Shown here: positions 1 to 64,000 of the stretch, piece by piece
Layout: each line of letters starts with the position of its first letter
How positions within the stretch are numbered: position 1 is the stretch's first letter
Virus record (IMG/VR): IMGVR_UViG_3300037423_001433
Span: 18,879 to 82,878 of that record
From: a virus
Taxonomy: Duplodnaviria > Caudoviricetes
DNA length: 64,000 bases
Strand: one strand, 5' to 3'
Notes under the pieces: model-generated
The model's input: only the letters and a program-made list of their open reading frames with translations
Database searches by the model: none
What the model was told of the DNA's origin: nothing
Made by a program: the position numbers and the translations under genes

Positions 1-1
1 G

Positions 2-376
2 TGGGGCATGAGATGTGGGATATGTGGTAAAGAGCATATAGCGACGAATATTGAAATTGATCACATAAAAGGGAATTCAAAATTCACATGTTTGGAAGAT
101 ATGAAATCGTATGCAGAACATTTGTTTATGGTGGATTTTGAATCTTTGAGAGCTGTTTGTAAACCTTGTCACAAAATAAAGACATATGCAGAATCAAAAG
201 GCATTTCATTTGAAGAGGCAAGAATTGAAAAGCTCGTGATCGAGATTTTGAAAGATAAAAAGCAAACTCAAGAGATTATTCAGCAAGCTGGCCTAACTGC
301 AAAAAATAACTCAGAACGTAGGCAAGCGTTGCTGCAAATTTTAAAAGGAAAAGAAATTGTTGTTGATAACAAATAG
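2..376 (+). CDS. HNH endonuclease-like protein (5' truncated by window edge)
   Basis: CxxC...IDHI...VCKPCHKIKT zinc/HNH pattern; frame is open to the window start. Confidence 0.7.
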   Translation, partial: WGMRCGICGKEHIATNIEIDHIKGNSKFTCLEDMKSYAEHLFMVDFESLRAVCKPCHKIKTYAESKGISFEEARIEKLVIEILKDKKQTQEIIQQAGLTAKNNSERRQALLQILKGKEIVVDNK

Positions 377-560
377 TTTTAATGAAGCTGTGGCTAAATA
401 TTTCGGCCTGCCTCTTGAACAAGTAATGCGGAAGATGAAGATAAATACCAACCCTGATGAAGTTCTGTCAGTGGAAGTAACAATCGCCATTACTGCAGAT
501 GATTTGATTAAAATTGGCGAGACAATGAAAATAATAGAGAAGGAGGCTCAATGTGGATGA
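357..560 (+). CDS. hypothetical protein
   Basis: 67-aa ORF overlapping both neighbours in operon. Confidence 0.5.
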   Translation: MLLITNSFNEAVAKYFGLPLEQVMRKMKINTNPDEVLSVEVTIAITADDLIKIGETMKIIEKEAQCG

Positions 561-1431
561 ATACAAAGAATGGCAAAAACAAGCCATAGCCTTGCACGAG
601 TTGAATTTAATGTCTTGGAGAGAAATTGCCAAAACTTTAAAAATCCCTCGTAGCACAGTGTCTGATTTTCTTCGTGCTTATAAACGGTTCAAAGAAGTAG
701 CAGCTAAAGATGGATTTTCAGGCCATGTTGTACCGCAAGTGAATTCATCGGGTAAGAAGCATGATAACTCCCGAATCCTTTGTATTTCGGATATGCATAT
801 TCCATATCAGCATAAAGATACATTGCTATTTTTGCAGATGTTGAAGGACAGGTATGAACCAACACGAGTGATTTGTTTAGGAGATGAGATAGACCACCAT
901 GCTATGAGTTTTCATGATTCTGATCCTGATTTGATGAGTGCAGGAGATGAACTGAAGAAAGCTTTGGAAGTGATTGCAGAATTGCATAAAATGTTTCCTG
1001 AAATGGATTTGATTGACTCTAATCATGGTTCAATGGCATTTCGTCGTGCAAAGCATCACGGAGTTCCAAGGCACTATTTGAAGAGTTACAATGAAGTGTT
1101 GGAAGTAGGCGAAGGATGGGTGTGGCACAATGATTTGGTTATTGAATTGCCTGACGGTCAGCAAGTTTATTTTCATCATGGTAAGAGTCAAGAAGCGATT
1201 AAAACTAGTCAATCTATGTCGATGAGCCATGTATGCGGACATTTTCATGAGAGCTTTGGCGTCAAATATTGGGCAAATCCAAATGGGTTATTCTGGGCAA
1301 TGAATTCTGGTTGTTTAATTGACGACTCTAGTTTGGCATTTGCTTATAATAATGTGAATTTGAAACGTCCGATCATTGGTACGTCATTGATTATTGATGG
1401 GGTTCCTATTCTTGAAGCTATGCCACTTTAA
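553..1431 (+). CDS. calcineurin-like metallophosphoesterase with N-terminal HTH
   Basis: DMHIPY, GDEIDHH, SNHG, HHG, GHFH metal-binding motifs; N-terminal SWREIAKTLKIPRSTVSDFL helix-turn-helix. Confidence 0.85.
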   Translation: MDEYKEWQKQAIALHELNLMSWREIAKTLKIPRSTVSDFLRAYKRFKEVAAKDGFSGHVVPQVNSSGKKHDNSRILCISDMHIPYQHKDTLLFLQMLKDRYEPTRVICLGDEIDHHAMSFHDSDPDLMSAGDELKKALEVIAELHKMFPEMDLIDSNHGSMAFRRAKHHGVPRHYLKSYNEVLEVGEGWVWHNDLVIELPDGQQVYFHHGKSQEAIKTSQSMSMSHVCGHFHESFGVKYWANPNGLFWAMNSGCLIDDSSLAFAYNNVNLKRPIIGTSLIIDGVPILEAMPL

Positions 1432-1585
1432 TTATTTATCAGACCAACTTGATATACTTCGACGTATTGCGGCCAGAAGCATGAAATTAGCTCAGACAAA
1501 TAATGAGTTTATTGATATTTCACAGCATATGTTGGATGAGATAGAGAGAACTAAACTTTATTTAGAAAATATTAAAGATGACTGA
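1394..1585 (+). CDS. hypothetical protein
   Basis: short ORF filling operon gap; start uncertain. Confidence 0.35.
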   Translation: MMGFLFLKLCHFNYLSDQLDILRRIAARSMKLAQTNNEFIDISQHMLDEIERTKLYLENIKDD

Positions 1586-1760
1586 AAAAGAATATAACAA
1601 AGTACTACTTAAACTTGCTCTTGGTGCACCATTAGCGCACGAAGAAGTGCAGGAGTTTATTGCAGTAGTGGAGCATATGGAATCCATGTTGGATGCCGGG
1701 GACGGGGATGATTATTATGGCACGGTCGGCTGGCGCTACCATTTTGGATGGAGTGATTAA
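1578..1760 (+). CDS. hypothetical protein
   Basis: 60-aa ORF, coupled start/stop. Confidence 0.5.
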   Translation: MTEKEYNKVLLKLALGAPLAHEEVQEFIAVVEHMESMLDAGDGDDYYGTVGWRYHFGWSD

Positions 1761-2026
1761 TGCATAAATGCCAAATTCCGATAGGTAATTTGCCAATTAA
1801 TTTAATTCTTTGGGCTGATAGTGAAATTGAATTCATCAGAGCACCCAAGTTTAAAACTATCATTGACCAAAAGCTTGACGGAGTGAGTGCAATTTTCGAT
1901 ACAGAATCATTTAGTATTGGCAACTATCCTGATTTAGTGTATAATGTGAAATACAATTACAAGGAAATGAAAGACATTCTTTTGTGGTTGCAACAGCAAA
2001 ACTTAGATCAGCCGCAATTTATGTAG
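1760..2026 (+). CDS. hypothetical protein
   Basis: 88-aa ORF, coupled to upstream stop. Confidence 0.5.
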   Translation: MHKCQIPIGNLPINLILWADSEIEFIRAPKFKTIIDQKLDGVSAIFDTESFSIGNYPDLVYNVKYNYKEMKDILLWLQQQNLDQPQFM

Positions 2027-2034
2027 GAGACGCA

Positions 2035-2199
2035 GTGGAAGTATTATGTGAAGTATGTGGAGCACCAGCCACAAAGATGTTTTTTGGTGTATGCATAGAT
2101 ATCTGTGATAATCCTGTTTGTAGTGTAATAGTGGAAGAGGGTTTCACAAATCCAGAAAATAAAATAAAACTAGAAGAAAACGAGGAACCTGATGTCTAG
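2035..2199 (+). CDS. small Cys-rich (zinc-finger-like) protein
   Basis: GTG start with AGGAG RBS; CEVC...CIDICDNPVC. Confidence 0.4.
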   Translation: MEVLCEVCGAPATKMFFGVCIDICDNPVCSVIVEEGFTNPENKIKLEENEEPDV

Positions 2200-2740
2200 G
2201 AGTTTATCGTTCAGGGATTTAAAACTTATTCCTGAGCTTAGTAAGTATAATGAGATTCAATTGCTTGATCTTTCAATGGATACGGTAGTAAATAGTTTTT
2301 TGGAACAACTTGGATTTGATATTGAATATCCGCTTGTGTACCTACCATCAAAGCATCGAGATATGTCTAATAAAATAGCAGTAGGATTTAGAGTTGTAGG
2401 AGAAGTTAGTACTAATAGAAATTTTATCAATTCCCCACTTTGTAGCGTAACAGAACGTTTGGTTGCAGCTTCTTACCAAGATGTTTCATTGACAAAAGAA
2501 CTTGCAAACCTGATGGGTAACAATCTGAATTATGAAAGTGTGTTTGGAAAAGATTCTGAGGAAGATACAGAATTTCCTCCAGAATTAGTTGAACCTGACG
2601 CTGCTTATGTAGCAGAACAAATCAAAACACTAGAAAGAGTTCGTGATGAAATTCGTGGCCCGATGTTCAATTCACGCGGGGGTCTGAAAACCCCAAAAGA
2701 GTATGCAGATTATTACAAGAAAATTAAAGCAAATAATTAA
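2192..2740 (+). CDS. hypothetical protein
   Basis: 182-aa ORF in operon upstream of RNR. Confidence 0.65.
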   Translation: MSRSLSFRDLKLIPELSKYNEIQLLDLSMDTVVNSFLEQLGFDIEYPLVYLPSKHRDMSNKIAVGFRVVGEVSTNRNFINSPLCSVTERLVAASYQDVSLTKELANLMGNNLNYESVFGKDSEEDTEFPPELVEPDAAYVAEQIKTLERVRDEIRGPMFNSRGGLKTPKEYADYYKKIKANN

Positions 2741-2748
2741 AGGAAGCA

Positions 2749-4602
2749 ATGGATATTTCGCAGCAAATTTTAAGTGACGTAGTAGTTTTTAATAAGTATG
2801 CAAAATACATTGAAGAGATTGGTAGGCGTGAAACTTGGGAAGAAATTTGTGAACGTAATATGGCAATGCATATTAAATTTCATCCTAAGCTTCGTAAAGA
2901 GATTCAAAAAGTTTATAAAGAATTTGTTATTCCCAAAAAGGTGCTCCCATCTATGCGCTCGATGCAATTTGGTGGACGCCCAATTGAAATTAATCATGCA
3001 AGGATTTACAATTGCTGCTGCATGCCGATAGATTCTGTACAATCTTTTGCAGAAACAATGTTTCTTTTGCTTGGCGGTAGTGGTGTAGGATACAGTGTTC
3101 AAAAGCATCATGTAGATGCTCTTCCAACAGTGCAAGGCCCAAAGCGAACAAAGCGACGTTTCTTGATTGGAGATTCAATTGAAGGATGGGCTGATACAAT
3201 TAAGGTATTGATGAAGGCTTATTTTGAAGGGCGCTCTGATCCTGAGTTTGATTATCGTGATATACGACCTAAAGGCGCTAGGTTGATTACAGCGGGAGGT
3301 AAAGCACCCGGCCCTGATCCGCTTCGGATTTGTGTAGAGAATATTCGTGGTGTATTGAATCAAGCTATTGGACGTAAGCTTACTCCATTGGAAGCGCATG
3401 ATATTCAGTGTCATATTGCAGATGCAGTGTTGTCTGGTGGAATTCGTCGTGCAGCAATGATTGCGTTTTTCAGTCCCGATGATCTGGACATGATTTCATG
3501 TAAATCTGGAAATTGGTGGGAACTTAACCCGCAACGTGGACGTGCAAATAACTCTGTTGTACTCGTTCGTGGAGAAATTACCGAAGAGCAGTTTAAAGAT
3601 ATTTGGAAGCGCGTAGAATTGTCTGGGGCAGGAGAGCCGGGGGTTTATTGGACAAATGACCGTAACATTTTGAGTAATCCTTGTGTAGAAGCAACATTGA
3701 GGATGTATTCATTTTGTAATTTGACAACCACAAACGGTAGTGATATTGAAACACAAGAAGAACTGAATGCTCGTGTTAAAGCAGCAACATTCATTGGAAC
3801 TCTTCAAGCATCTTATACAGACTTCCATTACTTGCGCGATGTATGGCGTGAAGTAACAGAAGAAGATGCATTGATTGGTGTGAGCATTACAGGTGTCGGT
3901 AGTGGAAAGATTCTAAATTTAAATCTTGAAGAAGCAGCAAAAATCGTAGTAGCAGAAAATGCGCGAGTAGCTTATTTGTTGGGAATTAATCGTGCAGCTC
4001 GTACAAGCTTGCTTAAACCAGAAGGGACGGCTTCAATTGTTGTGGGTTCATCTTCCGGAGTGCATGCATGGCATAATGACTTTTATATTCGTCGTATGCG
4101 TGTAGGTAAAGCTGAAGCATTGTATGGGTATTTGAAAGAAAACTTTCCAGATTTGATTGAGGATTGCAAATTTAAACCTCATTTAGAAGCTGTGATGAGT
4201 TTTCCTCAAAAAGCTCCTGAAGGCAGTATCTTGCGCACAGAAAGCTTTATAGATTTACTTGAGCGTGTGAAGCGTTTCAATCAAGAATGGATTGCTCCGG
4301 GACATAACCGTGGAGTGCAAAAGCATAATGTAAGCTGTACAATCTCTTTGAAACCCGATGAGTGGGAAGCTTGTGGGAATTGGATGTGGGAAAATCGTGA
4401 TCAATATAATGGTATTAGTGTATTGCCCTACGATGGTGGTACATATGTTCAAGCACCATTTGAGGACTGTACTGAAGAACAATACAATGAAATGATGAAA
4501 CTGCTGCATGGTATTGATCTAACACAGCTTCGGGAGGAAGAGGATAAGACAGCACATACTCTCGAAGCTGCTTGCAGTGGTGGAGCGTGTGAAGTTAAGT
4601 GA
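2749..4602 (+). CDS. nrdJ: class II (adenosylcobalamin-dependent) ribonucleotide reductase
   Basis: VLPSMRSMQFGG, IYNC, GGIRRAAMI, NPCVE (thiyl-radical Cys), KPEGTAS and C-terminal ACSGGACEV redox tail. Confidence 0.9.
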   Translation: MDISQQILSDVVVFNKYAKYIEEIGRRETWEEICERNMAMHIKFHPKLRKEIQKVYKEFVIPKKVLPSMRSMQFGGRPIEINHARIYNCCCMPIDSVQSFAETMFLLLGGSGVGYSVQKHHVDALPTVQGPKRTKRRFLIGDSIEGWADTIKVLMKAYFEGRSDPEFDYRDIRPKGARLITAGGKAPGPDPLRICVENIRGVLNQAIGRKLTPLEAHDIQCHIADAVLSGGIRRAAMIAFFSPDDLDMISCKSGNWWELNPQRGRANNSVVLVRGEITEEQFKDIWKRVELSGAGEPGVYWTNDRNILSNPCVEATLRMYSFCNLTTTNGSDIETQEELNARVKAATFIGTLQASYTDFHYLRDVWREVTEEDALIGVSITGVGSGKILNLNLEEAAKIVVAENARVAYLLGINRAARTSLLKPEGTASIVVGSSSGVHAWHNDFYIRRMRVGKAEALYGYLKENFPDLIEDCKFKPHLEAVMSFPQKAPEGSILRTESFIDLLERVKRFNQEWIAPGHNRGVQKHNVSCTISLKPDEWEACGNWMWENRDQYNGISVLPYDGGTYVQAPFEDCTEEQYNEMMKLLHGIDLTQLREEEDKTAHTLEAACSGGACEVK

Positions 4603-4898
4603 TTGAGTGGCCTGATTTAAAATTACCACCAATTAATTTATGGAATATTTCAAAAAGAAATAAAATGCTTAAAATATATGAAGAAAAGAAAAAAGAGAAA
4701 ATTGTAAATCTCAAATTACAGTATGTGTATGGAAACCATATTCGGCTTGTCGCTGTTGATGGAGATGGTAAAGAACTTATTAATGGCGCACTATTGACAA
4801 TTTCCTCAACTGGTGCAGTTTTACTGCATGGAGGCGTGGACAAAACTCTTGGCTTCCAATTAGATGTCGAGGGTAGGTTACTAATAGGAAAGGATTAA
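4599..4898 (+). CDS. hypothetical protein
   Basis: ORF coupled to RNR stop; start uncertain. Confidence 0.5.
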   Translation: MIEWPDLKLPPINLWNISKRNKMLKIYEEKKKEKIVNLKLQYVYGNHIRLVAVDGDGKELINGALLTISSTGAVLLHGGVDKTLGFQLDVEGRLLIGKD

Positions 4899-4899
4899 A

Positions 4900-5106
4900 A
4901 TGAAACAGCCATTCGGAAAACAATGGGCAAAAATTTTGTGGGAAGCAGGTGCTCGCAAAAACTGGAAAGGCTTCCGCATTCCATCGTTTAAATTGACAGA
5001 ACGAAATGCGATCCGCCACCCAGACGCAAGACGAAATGATAAATCTGCGGATATACCTAAACATTTCCGTAGTTATCAAAAACGATATCAATCAGTAGAT
5101 TTGTAA
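4900..5106 (+). CDS. hypothetical basic protein
   Basis: 68-aa ORF with AAGGA RBS. Confidence 0.45.
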   Translation: MKQPFGKQWAKILWEAGARKNWKGFRIPSFKLTERNAIRHPDARRNDKSADIPKHFRSYQKRYQSVDL

Positions 5107-5124
5107 AAGGATTTTAAACAAAAG

Positions 5125-6438
5125 ATGAAAAATTATATTGGATTTTTAACAGATCATTCAGGTTCTATGCATGACATTCGGAATGCTGCTCTGAAAGATT
5201 ATAATGATAGTATTAAAGCAGTAAGAGAAGCTGCTACAGCCAACATGCTAGACACAATTGTTTCAGTGTTTGGATTTGGTGGTAAAAGCCAAGTAACAAA
5301 GCATGTGGTAAATTCTAATCCGCATGTTCTTACACCAATGGTGGATTGGAGTGCACAAGGCAACACTCCACTTTATGATGCAATTGGTGATATGATCACA
5401 TTGTTAAAATCAATGCCAGACTATGATAACCCAAAAGTGTCATTTTTGATCATGCTTACATCTGATGGTGAGGAATACCAATCTATTCGATACACCAAAG
5501 AGAAGATTGCAGAGATGATTGGAGAACTTCGCCATGATGAACGTTGGACAATTGTATGTCGTATTCCTTCTGGATGCCGCCGCGCATTTGATGAATTGAA
5601 TATTCCGGCAGACAATATTCAAGAGTGGGATGTATCAGAGAAAGGTATTGGGATTTCTACTCAATCTACCACTGTAGCAATGAATAATTTCTATGCTCAA
5701 CGTGCTAAAGGACTGCGCGGGTCTTCTACGTTCTATGCAAATGCAGCTCATGTCACTCAAAACCAAGTGAAAGCTTCTTTACAGAATATTTCTGCTGAGG
5801 TAAGTTTGTGGACTGTGCTGCCTGAAGAAGATGGAATCGAAATTAAACCATTCGCTGAAAAACGTCTTGGCACAATGCCTTTCTTGAAAGGTGCAGCGTT
5901 TTACCAGTTGAGCAAGACTGAAGCTCGTGTCCAAGAAACAAAGATGATCATTATTCGTGATAAGAGTACAGGACATGTTTATTTCGGAGAAGCAGCACGA
6001 GATATGATTGGTCTGCCACGTACAGGAAATGCACGAGTCCATCCGGGCAATCATGGTAACTATGACATTTTCATTCAGTCCACTTCTATTAATCGTAAAT
6101 TGGTAGCTGGAACTCAATTGATGTACTGGCCTAAAGTTGGTGTTGGATTCACAGCAGCAGACTTTCCTTGGTTGACTAACGGACAGTCAAAGATTGATCC
6201 AACATTAGTACAGAAATCAACTGCTGCAATTCAAGCTACAGCGGGTATGCAACCAGCTTTTGCACAGCCTTATGGAGCTAATCCTGTAGTGAAAACAAAC
6301 ATTACACAAACAAATGATCGAACTTATTATCCATCTCGTGACGAATGCCGTCTTGCAGCTCGTAAGCTTGGCACTTCTCCTCGTGATGCTGGTAAGTCTT
6401 CTCCTACGGGACAACGTTGGTTTATTCCGAAAGTTTGA
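5125..6438 (+). CDS. von Willebrand factor A domain protein with C-terminal extension
   Basis: MIDAS elements DHSGS, GNTPLYDAI, TSDGEE. Confidence 0.8.
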   Translation: MKNYIGFLTDHSGSMHDIRNAALKDYNDSIKAVREAATANMLDTIVSVFGFGGKSQVTKHVVNSNPHVLTPMVDWSAQGNTPLYDAIGDMITLLKSMPDYDNPKVSFLIMLTSDGEEYQSIRYTKEKIAEMIGELRHDERWTIVCRIPSGCRRAFDELNIPADNIQEWDVSEKGIGISTQSTTVAMNNFYAQRAKGLRGSSTFYANAAHVTQNQVKASLQNISAEVSLWTVLPEEDGIEIKPFAEKRLGTMPFLKGAAFYQLSKTEARVQETKMIIIRDKSTGHVYFGEAARDMIGLPRTGNARVHPGNHGNYDIFIQSTSINRKLVAGTQLMYWPKVGVGFTAADFPWLTNGQSKIDPTLVQKSTAAIQATAGMQPAFAQPYGANPVVKTNITQTNDRTYYPSRDECRLAARKLGTSPRDAGKSSPTGQRWFIPKV

Positions 6439-6440
6439 TT

Positions 6441-6659
6441 ATGAGAGTTAGCGTAGAAGAAACTTTTAAACCATTAACAATAAAACTGGAAAGTCAAGCA
6501 GAAGTCGATTGGCTTTCTGCAATTATTGGTGCATGTCCTGCACAATTTGATGTAGAGATGGGTGTAGGTGAAAGTGTAATTACTTTATATAATTTTCTTA
6601 AAAGATATAAGACTAACACAATTACAGCATACAAAATTAAAACAACATTTAGTGATTAA
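6441..6659 (+). CDS. hypothetical protein
   Basis: ATG just after vWA stop. Confidence 0.5.
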   Translation: MRVSVEETFKPLTIKLESQAEVDWLSAIIGACPAQFDVEMGVGESVITLYNFLKRYKTNTITAYKIKTTFSD

Positions 6660-6661
6660 AT

Positions 6662-6934
6662 ATGACAAAAGTAACGACAATTGATACAAAAGATGGAACC
6701 GTCACAATTAACCTAGACGATTTTATTGGATTTAATCAAGAGGCTATGGAAGCTCTTGGACAAGAAGAAGCAGCAAAACAACAATTCAAAGATATCGTAG
6801 CTGAAGCTGCAGGAAAAACTGGAATGAAGAAAGGGAAAATTTCTAAATATTTTCGTGCTCGTTTCGCTGCAAAAACCAAAGAAGCGACTGAACTTGGTGA
6901 GTTGTTTGAAAAGCTTGATGAAGCCATTTCATAA
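6662..6934 (+). CDS. putative dsDNA-binding protein, T4 DsbA/GapR-like
   Basis: 90 aa, helical FKDIVAEAAGKTGMKKGKISKYF pattern resembles T4 DsbA; by-eye only. Confidence 0.45.
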   Translation: MTKVTTIDTKDGTVTINLDDFIGFNQEAMEALGQEEAAKQQFKDIVAEAAGKTGMKKGKISKYFRARFAAKTKEATELGELFEKLDEAIS

Positions 6935-6944
6935 GTTGTAAAAT

Positions 6945-6980
6945 AAAAAGCCCACGCCCTTTACAGGATAGTGGGCGAAA
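6945..6980. terminator. hairpin at convergent gene boundary
   Basis: GCCCAC...GTGGGC stem preceded by AAAA (U-tract for minus strand). Confidence 0.45.
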
Positions 6981-7006
6981 TGCTCTACCAAGAGCACTAC
7001 AAAGAA

Positions 7007-7495
7007 TTATTTTTGGTCTTGATCTTTCGGCCAAGCTTCCATCAATGTTTTTGCATCGTTTGCATGTCTGTCAGCTGTTTCTGCCATTGCAGAATATTTT
7101 CCTTGGCAGTCTGCAAGTATGGTTGTGAGGGTTGTGGTTGACTGACGGAGGGCATCAATGGAAGCTGTGGACACGCCGTTGCGGATATTTGCGAGGGTGT
7201 CACGCAAGCTGTTAGCAACAATGGTGTTAGCATCAGACAGAGTTTTGATAAGTTCTTCACGATTTTGCGCATGTTGGTTTGCCTCCTGTAACTGTTCTTG
7301 ATAGAATGCTTCTTTAGCTCGTGCAGCTATTTGAGCATTCAGCTCTTTGGTAGTGTATTCTGCTACTGCTTTTTGATACCCGATATCTTGCTCATGCTGG
7401 AGGAAAAGGTGAATACCAATCCCTATTCCCAAAATGAGCGCCCCTATCAGTACCACTTCTATGAGTAGTTTATAGGGCGACAAAAAATTCAACAT
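7007..7495 (-). CDS. i-spanin (Rz-like)
   Basis: N-terminal TM segment then coiled coil; downstream of endolysin; contains nested lipoprotein ORF. Confidence 0.8.
   Translation of the reverse strand: MLNFLSPYKLLIEVVLIGALILGIGIGIHLFLQHEQDIGYQKAVAEYTTKELNAQIAARAKEAFYQEQLQEANQHAQNREELIKTLSDANTIVANSLRDTLANIRNGVSTASIDALRQSTTTLTTILADCQGKYSAMAETADRHANDAKTLMEAWPKDQDQK
7042..7272 (-). CDS. o-spanin (Rz1-like lipoprotein) nested in Rz
   Basis: lipobox LLLTAC, Pro-rich mature part, alternative frame fully inside i-spanin. Confidence 0.75.
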   Translation of the reverse strand: MRKIVKNLSKLCLMLTPLLLTACVTPSQISATACPQLPLMPSVSQPQPSQPYLQTAKENILQWQKQLTDMQTMQKH

Positions 7496-7507
7496 AAAAA
7501 CTCCCAA

Positions 7508-7714
7508 TTATTTAGTAAAGTGGGATGCCAATGAACTCCACAATGTTTTAACTTCTTCGTAATCTTTTTCCAAGATTGCAACAAAACTGGTTTCCAAGCC
7601 ACTCAGACGAGTTTCCAATTCTGTGACTTTAGCTTTAGCAGCTGCTTCAACCGCCGCAGCATCTTCTTTTGCTTTTGCAATTTCTGCAACAAGTGATTCA
7701 CGCAATGTCGTCAT
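7508..7714 (-). CDS. hypothetical coiled-coil protein in lysis cassette
   Basis: 68 aa, Ala/Glu/Lys-rich, AAAGGAA RBS. Confidence 0.55.
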   Translation of the reverse strand: MTTLRESLVAEIAKAKEDAAAVEAAAKAKVTELETRLSGLETSFVAILEKDYEEVKTLWSSLASHFTK

Positions 7715-7725
7715 AATACTTTCCT

Positions 7726-8259
7726 TTAAGCACCCAATACTTCTAGTGCACGTTTATAAAATGCTTGCCTACTTGCAAGCCCATTAATTCCACCATTAAT
7801 CTTTCGAGTAATTGTGGTGAAACTTTCTTCTGTTCCTATTTCTGCAATTTCAGACAAATGATGTGTTTTCCAGAACCATCCTGCACTTCTAGCAGCATTC
7901 TCCGGTAATTCAATCAATTCTGGATGATTTAAACAGTCTACATTCAACGCAAGCATTAAAGCTGCATAGTTTACTCTTCCAGTAATTTGAATCAAGCCAC
8001 GGCCCTTATAACGAACGCCATCACCCTTTTCAGTATTACCCAAATCTTTGCGCCCTTCATATGCCTCTCCAGACGCTAATTCTTTCACAAACAAAAGTTG
8101 CTCGCTTTCATGAGCTATTTGAGCCAAAAATGCTGCTTGTTGCAGAGGCGTAATAATTTCAAATTCAGCCATTGCTTTATTCAAAGGACTTAGAAATATC
8201 TCAGCCCTTTTATGTGCCTCTGGCATTATTTCTTGCAATTGAGAAAGTGTTATATCCAT
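7726..8259 (-). CDS. endolysin, glycoside hydrolase family 19
   Basis: AAFLAQIAHES, YKGRGLIQITGRVNY, ITRKINGG motifs. Confidence 0.92.
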   Translation of the reverse strand: MDITLSQLQEIMPEAHKRAEIFLSPLNKAMAEFEIITPLQQAAFLAQIAHESEQLLFVKELASGEAYEGRKDLGNTEKGDGVRYKGRGLIQITGRVNYAALMLALNVDCLNHPELIELPENAARSAGWFWKTHHLSEIAEIGTEESFTTITRKINGGINGLASRQAFYKRALEVLGA

Positions 8260-8364
8260 TCAAGTCATTCCCGGAATCGGAGTAGATAAAAGAATATAAA
8301 GTTGACAATAGATAATTTTTAAAATATCTATTTTTTCTTTTTTATGTTTTGCCCCGAATATCAT
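8260..8364 (-). CDS. possible 34-aa micro-ORF between holin and endolysin
   Basis: MIFGAKHKKEKIDILKIIYCQLYILLSTPIPGMT; its TGA directly precedes endolysin ATG. Confidence 0.3.
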   Translation of the reverse strand: MIFGAKHKKEKIDILKIIYCQLYILLSTPIPGMT

Positions 8365-8366
8365 AA

Positions 8367-8543
8367 TTATTTTTTAAAATATTTGTTAATTAATTTTTGT
8401 ACTGTCGCAGATTCGTATATTCTCAGACCTGTCCAAATGATTGAGAACAACGCAGCGATATGAGGTAATGTCCACCATCCCACGATTGATCCAATCACTG
8501 AAGTTATTGATATTGTGTCGAGAAAATGCTTCACATGTTCCAT
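8367..8543 (-). CDS. putative holin (58 aa, absent from ORF track)
   Basis: MEHVKHFLDTISITSVIGSIVGWWTLPHIAALFSIIWTGLRIYESATVQKLINKYFKK: hydrophobic core, basic C-tail, upstream of endolysin. Confidence 0.6.
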   Translation of the reverse strand: MEHVKHFLDTISITSVIGSIVGWWTLPHIAALFSIIWTGLRIYESATVQKLINKYFKK

Positions 8544-8584
8544 GTTAGTTCCGATTTTTCTTAATTGTTTTTAAAGAATTTTAT

Positions 8585-9037
8585 TTATGGCTTTATGCCT
8601 AGAAGCACTGTCTCAGTTATATGTCCAGTGTCTGCAAATACATCTTTTCCTGCTTCTGCTAAAGTTGCTGCAACCAGCTCATAGCAGTACCATTTTGACG
8701 GATCACGCCAATTCCGGTTTAAATCTACTCCAAGTCCTAACGCTGCAAGCCAATCATATTTAGCACCAATTTGAGTCCAAGCCCACGTTATACCATTGTG
8801 TGCATCAGGGACGCTATAATCGACAGTTGCAACGATTGTCTTACCAGCTAGAGCTACTTCACGAGGCACACGTCTAACGCCATGCAACATCGATGCCTCA
8901 ATAATGTAGTCTCCATCAACAATCATTCCATGAGAAGACTTAGACCAATTGATTCTATTTCTTGGAAGCGCCCATCTGATAAGATAGGAAATAGGATTCC
9001 ATTTTTGTTTAGTAAAAAGAACGCGAATTGTATCCAT
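8585..9037 (-). CDS. permuted papain-like (NlpC/P60, YiiX-type) hydrolase
   Basis: SHGMIV...IIEAS (His) precedes GAKYD...WYCYELV (Cys). Confidence 0.7.
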   Translation of the reverse strand: MDTIRVLFTKQKWNPISYLIRWALPRNRINWSKSSHGMIVDGDYIIEASMLHGVRRVPREVALAGKTIVATVDYSVPDAHNGITWAWTQIGAKYDWLAALGLGVDLNRNWRDPSKWYCYELVAATLAEAGKDVFADTGHITETVLLGIKP

Positions 9038-9642
9038 TATATTTCCCCATAAATTTTAGGCCATCCAGAAAGATAATCATAAGTAAGAGGATCAGCAGCT
9101 TGTAGCATTGCTTGTTGATGAGCTTCTGCTTGAGCAAAAATAGCTTGGTCGCTGGCTGCAGCTGCTGAAAAGATTTGGCTTGCCAGTGTTGGAGTCATTA
9201 TCACAAATGAGCCGTCCATTGTCCTCCATTGAAGATTGGCTGGTATAGAAGTGCCCATCAATGTCAACCCAATTTGTTGTGATCTGCTGAATACATCAGA
9301 GTGAAACCATTTATCCACATTGTCTACAACAACTTTATATCCGCCAGTTTCAGTACGTCGCATTCTCTCTGTTTTAATTAACACCCAAACATAGTCTTGT
9401 TTCTGTTGAAGAGTTAATCCTGTTTGCGGAGCTTGTTGGGAAGAGATGTAATTCTTTATTTCAGATATTTCTGCTGCAGATAAGGCTGTAGCTCCAATCC
9501 CAATTTTCTTTACGAAAAAGTTTGTCTCATCGGAATAGAACAAACCATCGTATTGAAAAGAAAATTGGGGGGCATCGTTTATTGTCCAACTCGATGTATT
9601 ATTATTGATTTGTCCTTCACCATTGCCCCAAACTAATTTCAT
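9037..9642 (-). CDS. tail fibre assembly protein, DUF4376-like C-terminal domain
   Basis: IKTERMRR..GG..WFHSD..SR.Q...WRTMDGSFV.MT pattern; downstream of fibre. Confidence 0.6.
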   Translation of the reverse strand: MKLVWGNGEGQINNNTSSWTINDAPQFSFQYDGLFYSDETNFFVKKIGIGATALSAAEISEIKNYISSQQAPQTGLTLQQKQDYVWVLIKTERMRRTETGGYKVVVDNVDKWFHSDVFSRSQQIGLTLMGTSIPANLQWRTMDGSFVIMTPTLASQIFSAAAASDQAIFAQAEAHQQAMLQAADPLTYDYLSGWPKIYGEI

Positions 9643-9848
9643 GATGTAGCTTCAACTTTATTTTCAGCAGAAGCAGCTGGAGCATCTTCTTTAGGAGGAT
9701 TATTAGCTTCTTCAATTTGCCGTGCTGCTTCATTTTTAATTGCTGTGAAAAAATCGCCGCTAACTTTCAAAGGAAGTTCCGCTAGCCCTGCAAGAATTAG
9801 GTTGATTTGTTCAAGATTGAAATTAAAAGAAATAACTGTTTGATTCAT
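9639..9848 (-). CDS. hypothetical tail-associated protein
   Basis: 69-aa ORF with AAGGAA RBS. Confidence 0.55.
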   Translation of the reverse strand: MNQTVISFNFNLEQINLILAGLAELPLKVSGDFFTAIKNEAARQIEEANNPPKEDAPAASAENKVEATS

Positions 9849-9887
9849 TTTGTTTCCTTAATAAATTAGTAGTGTGTTTGGTAGAAT

Positions 9888-9903
9888 TTCTCATTAATGA
9901 GAA
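9888..9903. promoter_or_regulatory. 16-bp palindrome TTCTCATTAATGAGAA (copy 1 of 4)
   Basis: perfect palindrome, intergenic; related copies at 30128, 38390, 56671. Confidence 0.55.
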
Positions 9904-9904
9904 T

Positions 9905-10168
9905 TTATAGTTGTGTATGAATGTAAAACAATAAAGGGAATAAAACAGTTACAAAAGTTTTTGCAACACAAATGCCGATTCCTTCTCCCTCTTTGAAGTA
10001 ATCAACAATTTTCTTCAACACAGATATAATGAACGAGATGAGGAGTGCTATATCTGCATCAATACCAAGCAAGAGAAATGTAAACCCCATCAAACCGCCA
10101 TAAATAATGTGATTTGCATAGTCTTGCCTGATTTGTGGAAGTTTGTCTAGTGGATTAATCCAAGTCAT
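9905..10168 (-). CDS. hypothetical membrane protein
   Basis: 87 aa with 2-3 hydrophobic segments. Confidence 0.5.
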   Translation of the reverse strand: MTWINPLDKLPQIRQDYANHIIYGGLMGFTFLLLGIDADIALLISFIISVLKKIVDYFKEGEGIGICVAKTFVTVLFPLLFYIHTQL

Positions 10169-12458
10169 ATTGATATTGTAAATGTCTAGGTACGGTTAAT
10201 TTAATCAACTTATTTAAACGCTCATCCAATTCTTGAATTGCTTTTACTAAAACAGGAATTAAACGTCCATAAGATGCTTCCAGCTTTTCAGGATTCTCTT
10301 CATACACAAGTTGCAGAATTTCTTCGCATTTCAAATCTTCTTGTGCAGCCTTCAATTCTTGAGCAATAAAACCGCTATCCTTAATTCCAATCTTTGCTTT
10401 ATCGCGAGTATTCCATGTGAATGACACTGGATTAATCTTACGAAGTAAATTAAGTCCTACTTCTAATGGCTTGATATCTGTTTTATCACGTGCATCAGAC
10501 AAAGAAGTAATGGAAGTTACTTGGCAGCGCAGAGTTGTGATTGAACTATTACCTAAAGTAATTTCATTATTCACAGAGACAGATGATGCTTGAGCTGCAT
10601 ATCCAATTACTGTGTTGTTCGTCCCAGTTGTAATGTTGCTGCCAGCACCGTGCCCCAATCCTGTGTTATTTGAACCTGTCGCAGCAATAAGGGACTGATC
10701 ACCAAAGGCAGCATTATTAGAGCCTGTGGAAACTGTATACAACGCTTGATATCCAACTGCAGTGTTAAAACTGCCTGTAGTATTTGAAATCAAGGCTGCA
10801 TTTCCAACTGCTGTGTTTGGAGTCCCAGTGGTGTTTCCCACTAACGCTTGATATCCAACTGCAGTGTTATTGCTTGCCGTACTAGCTTGAAGTGCATTAT
10901 GACCAATAGCAACATTGGATGATCCAGCAGTATTTGCAGATAATGCTGAACCACCAATTCCAATATTATATCCACCGTTTACATTAGCAACTAACGCAGA
11001 ATCCCCAAAAGCACAATTACTTGGGCCGGTAGTATTATTATGAAGTGCTGATGTGCCGAATGCGTTATTTGAGCCTCCAGTTGTATTTGAGACTAACGCT
11101 GAAGCACCAAATGCATTATTATCATTTCCAGTAGTATTAGCAGTAAGAGCACTTGAACCAAACGCACAGTTTGGAGTCCCAGTTGTATTAGCTTGAAGCG
11201 CATAAGACCCAAAAGCTGTATTATTACTTACAGTATTGTTCTGAAGTGCAGCATAACCAAAAGCAGAGTTACTACCGCCAGTTGTATTTACATTTAATGT
11301 AATATAACCAAAAGCAGAGTTACTACCACCAGTTGTATTTGACGCCAATGCAAGAGAACCAAAAGCAGAATTATAAGATGTTGTGTTTGAATTAAGTGCA
11401 GAATAACCAACAGCTGTATTATGTACACCAGATACATTATTTGACAGCGTATAGGTGCCAAAACCAGTGTTACTACTTCCTGTTGTGTTAGTTACTAGTG
11501 AGCTGTAACCAAAGGCTGCATTATAATTACCCGTTGTGTTGTCATTCAAAGCAAAGTTTCCAACTGCTGCACAAGCGACACCAGTTGTATTTGATGCAAG
11601 AGCGCCATCCCCTGCACCGAAATTACTTGTAACTGCTCCACCGCCATAACTGCCTGCATATACTCTTGCTCCATTAAGAGATAATTTAGGAGAACTTAGT
11701 GTCATTACTGTGATACCACCTAACTGCCAATAATGCGCTATTGATCCGCCAGTTCCTCCAGCGTTATAATAAGTTCCGCCTACGCCATCTTGATTTAACT
11801 GAAACACAGTGGCTGCAGTTCTTTGAACATACAGCGCAGCACCACCAGTCCCAGAAGAATCAATTTCAGAACTATAAGTAGAGCCTATGTATGATCCTAC
11901 AGAGAACGATCCACCAGAGGAAATAATTGTGCTCATCTGAATGGATAGTTTATTAGGAACTGAACCTGTTCCCGCACCACCGGGGCCAATATAAAAATTG
12001 GTTGCACTATTCCAACCTAAACCAATCCAACCTACATTAGTGCCAGCTGCATTGTTTACGTTGTATAATCTGATAGCATCATTCGTTTGCAATGTTCCTG
12101 ACGGCATAATTGCAATACCATTTGGAGCAACAAAACGAATAGAACCTGTTGCAAATCTTCCTGTGTCAGCAGTCGCTGTAACAAATGAACCAAATAAATT
12201 ACCAGAAGCTGTAAATGTCCCTGTTACAGCCATGGCCCCTGTTAAGTTGAAAGAAGATAGTGCATCAACCCAACTTGTCCCATTAAATCTTTCAAACTTA
12301 CCTGATGCACTATTCAGCCGTTGAGAATTAGTAGGAAGATTAGTAGGAGTAGAATACGCTGGATCGAGCATTGTTGCCAAATCCAAATCTCTGCTGCTTA
12401 TTTGTGGTAGCAAGGTAGCGTATGCTGTCCCTGTTGAAAGAGCTGTAAAATCTGCCAT
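10155..12458 (-). CDS. tail fibre with 16-17-aa repeats and C-terminal intramolecular chaperone (peptidase S74-like)
   Basis: about 19 NTTGxxNxAxGxxAL repeats; LSDARDKTDI...SGFIAQE...YGRLIPVLVKAIQEL. Confidence 0.85.
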   Translation of the reverse strand: MADFTALSTGTAYATLLPQISSRDLDLATMLDPAYSTPTNLPTNSQRLNSASGKFERFNGTSWVDALSSFNLTGAMAVTGTFTASGNLFGSFVTATADTGRFATGSIRFVAPNGIAIMPSGTLQTNDAIRLYNVNNAAGTNVGWIGLGWNSATNFYIGPGGAGTGSVPNKLSIQMSTIISSGGSFSVGSYIGSTYSSEIDSSGTGGAALYVQRTAATVFQLNQDGVGGTYYNAGGTGGSIAHYWQLGGITVMTLSSPKLSLNGARVYAGSYGGGAVTSNFGAGDGALASNTTGVACAAVGNFALNDNTTGNYNAAFGYSSLVTNTTGSSNTGFGTYTLSNNVSGVHNTAVGYSALNSNTTSYNSAFGSLALASNTTGGSNSAFGYITLNVNTTGGSNSAFGYAALQNNTVSNNTAFGSYALQANTTGTPNCAFGSSALTANTTGNDNNAFGASALVSNTTGGSNNAFGTSALHNNTTGPSNCAFGDSALVANVNGGYNIGIGGSALSANTAGSSNVAIGHNALQASTASNNTAVGYQALVGNTTGTPNTAVGNAALISNTTGSFNTAVGYQALYTVSTGSNNAAFGDQSLIAATGSNNTGLGHGAGSNITTGTNNTVIGYAAQASSVSVNNEITLGNSSITTLRCQVTSITSLSDARDKTDIKPLEVGLNLLRKINPVSFTWNTRDKAKIGIKDSGFIAQELKAAQEDLKCEEILQLVYEENPEKLEASYGRLIPVLVKAIQELDERLNKLIKLTVPRHLQYQYDLD

Positions 12459-15400
12459 TAATGACCTCTAGCTGTCCATGAAACAGTGCCACTGAGCCTT
12501 GTTCCAGTGTTATCGAATAAAAGAACTTTAAAACTTGTTGGATTAGGTATGCTTGTGAAATTTACTACACAATAAGCAGCGCTTGTTCCCATTGGAGTAA
12601 CATTAATGCTTGTTACATCTAAAAATGCTATATTAAATGTTGCAGTAGTTCCTCCAGAATCTGTTGAAACAACATTCAACACTCCAGCATCATTTACAAG
12701 TTTAGAATCAACCCGAACATTCAATGAAGTCAATTTATACAAATCTGTTGCACCTCCAGATACAGCAATTCTTATTTTGATGTATCTAAAACCAGTCGCA
12801 TAGATTTCTGTGACCCCACTATAACTCGTATATGTAATATTGTCTGCGGAAGTAGAAAGAGTGGTCGTAATTGTTGGAGAACCTGCAATCACGCTTCCAA
12901 GATAGGACATCGTTATTTTGTTTGATCCTAATGTAACGCCCAAATCAAATACTTCTTCGTAATAACCCGGAGAATCTGCAGGTTCAATATAAATTGGATA
13001 ACCTGCGTTAATTTGGTCTTGAACGTCAGTCCACGATCTTGTAGAAAAATGTTGTGCCCAAGTTTCTGTCGTATTAACTGGCATAATTACCCCGCCAGTT
13101 TCTACAAACGCATTTGATATCGTACCCGTGAATGTAGAGTCAATACTACTTCTAAATACATAATCAGGAGGTTGATTCACATTTACAGCAATTCCTACAG
13201 GAGTGCCGTAATTGCCTGCTGAATCAATACCGGTGATCCAGTATGTAAATAATCCTGCGACAGTTTCAAAGACGGTCGTAAACAGCCCTTGCTTAGTTCC
13301 TATCAAAGTCGAAGAAGCATATGTAGAACCTTTTCTTACCTCATAAGATAAAATAGGTAAAGTCGCTGTTGCATCCGTCCAATACAACAAAACATTATTA
13401 TCAATTGTTTGTGATGTAATTGTCACTGCATGCGGTATACTGACAACTACTGTCACGCTTCCTGTTACCGCTCCAACATTTCCTGCGACATCAACAGCAG
13501 CAATCCAGTAGGTTTTTGATCCACTAAAATTTACTTTTTCTGTGTATGATGTAGTATATAAAGAAGTAATTGGTGTGCCTGCTGCCCAAGATGAACCATA
13601 TCTAATTTCGTAATGATCAATTGCAAAAGCGCCTGTAACTTGTGACCAATTAATAACTACATTTTGGCCTGAAATAGATGCTGTTGGACTTGTTGCAGAA
13701 GGAACTGCTACAATAACAGTAGTATCAGCTTCGTTAGTAGAATAATTTCCGCTTGTATCGATTGCTTTAATTCTGTAAGGAATATTTCCAGACGTAGTAG
13801 GTTTTGTAAAATAATGAGTAGAATTTGTTTTAGCAACGAGTGTCGCACTATTCCAATCAGTTCCACCTACCCTGATTTCATACTCTTTTAAATCCACATC
13901 TGTGTTGGCATTCCATGTTAAAGTGATGCCAAAATTTTCCAATGAATAAGTAAATCCTGTTACATCCTTTGGAGGTTGAGTTTTGCCAATTACTGTATAT
14001 GCTGGAGAGTTAAACCAAGCAGATTTGGCATTTACAGGAGTATTAACCGCGCGAATCCTCACAATATATTGCTGACCATCTTGTACAGGAGACAGATATG
14101 CCGCTGTTGAATCTCCTGTAACAGTTGTTGAGTGCCATGTTGTTGTTCCCAATTGAATCCATTGCAATTCAATATCTCCTCCTGCTACAACGTTCAAAGA
14201 TGTAGATTGAGGCCAAGTAGCTAAAATCCTAGACACAACAGTACCATCTGGCATCAACAACAAAACGTCAGTACCAGAAGAGAGAGTCAAAGAGCTGATT
14301 GCAGGAATCGAATAAGGATTTTCTACATCGTTAATTGTTAATGGAGCAGCTGAAACAGCATCTGCAAAATCCCAAATAGTTGGGTCATCTTCTTTTATAG
14401 TAAGTTCAACCAAACCCGATGGAGAAAATTTCTTATCCGTTACACGGAATATCTTATCATTAAATCCAAAAAAAGAACTTGTAAATGTGACTCTATCGCT
14501 AACTTTTAAAGGCCACGTTTTTAAACTAAATTCTGCATTTACTGTATAAGAGTTTCTTTGATCTTCTGTAAAAATACGAGATAAGTTATGAATTCGCTGA
14601 ACGGAGTCAGTGAATGGAAAATCTATGTTTGTCCATTTTTCTAATCCATCTGCTGTAACATATGTACTATTTTGATACGGTGTAAAATCAGTTAGTGCGT
14701 AATCATTCTCTGGGCCTATATATTGTCCTTTTACTCCGTTGTAAAGCTGCGTGTCAGAGATTGATGGTGTTATACCCACTTTACCTACAATATCACTTTG
14801 ATCAAGCGGCATAACAGGCGCAATATACTTGCCTGCTGCAATACTCCAAGTTGTAGAAACAATACTTCCAGCCATTGATTGTGCTATATGCTCTAGCGTG
14901 CCTTCTTGAGCCATATCCGCAGTAATCGTTCCATTAAATGTATAACGTTTACCTAAATCAACTGGAATAGATGAATCGTCCGCATTAGTTTCATCACAAA
15001 TATTAGCAGCAGCAATATAATCTGCTAAAGGAATGTCACTAGGATCAACACCGCACATCTCGCTTGTAAGATAATCATACGCGACAAGAGCGTTATTATC
15101 ACTCCAAGCCGTAGTTCCTGTACGAACATCTAATATCTTCTTACCCTTAACAACAGCCTGAATCGAGGGAATACCTGCCTGAAATTCTGACTGAGATAAA
15201 TGTAATTGCACAACTAGGTAACAAAAACCATCTAAAGTTGCTGTTGAAGGCCAGAGAGTTGGATTAAGCGCATGCAAGACAGGATCAACTGGATCACCAG
15301 CAGTTCCCATATGAGGCCAAATATGTACAGTAGGAATATCGCCGGGACTTGTGTAGTAAATAAAATCTCCGGGACTAATTGAGCCTGTCACAAGTGCACC

Positions 15401-16033
15401 CGCTTCATAGAGATCGGTTGATCCCGGAACAAGAGTACCAGTTACAGTTATACCAATCGGGGAGTCAGTTTCTCCCCCTTGTAGTCCAACAGCCCATACC
15501 GTACCAACATAAGATTGTTTACTTAATGTCATTGAGCCATTAGTAGAAGGGGACTCAATAGACATTCCTAAATTTCTTGGATAAAAATAAGATTCAGGAG
15601 GACAAGCACCTGTCAATGGATCACGGTTAGCCCATCCAAATGGATGTCCTGCGATATAAACTTCTTCTATGCTTTCGCACTCATGCGCGGCTAATACACA
15701 AACTAAATATTTACTTGTACCAGCCGTGTCACCATTAATAATTGCCACAATAGAAGAGCCAACAATTGTTTCCCCATAGATGTATACATACGGGGATTCT
15801 CCGCTGACTGCTGTAATGGTTCTGTCATGTAACCCATTTATCCATTGTTGATAGGCGTCTTTTTCGGCTTTGCGTTGTTGCATAGAGCCATAAATAGCCA
15901 TGCCAATAACCAAAATTAAGGCATAATATGTCTCAACAAAAACGATAATTGCCGCTATTACTGGGGCAGCAAGAGCTAAAGAAGGAGTAATTAAGAGGGT
16001 AATGATAAGGCTGATAAATGTGACCAAGCGCAT
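12458..16033 (-). CDS. central tail tip / host-specificity protein (J-like) with FN3-type domains
   Basis: 1191 aa; YIYGETIVG, SDNNAL..YDYL, YTFNG motifs; Ig/FN3-like YEIRVG repeats. Confidence 0.85.
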   Translation of the reverse strand: MRLVTFISLIITLLITPSLALAAPVIAAIIVFVETYYALILVIGMAIYGSMQQRKAEKDAYQQWINGLHDRTITAVSGESPYVYIYGETIVGSSIVAIINGDTAGTSKYLVCVLAAHECESIEEVYIAGHPFGWANRDPLTGACPPESYFYPRNLGMSIESPSTNGSMTLSKQSYVGTVWAVGLQGGETDSPIGITVTGTLVPGSTDLYEAGALVTGSISPGDFIYYTSPGDIPTVHIWPHMGTAGDPVDPVLHALNPTLWPSTATLDGFCYLVVQLHLSQSEFQAGIPSIQAVVKGKKILDVRTGTTAWSDNNALVAYDYLTSEMCGVDPSDIPLADYIAAANICDETNADDSSIPVDLGKRYTFNGTITADMAQEGTLEHIAQSMAGSIVSTTWSIAAGKYIAPVMPLDQSDIVGKVGITPSISDTQLYNGVKGQYIGPENDYALTDFTPYQNSTYVTADGLEKWTNIDFPFTDSVQRIHNLSRIFTEDQRNSYTVNAEFSLKTWPLKVSDRVTFTSSFFGFNDKIFRVTDKKFSPSGLVELTIKEDDPTIWDFADAVSAAPLTINDVENPYSIPAISSLTLSSGTDVLLLMPDGTVVSRILATWPQSTSLNVVAGGDIELQWIQLGTTTWHSTTVTGDSTAAYLSPVQDGQQYIVRIRAVNTPVNAKSAWFNSPAYTVIGKTQPPKDVTGFTYSLENFGITLTWNANTDVDLKEYEIRVGGTDWNSATLVAKTNSTHYFTKPTTSGNIPYRIKAIDTSGNYSTNEADTTVIVAVPSATSPTASISGQNVVINWSQVTGAFAIDHYEIRYGSSWAAGTPITSLYTTSYTEKVNFSGSKTYWIAAVDVAGNVGAVTGSVTVVVSIPHAVTITSQTIDNNVLLYWTDATATLPILSYEVRKGSTYASSTLIGTKQGLFTTVFETVAGLFTYWITGIDSAGNYGTPVGIAVNVNQPPDYVFRSSIDSTFTGTISNAFVETGGVIMPVNTTETWAQHFSTRSWTDVQDQINAGYPIYIEPADSPGYYEEVFDLGVTLGSNKITMSYLGSVIAGSPTITTTLSTSADNITYTSYSGVTEIYATGFRYIKIRIAVSGGATDLYKLTSLNVRVDSKLVNDAGVLNVVSTDSGGTTATFNIAFLDVTSINVTPMGTSAAYCVVNFTSIPNPTSFKVLLFDNTGTRLSGTVSWTARGH

Positions 16034-16416
16034 AGTGCTTTTGTCCTGTCTAAATAAATTAAGCCGGATTCACTTGGGCCGACAATTTTTGATCCACTGA
16101 AAATACAGATTGACTCTTCGTAAAGAGCAATATCACCATCTTTTGCTAAGTTCGGATGAATTTGTTTAAGACGTTTATCAACAGCTGCTTTTATTCCGCC
16201 TTCTTGCTGAAGAAATCTTAAAGCTTCTTTGGCTGAAGCCCATTTTGGATAATCTGCTAGAATATTTTTTCCAGTCTTTAAAAATATCCAATTGTTTGCA
16301 AATAAAACGCAGTCATGCTTTCCCCATTCAAATGGGGTTTTCAAATTTTCTGTTAAATACTCATGCAGTTTTACTACGGAGTAAAAATTATCTTTTGAGC
16401 TGCTGCTGAGAACCAT
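15991..16416 (-). CDS. tail assembly protein, NlpC/P60-like (gpK-type)
   Basis: PFEWGKHDCVLFA motif, position before J. Confidence 0.65.
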   Translation of the reverse strand: MVLSSSSKDNFYSVVKLHEYLTENLKTPFEWGKHDCVLFANNWIFLKTGKNILADYPKWASAKEALRFLQQEGGIKAAVDKRLKQIHPNLAKDGDIALYEESICIFSGSKIVGPSESGLIYLDRTKALCAWSHLSALSLPS

Positions 16417-16970
16417 GTTTGCGGCCTTGCTATCAAATCACTTAACAGATTAAATCCAGTATCACTAGGATGTTTCAATATTTGTTGGGCTGCGGTCATA
16501 CGTAAAGAAGGAAGTTTACGCAAGCCATACGCGGAAGTTTCACATTTTAATGTAATTGTTCCAGCCCCCGTGTTGTCAATCATAATAGAAACCATGTCCA
16601 TATAACCACGCCAACAAAGAATTGGTGTATCAATAAGTTGAAATTGCTCTGTCAAAGGGCACATGTACATTTTTGCTTCTCCACCGCGAAACTCAGCAGG
16701 ATCGCCAGCAGCTAAAGCAAAAATTGACGGTTGCGAAATATTTAAAGTAAAGTTCAAAGGTTGTGAAATAACTTGTTCGCTCTCTTCAACTGTGTCAATT
16801 GACCCTAATGAACCAACACCAATCCATGTATTACCGCCCCAAGTGTAGTTTTGATTCATAGTGCTAACATACAGCACTGATGATTTAAAATGGAATTCAA
16901 CAAAATAAACAACTCTAGCAACTGGGGCTGCCAAAGCATTATCTTGCCCAGTAGTTGTACCTAAAGGCAT
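16374..16970 (-). CDS. minor tail tip protein
   Basis: synteny between distal tail protein and gpK-like; W.GVGSLGSI motif. Confidence 0.6.
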   Translation of the reverse strand: MPLGTTTGQDNALAAPVARVVYFVEFHFKSSVLYVSTMNQNYTWGGNTWIGVGSLGSIDTVEESEQVISQPLNFTLNISQPSIFALAAGDPAEFRGGEAKMYMCPLTEQFQLIDTPILCWRGYMDMVSIMIDNTGAGTITLKCETSAYGLRKLPSLRMTAAQQILKHPSDTGFNLLSDLIARPQTWFSAAAQKIIFTP

Positions 16971-17608
16971 TACGTCCTCCAGTCTTCAATCAGTGGAATA
17001 ACAATGCCAGAAATCATATCCATCTCGTAATCCCATTGAATTAATGTTCCAGTTTGACCGTTACTGCTGTTTTGATCGTTGTACCTAAACAGAGCTTTAG
17101 GTGCATCCCAAGTTATAGAATCTCCTGCTGAAAATGCATTGCGAAGAGGAGGCTCTATGGAAAGACTGATAATTCCAGAACCGTCTGCTGTTGCGTCAGC
17201 TAAAACCATTACAACTTGTTGTGTAGCACCACTGCCAAAACCAATTAAATCCCCTTTCAATAATGTTTTTCCTGCCTCTGTTGCAGCAATCACACTTATT
17301 GTTGTATCTCCTGCTGATGGGGCTGTATTAAAAGTCATTGTTCCGCGCATTGTTCCAAGTGGTGCAGGACGTGCTAAATTATGTAATGCTAACTGATTAG
17401 TACGTCCTTTTAATTGCATCAAAAGAGTTTCAATATCTCCTGCATCTTTTTCATACACCAATAAAGGTGTAATTGATGCTGACCATTGCGGTGGAGATAC
17501 TTCAATTGCTTGAGAACCAAAAATGGAGTTAAAATAAACATCCCTTCGCTGTTGCATCCACGAAAATTTTTCAACAGTAATCGTGGAAGGCCATGTTATT
17601 ACACTCAT
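16970..17608 (-). CDS. distal tail protein
   Basis: immediately after tape measure. Confidence 0.6.
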   Translation of the reverse strand: MSVITWPSTITVEKFSWMQQRRDVYFNSIFGSQAIEVSPPQWSASITPLLVYEKDAGDIETLLMQLKGRTNQLALHNLARPAPLGTMRGTMTFNTAPSAGDTTISVIAATEAGKTLLKGDLIGFGSGATQQVVMVLADATADGSGIISLSIEPPLRNAFSAGDSITWDAPKALFRYNDQNSSNGQTGTLIQWDYEMDMISGIVIPLIEDWRT

Positions 17609-17612
17609 TGAA

Positions 17613-20600
17613 TTAACCTCTTAACTTGCCAGCTCTATTTAATTTTTCAACCAATTGGGAGTTACCTTGCTGTACCATTGCTGAAACCATAGTTCTAATT
17701 TGAGCAGAATCTGAACGAGAGTCAATATGAATTGTCGGAGAATAATTTACTTGTGTTCCGCCCATCATATTAGCAATTTGGTCATTAGGAATGATAGTTC
17801 CGCTTTGCTTTGGAACAAAAAGCTCTGGGCCTTTTTCCCCAACAAGAGAGACTTTATTCATCGGAGGAGTACCACCTTCAGCATATTGGCCAAGCGACTC
17901 TCCATATCCAACAGAAGAGTTTCCTGCTAATCCCATCTCTTCACTTTCTGCAGTTTGTCCTGAATAAGATGAAACACTGTTTAGATTTACTCCAGTATAA
18001 TATTGGGCGACAGCACCAAATATAGAACTAAACATCCCGTTGTAGCTGGAGCCGCCACCACTATTAGGGGCTTCTGTGAAACCGGAACCTCCAAAAAGAC
18101 TAGCTATTGCTTTCTTTGCAGCAATTCGAGCCAAATCCGCAATAATTGAATCTGCAAAACTTTTGAAGTCAGCTTTTCCTTTTGATAAAAAAGTGGTCAA
18201 AGTGTTTTCTGCAGAACTAAAAGCACTATTCAATGCTCCACCAATCAGGGTTGCATCATTTTGAGCTGATTGTGTGTACTTTAGCAAAGCATCTTGAGCG
18301 CCAGATAATGCACTTGTCTTATTCAAATCATCTTGCATCTTCTTCACTTCAGCATCCGCTTGTGCAATTGCTTTAGTCTGTTCTGGAGTTGCGTTTTGAA
18401 TTTGTTTTAATAAATCAAGTTTTTGACGCAGCAATGGAAGTTGTTGTTGCTCGTAGCTTTTTACTTCTCTATCCGCAATAACTTTAGCTAATATACCGCC
18501 TTGATCTGTGACATCTTGCAATTCAGTGATATGAGCTTTTACATTGTCATATAAAGTTTTAAACTGTGCATCTGCTTCTTTGAATTGACCTTCAATTGTG
18601 TTGGCCTTCATTGTTTCTTGAAGCACACGCATTTTTTCAGTCAACTCTTGAACATACATATCCAACTCTTTGGTAGGAGCGACGCCCCCATCCATCTCTT
18701 GAGCCATCAACATACCCAAATTAAATGATTGTGCTGCAGCTTGTTTTTGCAACAAAGAGTTTTTCTCTGCTGCTGCTGCAACATACTGACCTTCACGCTC
18801 TAAAGTTTTAATGTGGTTTTGTTCATTCTCTTGATACAAACGAGATAATTCCACATTCACGTCTTGCTGAGCTTGAATCTGGGCTTGTTTGGCATTATCT
18901 TCTGCAGCTTGAATTTGATTGCCATAACGTTGTTGTGCTGCTTTTTTGTTCAAATCCCCAGTCGCCGTGTCAATCATCCTTTGATATGCAGCAGCTTCTT
19001 TATTGTAAGCTGCAACAGCTACATCAGCATTTGCTTTGATCATTTGAACACGATCAATTTCTCCAGCTTTGAACGCAGCATCATTCGCTGATTGTGCAGC
19101 CTTTAATTCACGCTTTGCTGCTTCTGCATCACTTTGAATTTGAGCAATAGCTTGATTATATGCGTCGTTTTCCGCTGCACGTTCTCCCGGAGTTTTCTTG
19201 TCCTTATATTTTTCACGGACATTCTGAATCATTTTCAGACGATCTTCTTCAATCTTCGCAGTATCAACTCCGTAAAGAATGGCATCTTCTTTCAGCTTGC
19301 CATAAAGCATATTGACATTAGCTTCTTCTTCAGCGCGTTTTTCAGCATTAGTTGCAAATTGATTTTTTAGAATATCAATTTCTTTTTGAGCATTAGCGCT
19401 CTCTTTTCGGATACGTGCATCATCAGCTTGTTTATCAGCTGCTTCTTGTTCTGCAGCCATCTTTTGGCGTAATTGCTCTACCAAAGATGCTTGAGCATCA
19501 ATTTGATTTTGAAGATTTTTATCTGTGCCTCCCATCAAATTGTCGCTTTTCATTTGCTCTTGCATAGCTTTTAAAGAAGCTTCTGCTTGAGTAAAATCGA
19601 TCTGTGTGGACTTTTTACCAATAGAGCTAATAGCATCAAACGTATCAGATACAGCGTTACTAACCGCTCTCCATCCTCTTGTCCAAATACTTAGTTCATT
19701 TACGTTTTGATCAATAACTGGAGTCAGTGCTTTGACTGCTTCAGCCATTGCTTCTTGTGATTTACCAGCTTTTTCCATCGTCACAATCAATTCATACTCT
19801 TTGGCATCCATTGTACCAATTGCTTGATTGTGTTCCAACGCCCACTTAGATGCGCCTTGTGCCAATCCATCATAAAACTTGAGTGTTTTATCTGTAGATT
19901 CGCCTGTCATTTCAGACATTTGAATGGCACCCTTACCGATAGCTTCAATTGTAGAGCGCGTGTAAAGACCATAAGAAGCTATATCTTCAAATGCGGCTCT
20001 AGCTGCATTTGTTGTTGTTCTAACAGTGGTGTATTGGATAGATAACTGCTGAAGGCTTGCACTTGTCAGACCTGCAGAGTTACTAGTCATCTTTAAAGAA
20101 TTATCAAAATCTCTTTGTTCTTGTGCACCTTCATTAACTAGATATGCAAAGCCTGCGAATACACCAACAACAGCCGCAATAGCTGCACCAATTCCAAGAA
20201 TACTAACACCGGATGCTGCGGCTCTTTCGCCCAAAACCATGAAACTACCCGGAATGCGAGAAAAATTACCACTCAATGTTTCGTGAGCTAACACCATTAA
20301 TTCACGTTTAGCACCAACCGTGCCTAAACCAATTTTTGCTAATGCGCCAACACCCTTTTCACCAGCATCATCTAAAGCTGCACCTAAGGACTTGGCTTGG
20401 GCAATCGTCTCTGCAGAATATCCACGGGAAGCAGCAACTGCAGCAGCTTTTTCTGCTGAATTAGCTTTAATTGTATCTACTTGCAATTGCAAAGTACGAA
20501 GATAATCAGCCTCATCTTTTGCGCGTGCTCTTGCAGCAGCATCCATTTGGTTATTCATACGAATAGCTTCTGCTTGAGCTGCAGCTAATGCTTTATACTC

Positions 20601-20891
20601 ATCTACCTGTGCGCCTAATGCAGCAGATACATCAATAAATGCTTGATCTTGTGTTCTCAAAGACATCAAATAAGCATTAGATTGAGAAACATTCAGTCCC
20701 AACATATCTGCTTGTTGCATTTGTTTTGACAACAACTTGCTAGCAGCGTCAGCTGATTTTGTCGTAGCATCAGTTAAAGCTTTAGTGGAAGTCTCTGCTT
20801 TAGCAGAGTTGTCAGCAATGTTTTGAAGACCATCCGCAAGGTCTTCAATACCATCACTTTTTACTTGTACTGCTAAAGTTGAAATATCCAT
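17613..20891 (-). CDS. tape measure protein
   Basis: 1092 aa Ala/Gln-rich helical; C-terminal GEKGPELFVP motif. Confidence 0.9.
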   Translation of the reverse strand: MDISTLAVQVKSDGIEDLADGLQNIADNSAKAETSTKALTDATTKSADAASKLLSKQMQQADMLGLNVSQSNAYLMSLRTQDQAFIDVSAALGAQVDEYKALAAAQAEAIRMNNQMDAAARARAKDEADYLRTLQLQVDTIKANSAEKAAAVAASRGYSAETIAQAKSLGAALDDAGEKGVGALAKIGLGTVGAKRELMVLAHETLSGNFSRIPGSFMVLGERAAASGVSILGIGAAIAAVVGVFAGFAYLVNEGAQEQRDFDNSLKMTSNSAGLTSASLQQLSIQYTTVRTTTNAARAAFEDIASYGLYTRSTIEAIGKGAIQMSEMTGESTDKTLKFYDGLAQGASKWALEHNQAIGTMDAKEYELIVTMEKAGKSQEAMAEAVKALTPVIDQNVNELSIWTRGWRAVSNAVSDTFDAISSIGKKSTQIDFTQAEASLKAMQEQMKSDNLMGGTDKNLQNQIDAQASLVEQLRQKMAAEQEAADKQADDARIRKESANAQKEIDILKNQFATNAEKRAEEEANVNMLYGKLKEDAILYGVDTAKIEEDRLKMIQNVREKYKDKKTPGERAAENDAYNQAIAQIQSDAEAAKRELKAAQSANDAAFKAGEIDRVQMIKANADVAVAAYNKEAAAYQRMIDTATGDLNKKAAQQRYGNQIQAAEDNAKQAQIQAQQDVNVELSRLYQENEQNHIKTLEREGQYVAAAAEKNSLLQKQAAAQSFNLGMLMAQEMDGGVAPTKELDMYVQELTEKMRVLQETMKANTIEGQFKEADAQFKTLYDNVKAHITELQDVTDQGGILAKVIADREVKSYEQQQLPLLRQKLDLLKQIQNATPEQTKAIAQADAEVKKMQDDLNKTSALSGAQDALLKYTQSAQNDATLIGGALNSAFSSAENTLTTFLSKGKADFKSFADSIIADLARIAAKKAIASLFGGSGFTEAPNSGGGSSYNGMFSSIFGAVAQYYTGVNLNSVSSYSGQTAESEEMGLAGNSSVGYGESLGQYAEGGTPPMNKVSLVGEKGPELFVPKQSGTIIPNDQIANMMGGTQVNYSPTIHIDSRSDSAQIRTMVSAMVQQGNSQLVEKLNRAGKLRG

Positions 20892-21341
20892 TTATTTTTC
20901 CTGATTTTTTCTAATCGATTTAAATACTGACTTTGCTTGAACTAACACAGATGTTCTGTCAATCTCATCTGGCAATGCATAAGGCATTTTGGCATCTTTG
21001 CTTTTTGCTCGGTTAAATTCACAAGCATAAGAATGACTCATCATCTTAAGAAGTTTCAATTCCCAGTTAGAAAGAGATTTATTAGTGAGATTGTACCAAC
21101 TCTCCATCTCTTGCCAATTCAATGGGGCTATACCTTCTGCTGTCTGCATAACCAAACCAAGTTCATGAAAAAATTCTATCAAATATTCCGCGCCTTCAAT
21201 TGGAGGCAAATGAATTTTGTAATCAGGGTCTTCTCCACGATACACCTCTAACCTGCTCTCATACTCTCCTTCTGGAGTAGCATGGAACCATGCCAATTGT
21301 CTGCAGTATAAAGTTAGGCTAGAGGTTATTGAGTCAAAAAA
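20892..21341 (-). CDS. tail assembly chaperone, frameshifted (GT) portion
   Basis: -1 frame open from the slippery site through to the tape measure; only a TTG start otherwise. Confidence 0.7.
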   Translation of the reverse strand, partial: FFDSITSSLTLYCRQLAWFHATPEGEYESRLEVYRGEDPDYKIHLPPIEGAEYLIEFFHELGLVMQTAEGIAPLNWQEMESWYNLTNKSLSNWELKLLKMMSHSYACEFNRAKSKDAKMPYALPDEIDRTSVLVQAKSVFKSIRKNQEK

Positions 21342-21736
21342 GCTGCAGGATCAATCAATGCTTCATCAACTTGGCGTTTGAACCAAAAATATTGTGGGTT
21401 ATTATAAAGTTCGCGGAATGCATCTGGATTATCTAAAGCTGCACCGTTATAAGTCAGGTTATTAACTTTAATGGAGCAGGCAACAAGCAAATCAATACTT
21501 TCTTGCTTAAGCTCATCAAATGTAGGGTCTGGTAATTTTTTTGTTTTACGTTTCAAATCCCTAGCACGCATCGCTGTAATAGCATTGATATATTGCTTAG
21601 ACGAAGGGCCATACAATTCGATTGTAACTGGTAGAGTGTTATCTGCATCCGCAAACAAGAACTCATTTGTTGCAGGATGACGCAATTGATACTCAGTTGT
21701 ATCTTTCAGCGCAAGTGTGTTAAGATCAAAAGACAT
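21326..21736 (-). CDS. tail assembly chaperone (G)
   Basis: between major tail and tape measure genes. Confidence 0.75.
   Translation of the reverse strand: MSFDLNTLALKDTTEYQLRHPATNEFLFADADNTLPVTIELYGPSSKQYINAITAMRARDLKRKTKKLPDPTFDELKQESIDLLVACSIKVNNLTYNGAALDNPDAFRELYNNPQYFWFKRQVDEALIDPAAFLTQ
21335..21341 (-). other. -1 programmed ribosomal frameshift site T TTT TTG
   Basis: X XXY YYZ heptamer two codons before G stop; -1 frame reads FFDSITSSLTLYCRQLAWFH. Confidence 0.75.
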
Positions 21737-21799
21737 GTGTAGTTTTCCTATTGGTAGATATATTATTAGATTTGTTCGTACCCTCTGCGTGGCTTAGAA

Positions 21800-21828
21800 A
21801 CAAACAAGGCTACCTTGTGAGTAGCCTT
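21800..21828 (-). terminator. intrinsic terminator after major tail gene
   Basis: AAGGCTAC/GTAGCCTT stem then GTTTGTTT on minus strand. Confidence 0.55.
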
Positions 21829-21874
21829 TGGAGAATCAAAATGTTATACAAATTGATTAAAACAGTTTATTATT

Positions 21875-22312
21875 TTAGACTTCGATTACGTCGCCATCAA
21901 TAGCGATAGTAGCATCAGCACCAGTAATTTGGTCAACGTTACCGACTGCATTTACATACGACATCACTTTACCGCTAAAATATTCGTGAGTACCGTCTTG
22001 CAAAACAACTTTAAATGCATAAGAACTGTCAGATGCCAAAGCTGTAAGCATTTCTTGCTGGCCTGCGTCAGATGCCAATTTTGCCATTTTTAATTGCAAT
22101 TGTCCGTTATCATACGAACCTTTGAATTTTTTAGTTTGACGTTGTGTCAGGGATGTATGTTTAACTTCAGTATATGTTTTACCAAAGCTACCCAAATCTG
22201 TAATCTCTGCTACTGCTGTCCATGAAACTGCAGCAAAACCCGCTGCGTCGTAAGTTGCCGGATATGCACCAATCGATAGTGTTGTTCCTGCCGATGTCAT
22301 TACATTAGACAT
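21875..22312 (-). CDS. major tail (tube) protein
   Basis: 145 aa; EITDLGSFG...KKFKGSYDNG pattern; synteny. Confidence 0.85.
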   Translation of the reverse strand: MSNVMTSAGTTLSIGAYPATYDAAGFAAVSWTAVAEITDLGSFGKTYTEVKHTSLTQRQTKKFKGSYDNGQLQLKMAKLASDAGQQEMLTALASDSSYAFKVVLQDGTHEYFSGKVMSYVNAVGNVDQITGADATIAIDGDVIEV

Positions 22313-22346
22313 TTATTTTCCTTTTGTAATTAGTGTTATGATTGGA

Positions 22347-22694
22347 TTAAGCGAAAAGGTTATAAACCAATCCCGTACCACCAGTGATAGTAATTGTTCC
22401 CGACAAATATGCAGAAATTTTATCCAAATTCAAAATCTTGCTTTGTCCTGCAGCAATTGTCATCGAGAAGCCTGCTGCCACAGAAATTGTGCCACCGTAG
22501 CCATCTGGAGAAATTGTTCCAGCTGTACTACCAATGATTGTCATTGTAATGGGGGAACCTGTTGGGTTATTTACATACAACATCTGTTTAGAACCAGAAG
22601 AATACGCAAATGTATCCGAAGAACCACCTGTTGTACTTGTTAGTGTCACAGGGCCATTAACACCTGAAACAGTATTTTGTGCAATTGTTGCCAT
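22347..22694 (-). CDS. putative tail-associated structural protein
   Basis: Thr/Gly-rich beta protein before major tail gene. Confidence 0.5.
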   Translation of the reverse strand: MATIAQNTVSGVNGPVTLTSTTGGSSDTFAYSSGSKQMLYVNNPTGSPITMTIIGSTAGTISPDGYGGTISVAAGFSMTIAAGQSKILNLDKISAYLSGTITITGGTGLVYNLFA

Positions 22695-22745
22695 CTAATT
22701 TCCTTGTTAAGAAGACTGCCTTTCGGCCTGTACCCGATAGGGTGT

Positions 22746-23147
22746 TTATGAGTCGTAACGATATTTAACCGTAATAGGGACGTATCTACGACCTGAATTA
22801 TCTACTATTGCGCGTCCTGAATTTGGAGTTTGTTCTACGCTCACGGGAGAGTCTTTAGGAACAACAGGGTACAAAGCAATAATGTTTTGAACTAGATCAT
22901 CAACTTGCTTCGAGCCAGAACCATCAATAACCACTACATTTATTTGAAACAATCCAATTTGTCTTGTTCTGATACCACCTAAATTAGGATTTAAAGTTTT
23001 TGAGTTCATCAGAAAACATTCTAAATAAGGTGCATCATCAGGTTTTGTAAATGGAACTCCTTCAAAAGAAACAGCAATTGGAGGATTTTGTGCATCAGCG
23101 AAGTTTTTTAGTTTCGTTTCAAAATAACTTCTAATAATATTAGCCAT
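22746..23147 (-). CDS. tail terminator protein
   Basis: ATG at 23147 overlapping upstream stop; GLFQINV motif; synteny. Confidence 0.65.
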   Translation of the reverse strand: MANIIRSYFETKLKNFADAQNPPIAVSFEGVPFTKPDDAPYLECFLMNSKTLNPNLGGIRTRQIGLFQINVVVIDGSGSKQVDDLVQNIIALYPVVPKDSPVSVEQTPNSGRAIVDNSGRRYVPITVKYRYDS

Positions 23148-23580
23148 TACTTGTAGCCCTTTGTATTGATAAAAACACCATTCGATAAGGGCCAATCGCG
23201 CCTGTGTATCCGTCTTCTTTTCTCCATCCAATAGTCTCAGCAAGTTGAGCATATGGCACATTGTTTGTCAGAGTTAAAGAGCCGTCTTTACCCAAGAATT
23301 CTGTTGTTCCTTGGAGTTCATTCACACGCTCTATGCTTGCTGCACCTGTTGGGCTTGTGTCATCTGTCAATTCAGATGAAAAATCATTTCCAATGCTCGG
23401 ATACCATTGATTAGATAGTAAGCCTTTAGCAAAGTTAGGATGATTTACGTTAAAAGTAGGGGAAGGGGTAGATTCAACAATATCAGTAAAAAGATTCACT
23501 GCTGTGGTTGTAACTTGGGTATTGACATCTTCTAATATTTTCTGTATATTATTTTTTATACTGTCTGAAAATGTGCCCAT
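23140..23580 (-). CDS. neck/tail-completion protein (HK97 gp10-like)
   Basis: LTNNVPYA..LE motif; synteny. Confidence 0.65.
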   Translation of the reverse strand: MGTFSDSIKNNIQKILEDVNTQVTTTAVNLFTDIVESTPSPTFNVNHPNFAKGLLSNQWYPSIGNDFSSELTDDTSPTGAASIERVNELQGTTEFLGKDGSLTLTNNVPYAQLAETIGWRKEDGYTGAIGPYRMVFLSIQRATSNG

Positions 23581-23597
23581 GAATTTTCTACTCTTTA

Positions 23598-23626
23598 ATT
23601 ATAACACGAAAGTATCTATTTGTCAA
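23598..23626 (-). promoter_or_regulatory. consensus sigma70-type promoter
   Basis: TTGACA-17-TATAAT on minus strand. Confidence 0.75.
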
Positions 23627-23633
23627 GTTATTT

Positions 23634-24032
23634 TTAACTTTGAGGTGGAGTTGGATTTTTAGATGACAAATATGTTTTTGCCAAATCAATCAGTTTATCC
23701 ACTGTTTTAGTCCCTGCCCAAACAAGCTGAAAAGAAATGTTCCAATAGAACAACTCTCTTAGTACTTTGACAAGACCATCCACATTATCTGTAGTACGAA
23801 TTCCGTTCATTAACACATAGACCAGCGCCCACGCACTAAAAACAAGAGAAATAGGGATTGCTGCACGAAGCCAGCTAACTTTGCCAGCATCATCCCTGAA
23901 TGCATCTCCCCAATCGAAGTTAGCATCTTTTTGCTTAGAAAACATTGCCCAGAAGATACCAAGCAACAAAACAGCTAAAAGGAGTGCAGGAAAATCGATT
24001 TGAGAACAAATTTTTGTAATTGTGTCTAACAT
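23634..24032 (-). CDS. membrane protein, holin-like
   Basis: AAGGA RBS at 24032 start; 2-3 hydrophobic segments. Confidence 0.5.
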   Translation of the reverse strand: MLDTITKICSQIDFPALLLAVLLLGIFWAMFSKQKDANFDWGDAFRDDAGKVSWLRAAIPISLVFSAWALVYVLMNGIRTTDNVDGLVKVLRELFYWNISFQLVWAGTKTVDKLIDLAKTYLSSKNPTPPQS

Positions 24033-24040
24033 ATTATTCC

Positions 24041-26218
24041 TTAGTATGGACTTGTATTTCCTAAATATTCCCAAATATATTTAGTCAGGCTCTTACCGCT
24101 TGCACAGAAACCTGATGTGTTGTGTCCACGGGTATAGATTGTGCATGAAGTGTTGTTTGCAGCTTCACATGTACCTGCCGTTGAAGTATCTGGGCCTTGG
24201 CATAGATCATCTTTAATAACAGCTTCATTAGGGAAAGGCCATAATGTAGTTCCTGTCAAACTCCCATTCACATATTTATTAACTATAGTAGCACCAATAT
24301 TTCCGCTTGGATTTCCTGTATTATATGCAGGCCCAGAAGTGATATCCGGTATCCATACAAAAGCAGGATCAGCATTGGTTGCATTTGGCATTACTGTATG
24401 AAGTGTGTTATTGCAATTCCACCATAAATTTGCAGCTGTAGTAGGTGTGCCAGCGTACTGTTGGTTATAACATCCTGCAGATGTGTAACTACCCCCATCC
24501 ACAAGCATATTTTTCATAGTGACGGAATTATATGAATAAGAATCTAAACGCACTCCGTTACCATTTGAGCCATACACAGTGTTGTGATTTAATATAATAT
24601 CGTGTGCGCTTCCTCTTGTGCTCGCTGTAGTATCAGCAGAAATCCACAAGCCACCCGCAGTACTTGAGTTAGAAACACCTATAACAGCATTATCATACGC
24701 TGTGAAAGTAGGTATAGTAGTACCAGTTATGTCACTATACATTGAAGAGTGGGAGTCATAATAAAAACCGCCATTTCCACTTGTTGCTACTGTATTGATT
24801 GCAATATTGCCATACCAACTAACTGTGCCAAGACCATATGGATAAGTGCTGTTTGTTACAGATGAAGTCGTAAATAACGGAGCATGCACATCTGCTGTAC
24901 TGTCTGTTCCATTATCAAAATCTAATACAATACTGTTTTCTACAATAGAGTGATCTTCATCATATTGAACAATACCAGCTTTAGGTTGACCATCGGGAGC
25001 ACCATCATAACGAGAGACACTTTCACGTACAATATTATTTACGCCACTATATAAAGCAAATGGATAACGTGCACCATAACCCCATGACCAGTCCCGTTCA
25101 AATACACAGCCATTGCAACGATTAGAGCCTGCCCCAAATATGTTAGCTCCGCTCGAACCCGGCAACGAGTATCCTGCACCTGTGTCATGGATATAAATAT
25201 TACTTGCACGAATATCTGCACTTGCTAATGTAGTACCTTGTGTGCAACCGCTTCCACCATTAGTGACTGTTGCAGTGCTAAGTGCTCCGCCACTTGTTGT
25301 AGTAATTGTATATTGTGCTCCAGTAATTCCACCACCCCAAATAGCTCCTAACCAAGAACTATTAGCTGAAAAACCACTACCTGCTTGTGCTATTGAAATA
25401 CTACCAACTGCACCTCCAGAACAAGTCACTGTTAATGCTGAACCTGTACCATTTGAGCTTCCATCAATATCAATTGGGCCTGAAGCAGAATGAATTGCTC
25501 TTAAATAACCAATTTCAATATTGCTACTACGCCAGATATAAATTGGAAGTTTAGTATATTGACCATCTATTGTGGCTGATGCAGTACCACTTGCACAACT
25601 TGGGGAACATAATGATCTTGTCCATCCAAAAAATCGAGTTGATTTTACTGATGTGCCTGAGACAAGATTGGTAGAGAATGATCCACCATTACCACCTAGT
25701 GATTGTCCTGCATAAGTGCCATCATCAAAATATAGCGTATCCCCCGCAGACATCAATGGTAAAACATGATTTAATGTCGCAAATGGGCTTGTCCTGCTTC
25801 GTCCCGTGTTTGAATCACTGCCACCGGGAGAAATCCACCATACATCAGAATCTTTTGGTGTGAATGTCGCCGCAGCATCTGTTGCTCCAGAAAATGTAAA
25901 TGAACAATTACTTGCTGTTGAAGTACCTGTACACTTTGTTCCACCCCAATTATAAAGCTCACTTCCTGTGCCATGCACCGTGCTACTGGCATTTGATGAT
26001 GCAGCTGTTGCTGTCAATGTTACAGTAGCCCCATTACTAAATGATGCAGAGCATGTGCCGGGGCATGAAATACCTGCAGGACTAGATGTAATAGTTCCGT
26101 TCCCATTAACAGTAACTGTCAATTGAGGAGCCGCAGGATTTATTAACCAAGGCATTACTAATGCTGATGTTATTGAGTAATAAAACATCAACAAGAAAGT
26201 GAGAATTATTTTTTTCAT
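24041..26218 (-). CDS. signal-peptide protein with Ig-like repeat and right-handed beta-helix (lyase-like) body
   Basis: MKKIILTFLLMFYYSITSA signal; WWISPGGSDSNTG...PFATL...GDTLYFDDGTY beta-helix start; 16 Cys. Confidence 0.6.
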   Translation of the reverse strand: MKKIILTFLLMFYYSITSALVMPWLINPAAPQLTVTVNGNGTITSSPAGISCPGTCSASFSNGATVTLTATAASSNASSTVHGTGSELYNWGGTKCTGTSTASNCSFTFSGATDAAATFTPKDSDVWWISPGGSDSNTGRSRTSPFATLNHVLPLMSAGDTLYFDDGTYAGQSLGGNGGSFSTNLVSGTSVKSTRFFGWTRSLCSPSCASGTASATIDGQYTKLPIYIWRSSNIEIGYLRAIHSASGPIDIDGSSNGTGSALTVTCSGGAVGSISIAQAGSGFSANSSWLGAIWGGGITGAQYTITTTSGGALSTATVTNGGSGCTQGTTLASADIRASNIYIHDTGAGYSLPGSSGANIFGAGSNRCNGCVFERDWSWGYGARYPFALYSGVNNIVRESVSRYDGAPDGQPKAGIVQYDEDHSIVENSIVLDFDNGTDSTADVHAPLFTTSSVTNSTYPYGLGTVSWYGNIAINTVATSGNGGFYYDSHSSMYSDITGTTIPTFTAYDNAVIGVSNSSTAGGLWISADTTASTRGSAHDIILNHNTVYGSNGNGVRLDSYSYNSVTMKNMLVDGGSYTSAGCYNQQYAGTPTTAANLWWNCNNTLHTVMPNATNADPAFVWIPDITSGPAYNTGNPSGNIGATIVNKYVNGSLTGTTLWPFPNEAVIKDDLCQGPDTSTAGTCEAANNTSCTIYTRGHNTSGFCASGKSLTKYIWEYLGNTSPY

Positions 26219-26219
26219 T

Positions 26220-27020
26220 CTAATTAATTAGCCATATGCCGGGAACATAAGTTCCACCGCCGCCTCCACCACCGGCAGCACCTTTAATAACTACTGCTTC
26301 AACAACCGTGTGTTTTGATGTTGAATTTGTGATAGACGGCCAGCCTGCAGTAACACCACTCGAAGTTGCAGCCATCTGTTGACTAGCACTTGCAATTTGT
26401 GTAAAGCCTGTTTCATTATTGTTTGAAACACTTGCAGTAAATCCTGTTTGTGGTGTTCCAGCCGTAACTACAGATTGTGCACTTGAATCAAAATACTGAA
26501 TCACGCAATCTGTTGCGACTGATGTAGCAGCTGTAGTAATTGTATTGGTTGTTCCTGTTTGATCACCCGCAGCTGGAGGTGTGCCATCAAATATTGTTGT
26601 TCCATCCCAATTAGCAGCCGCTATGTGATGATAAGCAATAACTACCGTGGTTCCAACACCATTTTTATTAACTGTAAGGGTTAGAGTTCCTGCAGCAGCA
26701 CCAGTAGTAATTTTTGAAGTATAAATAGCCAGCCCATGTGACGAAGTTGTGTAATAATCAACTTGTCTGGTATAAGTATTTCCTGCAGAATCCGTAATTC
26801 CACTGATTGCAGCAGGATCAGTATTAAAATTGGCCAAACCAACAACAATCAAATCTCCAGCATTAACTGCATTTGTCAGAGGAGTCGTGCTAAAATTCGT
26901 CGTATTATCAGCTGCACCGGGGTCTGTTGCTGACCCCGTATTCGCGAATGTACATCCAGCAGCGTAGGAATTTACTATAAAAACAAATAGCAACAATAAT
27001 GATAAAAGAATTTTTTTCAT
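26220..27020 (-). CDS. signal-peptide, Thr-rich beta-sandwich protein
   Basis: MKKILLSLLLLFVFIVNSYAAGC; TAATG overlap with upstream gene; Gly linker + YVPGIWLIN C-terminus. Confidence 0.55.
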   Translation of the reverse strand: MKKILLSLLLLFVFIVNSYAAGCTFANTGSATDPGAADNTTNFSTTPLTNAVNAGDLIVVGLANFNTDPAAISGITDSAGNTYTRQVDYYTTSSHGLAIYTSKITTGAAAGTLTLTVNKNGVGTTVVIAYHHIAAANWDGTTIFDGTPPAAGDQTGTTNTITTAATSVATDCVIQYFDSSAQSVVTAGTPQTGFTASVSNNNETGFTQIASASQQMAATSSGVTAGWPSITNSTSKHTVVEAVVIKGAAGGGGGGGTYVPGIWLIN

Positions 27021-28732
27021 TATCTTGCAACCCTCCAATTGAGTGTAACTGCACCCGGTGTAATGGAGGAACTAGTCATATTGCAAACTTTAAAATTAAC
27101 ATTTCCAGCAGTAGGATACGCTATAATTGTTAATGTTCCACTTGTGGACGGTGTATAACCTGTAATAGCAGTTGGATCGCCGTTAAAACCAGCTCGTACC
27201 ACATCCGTTGTTGCAACACCTGTAGCAGCAACAGTAACGACAGTTGCGCATGTACCTGAGGAAATTGCACTTGTTCCCAATGCAGCAGTTCCGCTTGCTA
27301 CCGTGTATGCCAAGGTTGCAGTCGCAACAGGTAATGTCAGAGTGTTAGAACCAAGTGCACCTGTTGGAGGAGAAATCGTAATAGAACCAGACGTAGCATT
27401 GTTATAAACAACTCCGCCTGCACTTGTTCCAGATACACCTAGCGTAATTTTACTTGTGCCATCAGTCGTAATGCCTGCTACAACTTTTGTATCAGTTGTT
27501 CCTGCACCTAGCACGACAGAGTTTGCAGTCAAACTACCACCTGAAGCTGTTACAGTGCCAGAGCCACCGGGTGTTGCACAAGAACCATCACCACGCAAAT
27601 ATGTAGATGCGCTGCAAGTACCAGACCACAAGCCATAAATGTCAGAAGAAGTATAACTATGCCATTCCAAGCCAGTAGCGCCAGAATTCACACGCAATTG
27701 TTGCAAACCTGTACCAACTGCCAAAGAGGATAAAGCTGTAGGACTTGTAAAATATGGCAGAGATAAATTAGCAGGCGTGCCAGTTACATTCGCCATGGTT
27801 CCACCAGAACCAAAGTTTACTGTGGAACCATCAGTGCCTGTAAATGTCAAAGTATTGCTTGCTGTAAGCGTTTTACCATCAGCAACAGTTAATGTAGAGC
27901 CTGTTGCAGGTGCTGTGATCGTAACTTTGTTTACCGTTGTTGCTGTAGCAGCACCAATATTTGGAGTTGTCAAAGTCGGGCTTGTTGCAAGAACAATTCC
28001 ACCAGAGCCTGTCGTCCCATTAGACATATCCGAAGCAGTAAGTTGGCCTACAGTAAAAGCCGCACCTGTGCTTGTTTGTTTTACTACTTGGGATGTTCCA
28101 CCTGTAGCACTGAAATCTGTTGTGCCAGCTGGCAAAGTAATTACACTCCCTGTGCCAGCTGTAGCTGCTGGTTTAACTTGCAATGTGCCTGAAGTAGAGC
28201 CGCTAAAAGTTAAACTCAAACCTGTTGCTGCGCCGATATTAGGAGTAGATAAAGTCGGACTTATAGCCAAGACTACGGAGCCACTTCCAGTTGTACCATT
28301 TGTCAAATCTGATGCAGCTAATGTCTGGCTTGCGCCTAATGCAACAGAATGACCTGCAATAGTAACTGAAGAATTTACCAAGTCTGTGTTTGCAACACTA
28401 GCGCATGATGCTGTACCCGACGCATTTAAACTACGTGGGAATTGATTTGTACATGATGTACCCGCATAAGCCCCTAATGCTCCTGCACCATTGTTTGTTT
28501 GCAAGTTACCGGAAACACCTGAAGGAGAAGAACCGCCTCCTGCTGGAGTCGCCCATGTGCCATCTCCACGCCAAAATGTAGTAGATGATGCACTTGTTCC
28601 ACTGTTCAAATGAGAGACATCCAAGTTACCTTGAACTTGGTTTGCCAAATTTATCTTTGTTTGAGCAAAAACTGAGGATGCACTTATTGCAAGTGACATC
28701 AAAAAAAATTTAATACCTGTACCAAGCCGCAT
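27020..28732 (-). CDS. signal-peptide fibre-like protein
   Basis: GGAG RBS at 28732; MRLGTGIKFFLMSLAISASSVFA signal; internal repeats NGTTGSGxxVLAxSPTLxTPNIGAAT and RGDGxxATP. Confidence 0.6.
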   Translation of the reverse strand: MRLGTGIKFFLMSLAISASSVFAQTKINLANQVQGNLDVSHLNSGTSASSTTFWRGDGTWATPAGGGSSPSGVSGNLQTNNGAGALGAYAGTSCTNQFPRSLNASGTASCASVANTDLVNSSVTIAGHSVALGASQTLAASDLTNGTTGSGSVVLAISPTLSTPNIGAATGLSLTFSGSTSGTLQVKPAATAGTGSVITLPAGTTDFSATGGTSQVVKQTSTGAAFTVGQLTASDMSNGTTGSGGIVLATSPTLTTPNIGAATATTVNKVTITAPATGSTLTVADGKTLTASNTLTFTGTDGSTVNFGSGGTMANVTGTPANLSLPYFTSPTALSSLAVGTGLQQLRVNSGATGLEWHSYTSSDIYGLWSGTCSASTYLRGDGSCATPGGSGTVTASGGSLTANSVVLGAGTTDTKVVAGITTDGTSKITLGVSGTSAGGVVYNNATSGSITISPPTGALGSNTLTLPVATATLAYTVASGTAALGTSAISSGTCATVVTVAATGVATTDVVRAGFNGDPTAITGYTPSTSGTLTIIAYPTAGNVNFKVCNMTSSSITPGAVTLNWRVAR

Positions 28733-28973
28733 GTGTATCTCCGGTTGCCATTGCAACTGTGTAAGTAATAGTATTGCCACTCAATGTGTAATCAACTCCA
28801 CCATTTTTCATAACAACGCCATTGCGCATCAGAACTAAAGAAGCGGGAGGATTCGGTGAATGACCGAGCGTAAAAGTTGAACCGGGAATTGCACCAGATG
28901 GCGTCTCTGAATCTGTAAAATTAGGAACAGTTCCGCCACCGCTGCCTGTAGAGGATGATGGGCTAATAGGCAT
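28710..28973 (-). CDS. small structural-type beta protein
   Basis: ETPSG...FTL...NGV...DYTLSGNTIT pattern seen in phage fibre modules. Confidence 0.5.
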   Translation of the reverse strand: MPISPSSSTGSGGGTVPNFTDSETPSGAIPGSTFTLGHSPNPPASLVLMRNGVVMKNGGVDYTLSGNTITYTVAMATGDTHAAWYRY

Positions 28974-29257
28974 TATGCCTCCTGTACTAAAATTCGTGTG
29001 CCTGCTGCTGCGTCACAATACACCCAAAGACCACTCTCCCCAGCGGATATATTTGCAAAACTCCCTACACTACCAGCATAAAGTGGTGCGCCAATCTGTG
29101 TATCTGTATCTGGAGAAGTCGCTTTAATACATAACAGGCAAGCATTGCTACCTTTATTATAAACATTAACTGCTGTACCAACAACGATCCCTGTTGCCGC
29201 GTATAAATCCGTCCAAGTTTGTGATGCAATCAATACATCGTCTCTTGTATTTGCCAT
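28973..29257 (-). CDS. hypothetical structural protein
   Basis: 94-aa ORF after stopper, AAGGA RBS. Confidence 0.5.
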   Translation of the reverse strand: MANTRDDVLIASQTWTDLYAATGIVVGTAVNVYNKGSNACLLCIKATSPDTDTQIGAPLYAGSVGSFANISAGESGLWVYCDAAAGTRILVQEA

Positions 29258-29270
29258 TACATTTCCTTAA

Positions 29271-38389: not shown

Positions 38390-38405
38390 TTCTCATAAAT
38401 GAGAA
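38390..38405. promoter_or_regulatory. palindrome TTCTCATAAATGAGAA (copy 3 of 4)
   Basis: between divergent promoters. Confidence 0.6.
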
Positions 38406-38469
38406 TTTTTCTTGACATTCATTTTTCCTTGTTGCAAAATATAATTGCCAATAAAACAGAAGGAGGCGC

Positions 38470-38631
38470 ATGTTAGTATATTACCGAGACACAAAAAAGA
38501 AATTACGCAATTTTTATATAGACACAGATGATTATTATGAAGCAATAATTGAAGTAGAAATATTCTTGGACAACACCTTTGAAAAGTACTTCCCTCCAAT
38601 TCTTGCTTTGATTCAAGGAAGCAAGCAGTAA
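38470..38631 (+). CDS. hypothetical protein (53 aa)
   Basis: AAGGAGG RBS; not in ORF track. Confidence 0.5.
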   Translation: MLVYYRDTKKKLRNFYIDTDDYYEAIIEVEIFLDNTFEKYFPPILALIQGSKQ

Positions 38632-38747
38632 TGAATGAAGATGAAGAATTTGATTTAAAAGAATGGCTTTTTGATTACGAAGTTAAAGAAATTGCAATAC
38701 ATTCACATTACCCACCTATTTACACAACCGAAGAAGAGGAAGATTAA
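38631..38747 (+). CDS. small acidic protein (38 aa)
   Basis: TAATG coupling; MNEDEEFDLKEWLFDYEV. Confidence 0.4.
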   Translation: MNEDEEFDLKEWLFDYEVKEIAIHSHYPPIYTTEEEED

Positions 38748-39008
38748 ATGGAATACGAAACTAAAAAATGCGAACACGTTTCTTCAATTGTCATTGGATT
38801 TGAAATTGAAGAAGCTATATTGAGTGGATGGCGAATTGATCCTGAGCTGCCATTGATTCAAGTTGCGTTCAATGGCCCATGGGAAGTTGGGTTTATCCGT
38901 CCTAAAGATGGAGTTTATCCTGCAAAAATGACTCCACAAGAACGTGCTGCCAAAATGCGGGAAGTTAAAGAAATGAAACGAAAACTTGCCCAACAGCAAC
39001 AAAGTTGA
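38748..39008 (+). CDS. hypothetical protein
   Basis: 86-aa ORF with GAGG RBS. Confidence 0.55.
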   Translation: MEYETKKCEHVSSIVIGFEIEEAILSGWRIDPELPLIQVAFNGPWEVGFIRPKDGVYPAKMTPQERAAKMREVKEMKRKLAQQQQS

Positions 39009-39033
39009 CAAAACAAGTTTCTTGTGATACAAT
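39005..39033 (+). promoter_or_regulatory. sigma70-type promoter
   Basis: TTGACA-17-TACAAT. Confidence 0.65.
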
Positions 39034-39093
39034 TAAATTACCAGCTTATCTTTTAAGTTGGTAATTTTAATAACAGTTATCAAGGTGACAACA

Positions 39094-39879
39094 TTGAGTA
39101 AGAATGCTGCTAGGACTAGACGTAAAAAGACAGTAGACCAGTTGCCAAAGGAGAACATTGTAAATAATACAACTGAAGAGTTGTATGCACAAAAACAGCC
39201 AATCCCAAAACTTGAACCAAAAACAGATAATCAAAAATTAGCCTTAGCCATGCTTAGAGCTAATAAACCAGTAGTATTTTTAACAGGAAGTGCAGGAACT
39301 GGAAAATCAATGATAGCAGCTTATCATGCTGCAAGTCAATTGAAGCAAAAGAGAATATCAAAAGTATATCTAATTAGACCTGCTATCGGGGTTGGTAAAT
39401 CAATTGGACTTCTTCCCGGCTCAATTGATGAGAAATTAAATCCTTATTTTGCTCAAACATTAGCGCATCTTGAAAAATTCATGGGAAGCGGATTCATGCA
39501 TTATTGTATTGACAAAAATATAATTGAAATGCAACCCACAGAATATATACGTGGAATGAGCTTTGAAAATGTTGTTGTAATTGCTGAGGAAGTTCAAAAT
39601 TTCACTTTTGATGATTTTGAAATGATGTTAACAAGACTTGGAGAAAATTGCACAATTATTTTTACTGGGGACTTTAAACAAAATGACTTGAAAGGCAAGA
39701 GTGGATTAAATACAACAATCGAATTAATTGAAAAAACGATTGACAAAGAACCTTACTACCTCTCTGATGAAGATTTGAATGAAATGGAACACGGAATCGG
39801 TGTTGTTGTTTTCACACCAGAGGATGTTGTAAGATCAGGTATTACCCGCGCATTTGTAAAAATGTATCATAATAACTAG
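39094..39879 (+). CDS. phoH: PhoH-family ATPase
   Basis: GSAGTGKS, IRGMSF, AEEVQN, GDFKQND; likely TTG start at 39094. Confidence 0.9.
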   Translation: MSKNAARTRRKKTVDQLPKENIVNNTTEELYAQKQPIPKLEPKTDNQKLALAMLRANKPVVFLTGSAGTGKSMIAAYHAASQLKQKRISKVYLIRPAIGVGKSIGLLPGSIDEKLNPYFAQTLAHLEKFMGSGFMHYCIDKNIIEMQPTEYIRGMSFENVVVIAEEVQNFTFDDFEMMLTRLGENCTIIFTGDFKQNDLKGKSGLNTTIELIEKTIDKEPYYLSDEDLNEMEHGIGVVVFTPEDVVRSGITRAFVKMYHNN

Positions 39880-39888
39880 GGGGACAAA

Positions 39889-40533
39889 ATGAGTAAGAAA
39901 GTAATAACAAAAGCGTCAGACGAAGACGAAGAATATGTAGATGGTTTTAATGTCTCGTTTGTCCCCCATAAAACTGGTATATACCGTATTGAAATTGATA
40001 AAACAATTTCCACTGTCGGACAATTCTCTAACGCAATCCAAATCTTACAAATGGCAAAAGAAGGGGATGAAGTAGAAATTCATCTTCAATGTCCCGGAGG
40101 AAGTGTACATGCCACTGGCGCTCTTTTGCATGCAATGAAAAAATGTGAAGCCCCGATCCATATAATTGCCACTGGCGCGTGTCATTCTGCAGCCACTATG
40201 ATTTTGCTGAGTGGAGATTCTTTTGAACTCTCTGAGGATTTTAATGCTTTAATCCATGGGGGTTCACTTGGTTCCATTGGAAATCTTAATGAATACCATG
40301 CAGAAATTGCCTTTCTACCTGAATTCATTAACAACATCCATCGAAGAATTTACGAAGGATTTCTTACTCCAGAAGAAATTGAAAATCTTGTTAAAGGGCA
40401 AGATTTCTGGTTAGATGCAAATGGATGGTGCGAACGACAAAAAGCTCGAAACGAGTATTTTAAAGCTAAAGCTGAGAAAGCGAAAAAACCTCCACGCAAA
40501 CCACGTAAGCCTAAATCCCAACAATCTGAGTAG
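39889..40533 (+). CDS. ClpP-like protease subunit
   Basis: HLQCPGGSV, ACHSAATMI, LIHGG, DFWL motifs. Confidence 0.75.
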   Translation: MSKKVITKASDEDEEYVDGFNVSFVPHKTGIYRIEIDKTISTVGQFSNAIQILQMAKEGDEVEIHLQCPGGSVHATGALLHAMKKCEAPIHIIATGACHSAATMILLSGDSFELSEDFNALIHGGSLGSIGNLNEYHAEIAFLPEFINNIHRRIYEGFLTPEEIENLVKGQDFWLDANGWCERQKARNEYFKAKAEKAKKPPRKPRKPKSQQSE

Positions 40534-40541
40534 TAAACTTT

Positions 40542-40568
40542 AGCCTCCCATGTGGAGGCTTTTTATTT
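40542..40568 (+). terminator. intrinsic terminator
   Basis: AGCCTCC/GGAGGCT stem + T-tract. Confidence 0.75.
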
Positions 40569-40580
40569 TGTAGAAATATA

Positions 40581-40609
40581 TTGACAAGGCTCAAATCCTA
40601 TGACATACT
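40581..40609 (+). promoter_or_regulatory. sigma70-type promoter for RNA repair genes
   Basis: TTGACA-17-CATACT. Confidence 0.55.
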
Positions 40610-40643
40610 AATTCCACGTTAACTTGATGGAGGTCAAAATAAA

Positions 40644-41936
40644 ATGAGTCACAAAGCAATCGTAGCACAAGTAACAGACGTAATTCAAATCGTTGGTGCA
40701 AATAATATTCAGATCGCAGTTGTTCTTGGTGAACAGGTTATCGTATCTAAAGATGTCGGGGTTGGATATGTAGGCGTGTTGTTCCCAATAGACCTCCAAT
40801 TATCCGAAGAATACTGCAGAGAGAATAATTTATTCCGGCATGCTACATACAATAGAAACGATACCAAGACTGGCTTCTTCGATAACAATCGCAGAGTACG
40901 AGCACAACCTTTTATGAAAGTGCGCTCTACCGGATATTTTACTTCGCTGGATAGTCTGTCATACATCCCAGAATTCAAGAAAGAAGATTTTCCTCTTGGC
41001 ACTCAATTTGATGAAGTGGCTGGAGTGAAAGTATGTGAGAAATATATTTCTCGTGCCACTCGTGAAGCAATTGAGCGCCAAAATCGCCCGAAACAGGCTA
41101 AAGCTACTTATGCTCCATACTTCGCAAAACATGTTGATAGTGAGCAATTCCAACATAATTACCAGAATATCCCCGTTGGAGCTTTGATTCATTTCCACGC
41201 AAAAGTGCATGGCACTTCTCATCGAAGTGCATATACGAAAGTAAATATTGAATTGCCAAAGTGGAAACAATTGGTCAATAAGATGATCCCAGAATTTTTT
41301 GCAACAATGAAATGGGATTATGTTGTAGGGACTCGAAATGTCGTTCTTACAAATGGCGAAAAGGAGGGATTTCATGGGGCAGAACAATTCCGCTTTGATG
41401 TAGCTGAATCTTTAAAGCCTTTTATGAAAAAGGGGATGACAATTTATGGAGAAATTGCAGGATACGCAAATGGCAAACCAATTATGGCTGTGCATTCTTC
41501 AAAATGTTTGAAAGACAAAGCTTTCACAAACAAATATGGAGAGAATATTGTTTATAAGTATGGTTGTGCAGAGCATCAACATCGTTTTCATGTTTACCGA
41601 ATCACATTTTTGAATCATGTTGATGAAAATGTGGATTTTACTCAAGCTCAACTAGAGCAATGGTGCAAAGATTACGGATTCAACAGCACATTTGAAGTAG
41701 CTCCTCCTGAAATCTTTGATGGTGACTATGCACGATTGAAAACAAAAGTGGAGGCATTGACGGAACGTATGGAGACAATGACAGCAGATGTAATTGATTC
41801 TTCACATCCGTCTGAAGGCGTAATTTTGCGAATCGATACAGGAAGAGCTAATCCCTACTTTCTTAAAAGTAAGTCTTATGCTTTTAAAGTGATGGAGGGA
41901 ATGCTAGAAGTGGCTGATCTGGAGGATGCTGCATGA
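40644..41936 (+). CDS. ATP-dependent RNA ligase (Rnl2/DRB0094-like)
   Basis: motif I KVHGTS, YGEIAG, EGVILR, FLKSKS; N-terminal OB-like domain. Confidence 0.8.
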   Translation: MSHKAIVAQVTDVIQIVGANNIQIAVVLGEQVIVSKDVGVGYVGVLFPIDLQLSEEYCRENNLFRHATYNRNDTKTGFFDNNRRVRAQPFMKVRSTGYFTSLDSLSYIPEFKKEDFPLGTQFDEVAGVKVCEKYISRATREAIERQNRPKQAKATYAPYFAKHVDSEQFQHNYQNIPVGALIHFHAKVHGTSHRSAYTKVNIELPKWKQLVNKMIPEFFATMKWDYVVGTRNVVLTNGEKEGFHGAEQFRFDVAESLKPFMKKGMTIYGEIAGYANGKPIMAVHSSKCLKDKAFTNKYGENIVYKYGCAEHQHRFHVYRITFLNHVDENVDFTQAQLEQWCKDYGFNSTFEVAPPEIFDGDYARLKTKVEALTERMETMTADVIDSSHPSEGVILRIDTGRANPYFLKSKSYAFKVMEGMLEVADLEDAA

Positions 41937-41974
41937 ATTACAACATGCTACAAAATTAATGAGGAGACACTATA

Positions 41975-42847
41975 ATGAAAGCAATTATTACAGTAGGAAT
42001 TAGTGCATCAGGGAAATCTACTTGGGCAAAAGAGTATGCCAAAAAGAATAAAGCCATTATTTCCTGCCGGGATGATCTTCGATTCTCCCTTACTGGAGCT
42101 TCTGGATGGGGTGAATATAAATTTGACAAGAAAATTGAAAATACAATTACCAGATTGCAACACGATACATTTGGATTGGCTCAAATATATGGAAAAGACA
42201 TTATTGTAGCGGATACAAATCTTAATAAAGAAACAAGAGAAAATCTTCATGAACTTCTTTATCAACTTAAATATGACGTAGAAATTCTTCCATTCCCAAT
42301 TACACTTGAAGAAGCTTGGAAACGAGATGGCTTGAGGGCAAATGGTGTAGGACGTGATGTAATTTACAAACAATGGCAACAATGGCTTGAATTTATTGGT
42401 AAAAAGCAATACACTCCTGATACAACATTGCCGAAAGCAGTTTGTTTTGATATGGATGGCACTCTTGCGCATATGGTGGATCGTAAGGCTTATGATTGGA
42501 AGAAAGTTGGGACAGATCGTGTTGATCCAATTGTGCGTGGAATGCTGTGGGATTTTCGTGCACGAGGTTACAAAATTGTTATTTTGAGCGGACGTGATAG
42601 CATTTGCCGTGAAGAAACATACCAGTGGATTATCGACAATGGCATGATTTATGACGAATTGTTAATGCGGCAAGAAGGAGACATGCGAAAAGATACTGTC
42701 ATCAAAGAAGAAATTTTCTGGAAAGATGTTTCTCCTCATTATAACGTAGAAGCAGTGGTTGATGATCGTCCAGTAGTATGCAGAATGTGGCGTGATATCA
42801 AAATTCCAAAAGTTATTCAAGTAGGTGATCCATATGTTGAATTTTAA
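41975..42847 (+). CDS. polynucleotide 5'-kinase/3'-phosphatase (T4 PseT-like)
   Basis: P-loop GISASGKST, DxDGT phosphatase FDMDGTL, SGR, DDR. Confidence 0.9.
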   Translation: MKAIITVGISASGKSTWAKEYAKKNKAIISCRDDLRFSLTGASGWGEYKFDKKIENTITRLQHDTFGLAQIYGKDIIVADTNLNKETRENLHELLYQLKYDVEILPFPITLEEAWKRDGLRANGVGRDVIYKQWQQWLEFIGKKQYTPDTTLPKAVCFDMDGTLAHMVDRKAYDWKKVGTDRVDPIVRGMLWDFRARGYKIVILSGRDSICREETYQWIIDNGMIYDELLMRQEGDMRKDTVIKEEIFWKDVSPHYNVEAVVDDRPVVCRMWRDIKIPKVIQVGDPYVEF

Positions 42848-43034
42848 ACAACAAATTTGTAATACAATTGAGAAGGTAAAAGTCTGGAAGAATAGTCTTC
42901 CTAAGTGGGCAAAAATTGTTATTACATTATTGGTTACACCTTTCTTTCCATTTTTAGCAGTTGTTGTATTATTAGTTCTTTTTGCAGTTATGCTATGTTA
43001 TGAAGTTTATGCAATTTTGTTTGGAGATAATTAG
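42825..43034 (+). CDS. small membrane protein
   Basis: long hydrophobic segment. Confidence 0.5.
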   Translation: MIHMLNFKQQICNTIEKVKVWKNSLPKWAKIVITLLVTPFFPFLAVVVLLVLFAVMLCYEVYAILFGDN

Positions 43035-43357
43035 TGAAAAAGAGTGAAATTTTAAAAGAAGCTAAGAAAATTCTTTGGAATGGATATGATCCTTATGAAG
43101 ACGAGCTTTCATCTAAAAAACAAAGATTTATTTGTAACGCGGTAACTGATGTAAAAGGTGCTGATAAGGAACAAAAGCTTGAAATTAAACAATGGATTAC
43201 CCGCCTACTTGAGGGCTACCATAACTATGAAACGTGGTTAAGGCAACATGCATACATAGATGTATACATAACAGAAAATCAGCATATTATTGCGCAAAAA
43301 TCACGTCATCAGTGGATTGATTGGATGATAACATACTGGGAAGCAAAAGGAGAATAA
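43034..43357 (+). CDS. paralogue-family protein (R-x14-GE end)
   Basis: KKSEILK...FICNAV...RHQWIDWMITYWEAKGE. Confidence 0.6.
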   Translation: MKKSEILKEAKKILWNGYDPYEDELSSKKQRFICNAVTDVKGADKEQKLEIKQWITRLLEGYHNYETWLRQHAYIDVYITENQHIIAQKSRHQWIDWMITYWEAKGE

Positions 43358-43358
43358 A

Positions 43359-43649
43359 ATGAGCAAGTTTAAATATTACAAACGCGGATTTTTGAATAGA
43401 GAAAAAGGAACTGCTATTTTTGAGGCAGACGTAAGTATTGAAGATTACGAAGATGAAGGAAGTTTTTCTGCAAATTTTGATATTTCTGACTGTTACAAGA
43501 AAATATCATTAGATTTTTATGTAGGCAGTAAAAAACAATTAACTGAAAAACTCCGTAAAGTAGATAATCTTATCAAAGAATTAACAAATTTCAAAGAAGC
43601 AATGATTCGTGCTTCAATGGTGAAAAAAGAAAAGAAAGAAGAAAAATGA
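43359..43649 (+). CDS. hypothetical protein
   Basis: 96-aa ORF with GGAG RBS. Confidence 0.6.
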   Translation: MSKFKYYKRGFLNREKGTAIFEADVSIEDYEDEGSFSANFDISDCYKKISLDFYVGSKKQLTEKLRKVDNLIKELTNFKEAMIRASMVKKEKKEEK

Positions 43650-44158
43650 CAATATTTGAAAAATGTCTTTTTGTATTTATTGCAATGTTTGTTGCTGATT
43701 TGTGTTGGGCTTTCTACATTGTAAAAGTTGAAAATAAGCAAGCCGGAAAAGCTTCATTTTGGAGCGTTGCTTTGTTTCTCGCAGGAGCTGCGGGTACAAT
43801 TAATTATGTAAATAATCCCTATCTATTAATTCCTGCTTGTCTTGGAGTTGCTTATGGAACATATGTTGCAATTAAGATTGAAGTATATCGAAAATACAAC
43901 AAAGCTTCGGAAGTGCTGAAAGCAGCTATCCCATTAGTAGAGAATAATAATTATTACGGTTGTATCGCTATCAAACATGCACCTATACAAGGGGATAAAT
44001 ATGGTTTCCAAAAAGCAAGGCAACGTGCTCAGGAATATTTCAACGAATTTAAACCTATTGGAAAAGATGAAGATGGGGCTTGGTGGACTGAAAATGATCC
44101 TGCACGAATTGTTGCATTAGAAAACGCGTTGGCTGTTGCTTTAGAATGTGGTGATTAG
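43646..44158 (+). CDS. membrane domain fused to paralogue-family domain
   Basis: 3 hydrophobic segments then KASEVLK...GCIAI...RIVALENALAVALECGD. Confidence 0.6.
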   Translation: MTIFEKCLFVFIAMFVADLCWAFYIVKVENKQAGKASFWSVALFLAGAAGTINYVNNPYLLIPACLGVAYGTYVAIKIEVYRKYNKASEVLKAAIPLVENNNYYGCIAIKHAPIQGDKYGFQKARQRAQEYFNEFKPIGKDEDGAWWTENDPARIVALENALAVALECGD

Positions 44159-44374
44159 ATGGATCAATGGGAAAATGAAGGAGGGCGTATAGGTGAAAGA
44201 CCAGCCACCATTTATGATCTTCCATCGAGAGTTTATTTTAAGAAACAAGCTAAACCTCAGTTTATAAATAAAAATGAAATTCCTGAAATAATGCATAATG
44301 GCTACTTTTCTAAACGAAGGCCAGCATTGTATCGAGGAAATTTTACTCAAATTAATTTAACAATAAGAGGATAA
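44159..44374 (+). CDS. hypothetical protein
   Basis: 71-aa ORF in operon. Confidence 0.4.
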   Translation: MDQWENEGGRIGERPATIYDLPSRVYFKKQAKPQFINKNEIPEIMHNGYFSKRRPALYRGNFTQINLTIRG

Positions 44375-44375
44375 A

Positions 44376-44642
44376 ATGAATAAAGATAGGTATGCTCCTC
44401 CGAAAGAGAATATTCCTAAAAAATTGCCAGCAATCAATGATGTAACAGGGGCAGTTATCGCAACACGAAGCACTAACCAAGATGCTTATGCTTCGGGATG
44501 GGATGCTATTTGGGGAAATAAAGCCTCGCAGGAAGCTCTAAATCAAACTCCAAGCGACGAAAATGCACAAGATAGTACCGCCCCACACAGAGATGATGAA
44601 AATGCCTCAAAGGACGTTTTAAGAGGAAATGATGCACATTGA
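44376..44642 (+). CDS. hypothetical protein
   Basis: GAGG RBS; YASGWDAIWG motif. Confidence 0.5.
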   Translation: MNKDRYAPPKENIPKKLPAINDVTGAVIATRSTNQDAYASGWDAIWGNKASQEALNQTPSDENAQDSTAPHRDDENASKDVLRGNDAH

Positions 44643-45021
44643 AATTTTGAACAAACCATATGTATTGCTTTGGCACAACACTGGGAGCAGATATATCTGT
44701 GATCCAGCTCCAACTGACACAGATAACGATATCATTGTTTTAATCAAGTCGGGATATTTCTTTGACTTGATGATGGATGCTGATGATGCAGGATATGAAA
44801 TTGGTGGAAGTGAAATTGATCTTGTGGAATTCTATCAAGTAAATAGTGATGAAGGATTTCAATCTTTAAAGAAAGATGATATTAATTTAATTATCACTGA
44901 AAGTATTGATTTTTATACAAGATTCGTTTCTGCAACAATGTTGGCAAAAGAACAAAACTTACTAAATAAGCAAGATAGGATTAAATTATTTCAGAGAGCG
45001 CTGTATGGAAACACAATTTAA
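44629..45021 (+). CDS. putative minimal pol-beta nucleotidyltransferase
   Basis: TGSRYI...DTDNDI (GS...DxD) and later NLII. Confidence 0.55.
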   Translation: MMHIEILNKPYVLLWHNTGSRYICDPAPTDTDNDIIVLIKSGYFFDLMMDADDAGYEIGGSEIDLVEFYQVNSDEGFQSLKKDDINLIITESIDFYTRFVSATMLAKEQNLLNKQDRIKLFQRALYGNTI

Positions 45022-45334
45022 ACAAAACTTGATTGATGCTATTATTGAATCTATGGCAGGAGTTAAATGCGCTGACTGGAATATAACACTTGATTGGACT
45101 TCAAGATACCAACATATACCAACAGAAACTGTGATTGAAGTTGGGCCTAAAGATAAATTATATCTAGAAGGGTATGAAGTAGAAGATGAAAATCAAAGAA
45201 TTGCTTTAAAGCAAGCTATTGCAGATATGATCCATAGAAAGAATATTGCCCATAAGGAATTAACTTTGTCTGTTTTATACCACAGGTTTGGTGTTCCTGA
45301 GAATAGTCAAATGTTTCCAAAAGAAAACACTTGA
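45005..45334 (+). CDS. hypothetical protein
   Basis: 109-aa ORF; stop overlaps next -35 box. Confidence 0.5.
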   Translation: METQFKQNLIDAIIESMAGVKCADWNITLDWTSRYQHIPTETVIEVGPKDKLYLEGYEVEDENQRIALKQAIADMIHRKNIAHKELTLSVLYHRFGVPENSQMFPKENT

Positions 45335-45359
45335 CAAAATGCACTTTATGGTGTATAAT
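45331..45359 (+). promoter_or_regulatory. consensus sigma70-type promoter firing into non-coding region
   Basis: TTGACA-17-TATAAT. Confidence 0.75.
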
Positions 45360-45960
45360 GTGAATTACTAAATCAAGAAAGGCCGATTTAGTGGGGGCGT
45401 CTTACATAAGACAATCACCGTTAGGTGAATGACTGGAGCAGAGTGGATCAATCATTCGAGAGTGATAATTCGCAAGCGAATTCTTCCGATGTCTACACAT
45501 CGTAAGTAATATTGCTTCTAAATATCTTTTGAGAATATTATCTTATTCCTTTAGTTGTAGCTCTCCAGACTTCTCAATTCCTTCTTAGGTCTTGGGGGGT
45601 TTGGGGGGCTATGACTAAAGCGAGTGAATAATTTTCTCAAGTGATTATTTCATATTATGAAATATATTTACAAATAATTATAAAATATATTGTAAAATAC
45701 TTTAAAGATACTTATAAAATAAGAGAGTTATTTAAGTAAGAAAGAAGAATATAATATTCTAAATATTTAATAAATAACTCTTAAATGTTTTAAGCTTTCT
45801 CTAAATATCTCTTAAGGCTTTTTATTACGTTCCACTGAAAGATATCTTGTAAATACACTTTTATATGTAATATACATTAAAGTGTATTTTAGGATAGATA
45901 AGTATAAAAATACATCCTAAAAGAAATATTTCTTTTTATCTTCTCCTTACATCCTTCCTC
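45360..45960. other. hairpin-dense non-coding region, candidate replication origin
   Basis: at least 5 hairpins, G6-T3-G6 at 45594-45608, then AT-rich nested inverted repeats. Confidence 0.5.
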
Positions 45961-46605
45961 TCAAGCAGCAATCTTATATTGCTCTTGTCTCAAGTTCCAT
46001 TCCTTTCTATAATCTTCCATCTTTCCTTTCCACCTAGAAATATTAGCAGATAATGTATTCCTTGGAATTCCATATTTCTTGCTCACATAAGAAATATTAT
46101 CTCCTGCTTCAAAATCTTCTAATGCTGCTTCAAGTTTCTCTGGTGCAATAGCTAATGGCTTTCCCAGCCTTGTTCCTTGTGCTCTTGTTCTTGCTATTCC
46201 AGCTTTCGTCCTCTCCCTAATTGTATTTCTTTCCATTTCCGCTATCGCTGCGGCCATTGTCACCATCACTTTCCCCATTATTGATGTGACATCCATTCCG
46301 TCAAATTGCATCACAATAAGCTTAATTCCTAAAGCTTTGAATTTATTAATTGTATGCAATACATCTTCTGCATCCCTTCCAAGCCTGTCTATCATCGTTA
46401 CAATAATCCGATCCCCCTCTTTCGCTTGCTGCATCATCTTTGCAAACTCTGGACGTTCTGTAGCTTTGATAGAGCCTGACACGCCTTGCTCTGAAAACCA
46501 ATGCTCTGTAGGAATACTATATCCTGCATCAATAATCATCTTGCGTTGGTTCTCTGTGGTTTGTAAGTCTGTGCTTACGCGCATGTATGCAAATGTCTTA
46601 CTCAT
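45961..46605 (-). CDS. small serine recombinase (resolvase/invertase) with C-terminal HTH
   Basis: AYMRVST, ERPEF, DRLGR, ERTKAG motifs. Confidence 0.92.
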   Translation of the reverse strand: MSKTFAYMRVSTDLQTTENQRKMIIDAGYSIPTEHWFSEQGVSGSIKATERPEFAKMMQQAKEGDRIIVTMIDRLGRDAEDVLHTINKFKALGIKLIVMQFDGMDVTSIMGKVMVTMAAAIAEMERNTIRERTKAGIARTRAQGTRLGKPLAIAPEKLEAALEDFEAGDNISYVSKKYGIPRNTLSANISRWKGKMEDYRKEWNLRQEQYKIAA

Positions 46606-46643
46606 TTATTTTCTCCTTTTTTGCCGACCTACTTGGTAGATAA

Positions 46644-46671
46644 ATTATAGCATAACTCCTTGATTGTGCAA
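46644..46671 (-). promoter_or_regulatory. promoter for resolvase
   Basis: AAAAATA-CC-TTGCAC-16-TATAAT. Confidence 0.5.
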
Positions 46672-47419
46672 GGTATTTTTAAAAATATTTCTGAATTGTT
46701 GTTAAATATTTGCCGACTGTTTTGCCGCTTTAGCAGGTATTTACAAGTGTTTTGCAAGGACGAGTGGGGGGCTTAGCGGCGAGCCGTGGCCTGAAATATG
46801 CTTTCTGGAGCCTGTAAAATATCTAGGATCAACGAACGGGCACGAGTTGGAGTATGTCTACCCATGAAAACTAAAACGCCGTATAGCCCCGTTAAATCGA
46901 TTTAAACATGTGTTGCAATAGAGAAAAGACTGTGTGATGTGTACATGTGACGGATAACGGATGTTATCGGACAATGACTAATGATTTGAGGCTGTCTGTA
47001 CGTTGAGATGATGCAGAGTGTGGTCGATTGGCTGCAATAGCTGTGCAGATTGTGTATTGCTGGTGTAATCGTGCGTTGTTTGGCTGTGTTAGTGCGGCTA
47101 TTTGTGCAGTTGATGTGCTATTGTGTTGTTATGGTGCAACATGGGTAATTTGTTGCTTTTTATTAATTCACACGATTTTGAGTGTTTGTTTTTGAATGAT
47201 CCGCGTAAATCTAGGTTAGACCCCATAGGAATTTTCCAACATCCTGCAAGTAATCCCGCTACCGCAAGCCACTTGACAGCCAATTGACATAAGTAAAGAA
47301 CAATTAAAGTAATAATAATTATAACTAAATTATATAATAAAATAATCAGATATAATAATTTATGATATAACTTAATCGTAATTTGAGCTGAATTTTACAT
47401 AATATGGCAGCTATAAAAC

Positions 47420-47445
47420 AAAAGAGCGTCACACAGGACGCTCTC
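47420..47445 (-). terminator. intrinsic terminator of early minus-strand genes
   Basis: GAGCGTC/GACGCTC stem + TTTTGTTTT. Confidence 0.7.
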
Positions 47446-47607
47446 AAATGACCTTACATACACTATTTTGTAATGATATTTCTAATTGTTATTACAAAAC
47501 GTTTGCTTCCTGTAATGCAGCAATAGCTAATCCAATCGGTGATTCTGGGTGTATGCTAGAAACAAGATAGAGAAATTGTACTTTCACTTGCTTAGGAGCT
47601 TCCATTT

Positions 47608-47847
47608 TCAAGCCTTTTTGGATTTCTTGATTTTAGCCACTGGGATAGCTTTAGAAGTGGTGCCCTTGCGTTGTGTTGACTTGATACTGTGAAGAGCATG
47701 CGAATGAATGACGCCTGTGGATGAGCCTTTGTAATGACTTGAAGAGCTAAATGAATGAAAGCCAAAAGAATGCCCCATGCCACGAGCGTTAGAGTTATTT
47801 GAAACAATCAACGCGGATACTACAATGATAATTGCAAGAGATTTCAT
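47608..47847 (-). CDS. small signal-peptide, His/Ser/Lys-rich protein
   Basis: MKSLAIIIVVSALIVSNNSNA; AAAGGA RBS. Confidence 0.5.
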   Translation of the reverse strand: MKSLAIIIVVSALIVSNNSNARGMGHSFGFHSFSSSSHYKGSSTGVIHSHALHSIKSTQRKGTTSKAIPVAKIKKSKKA

Positions 47848-47895
47848 AATAATTTCCTTTAAGAAAGAGTGGAATCTAAGGCATTAAAATAAATT

Positions 47896-48264
47896 TCAGA
47901 AACTAAATTTTAACCCAATTTTCTTGTTTTTGATAATTGTTTGTAGCTCTGCTGCAACAATTCCTACTGTCCATGCTGTACGCCATTCTGGAGATAAATT
48001 TTGCATAACAAGATGATTGCCTACTCCAATTGTTGCAAAGTAAGCAATAATCTTGCCATCGCTGGGATGAGAACCTAAAATTCTATTTCTCTCATAAATT
48101 CCGTCATGGTGTTTGATGTCCATCGTCTGACAGAAATCTAGGGTCAGAGTGGTGTCAATTAATGCTTCCTCACCAGAATAATGATAATTATTTTCTTGTG
48201 CATGAGAAACATTTACTGAAAGTGACAAGCAAGCTATAATAATTGCTTTTTTGAAATTTTTCAT
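47896..48264 (-). CDS. exported protein with C-terminal Phe
   Basis: signal MKNFKKAIIIACLSLSVNVSHA; ends GLKFSF; GAGGAG RBS. Confidence 0.55.
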   Translation of the reverse strand: MKNFKKAIIIACLSLSVNVSHAQENNYHYSGEEALIDTTLTLDFCQTMDIKHHDGIYERNRILGSHPSDGKIIAYFATIGVGNHLVMQNLSPEWRTAWTVGIVAAELQTIIKNKKIGLKFSF

Positions 48265-48274
48265 TTTATTCTCC

Positions 48275-48508
48275 TCAACGTCTAATTATAAATCCTTTTA
48301 ATCGTGCCTCAGTTTCTGCAATTGTTCTTTCTTGGTTTTCTACAACAATTTGATGAGTGATGGAATCCCGCACTACCCATGATAAATTTGTTGCTCTTGA
48401 TAAATAAGCATCTTTAATTTTTGGAATTGTTGTTTTTATTGTGTTTTTAGATACATTTTCCATCATGCACCCCAGAAATGTCCTTTTCGTTTCTCTACGG
48501 CAAGCCAC
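48275..48508 (-). CDS. hypothetical protein (start uncertain)
   Basis: ORF track. Confidence 0.35.
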   Translation of the reverse strand: MACRRETKRTFLGCMMENVSKNTIKTTIPKIKDAYLSRATNLSWVVRDSITHQIVVENQERTIAETEARLKGFIIRR

Positions 48509-48588
48509 GTATGGAAAGTAATGTCACATTTGCAATATGGAAATAATTCCTTAAACTTACGTCTTGCTGCATGGAAAGAATTTGACAT
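48448..48588 (-). CDS. hypothetical protein (46 aa)
   Basis: AAGGAG RBS; MSNSFHAARRKFKELFPYCKC. Confidence 0.45.
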
Positions 48589-48603
48589 TTTTATCTCCTT
48601 TTG

Positions 48604-48807
48604 TTAGATTTTTCTTACAATAAAATGATAGAAGTACTTTTCTGTGTAGAGATTGAAAAAATGTTGTTTTACAATTGTATAGGATGGCAGAGGAGCTGGA
48701 TTAATAATTTTTGATGGCTCATAAATTGATGGAAACTGTTCTCTTTTTACACCAGCTCTCTCCAGCTCATACGCAGTATAAACACCTGTTCGTAAAATTA
48801 ATGTCAT
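48604..48807 (-). CDS. hypothetical protein
   Basis: MTLILRTG start right after upstream micro-ORF. Confidence 0.45.
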   Translation of the reverse strand: MTLILRTGVYTAYELERAGVKREQFPSIYEPSKIINPAPLPSYTIVKQHFFNLYTEKYFYHFIVRKI

Positions 48808-48808
48808 T

Positions 48809-48880
48809 TCAATTACCCATTTTGTACTTAGTAAACAAAGCAAACTCGATTGCCACTACTACCAAGATAATTGCAAACAT
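48809..48880 (-). CDS. 23-aa membrane micro-peptide
   Basis: CAGGAG RBS; MFAIILVVVAIEFALFTKYKMGN. Confidence 0.4.
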   Translation of the reverse strand: MFAIILVVVAIEFALFTKYKMGN

Positions 48881-48910
48881 TTTATTCTCCTGTTAAAAAT
48901 TTAAACCCTT

Positions 48911-48976
48911 TAACGCCGCCTGCGATTTCATGACTCTAGTATAGCCGAATCTTCAGCCAATGCAAGAATTATTTTT
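48911..48976 (-). promoter_or_regulatory. early promoter with UP element and conserved leader
   Basis: TAAAAATAATTC-TTGCAT-16-TATACT then GAAATCGCAGGCGGCGTTA. Confidence 0.6.
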
Positions 48977-49033
48977 AAAAACAACAGAAAATTATTTCTA
49001 TTGAAAATTAAAAGTTAATAGGAGAGATATATT

Positions 49034-49132
49034 TCAATCTTCCCAGTTATCAGAATCATTCGGGTCATAATCATCAGGAAAGCAAAAGAATAGAATTAGC
49101 AATATTACACAAATACAGAAAACAGTTTTCAT
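49034..49132 (-). CDS. 32-aa membrane micro-peptide with acidic tail
   Basis: GGGG RBS; MKTVFCICVILLILFFCFPDDYDPNDSDNWED. Confidence 0.4.
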   Translation of the reverse strand: MKTVFCICVILLILFFCFPDDYDPNDSDNWED

Positions 49133-49146
49133 TTTACCCCCGTACG

Positions 49147-49329
49147 TTAGTAAAGATCATTAGTTTGCAGCAAAATCCAGTCTAAGCAACGTTTTTCATC
49201 AAGGTATTTTACAAGCGGAATCGTGCTACCTTTAAACACTACTTCAAACATTGCCGCGTCAGATTTGATTTCATATTCGCAATTATCCGGCAATTTTAGT
49301 TTTGGCTTTCTTGCTTTTAGGTGTGTCAT
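49147..49329 (-). CDS. hypothetical protein
   Basis: 60-aa ORF, TAATG coupling. Confidence 0.5.
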   Translation of the reverse strand: MTHLKARKPKLKLPDNCEYEIKSDAAMFEVVFKGSTIPLVKYLDEKRCLDWILLQTNDLY

Positions 49330-49532
49330 TAGATGGCCTCATCATTTGACTTTTCAATTTTATTGTCAACAGTCCATCCTGTTTTACTTTGCTTCCGTAG
49401 ATACATTACAGATCGCACCCAGTGACGGCGAAGATGTCTTACAGCTGAAACAGGTGTTGTATCGTTTATTGGAAAGAGTTTTGAAGCATACCGTACAAGA
49501 TTAGCTTCACGAGTATTGATTTGTGATTGCAT
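49329..49532 (-). CDS. hypothetical protein
   Basis: 67-aa ORF. Confidence 0.5.
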   Translation of the reverse strand: MQSQINTREANLVRYASKLFPINDTTPVSAVRHLRRHWVRSVMYLRKQSKTGWTVDNKIEKSNDEAI

Positions 49533-49533
49533 A

Positions 49534-49848
49534 TTATTTTCCTATTGATTCAAAATGATTAATTAATTCTTGGATAAAGTGTGTACGTCTTTGGTTTGCC
49601 TCAAAAATGCTTACATGTCTACTTTTAATAGTGGATAGATATGTTCTATAACTCATAGCACCTGCTGTTCGCTTTTTAATCTCACTTCTAATTGTATTAA
49701 CACAAGAAAGACTTACACCATTTATAGCCCATAATTCCAGAAGTTTGATGCAAATATAAAAGTCAGTATCATATTTTGAATAGGTTTTTAAATAGAGCTG
49801 CAATTCTTGCTGCATTTGTTGTAGTGCAACAGAAGGCTTATTAATCAT
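49534..49848 (-). CDS. paralogue-family protein (R-x14-GK end)
   Basis: KPSVAL...YICIKL...RTHFIQELINHFESIGK; AAGGAG RBS. Confidence 0.55.
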   Translation of the reverse strand: MINKPSVALQQMQQELQLYLKTYSKYDTDFYICIKLLELWAINGVSLSCVNTIRSEIKKRTAGAMSYRTYLSTIKSRHVSIFEANQRRTHFIQELINHFESIGK

Positions 49849-50009
49849 TTTATTCTCCTTTGTTTTGTATTTTCAATAAATTTTGGTGGAGTGGTTACAA
49901 CATATCCATACCAAGCATCAAAGCGACCACGTGCACGCTCTGCAAATCGTATCGACTTATACGTATGTAGCTTGCCGGTAATTAAATGTTTAAATTGGTA
50001 CATTACTTT

Positions 50010-50342
50010 TTAAGTTTTTAAGTCTTGCAGAAATTTTTCTGTTAAATCAATGTTATCTTCTGTAATCCATAAATCTTTTATTTCTTTTTGTGCGGCATTG
50101 ACACGATGCCACATTTTGACCTTTTTAATTTTATCTTCGTCGGCGATGTATCCGTAAATAGCTCGATAGGAATTAGATGTTCCAATTTTTAAACCACTAG
50201 ACTTCATGAATTTTGAACCGTCTTCACATGCTATTTGGGTTTTAGTGATTCTATTTACCTTCGTTAAATGGTAATTATTCTCATAGCTACCACTATTATA
50301 AAACACTACGTCCCCGATCTTTGCATTTTGTAAGTTAAACAT
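50010..50342 (-). CDS. hypothetical protein
   Basis: 110-aa ORF; KVNRITKTQI motif common in phage early genes. Confidence 0.6.
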   Translation of the reverse strand: MFNLQNAKIGDVVFYNSGSYENNYHLTKVNRITKTQIACEDGSKFMKSSGLKIGTSNSYRAIYGYIADEDKIKKVKMWHRVNAAQKEIKDLWITEDNIDLTEKFLQDLKT

Positions 50343-50347
50343 TTTAT

Positions 50348-50709
50348 TTATTCTTCCATTCTTGCATTTTTGCGTTTCTCTTCAAACTCATTCCAGTTAA
50401 TAGCGGAATGCACCAATTCATCAACTAGGATTCGCTCAATAAAACGAAAGTCAATTTCTTTTATCTCGATTGCGCTAGATTCGGCATAAGCTGTTAGTAG
50501 CGTTCCCAGTTCATTATGATCATACTTAGATAATGGTTTTACCCAGTCATCAAAGTTATTGCTATAGAAACTAATAAAACCATCCCGTGATGTGTGACGC
50601 TCTTTAATCACTTCCTCAAATACTTGCCGGTTAGTGCCGTTTCAATTTGCTCACTCCAAAGAGAGCAATAAAAGCCGTGAAAGAATGGTATATTAATGAT
50701 AGGTATCAC
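50348..50709 (-). pseudogene. frame-broken remnant of a phage early gene
   Basis: IPFFHGFYCSLWSEQI in one frame, IKERHTSRDGFISFYSN...DHNELGTLL in another. Confidence 0.4.
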
Positions 50710-50781
50710 TTGCACAGCTCCTTTATCAAAAGGTAGATTACAGCAGTCCATAGAGTAAGATTGGTAATGATTAGTTTTATT

Positions 50782-51318
50782 TTAATAATCCTGAAATAAT
50801 TGTTGCAATTTTTCGATATCTGCCAAGCTTATTAAATTTTTTAACTCTAAAAATTGTTTCAAGCATTCATTATAAATTTTTTTAGCTTTCCGTGAGTCTG
50901 TATCATACCCAAAACAACTCGCCCAATCTTCAAACCCTCTATAATTTATAACGTCACAATCCGTAATAATGCAGTAAAGAACATCTAACATTTTTGGGGG
51001 TTCAAGTGGTTTTAACTTTGCAAAATATGCCCTATGTTCAGGTTTGTGACAAAGTTTGTCCCATTTACCAGACTCGCAAGCTTCACGGACATATTTATCA
51101 TAGAAAATTTCATTACTGCGATAATGAGAATAATTCGGCAAATGTCCAATTCCTTGCATGTAATCGGTAATATACTCTTGCCTACCTTTTTTAAATGTTA
51201 TTTTCCAATTTAAGCAAGGATTTTCGCCAGCATTACGGCTTTGCGATTGCGGAATAAATTTAGCTTCGTATGTAAGGCCAAGACTATTAACAAAGCTTTC
51301 CAATGAATGTGCGCTCAT
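50782..51318 (-). CDS. conserved phage early protein
   Basis: GGAG RBS; GFEDWASCFGYDTDSRKA motif. Confidence 0.65.
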   Translation of the reverse strand: MSAHSLESFVNSLGLTYEAKFIPQSQSRNAGENPCLNWKITFKKGRQEYITDYMQGIGHLPNYSHYRSNEIFYDKYVREACESGKWDKLCHKPEHRAYFAKLKPLEPPKMLDVLYCIITDCDVINYRGFEDWASCFGYDTDSRKAKKIYNECLKQFLELKNLISLADIEKLQQLFQDY

Positions 51319-51337
51319 TTTAGTTCTCCAATTGGAT

Positions 51338-51420
51338 TAACGCCGACTGCGATTTCTATTTATTTGCTACTATGACTAAATATTAAAACATGTTTTTAGA
51401 AAACGCAAGAATTATTTTTA
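51338..51420 (-). promoter_or_regulatory. early promoter with UP element and conserved leader
   Basis: TAAAAATAATTC-TTGCGT-17-TAATAT then GAAATCGCAGTCGGCGTTA. Confidence 0.6.
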
Positions 51421-51564
51421 CTCTTGTATGCGCCTTACAACAATTTTCCCTGTGAATCTATTGATAATTTTTACATCCTTTCCACAATAAGGCAACCATT
51501 CCCGCGCACCTTTGAGTGTGAGTGTGTTTTTGTTTGTTCCATAATTACAGATTACCTTATACAT
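51418..51564 (-). CDS. hypothetical protein (48 aa)
   Basis: AAGGGA RBS; MYKVICNYGTNKNTLTLKGAREWLPYC. Confidence 0.5.
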   Translation of the reverse strand: MYKVICNYGTNKNTLTLKGAREWLPYCGKDVKIINRFTGKIVVRRIQE

Positions 51565-51883
51565 GATATCCCTTTATAAAACGGAATTATTCCGACTGTG
51601 TTTTCTTGGAAGCTGATTCTTTTTGTGCTCTGCACCGTTTTTTGATAGTTGTGAAATGCACGCTTTGCATGGTTGAGAATAAGGGCAATACCCATCATCT
51701 CGGCATGTGTGTTCCTTTGGTTTGGTTAGTGCGCTCATCTCTGTTTCCCTTCCTGCATGGCATCTGCATCAATCAAAAATTCAAACGGAACAAGGTAAAT
51801 GCCGAATTCAAAATCAATCCCTCCTCTTGAAATGAATGTCTCCATTTTATACAGCCAATTTTAAATTATTTTTCTTAGTTGTT

Positions 51884-52117
51884 TTATGCGGCAACCACAT
51901 TTGTTGTTTGAGATTGAAATCCCTTTGCCAATGTAACACACCACATAACAACTTGATGCCCATCTTTCCAAACGAGCCTTTTATATGGACGTGTACCGCC
52001 TAGTATGCCTGATTTCTCAGCGAACTGTAATGCGGTTTCGTATTTGTCAAATTTCATTGTGTTTTGGAAATGTGCTACGCCTTGCAGAGAAGTTTGCATC
52101 TTTGAATATCCTTTCAA
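51884..52117 (-). CDS. hypothetical protein
   Basis: ORF track; start uncertain. Confidence 0.4.
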   Translation of the reverse strand: MKGYSKMQTSLQGVAHFQNTMKFDKYETALQFAEKSGILGGTRPYKRLVWKDGHQVVMWCVTLAKGFQSQTTNVVAA

Positions 52118-52554
52118 ATAAGCATGGATTAAAAAGTAAGTGTGTTACATCTGAATAGACAGCATTTTAAACAAATGGTTCCATTCCTGCATTGACATTT
52201 ATCAAACATTGTTAGATTTGCTCTACATCAAATTTAACAAACATTTCCTTGCATTAATCAATTTTCACCTTATGCTTTAAAAACGAACTGAAAAGGGGCG
52301 TGGCTTCCTATTATCTAAAAGCTTTTAGTTATTAGTTTGTTAATATTATTCTGTAGCAACTGCGGAAGGGATGAACATTACCTAAAAGGAATTTATTGCA
52401 ATCATAACAACATTTCCGTCCAGCATCAATCAAGTTTTCGGATTTCAAAAGCTGGAAATTGTTCAGAGGTAATCCAAGGTTTTTTAAAATTAAGATTTTA
52501 TTTTGTAATTTTTCTGAAATCAAAATTCGGATTCTCTGGCTAGCCAATAATTAT

Positions 52555-52941
52555 TTAAGCTTTTGTTTCAACACTAACAATCACACAATTTTTAATTACC
52601 AAAGTGTAAGCATTACATTTTATTTTTCCATTGCACATGAATTTAATTTTATCTTTAATGTCATCCGTGAGGATTGTGTTAACTATGTTATCAATGTTAA
52701 CGCCCTCTACACGTTCAAGATATCGAAGGATAGCATGCTCAGATATCATTGGTTCATTTTCAGCTTCTTTCCTGATTTCACTAATCCTGTACAAAATGGA
52801 AGTAATTTCATTCGTACATTGTTGATAATTGCGCTGTGCTGTGGATACTTCTGATTTCAATACTTCTTGCCTTGTCTGAGCTTTTGCTAGACGTGTTTGA
52901 AGAGATTTTAATTCCTGTGCTGTGACAATTTGTGGTAACAT
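52555..52941 (-). CDS. coiled-coil protein with C-terminal HAILRYLER domain
   Basis: 128-aa ORF. Confidence 0.6.
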   Translation of the reverse strand: MLPQIVTAQELKSLQTRLAKAQTRQEVLKSEVSTAQRNYQQCTNEITSILYRISEIRKEAENEPMISEHAILRYLERVEGVNIDNIVNTILTDDIKDKIKFMCNGKIKCNAYTLVIKNCVIVSVETKA

Positions 52942-53123
52942 TTTAATATCTCTTTCAAGAAAATCGATTTAAGTTTCAAATCCAATGTTAGAGGAGTGTT
53001 GTCCAATATTTTAATCTGTTCACGTAACGAGAACAAAGTAATTTATTGGACAAATAATTTTAGGCAAAAATCGTAGGAAAATTAAAATTGAAAATCTCAA
53101 AAATGCTACGAAAAAAGCATTCC

Positions 53124-53429
53124 TTATTTCTTAATTGTAAAAACAAAATATGGTTCAAATTGTTTATTAAATTCTGGCTTGGCATATTCAACATTCCAAC
53201 CTGCGTTTCGATACAGTGGTTCAAAATCCATCCAACCATTTTCAAAGATATCTTCTCTTGATATTCGATGTGTGGCTAGCGCTTCATTAATAATATCACT
53301 TTGAAGTATCACTATTCGATTTGAATATTTCTTTGATAAAATACTATTTACTATCTCAATAATTGCATCAGGAATATTATTTATCTTATCTGCTTGTGCG
53401 TCCGCAGGAGTAAAAGGATTTACGTTCAT
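53124..53429 (-). CDS. hypothetical protein
   Basis: 101-aa ORF; WMDFEPLYRNAGW motif. Confidence 0.6.
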   Translation of the reverse strand: MNVNPFTPADAQADKINNIPDAIIEIVNSILSKKYSNRIVILQSDIINEALATHRISREDIFENGWMDFEPLYRNAGWNVEYAKPEFNKQFEPYFVFTIKK

Positions 53430-53474
53430 ATAAAAATCCTAAGGAAAATGAAATATAAAATTTCAAATTAGGGG

Positions 53475-53888
53475 TTAATATTTCTTTCCACCAACAGCTT
53501 CGCGAGCTTCTTTTTTATGATCCACACGTTTGGCATTATACTCCATCTTTTCTACAAGTGTACCAGCAATATCTAATTTTAATGCACCTGCAAGGTCAAA
53601 GATACGGATGATAGCATCACTTAATTCACCTTCAATTCCTTTACGATGGGGTAAATGATCATCCATTTTATCTTTTCGATCAGCCTCCATCGCTTCTGAA
53701 ATTTCACCATGAATCAGACAGAGTTTGTTACTCACTGCAAGCGGATTATCCAATACAAATGTTCCATCTTTGTTTGTCCACCAGCCAGCGTTTGCAGAAG
53801 CTTCATGACAAATTTTCTGAAGGTGTGCAACAGCGTGTTGAGTTACAAGAGATTCAGGGCTATTATTGGTATTAAGTTCTAGGTTCAT
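53475..53888 (-). CDS. MazG-like nucleotide pyrophosphohydrolase
   Basis: LCLIHGEISEAMEA...ELSDAIIRIFD...KMEYN. Confidence 0.8.
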   Translation of the reverse strand: MNLELNTNNSPESLVTQHAVAHLQKICHEASANAGWWTNKDGTFVLDNPLAVSNKLCLIHGEISEAMEADRKDKMDDHLPHRKGIEGELSDAIIRIFDLAGALKLDIAGTLVEKMEYNAKRVDHKKEAREAVGGKKY

Positions 53889-54105
53889 TTTGTTTTTCCA
53901 TCATTGTAATAAGGTTATTTAGACGTGTTTCAAATACATCTATTTGCCGAGTGAATGCAGCAATTTTCAATTGTTGTGTTTGTAGCTCTTCAAATGCTGC
54001 AATAAGAGTTTCTTCTGTGAGGGTAAGCTTTGTTCCTCGCAGCTGTTTTGTTTTAAGGTTATCATATGCTTTTCTGTATGCTGCTCGTTGGACATCATTC
54101 ATCAT
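53872..54105 (-). CDS. hypothetical coiled-coil protein
   Basis: 77-aa ORF. Confidence 0.5.
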   Translation of the reverse strand: MMNDVQRAAYRKAYDNLKTKQLRGTKLTLTEETLIAAFEELQTQQLKIAAFTRQIDVFETRLNNLITMMEKQNEPRT

Positions 54106-54107
54106 AA

Positions 54108-54434
54108 CTATTGTCCAATTGCTTCATACTGTGCTATCATCCAATCAAGCCAAAGTAGACGGCCTTCATTAGCTTCTCTGTTGCTTATGTGCTCAAAGCC
54201 TTGATGATAGAGCCAACTAGTATAGGTTTTACTTGAAATAATTGTACCATCTTCGTCTTTATTTCCAAGTAAACATGCAATAAAATTGACACACTCATCA
54301 TACACTTCCCAAGATATTTCATTAAGAGCTTGCATGCGGCATAATTCATTACAAATGAAAAAACATATATCCAAATCTATGTTCTGCAATTTGAATTTCA
54401 CTGCTTTCAATGCATTTGATGGTTTTGTAATCAT
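54108..54434 (-). CDS. paralogue-family protein (R-x14-GQ end)
   Basis: KPSNALK...FICNEL...RLLWLDWMIAQYEAIGQ. Confidence 0.6.
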   Translation of the reverse strand: MITKPSNALKAVKFKLQNIDLDICFFICNELCRMQALNEISWEVYDECVNFIACLLGNKDEDGTIISSKTYTSWLYHQGFEHISNREANEGRLLWLDWMIAQYEAIGQ

Positions 54435-54445
54435 TTTGTCTCCTT

Positions 54446-54778
54446 TTATTGTCCAATTGATTTGGCATATTCCGAAGCGAATAGAAGTGCTATAATTCTA
54501 TGTAATTGATTTTCTTTAACTTCTTCGATAGATATCATAAATATAGATGCGTCTCCAAACCAATAAGCAAAAGAACTTACTCCATCTTCTTTAAAAAGGG
54601 ACTTAAATATTTCGTTTGCAGACTCAAGTTGATTGTAAAATTTTATATTAAAAGAGCCATCATGAAAAATTGTTCTTTCAATAGCTGCACAACATCCATC
54701 CCATTCGTACGGAGAGCTGTTTTCTAAATCATCACTTATAATTTTTGCAGCTTTTTTAAATATTGTGCTTAATTTCAT
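54446..54778 (-). CDS. paralogue-family protein (R-x14-GQ end)
   Basis: KLSTIFKKAA...GCCAAI...RIIALLFASEYAKSIGQ. Confidence 0.6.
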   Translation of the reverse strand: MKLSTIFKKAAKIISDDLENSSPYEWDGCCAAIERTIFHDGSFNIKFYNQLESANEIFKSLFKEDGVSSFAYWFGDASIFMISIEEVKENQLHRIIALLFASEYAKSIGQ

Positions 54779-54787
54779 TTTTATTCC

Positions 54788-55219
54788 TTACTTGTTAATA
54801 CAGAAGTTTTTTGCTTGATCCGGATTATTGCAAAAGTACGGCTGGCCATATTCTTTGAACTCTTCGGTCATACATTGGAATCTATACCATGCATTTTTCA
54901 AGCATTTCTCTTTAATATGATCTGAATGATATGAAATATAGGATGGATGTAATACTCCATTTGTTGCACTTTCAAGATTAAAAGTGCCTCCGCATGCTTG
55001 ATGCAAAAATTTTATAATTTTATTTCTCACCAATTTTACTGTAGCAATATCATGTTGAATATATCCTTTTCCCGCCTGAAAGGAAGATGTGTTAGGCGCT
55101 TTTGGAAGTTGTCTCATATAAAAATCAACAATTTCACAAAGTTCTTTATAATTCGCACAACTAGTGAAGTCAGTAAATTCTACACCATCATCGGCAACAT
55201 AAATTGTTTTAGTTTTCAT
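54788..55219 (-). CDS. hypothetical protein
   Basis: YVADDGVEF N-terminal motif typical of phage small proteins. Confidence 0.6.
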   Translation of the reverse strand: MKTKTIYVADDGVEFTDFTSCANYKELCEIVDFYMRQLPKAPNTSSFQAGKGYIQHDIATVKLVRNKIIKFLHQACGGTFNLESATNGVLHPSYISYHSDHIKEKCLKNAWYRFQCMTEEFKEYGQPYFCNNPDQAKNFCINK

Positions 55220-55221
55220 TT

Positions 55222-55614
55222 TTAATCCCTCAATTCCACGTTAAAATATTCGCATACACCATAGCATTCAATTTCAGTGGCAAAATCTCTATAAAACATT
55301 GTTTGAGAATTTCCAATATTACAATACTCATTTTCTACTTCATAAATTACAACGCGGAAATTTCTATTCAATGCTCTAAGCCAGTCATCATTATAAAGCC
55401 ATGCACGCGCTTGTTCAAATGAAGCGAACCCAAATCGCCAAGTGCTTCCGGCCCAAAGAAAAGCATGGCTTGTTATTCCTTGAGAGCTTAATCCAGAATC
55501 TTGCCAAGGCATTGGATGTTTTACACTACTGGAACTGCTGATTTCGTAAGGAAAATAATTACTATAATACATTCCCACACCAGCTTCATCTTCAATACGG
55601 ATGATCTTGATCAT
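55222..55614 (-). CDS. hypothetical protein
   Basis: 130-aa ORF. Confidence 0.6.
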   Translation of the reverse strand: MIKIIRIEDEAGVGMYYSNYFPYEISSSSSVKHPMPWQDSGLSSQGITSHAFLWAGSTWRFGFASFEQARAWLYNDDWLRALNRNFRVVIYEVENEYCNIGNSQTMFYRDFATEIECYGVCEYFNVELRD

Positions 55615-56082
55615 TTAGCCCTCTGCAAAAGAATTTAATATAGAGATGTCGAGATTATAATCTAAACCAATTTCTTGTAAGTTTTTATGCCATTGTAACT
55701 CTGGAGTGTCGTCGTGAATGATTTGAAGTTTTCGCAAGAAAACATATTTTTCTGAGAGTTTTGTAGAGTTTGAATCATTCAAATATTCTTCTGTAGTGAG
55801 AACGTTTGAATTATATAAGGCTACAAGAACCCTATCTGATTTAGAAATATTTCTCTCTAGTGCCTTATAATATTCTGAATCTTTTATCAAACAACCAACA
55901 GCGCACATTAATGCACATCCATCATCGGAAACAGTCCTATATTTACAATGGTTATCAGCGCCAACAGAACGCTGTTTTTGGGTAAGCAGGTGTGAGCACA
56001 CTGTATCATAAATTTGTTGCAATGTCATTACTTGCTTATTATTCATTGTATTCAAAATTGAATCTAGCATGTTATTCTCCAA
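55615..56082 (-). CDS. hypothetical protein
   Basis: CKYR...CAVGCLI motif. Confidence 0.6.
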   Translation of the reverse strand: MENNMLDSILNTMNNKQVMTLQQIYDTVCSHLLTQKQRSVGADNHCKYRTVSDDGCALMCAVGCLIKDSEYYKALERNISKSDRVLVALYNSNVLTTEEYLNDSNSTKLSEKYVFLRKLQIIHDDTPELQWHKNLQEIGLDYNLDISILNSFAEG

Positions 56083-56413
56083 TACTTTCTACATATTCCG
56101 CTGCTAACAATAAAGCAATTACACGCCTGCCTTGACGTTCTTTAATTTGTTTTGAAGTTCCAATATTAGGATCACCAAACCAAAAGTCAAACGAAGTTTT
56201 GTGAGAGGGTTTAAACAATTGCCTAAAAAATTTAGCTGCGTCCTCTTTTAGTGCGTGATGCTCATAAAAAGGCGTATCTAAATTGTATACCGCGTCGTTA
56301 ATAGCATTACAACAACCCCAATTATAAGAGTACGAAAAATCTTCTTCAATAATTTTTTCTTCAATAATTTTTGCAGCTTTACGAAAAATTTCACTTAGCT
56401 TTACTTGTTTCAT
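56072..56413 (-). CDS. paralogue-family protein (R-x14-GE end)
   Basis: KLSEIFRKAA...GCCNAI...RVIALLLAAEYVESIGE. Confidence 0.6.
   Translation of the reverse strand: MKQVKLSEIFRKAAKIIEEKIIEEDFSYSYNWGCCNAINDAVYNLDTPFYEHHALKEDAAKFFRQLFKPSHKTSFDFWFGDPNIGTSKQIKERQGRRVIALLLAAEYVESIGE

Positions 56414-64000: not shown

Follow-up and report, generated by a model that had tools for sequence, protein, structure and literature searches.

In the textbook view, the assembly of tailed phages takes place wholly in the cytoplasm. Fibre genes that are variably present among head- and tail-completion genes are known from the collar-whisker and neck passage structure of the lactococcal 936 group and from T4 fibritin; these appendages carry no export signal and are assembled in the cytoplasm, unlike the gene products of the cassette described here. 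Phage-encoded proteins that are exported via Sec and act in the envelope are also known, such as T5 Llp, Cor and T4 RI, the last of which reportedly has a cleavable signal peptide. These are small single-domain proteins, mostly with early or lysis-control roles, and differ in this from fibres or enzymes encoded in a virion operon. Tail-fibre-like trimers that have an N-terminal signal peptide and act outside the cytoplasm have been described as MAT fibres of Bdellovibrio bacteriovorus (PMC10769870). They are cellular proteins on the surface of the predator, with a beta-rich domain, conserved and ~130 aa long, following the leader and, in many of them, a C-terminal S74 chaperone-protease (PMC10769870).

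In the cultured Cellulophaga phage phi19:1 (NC_021799), all four of gp101 to gp104 start with Sec-type leaders of the classical kind. Among them are a "pectate lyase" (777 aa) and a "tail fiber protein," and GenBank gives all four as virion proteins by MS/MS, a detection that could also reflect co-purifying material. Like the cassette examined in this study, this cluster is a run of late, leader-bearing genes flanked by small membrane proteins. It differs in that its leader-bearing proteins have no sequence homology to those described below, in its position after the tail genes and not in a neck slot, in its Bacteroidota host and in its low Cys counts (2, 2, 0 and 11). The first-pass annotation of our locus knew of no characterised example of such a module, which has to be softened, as a precedent, so far unremarked, exists in the phi19:1 record. 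To our knowledge, nobody has described its export route as a mechanism.

The locus is contained in a window of 64,000 nucleotides from the complete 83-kb record of an uncultured tailed phage, which has repeats at its termini and encodes replication functions and tRNAs of its own; among the phage ORFs read, none was seen to encode a tyrosine integrase. All genes concerned lie on the minus strand. A slot of 5.7 kb is bordered upstream by the head-closure gene Hc1 (29271-29666; phrog_161, E 1.3e-10), conserved in 28 related phages, and downstream by the Neck1/tail-completion gene (23140-23580; phrog_169, E 2.2e-11), likewise conserved in relatives and followed by the tail terminator gene (PF13554). 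The slot encodes, in this order, products of 94, 87, 570, 266, 725 and approximately 132 to 146 aa: the small, leaderless p94 (28973-29257; phrog_4770, E 1.7e-20), p87 (28710-28973), a leaderless, Cys-free small beta domain, the fibre-type protein p570 (27020-28732), the beta-sandwich protein p266 (26220-27020), p725 (24041-26218), and a small membrane protein with two to three hydrophobic helices as the last gene of the cassette (23634-24074, or 132 aa when started from the ATG at 24032). The reading frames of p94 and p87 overlap by 1 nt, those of p87 and p570 by 23 nt, with GGAG 6 nt 5' of the p570 ATG, and those of p570 and p266 by 1 nt, while p266 and p725 are separated by a 1-nt spacer. 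The location of the three large genes between head-closure and Neck1 genes and their translational coupling, as initially proposed, were thus confirmed.

Each of the three large proteins had also been credited with a basic-hydrophobic signal peptide. We called leaders by direct reading and with our own rule-based script, taking as signs of Sec/SPI processing a basic n-region, an uninterrupted hydrophobic h-region ~8 to 15 residues long, and positions -3 and -1 occupied by small neutral residues. By both approaches, Sec-type leaders with n-, h- and c-regions were found in p570 (residues 1-23, nt 28732-28664; MRLGTGIKFFLMSLAISASSVFA↓QT), p266 (residues 1-20; MKKILLSLLLLFVFIVNSYA↓AGC) and p725 (residues 1-19; MKKIILTFLLMFYYSITSA↓LV), with h-regions of 11 to 14 residues and small residues at -3 and -1 in all three. 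A permissive rule marked 12 of the 139 ORFs genome-wide as signal-like and also picked up obvious non-signals, e.g., the N terminus of a P-loop kinase. Three signal-like ORFs in succession are unlikely to occur by chance, yet this alone is no proof, and the weight for export lies in the comparative evidence and not in the run of leaders itself.

The Cys counts reported before, 6 in p570, 2 in p266 and 16 in p725, were reproduced, and Cys density amounts to 1.6% in the island versus 0.67% in other late proteins. Within the p570 family, the median Cys number is 7 among leader-bearing members (n = 51; even in 43, odd in 8 and zero in none) and 2 among leaderless members (n = 65; even in 17, odd in 36 and zero in 12), and the difference in Cys number is pronounced (Mann-Whitney p = 1.6e-11). 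Leaderless family members begin otherwise, with MANS... or MAI.... All relatives of p725 at 36 to 65% identity carry an SPI or lipobox leader, and the leader sequences are unrelated, which suggests that leader function is conserved and sequence is not. The full-length proteins of the p725 family in which a leader was called (n = 6, window protein included) have 10 to 16 mature Cys, in all cases an even number. The closest relative of p266, P0242, retains the leader and both cysteines. Furthermore, the phage encodes an Rz-like spanin, and the host is therefore a diderm. The retained leaders of p725 relatives, the correlation of Cys content with the leader in the p570 family and the features kept by P0242 support the earlier proposal of export and oxidative folding: judged from these sequence comparisons, it is highly likely that p570, p266 and p725 are exported via Sec to the periplasm of a Gram-negative host, that their leaders are removed and that their Cys pairs are oxidised. 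Since all three carry export signals and paired cysteines, their folding very probably does not take place in the cytoplasm, the compartment in which the particle is built.

In the largest protein, p725, an InlB-B-repeat-like domain is combined with a right-handed beta-helix. Its cysteines form local pairs (52/56, 96/105, 204/208, 266/325, 368/371, 583/602, 673/684 and 692/705), and four of them, C583, C602, C673 and C705, do not vary across the family. Foldseek searches returned tailspike depolymerases, K1 capsule lyase, PL9 lyase, RbmB and GH110/136 at probabilities of 0.9 to 1.0, with TM scores that are low (0.17 to 0.32) because the model is mediocre (pLDDT 63). The N-terminal cap region alone matched the PL9 lyase 5olq (E 1.2e-3), and together these matches substantiate the lyase-like beta-helix noticed at first reading. 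The InlB-like repeat claimed alongside it is supported by way of homologues, as hundreds of proteins that align to approximately residues 33-120 of p725 at 40 to 50% identity carry PF18998, but not by direct assignment, Pfam having yielded no match on p725 itself at E < 0.1. The carbohydrate-active fold is shared with the phage depolymerases LKA1 gp49, KP34p57 and K1 lyase 7w1c and with the bacterial matrix lyases PL9 (5olq) and RbmB (9ozl). Known phage depolymerases, however, are cytoplasmic and have a particle-binding N-terminal domain, whereas p725 has a Sec leader, the InlB-B-repeat-like domain and 16 Cys. We take p725 to be an exported beta-helix carbohydrate enzyme, putatively a polysaccharide lyase or hydrolase. 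Its closest relatives are cellular secreted enzymes or lipoproteins of bacteria, and no p570 or p266 relatives were found in the genomes that encode them. A homologue in Rhodocyclaceae is located within an EPS biosynthesis cluster that includes Wzy, a flippase, glycosyltransferases and a deacetylase. These cellular relatives would fit an enzyme acting on the cell envelope, and p725 is a candidate exopolysaccharide depolymerase.

Residues 250-430 of p570 matched phrog_6002 ("virion structural protein," E 1.3e-11), and the shaft repeat is common to virion structural proteins of cyanomyoviruses, in agreement with the phage-fibre-type repeats first reported. For the GSGx insert noted in the island and taken to be typical of phage structural proteins, there is a weak PHROG match (phrog_460, E 5e-4). 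Pfam searches of p570 (E up to 0.1) matched no family, S74-type included, where an absent match is no exclusion; like the MAT fibres, p570 has a leader, whereas the MAT-type S74 and beta-rich domains were not found in it by Pfam. The N terminus of mature p570 corresponds to a motif that sits internally in leaderless fibres, and the mature protein is therefore without their N-terminal anchor; no recognised anchor domain was found in mature p570. The neighboring p87 showed weak matches to phrog_18673 and the tail fibre family phrog_2710 and shares 46% identity with the last 70 aa, at the C terminus, of a fibre-type protein of 756 aa (in L020). Domains of the p87 kind occur within fibre proteins or at their ends. 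Homologues of p94 in relatives are located outside the slot, in one case (L097) as the N-terminal domain of a 357-aa protein, and the CxxC motif of p94 is not conserved.

The beta-sandwich protein p266, for which the AF2 model has a pLDDT of 87, contains Cys23 and Cys172 as well as a poly-Gly stretch, after which comes a short C-terminal tail. A structure search with this model matched nothing in the PDB convincingly, the best hit (Z 6.1) being a generic one of jelly-roll/CBM-like type. Genes of the p266 family directly follow p570-family fibre genes in two other phages (L072 and L011), where both members of the pair are leaderless. The first-pass annotation had suggested that p266 might be a lipoprotein. 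Using the lipobox definition [LVI][ASTVI][GAS]C with Cys at +1, the corresponding region reads A-A-G-C in p266 and G-A-G-C in P0242, so that position -3 is Ala or Gly and not L, V or I. In addition, SPI sites (SYA↓A in p266 and AHG↓A in P0242) lie two residues upstream of the lipobox-like Cys, which after cleavage would be at +3 and is conserved, as is its partner Cys172. Lipidation of p266 is therefore unlikely.

Within the late operon, the slot between Hc1 and Neck1 holds an accessory cassette that is optional. The two border genes adjoin without a cassette in 18 of 28 related phages, and the other 10 hold different cassettes, nearly all leaderless, with genes assigned to PHROG "virion structural protein" or "head protein" or resembling tail-fibre or beta-helix genes. 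The cassette genes lie on the strand of the structural genes, are coupled or overlapping, and have a GC3 of 0.22 to 0.24, equal to that of the tail genes. The sole strong promoter match, a TG-extended sigma-70-type TTGACA-17-TATAAT on the minus strand (23598-23626) that agrees at 12 of 12 consensus positions but is a consensus match only, is located 3' of the cassette and ahead of Neck1, and no flanking promoter-terminator pair was found around the cassette. The small membrane protein gave no PHROG match; in the Atlas, it fell among clusters of viral membrane proteins, and DUF2644 emerged as a weak lead.

We propose that the cassette would encode a glycan-targeting set, composed of the trimeric-fibre-type p570, its beta-sandwich partner p266 and the polysaccharide-degrading beta-helix protein p725. 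The three proteins would cross via Sec into the Gram-negative periplasm, where their leaders would be cut off and their Cys pairs oxidised, and would wait there until the holin opens the inner membrane. Shortly before and just after breakage of the envelope, they would meet finished particles and bind at the neck region, possibly via the leaderless p94 or p87, to act on the particle as disulfide-hardened adhesin/depolymerase whiskers that penetrate exopolysaccharide. Docking on virions at lysis is our leading reading, which we infer and hold tentatively. It is plausible because of the fibre families involved, the "virion structural" genes in the same slot of relatives and the leader-bearing proteins detected by MS/MS in phi19:1. 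Against docking, as far as sequences tell, stand the missing anchor of mature p570 and the cellular enzymes to which p725 is related. Because a complete tail tip and tail fibre, both without leaders, are present in the phage anyway, the three proteins would be dispensable for adsorption. More generally, tailed phages of diderms might use a second, periplasmic assembly compartment, in which outer appendages such as fibres, lectin-like modules and depolymerases would be Sec-exported and oxidised by the Dsb system of the host and then added, at the holin breach, to particles built in the cytoplasm, with fibre families in leaderless, Cys-poor and in leader-bearing, Cys-paired editions; this generalisation is possible, if rather doubtful.

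It appears somewhat unlikely that the three proteins are exported and never reach the particle, but bind or degrade exopolysaccharide, capsule or O-antigen of the host late in infection, which would ease release, destroy or mask receptors and spare progeny the debris and infected cells. The cellular relatives of p725 with leader or lipobox, one of them in an EPS cluster, speak for such a role, as do the RbmB-type matrix lyases among its fold matches, the phage's own full set of leaderless tail tip and fibre, and the absence of the cassette from 18 of 28 relatives, which makes it dispensable; moreover, receptor masking by exported phage proteins is known from T5 Llp and Cor. However, a long shaft-repeat fibre suits reach from a particle and not periplasmic enzymology, and p570 and p266 belong to phage structural-module families that form leaderless adjacent pairs in other phages. 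Expression is also tied to the late structural operon and not to early genes, and the leader-bearing analogues of phi19:1 were present in virion preparations. That the leaders stay uncleaved, as signal-anchors that keep fibre and enzyme parked on the inner membrane, at its periplasmic side, up to lysis and then give free soluble factors, a means of storage or timing like that of SAR endolysins, is improbable. The h-regions are long (11 to 14 residues), a small multi-pass membrane protein ends the cassette and the phi19:1 cluster is likewise flanked by such proteins, but all three proteins have good -3/-1 cleavage sites, the relatives of p725 interchange SPI and lipoprotein leaders, which points to ordinary cleavage, and the conserved +3 Cys of p266 is predicted to pair with Cys172.

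We consider it very improbable that the leaders are false positives and that p570, p266 and p725 are ordinary cytoplasmic neck or side fibres. Although the calls were made by our own rule, which also flags the kinase N terminus, leader function is kept among p725 relatives without sequence conservation, leader presence is strongly linked to Cys number and parity, and leaderless family members start quite differently. Least credible is a moron, i.e., a foreign block with its own promoter, that would serve lysogenic conversion through prophage-expressed surface adhesins. The slot is indeed a hot spot for variable cargo, and cellular leader-bearing fibre proteins exist in the form of the Bdellovibrio MAT fibres (PMC10769870). 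The marks of a moron, its own promoter and terminator and a deviant composition, were nevertheless not found around the cassette, whose starts are coupled to one another and to structural genes and which does not differ from other late genes in GC3. That the record is complete, has terminal repeats and carries replication genes as well as tRNAs, with no tyrosine integrase seen in the ORFs read, also argues against lysogenic conversion.

If outer parts of the particle mature in the periplasm, as docking at lysis implies, host Sec and Dsb would become phage host factors and lysis timing would be a part of morphogenesis. Disulfide-hardened fibres would then help to explain the durability of phages in the environment, and pipelines that equate a signal peptide with "not structural" would be wrong for many receptor-binding proteins and depolymerases. 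If the three proteins are never on the particle, they would represent large exported phage proteins that bind or degrade glycans late in the lytic cycle, a barely described form of host-surface remodelling. Gene clusters that combine a leader-bearing fibre with a lectin or pectate-lyase-like gene recur in unrelated viral contigs.

Between the genes for head closure protein Hc1 (29271-29666) and Neck1 (23140-23580), the minus strand carries an island with three consecutive genes, p570 (28732-27020), p266 (27020-26220) and p725 (26218-24041), whose products each open with a candidate leader. The gene coordinates, coupling and N termini that the first-pass annotation had given for the island were borne out on re-reading, as were its counts of 6, 2 and 16 cysteines; those of p725 lie in local pairs, and four of them are invariant across its family. 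An ATG at 28732, with GGAG 6 nt upstream, starts p570 and renders a longer GTG ORF unnecessary. The leaders read MRLGTGIK-FFLMSLAISASSVFA in p570 (predicted cleavage before QT), MKK-ILLSLLLLFVFIVNSYA in p266 (before AGC) and MKK-IILTFLLMFYYSITSA in p725 (before LV). Cysteines make up 1.6% of the residues of these three proteins, against 0.67% for the remaining 26 late proteins. Leaders were called by a permissive rule of our own that flags 12 of 139 genome ORFs, some wrongly, and three leader-like ORFs in a row are suggestive, not decisive. At 28700-28735 (minus), an A3T8 run falls exactly where p87, an upstream island gene, stops (TAA) and p570 begins, and it could influence coupling. A p87-p570 frameshift fusion was rejected, as no convincing slippery site precedes the p87 TAA despite this run.

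Family comparison was more informative on export. Eight close relatives of p725 were retrieved (36 to 65% identity). All those with a complete N terminus have a leader (SPI type in homologs P0006 to P0008, lipobox type in P0004 and P0009), and one is also present in P0002, whose N terminus is apparently truncated; these leaders are mutually unrelated in sequence. Mature cysteines number 10 to 16, an even count in 6/6 full-length proteins with rule-called leaders, window protein included. For p570, 116 full-length homologs were divided by our rule into 51 with and 65 without a leader. The former have a median of 7 cysteines (43 even counts, 8 odd and none at zero; binomial P = 7e-7 for the parity bias), whereas the latter have a median of 2 (17 even, 36 odd and 12 at zero; Mann-Whitney P = 1.6e-11 between the groups). 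As judged from sequence, this is the pattern expected of leader-bearing proteins folding in an oxidising compartment. The suggestion that p266 might be a lipoprotein seems unlikely to hold: in its sole close relative, P0242 (54%), AGC likewise comes directly after a leader and the second cysteine is retained, which is more in line with SPI cleavage and a single conserved disulfide. Taken together, export and oxidative folding of p570, p266 and p725 are very probable.

No island protein had a Pfam match. In p725, an Ig-like region may correspond to the InlB-like repeat of the first-pass annotation; its homologs carry the divergent InlB B-repeat PF18998, but Pfam on p725 itself is empty. The lyase-like beta-helix was confirmed as a right-handed beta-helix following this region, by fold matches and by a cap motif matching that of the PL9 rhamnogalacturonan lyase 5olq. 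The AF2 model (pLDDT 63) retrieved tailspike depolymerases, a K1 capsule lyase, PL9, PL6, RbmB and GH110/GH136 in Foldseek, with probabilities up to 1.0 and low TM scores. The fibre-type repeats of p570 proved to be shaft repeats of PHROG 6002, common to cyanomyovirus virion proteins. Its mature N terminus opens at an NLxSGTxASSTTFWRGDGTWATP module that is internal in leaderless fibres, so the leader stands in for the usual N-terminal part. Bradyrhizobium phage ppBjS10J-1 was dismissed as a related case, since the common FWRGDGTW-type motif is internal there in a leaderless fibre; p570 is also not paralogous to the 767-aa tail fibre that this phage encodes.

The p266 protein is confidently modelled as a beta-sandwich (pLDDT 87). 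Foldseek against the PDB returned nothing at E<=0.001, and VIA-align gave a cupin as its best match (Z 6.1) along with many generic jelly-roll/CBM rows at Z of ~4. The family is small and mostly leaderless, with a few leader-bearing members, and most members read end in a poly-Gly stretch and a short tail; scans of viral contigs and of metagenome contigs gave no matches. A weak member beside a leaderless fibre (viral contig L011, 11099-11821) starts MSNALLLRRRAIIAGAAAANPP, resembling a Tat (twin-arginine) leader. Of the small island proteins, p87 resembles the C-terminal domain of fibre or head-fibre-type proteins and p94 belongs to PHROG 4770; p94 was discarded as a redox partner because relatives do not retain its CxxC motif.

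The genomic relatives of p725 are cellular genes. One from a Burkholderiaceae MAG (63% identity) sits among housekeeping genes, one from a Rhodocyclaceae MAG (45%) lies inside an exopolysaccharide cluster (GT4s, Wzy, flippase, deacetylase, acyltransferases), and a third is from a Polyangia MAG. These MAGs contain no relatives of p570 or p266. The p725 family is rare, with a full-length match in 1 of 201 sampled Burkholderiaceae genomes, namely the MAG itself, and no relatives were found in cultured phages. Since GC3 of the island (0.22 to 0.24) equals that of the tail genes, the island is not a recent import.

Furthermore, we compared the Hc1-Neck1 junction among 38 related phages fetched via the capsid protein, 28 of which have both genes. 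The two genes abut in 18/28 (gap of -35 to 203 bp), and the other 10 hold ten different cassettes of 0.35 to 5.4 kb (loci L088 to L119, against 23580-29271 in the window). Among these cassettes are some whose first gene matches PHROG "virion structural protein" or "head protein"; other cargo comprises tail-fibre-like proteins, a beta-helix-like N terminus, an SGNH-like protein and a homing endonuclease (GIY-YIG-like, 239 aa, in L109). Almost all are leaderless, with one leader-bearing protein of 391 aa in L108. With the slot empty in most relatives and variously filled in the rest, the junction is a hypervariable slot for optional, mostly structural-type cargo in this lineage, and the core particle can do without the island.

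Whether the exported proteins join the virion is a separate matter. Docking is our leading reading, held tentatively and by analogy. Canonical holins make very large inner-membrane lesions; once these form, finished particles would meet the periplasmic proteins at high local concentration, both before outer-membrane failure and just after it. In favour of docking, the families concerned are those of fibres, genes of the p570 and p266 families adjoin in leaderless form in two contigs (L072, L011), and leader-bearing fibres have leader-bearing LamG/pectate-lyase-like neighbours in unrelated viral contigs, including L059, L018, L013, L015, L007 and L019. In the cultured Cellulophaga phage phi19:1 (NC_021799, 16871-24231), four consecutive proteins, gp101 to gp104, each begin with a classical leader and are listed in GenBank as virion proteins from MS/MS (including "pectate lyase" and "tail fiber protein"); they have small membrane proteins on either side (gp100, gp105 to gp107), and only gp104 is Cys-rich (11 Cys). 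However, gp101 to gp104 are not homologous to the island proteins, and their detection by MS/MS may reflect co-purification.

The main rival, that the exported set acts on the envelope, is in our view somewhat less likely. Against docking, p725 is descended from cellular envelope enzymes, mature p570 has no recognised anchor, and the phage's own adsorption apparatus is complete and leaderless. For joint switching of leaders between fibres and p266-type partners, clean leaderless pairs were found only in L072 and L012, with L011 ambiguous, which is too small a number to carry weight. The window contributes the hot-spot setting of the cassette, an origin of the enzyme in EPS-linked cellular genes, the division of the p570 and p266 families each into leader-bearing and leaderless forms, and first-hand confirmation of the phi19:1 precedent.

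The locus in L059 (4429-12179) runs adaptor, Hc1, Neck1, tail terminator, a leaderless 92-aa gene and three leader-bearing genes, which encode a 1374-aa fibre (20 mature Cys), a 265-aa LamG lectin and a 247-aa protein; downstream of this trio there is no major tail gene. The 92-aa gene was rejected as a split fibre anchor, its BLAST similarity to leaderless fibre N termini being nil.

The complete record (82,878 bp, direct terminal repeats), of which the window is part, has a lambda/HK97-style late operon on the minus strand (~7 to 37 kb of the window). Terminase, portal, protease, scaffold, a 233-aa protein, major capsid protein, a 147-aa protein and Hc1 precede the island. It is followed by Neck1, tail terminator, major tail protein, chaperones, tape measure, Dit, two tail-tip proteins, a J-like central fibre (1191 aa), a 767-aa tail fibre or spike, a 201-aa tail protein, and lysis genes for a small holin-like protein, an endolysin and an Rz-like spanin, the last implying a diderm host. 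Two TG-extended sigma-70 promoter matches (12/12, minus), upstream of the 223-aa gene after terminase (35713-35741) and between cassette and Neck1 (23598-23626), suggest host-polymerase-driven units inside the late region. The J-like ORF (12458-16033, minus) overlaps the K-like gene upstream by 43 nt, and its first ~45 residues are very hydrophobic (MRLVTFISLIITLLITPSLALAAPVIAAIIVFVETYYALILVIGM), which may mean that a gpI-like membrane segment has been fused on or that the start is mis-set. Four tRNA genes (Asn, Pro, Trp, Thr) cluster at 37431-37774, just upstream of terminase. No tyrosine integrase was seen among the ORFs read; a resolvase/invertase-type serine recombinase N terminus (214 aa, MSKTFAYMRVSTDLQ...) is encoded at 45961-46605 (minus). 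Plausible leaders also occur on small early-region proteins (176 aa, 221 aa and Gly/Ser-rich, 79 aa, 122 aa), encoded upstream of the window (window coordinates -17095 to -15603) and at 47608-48264 within it.
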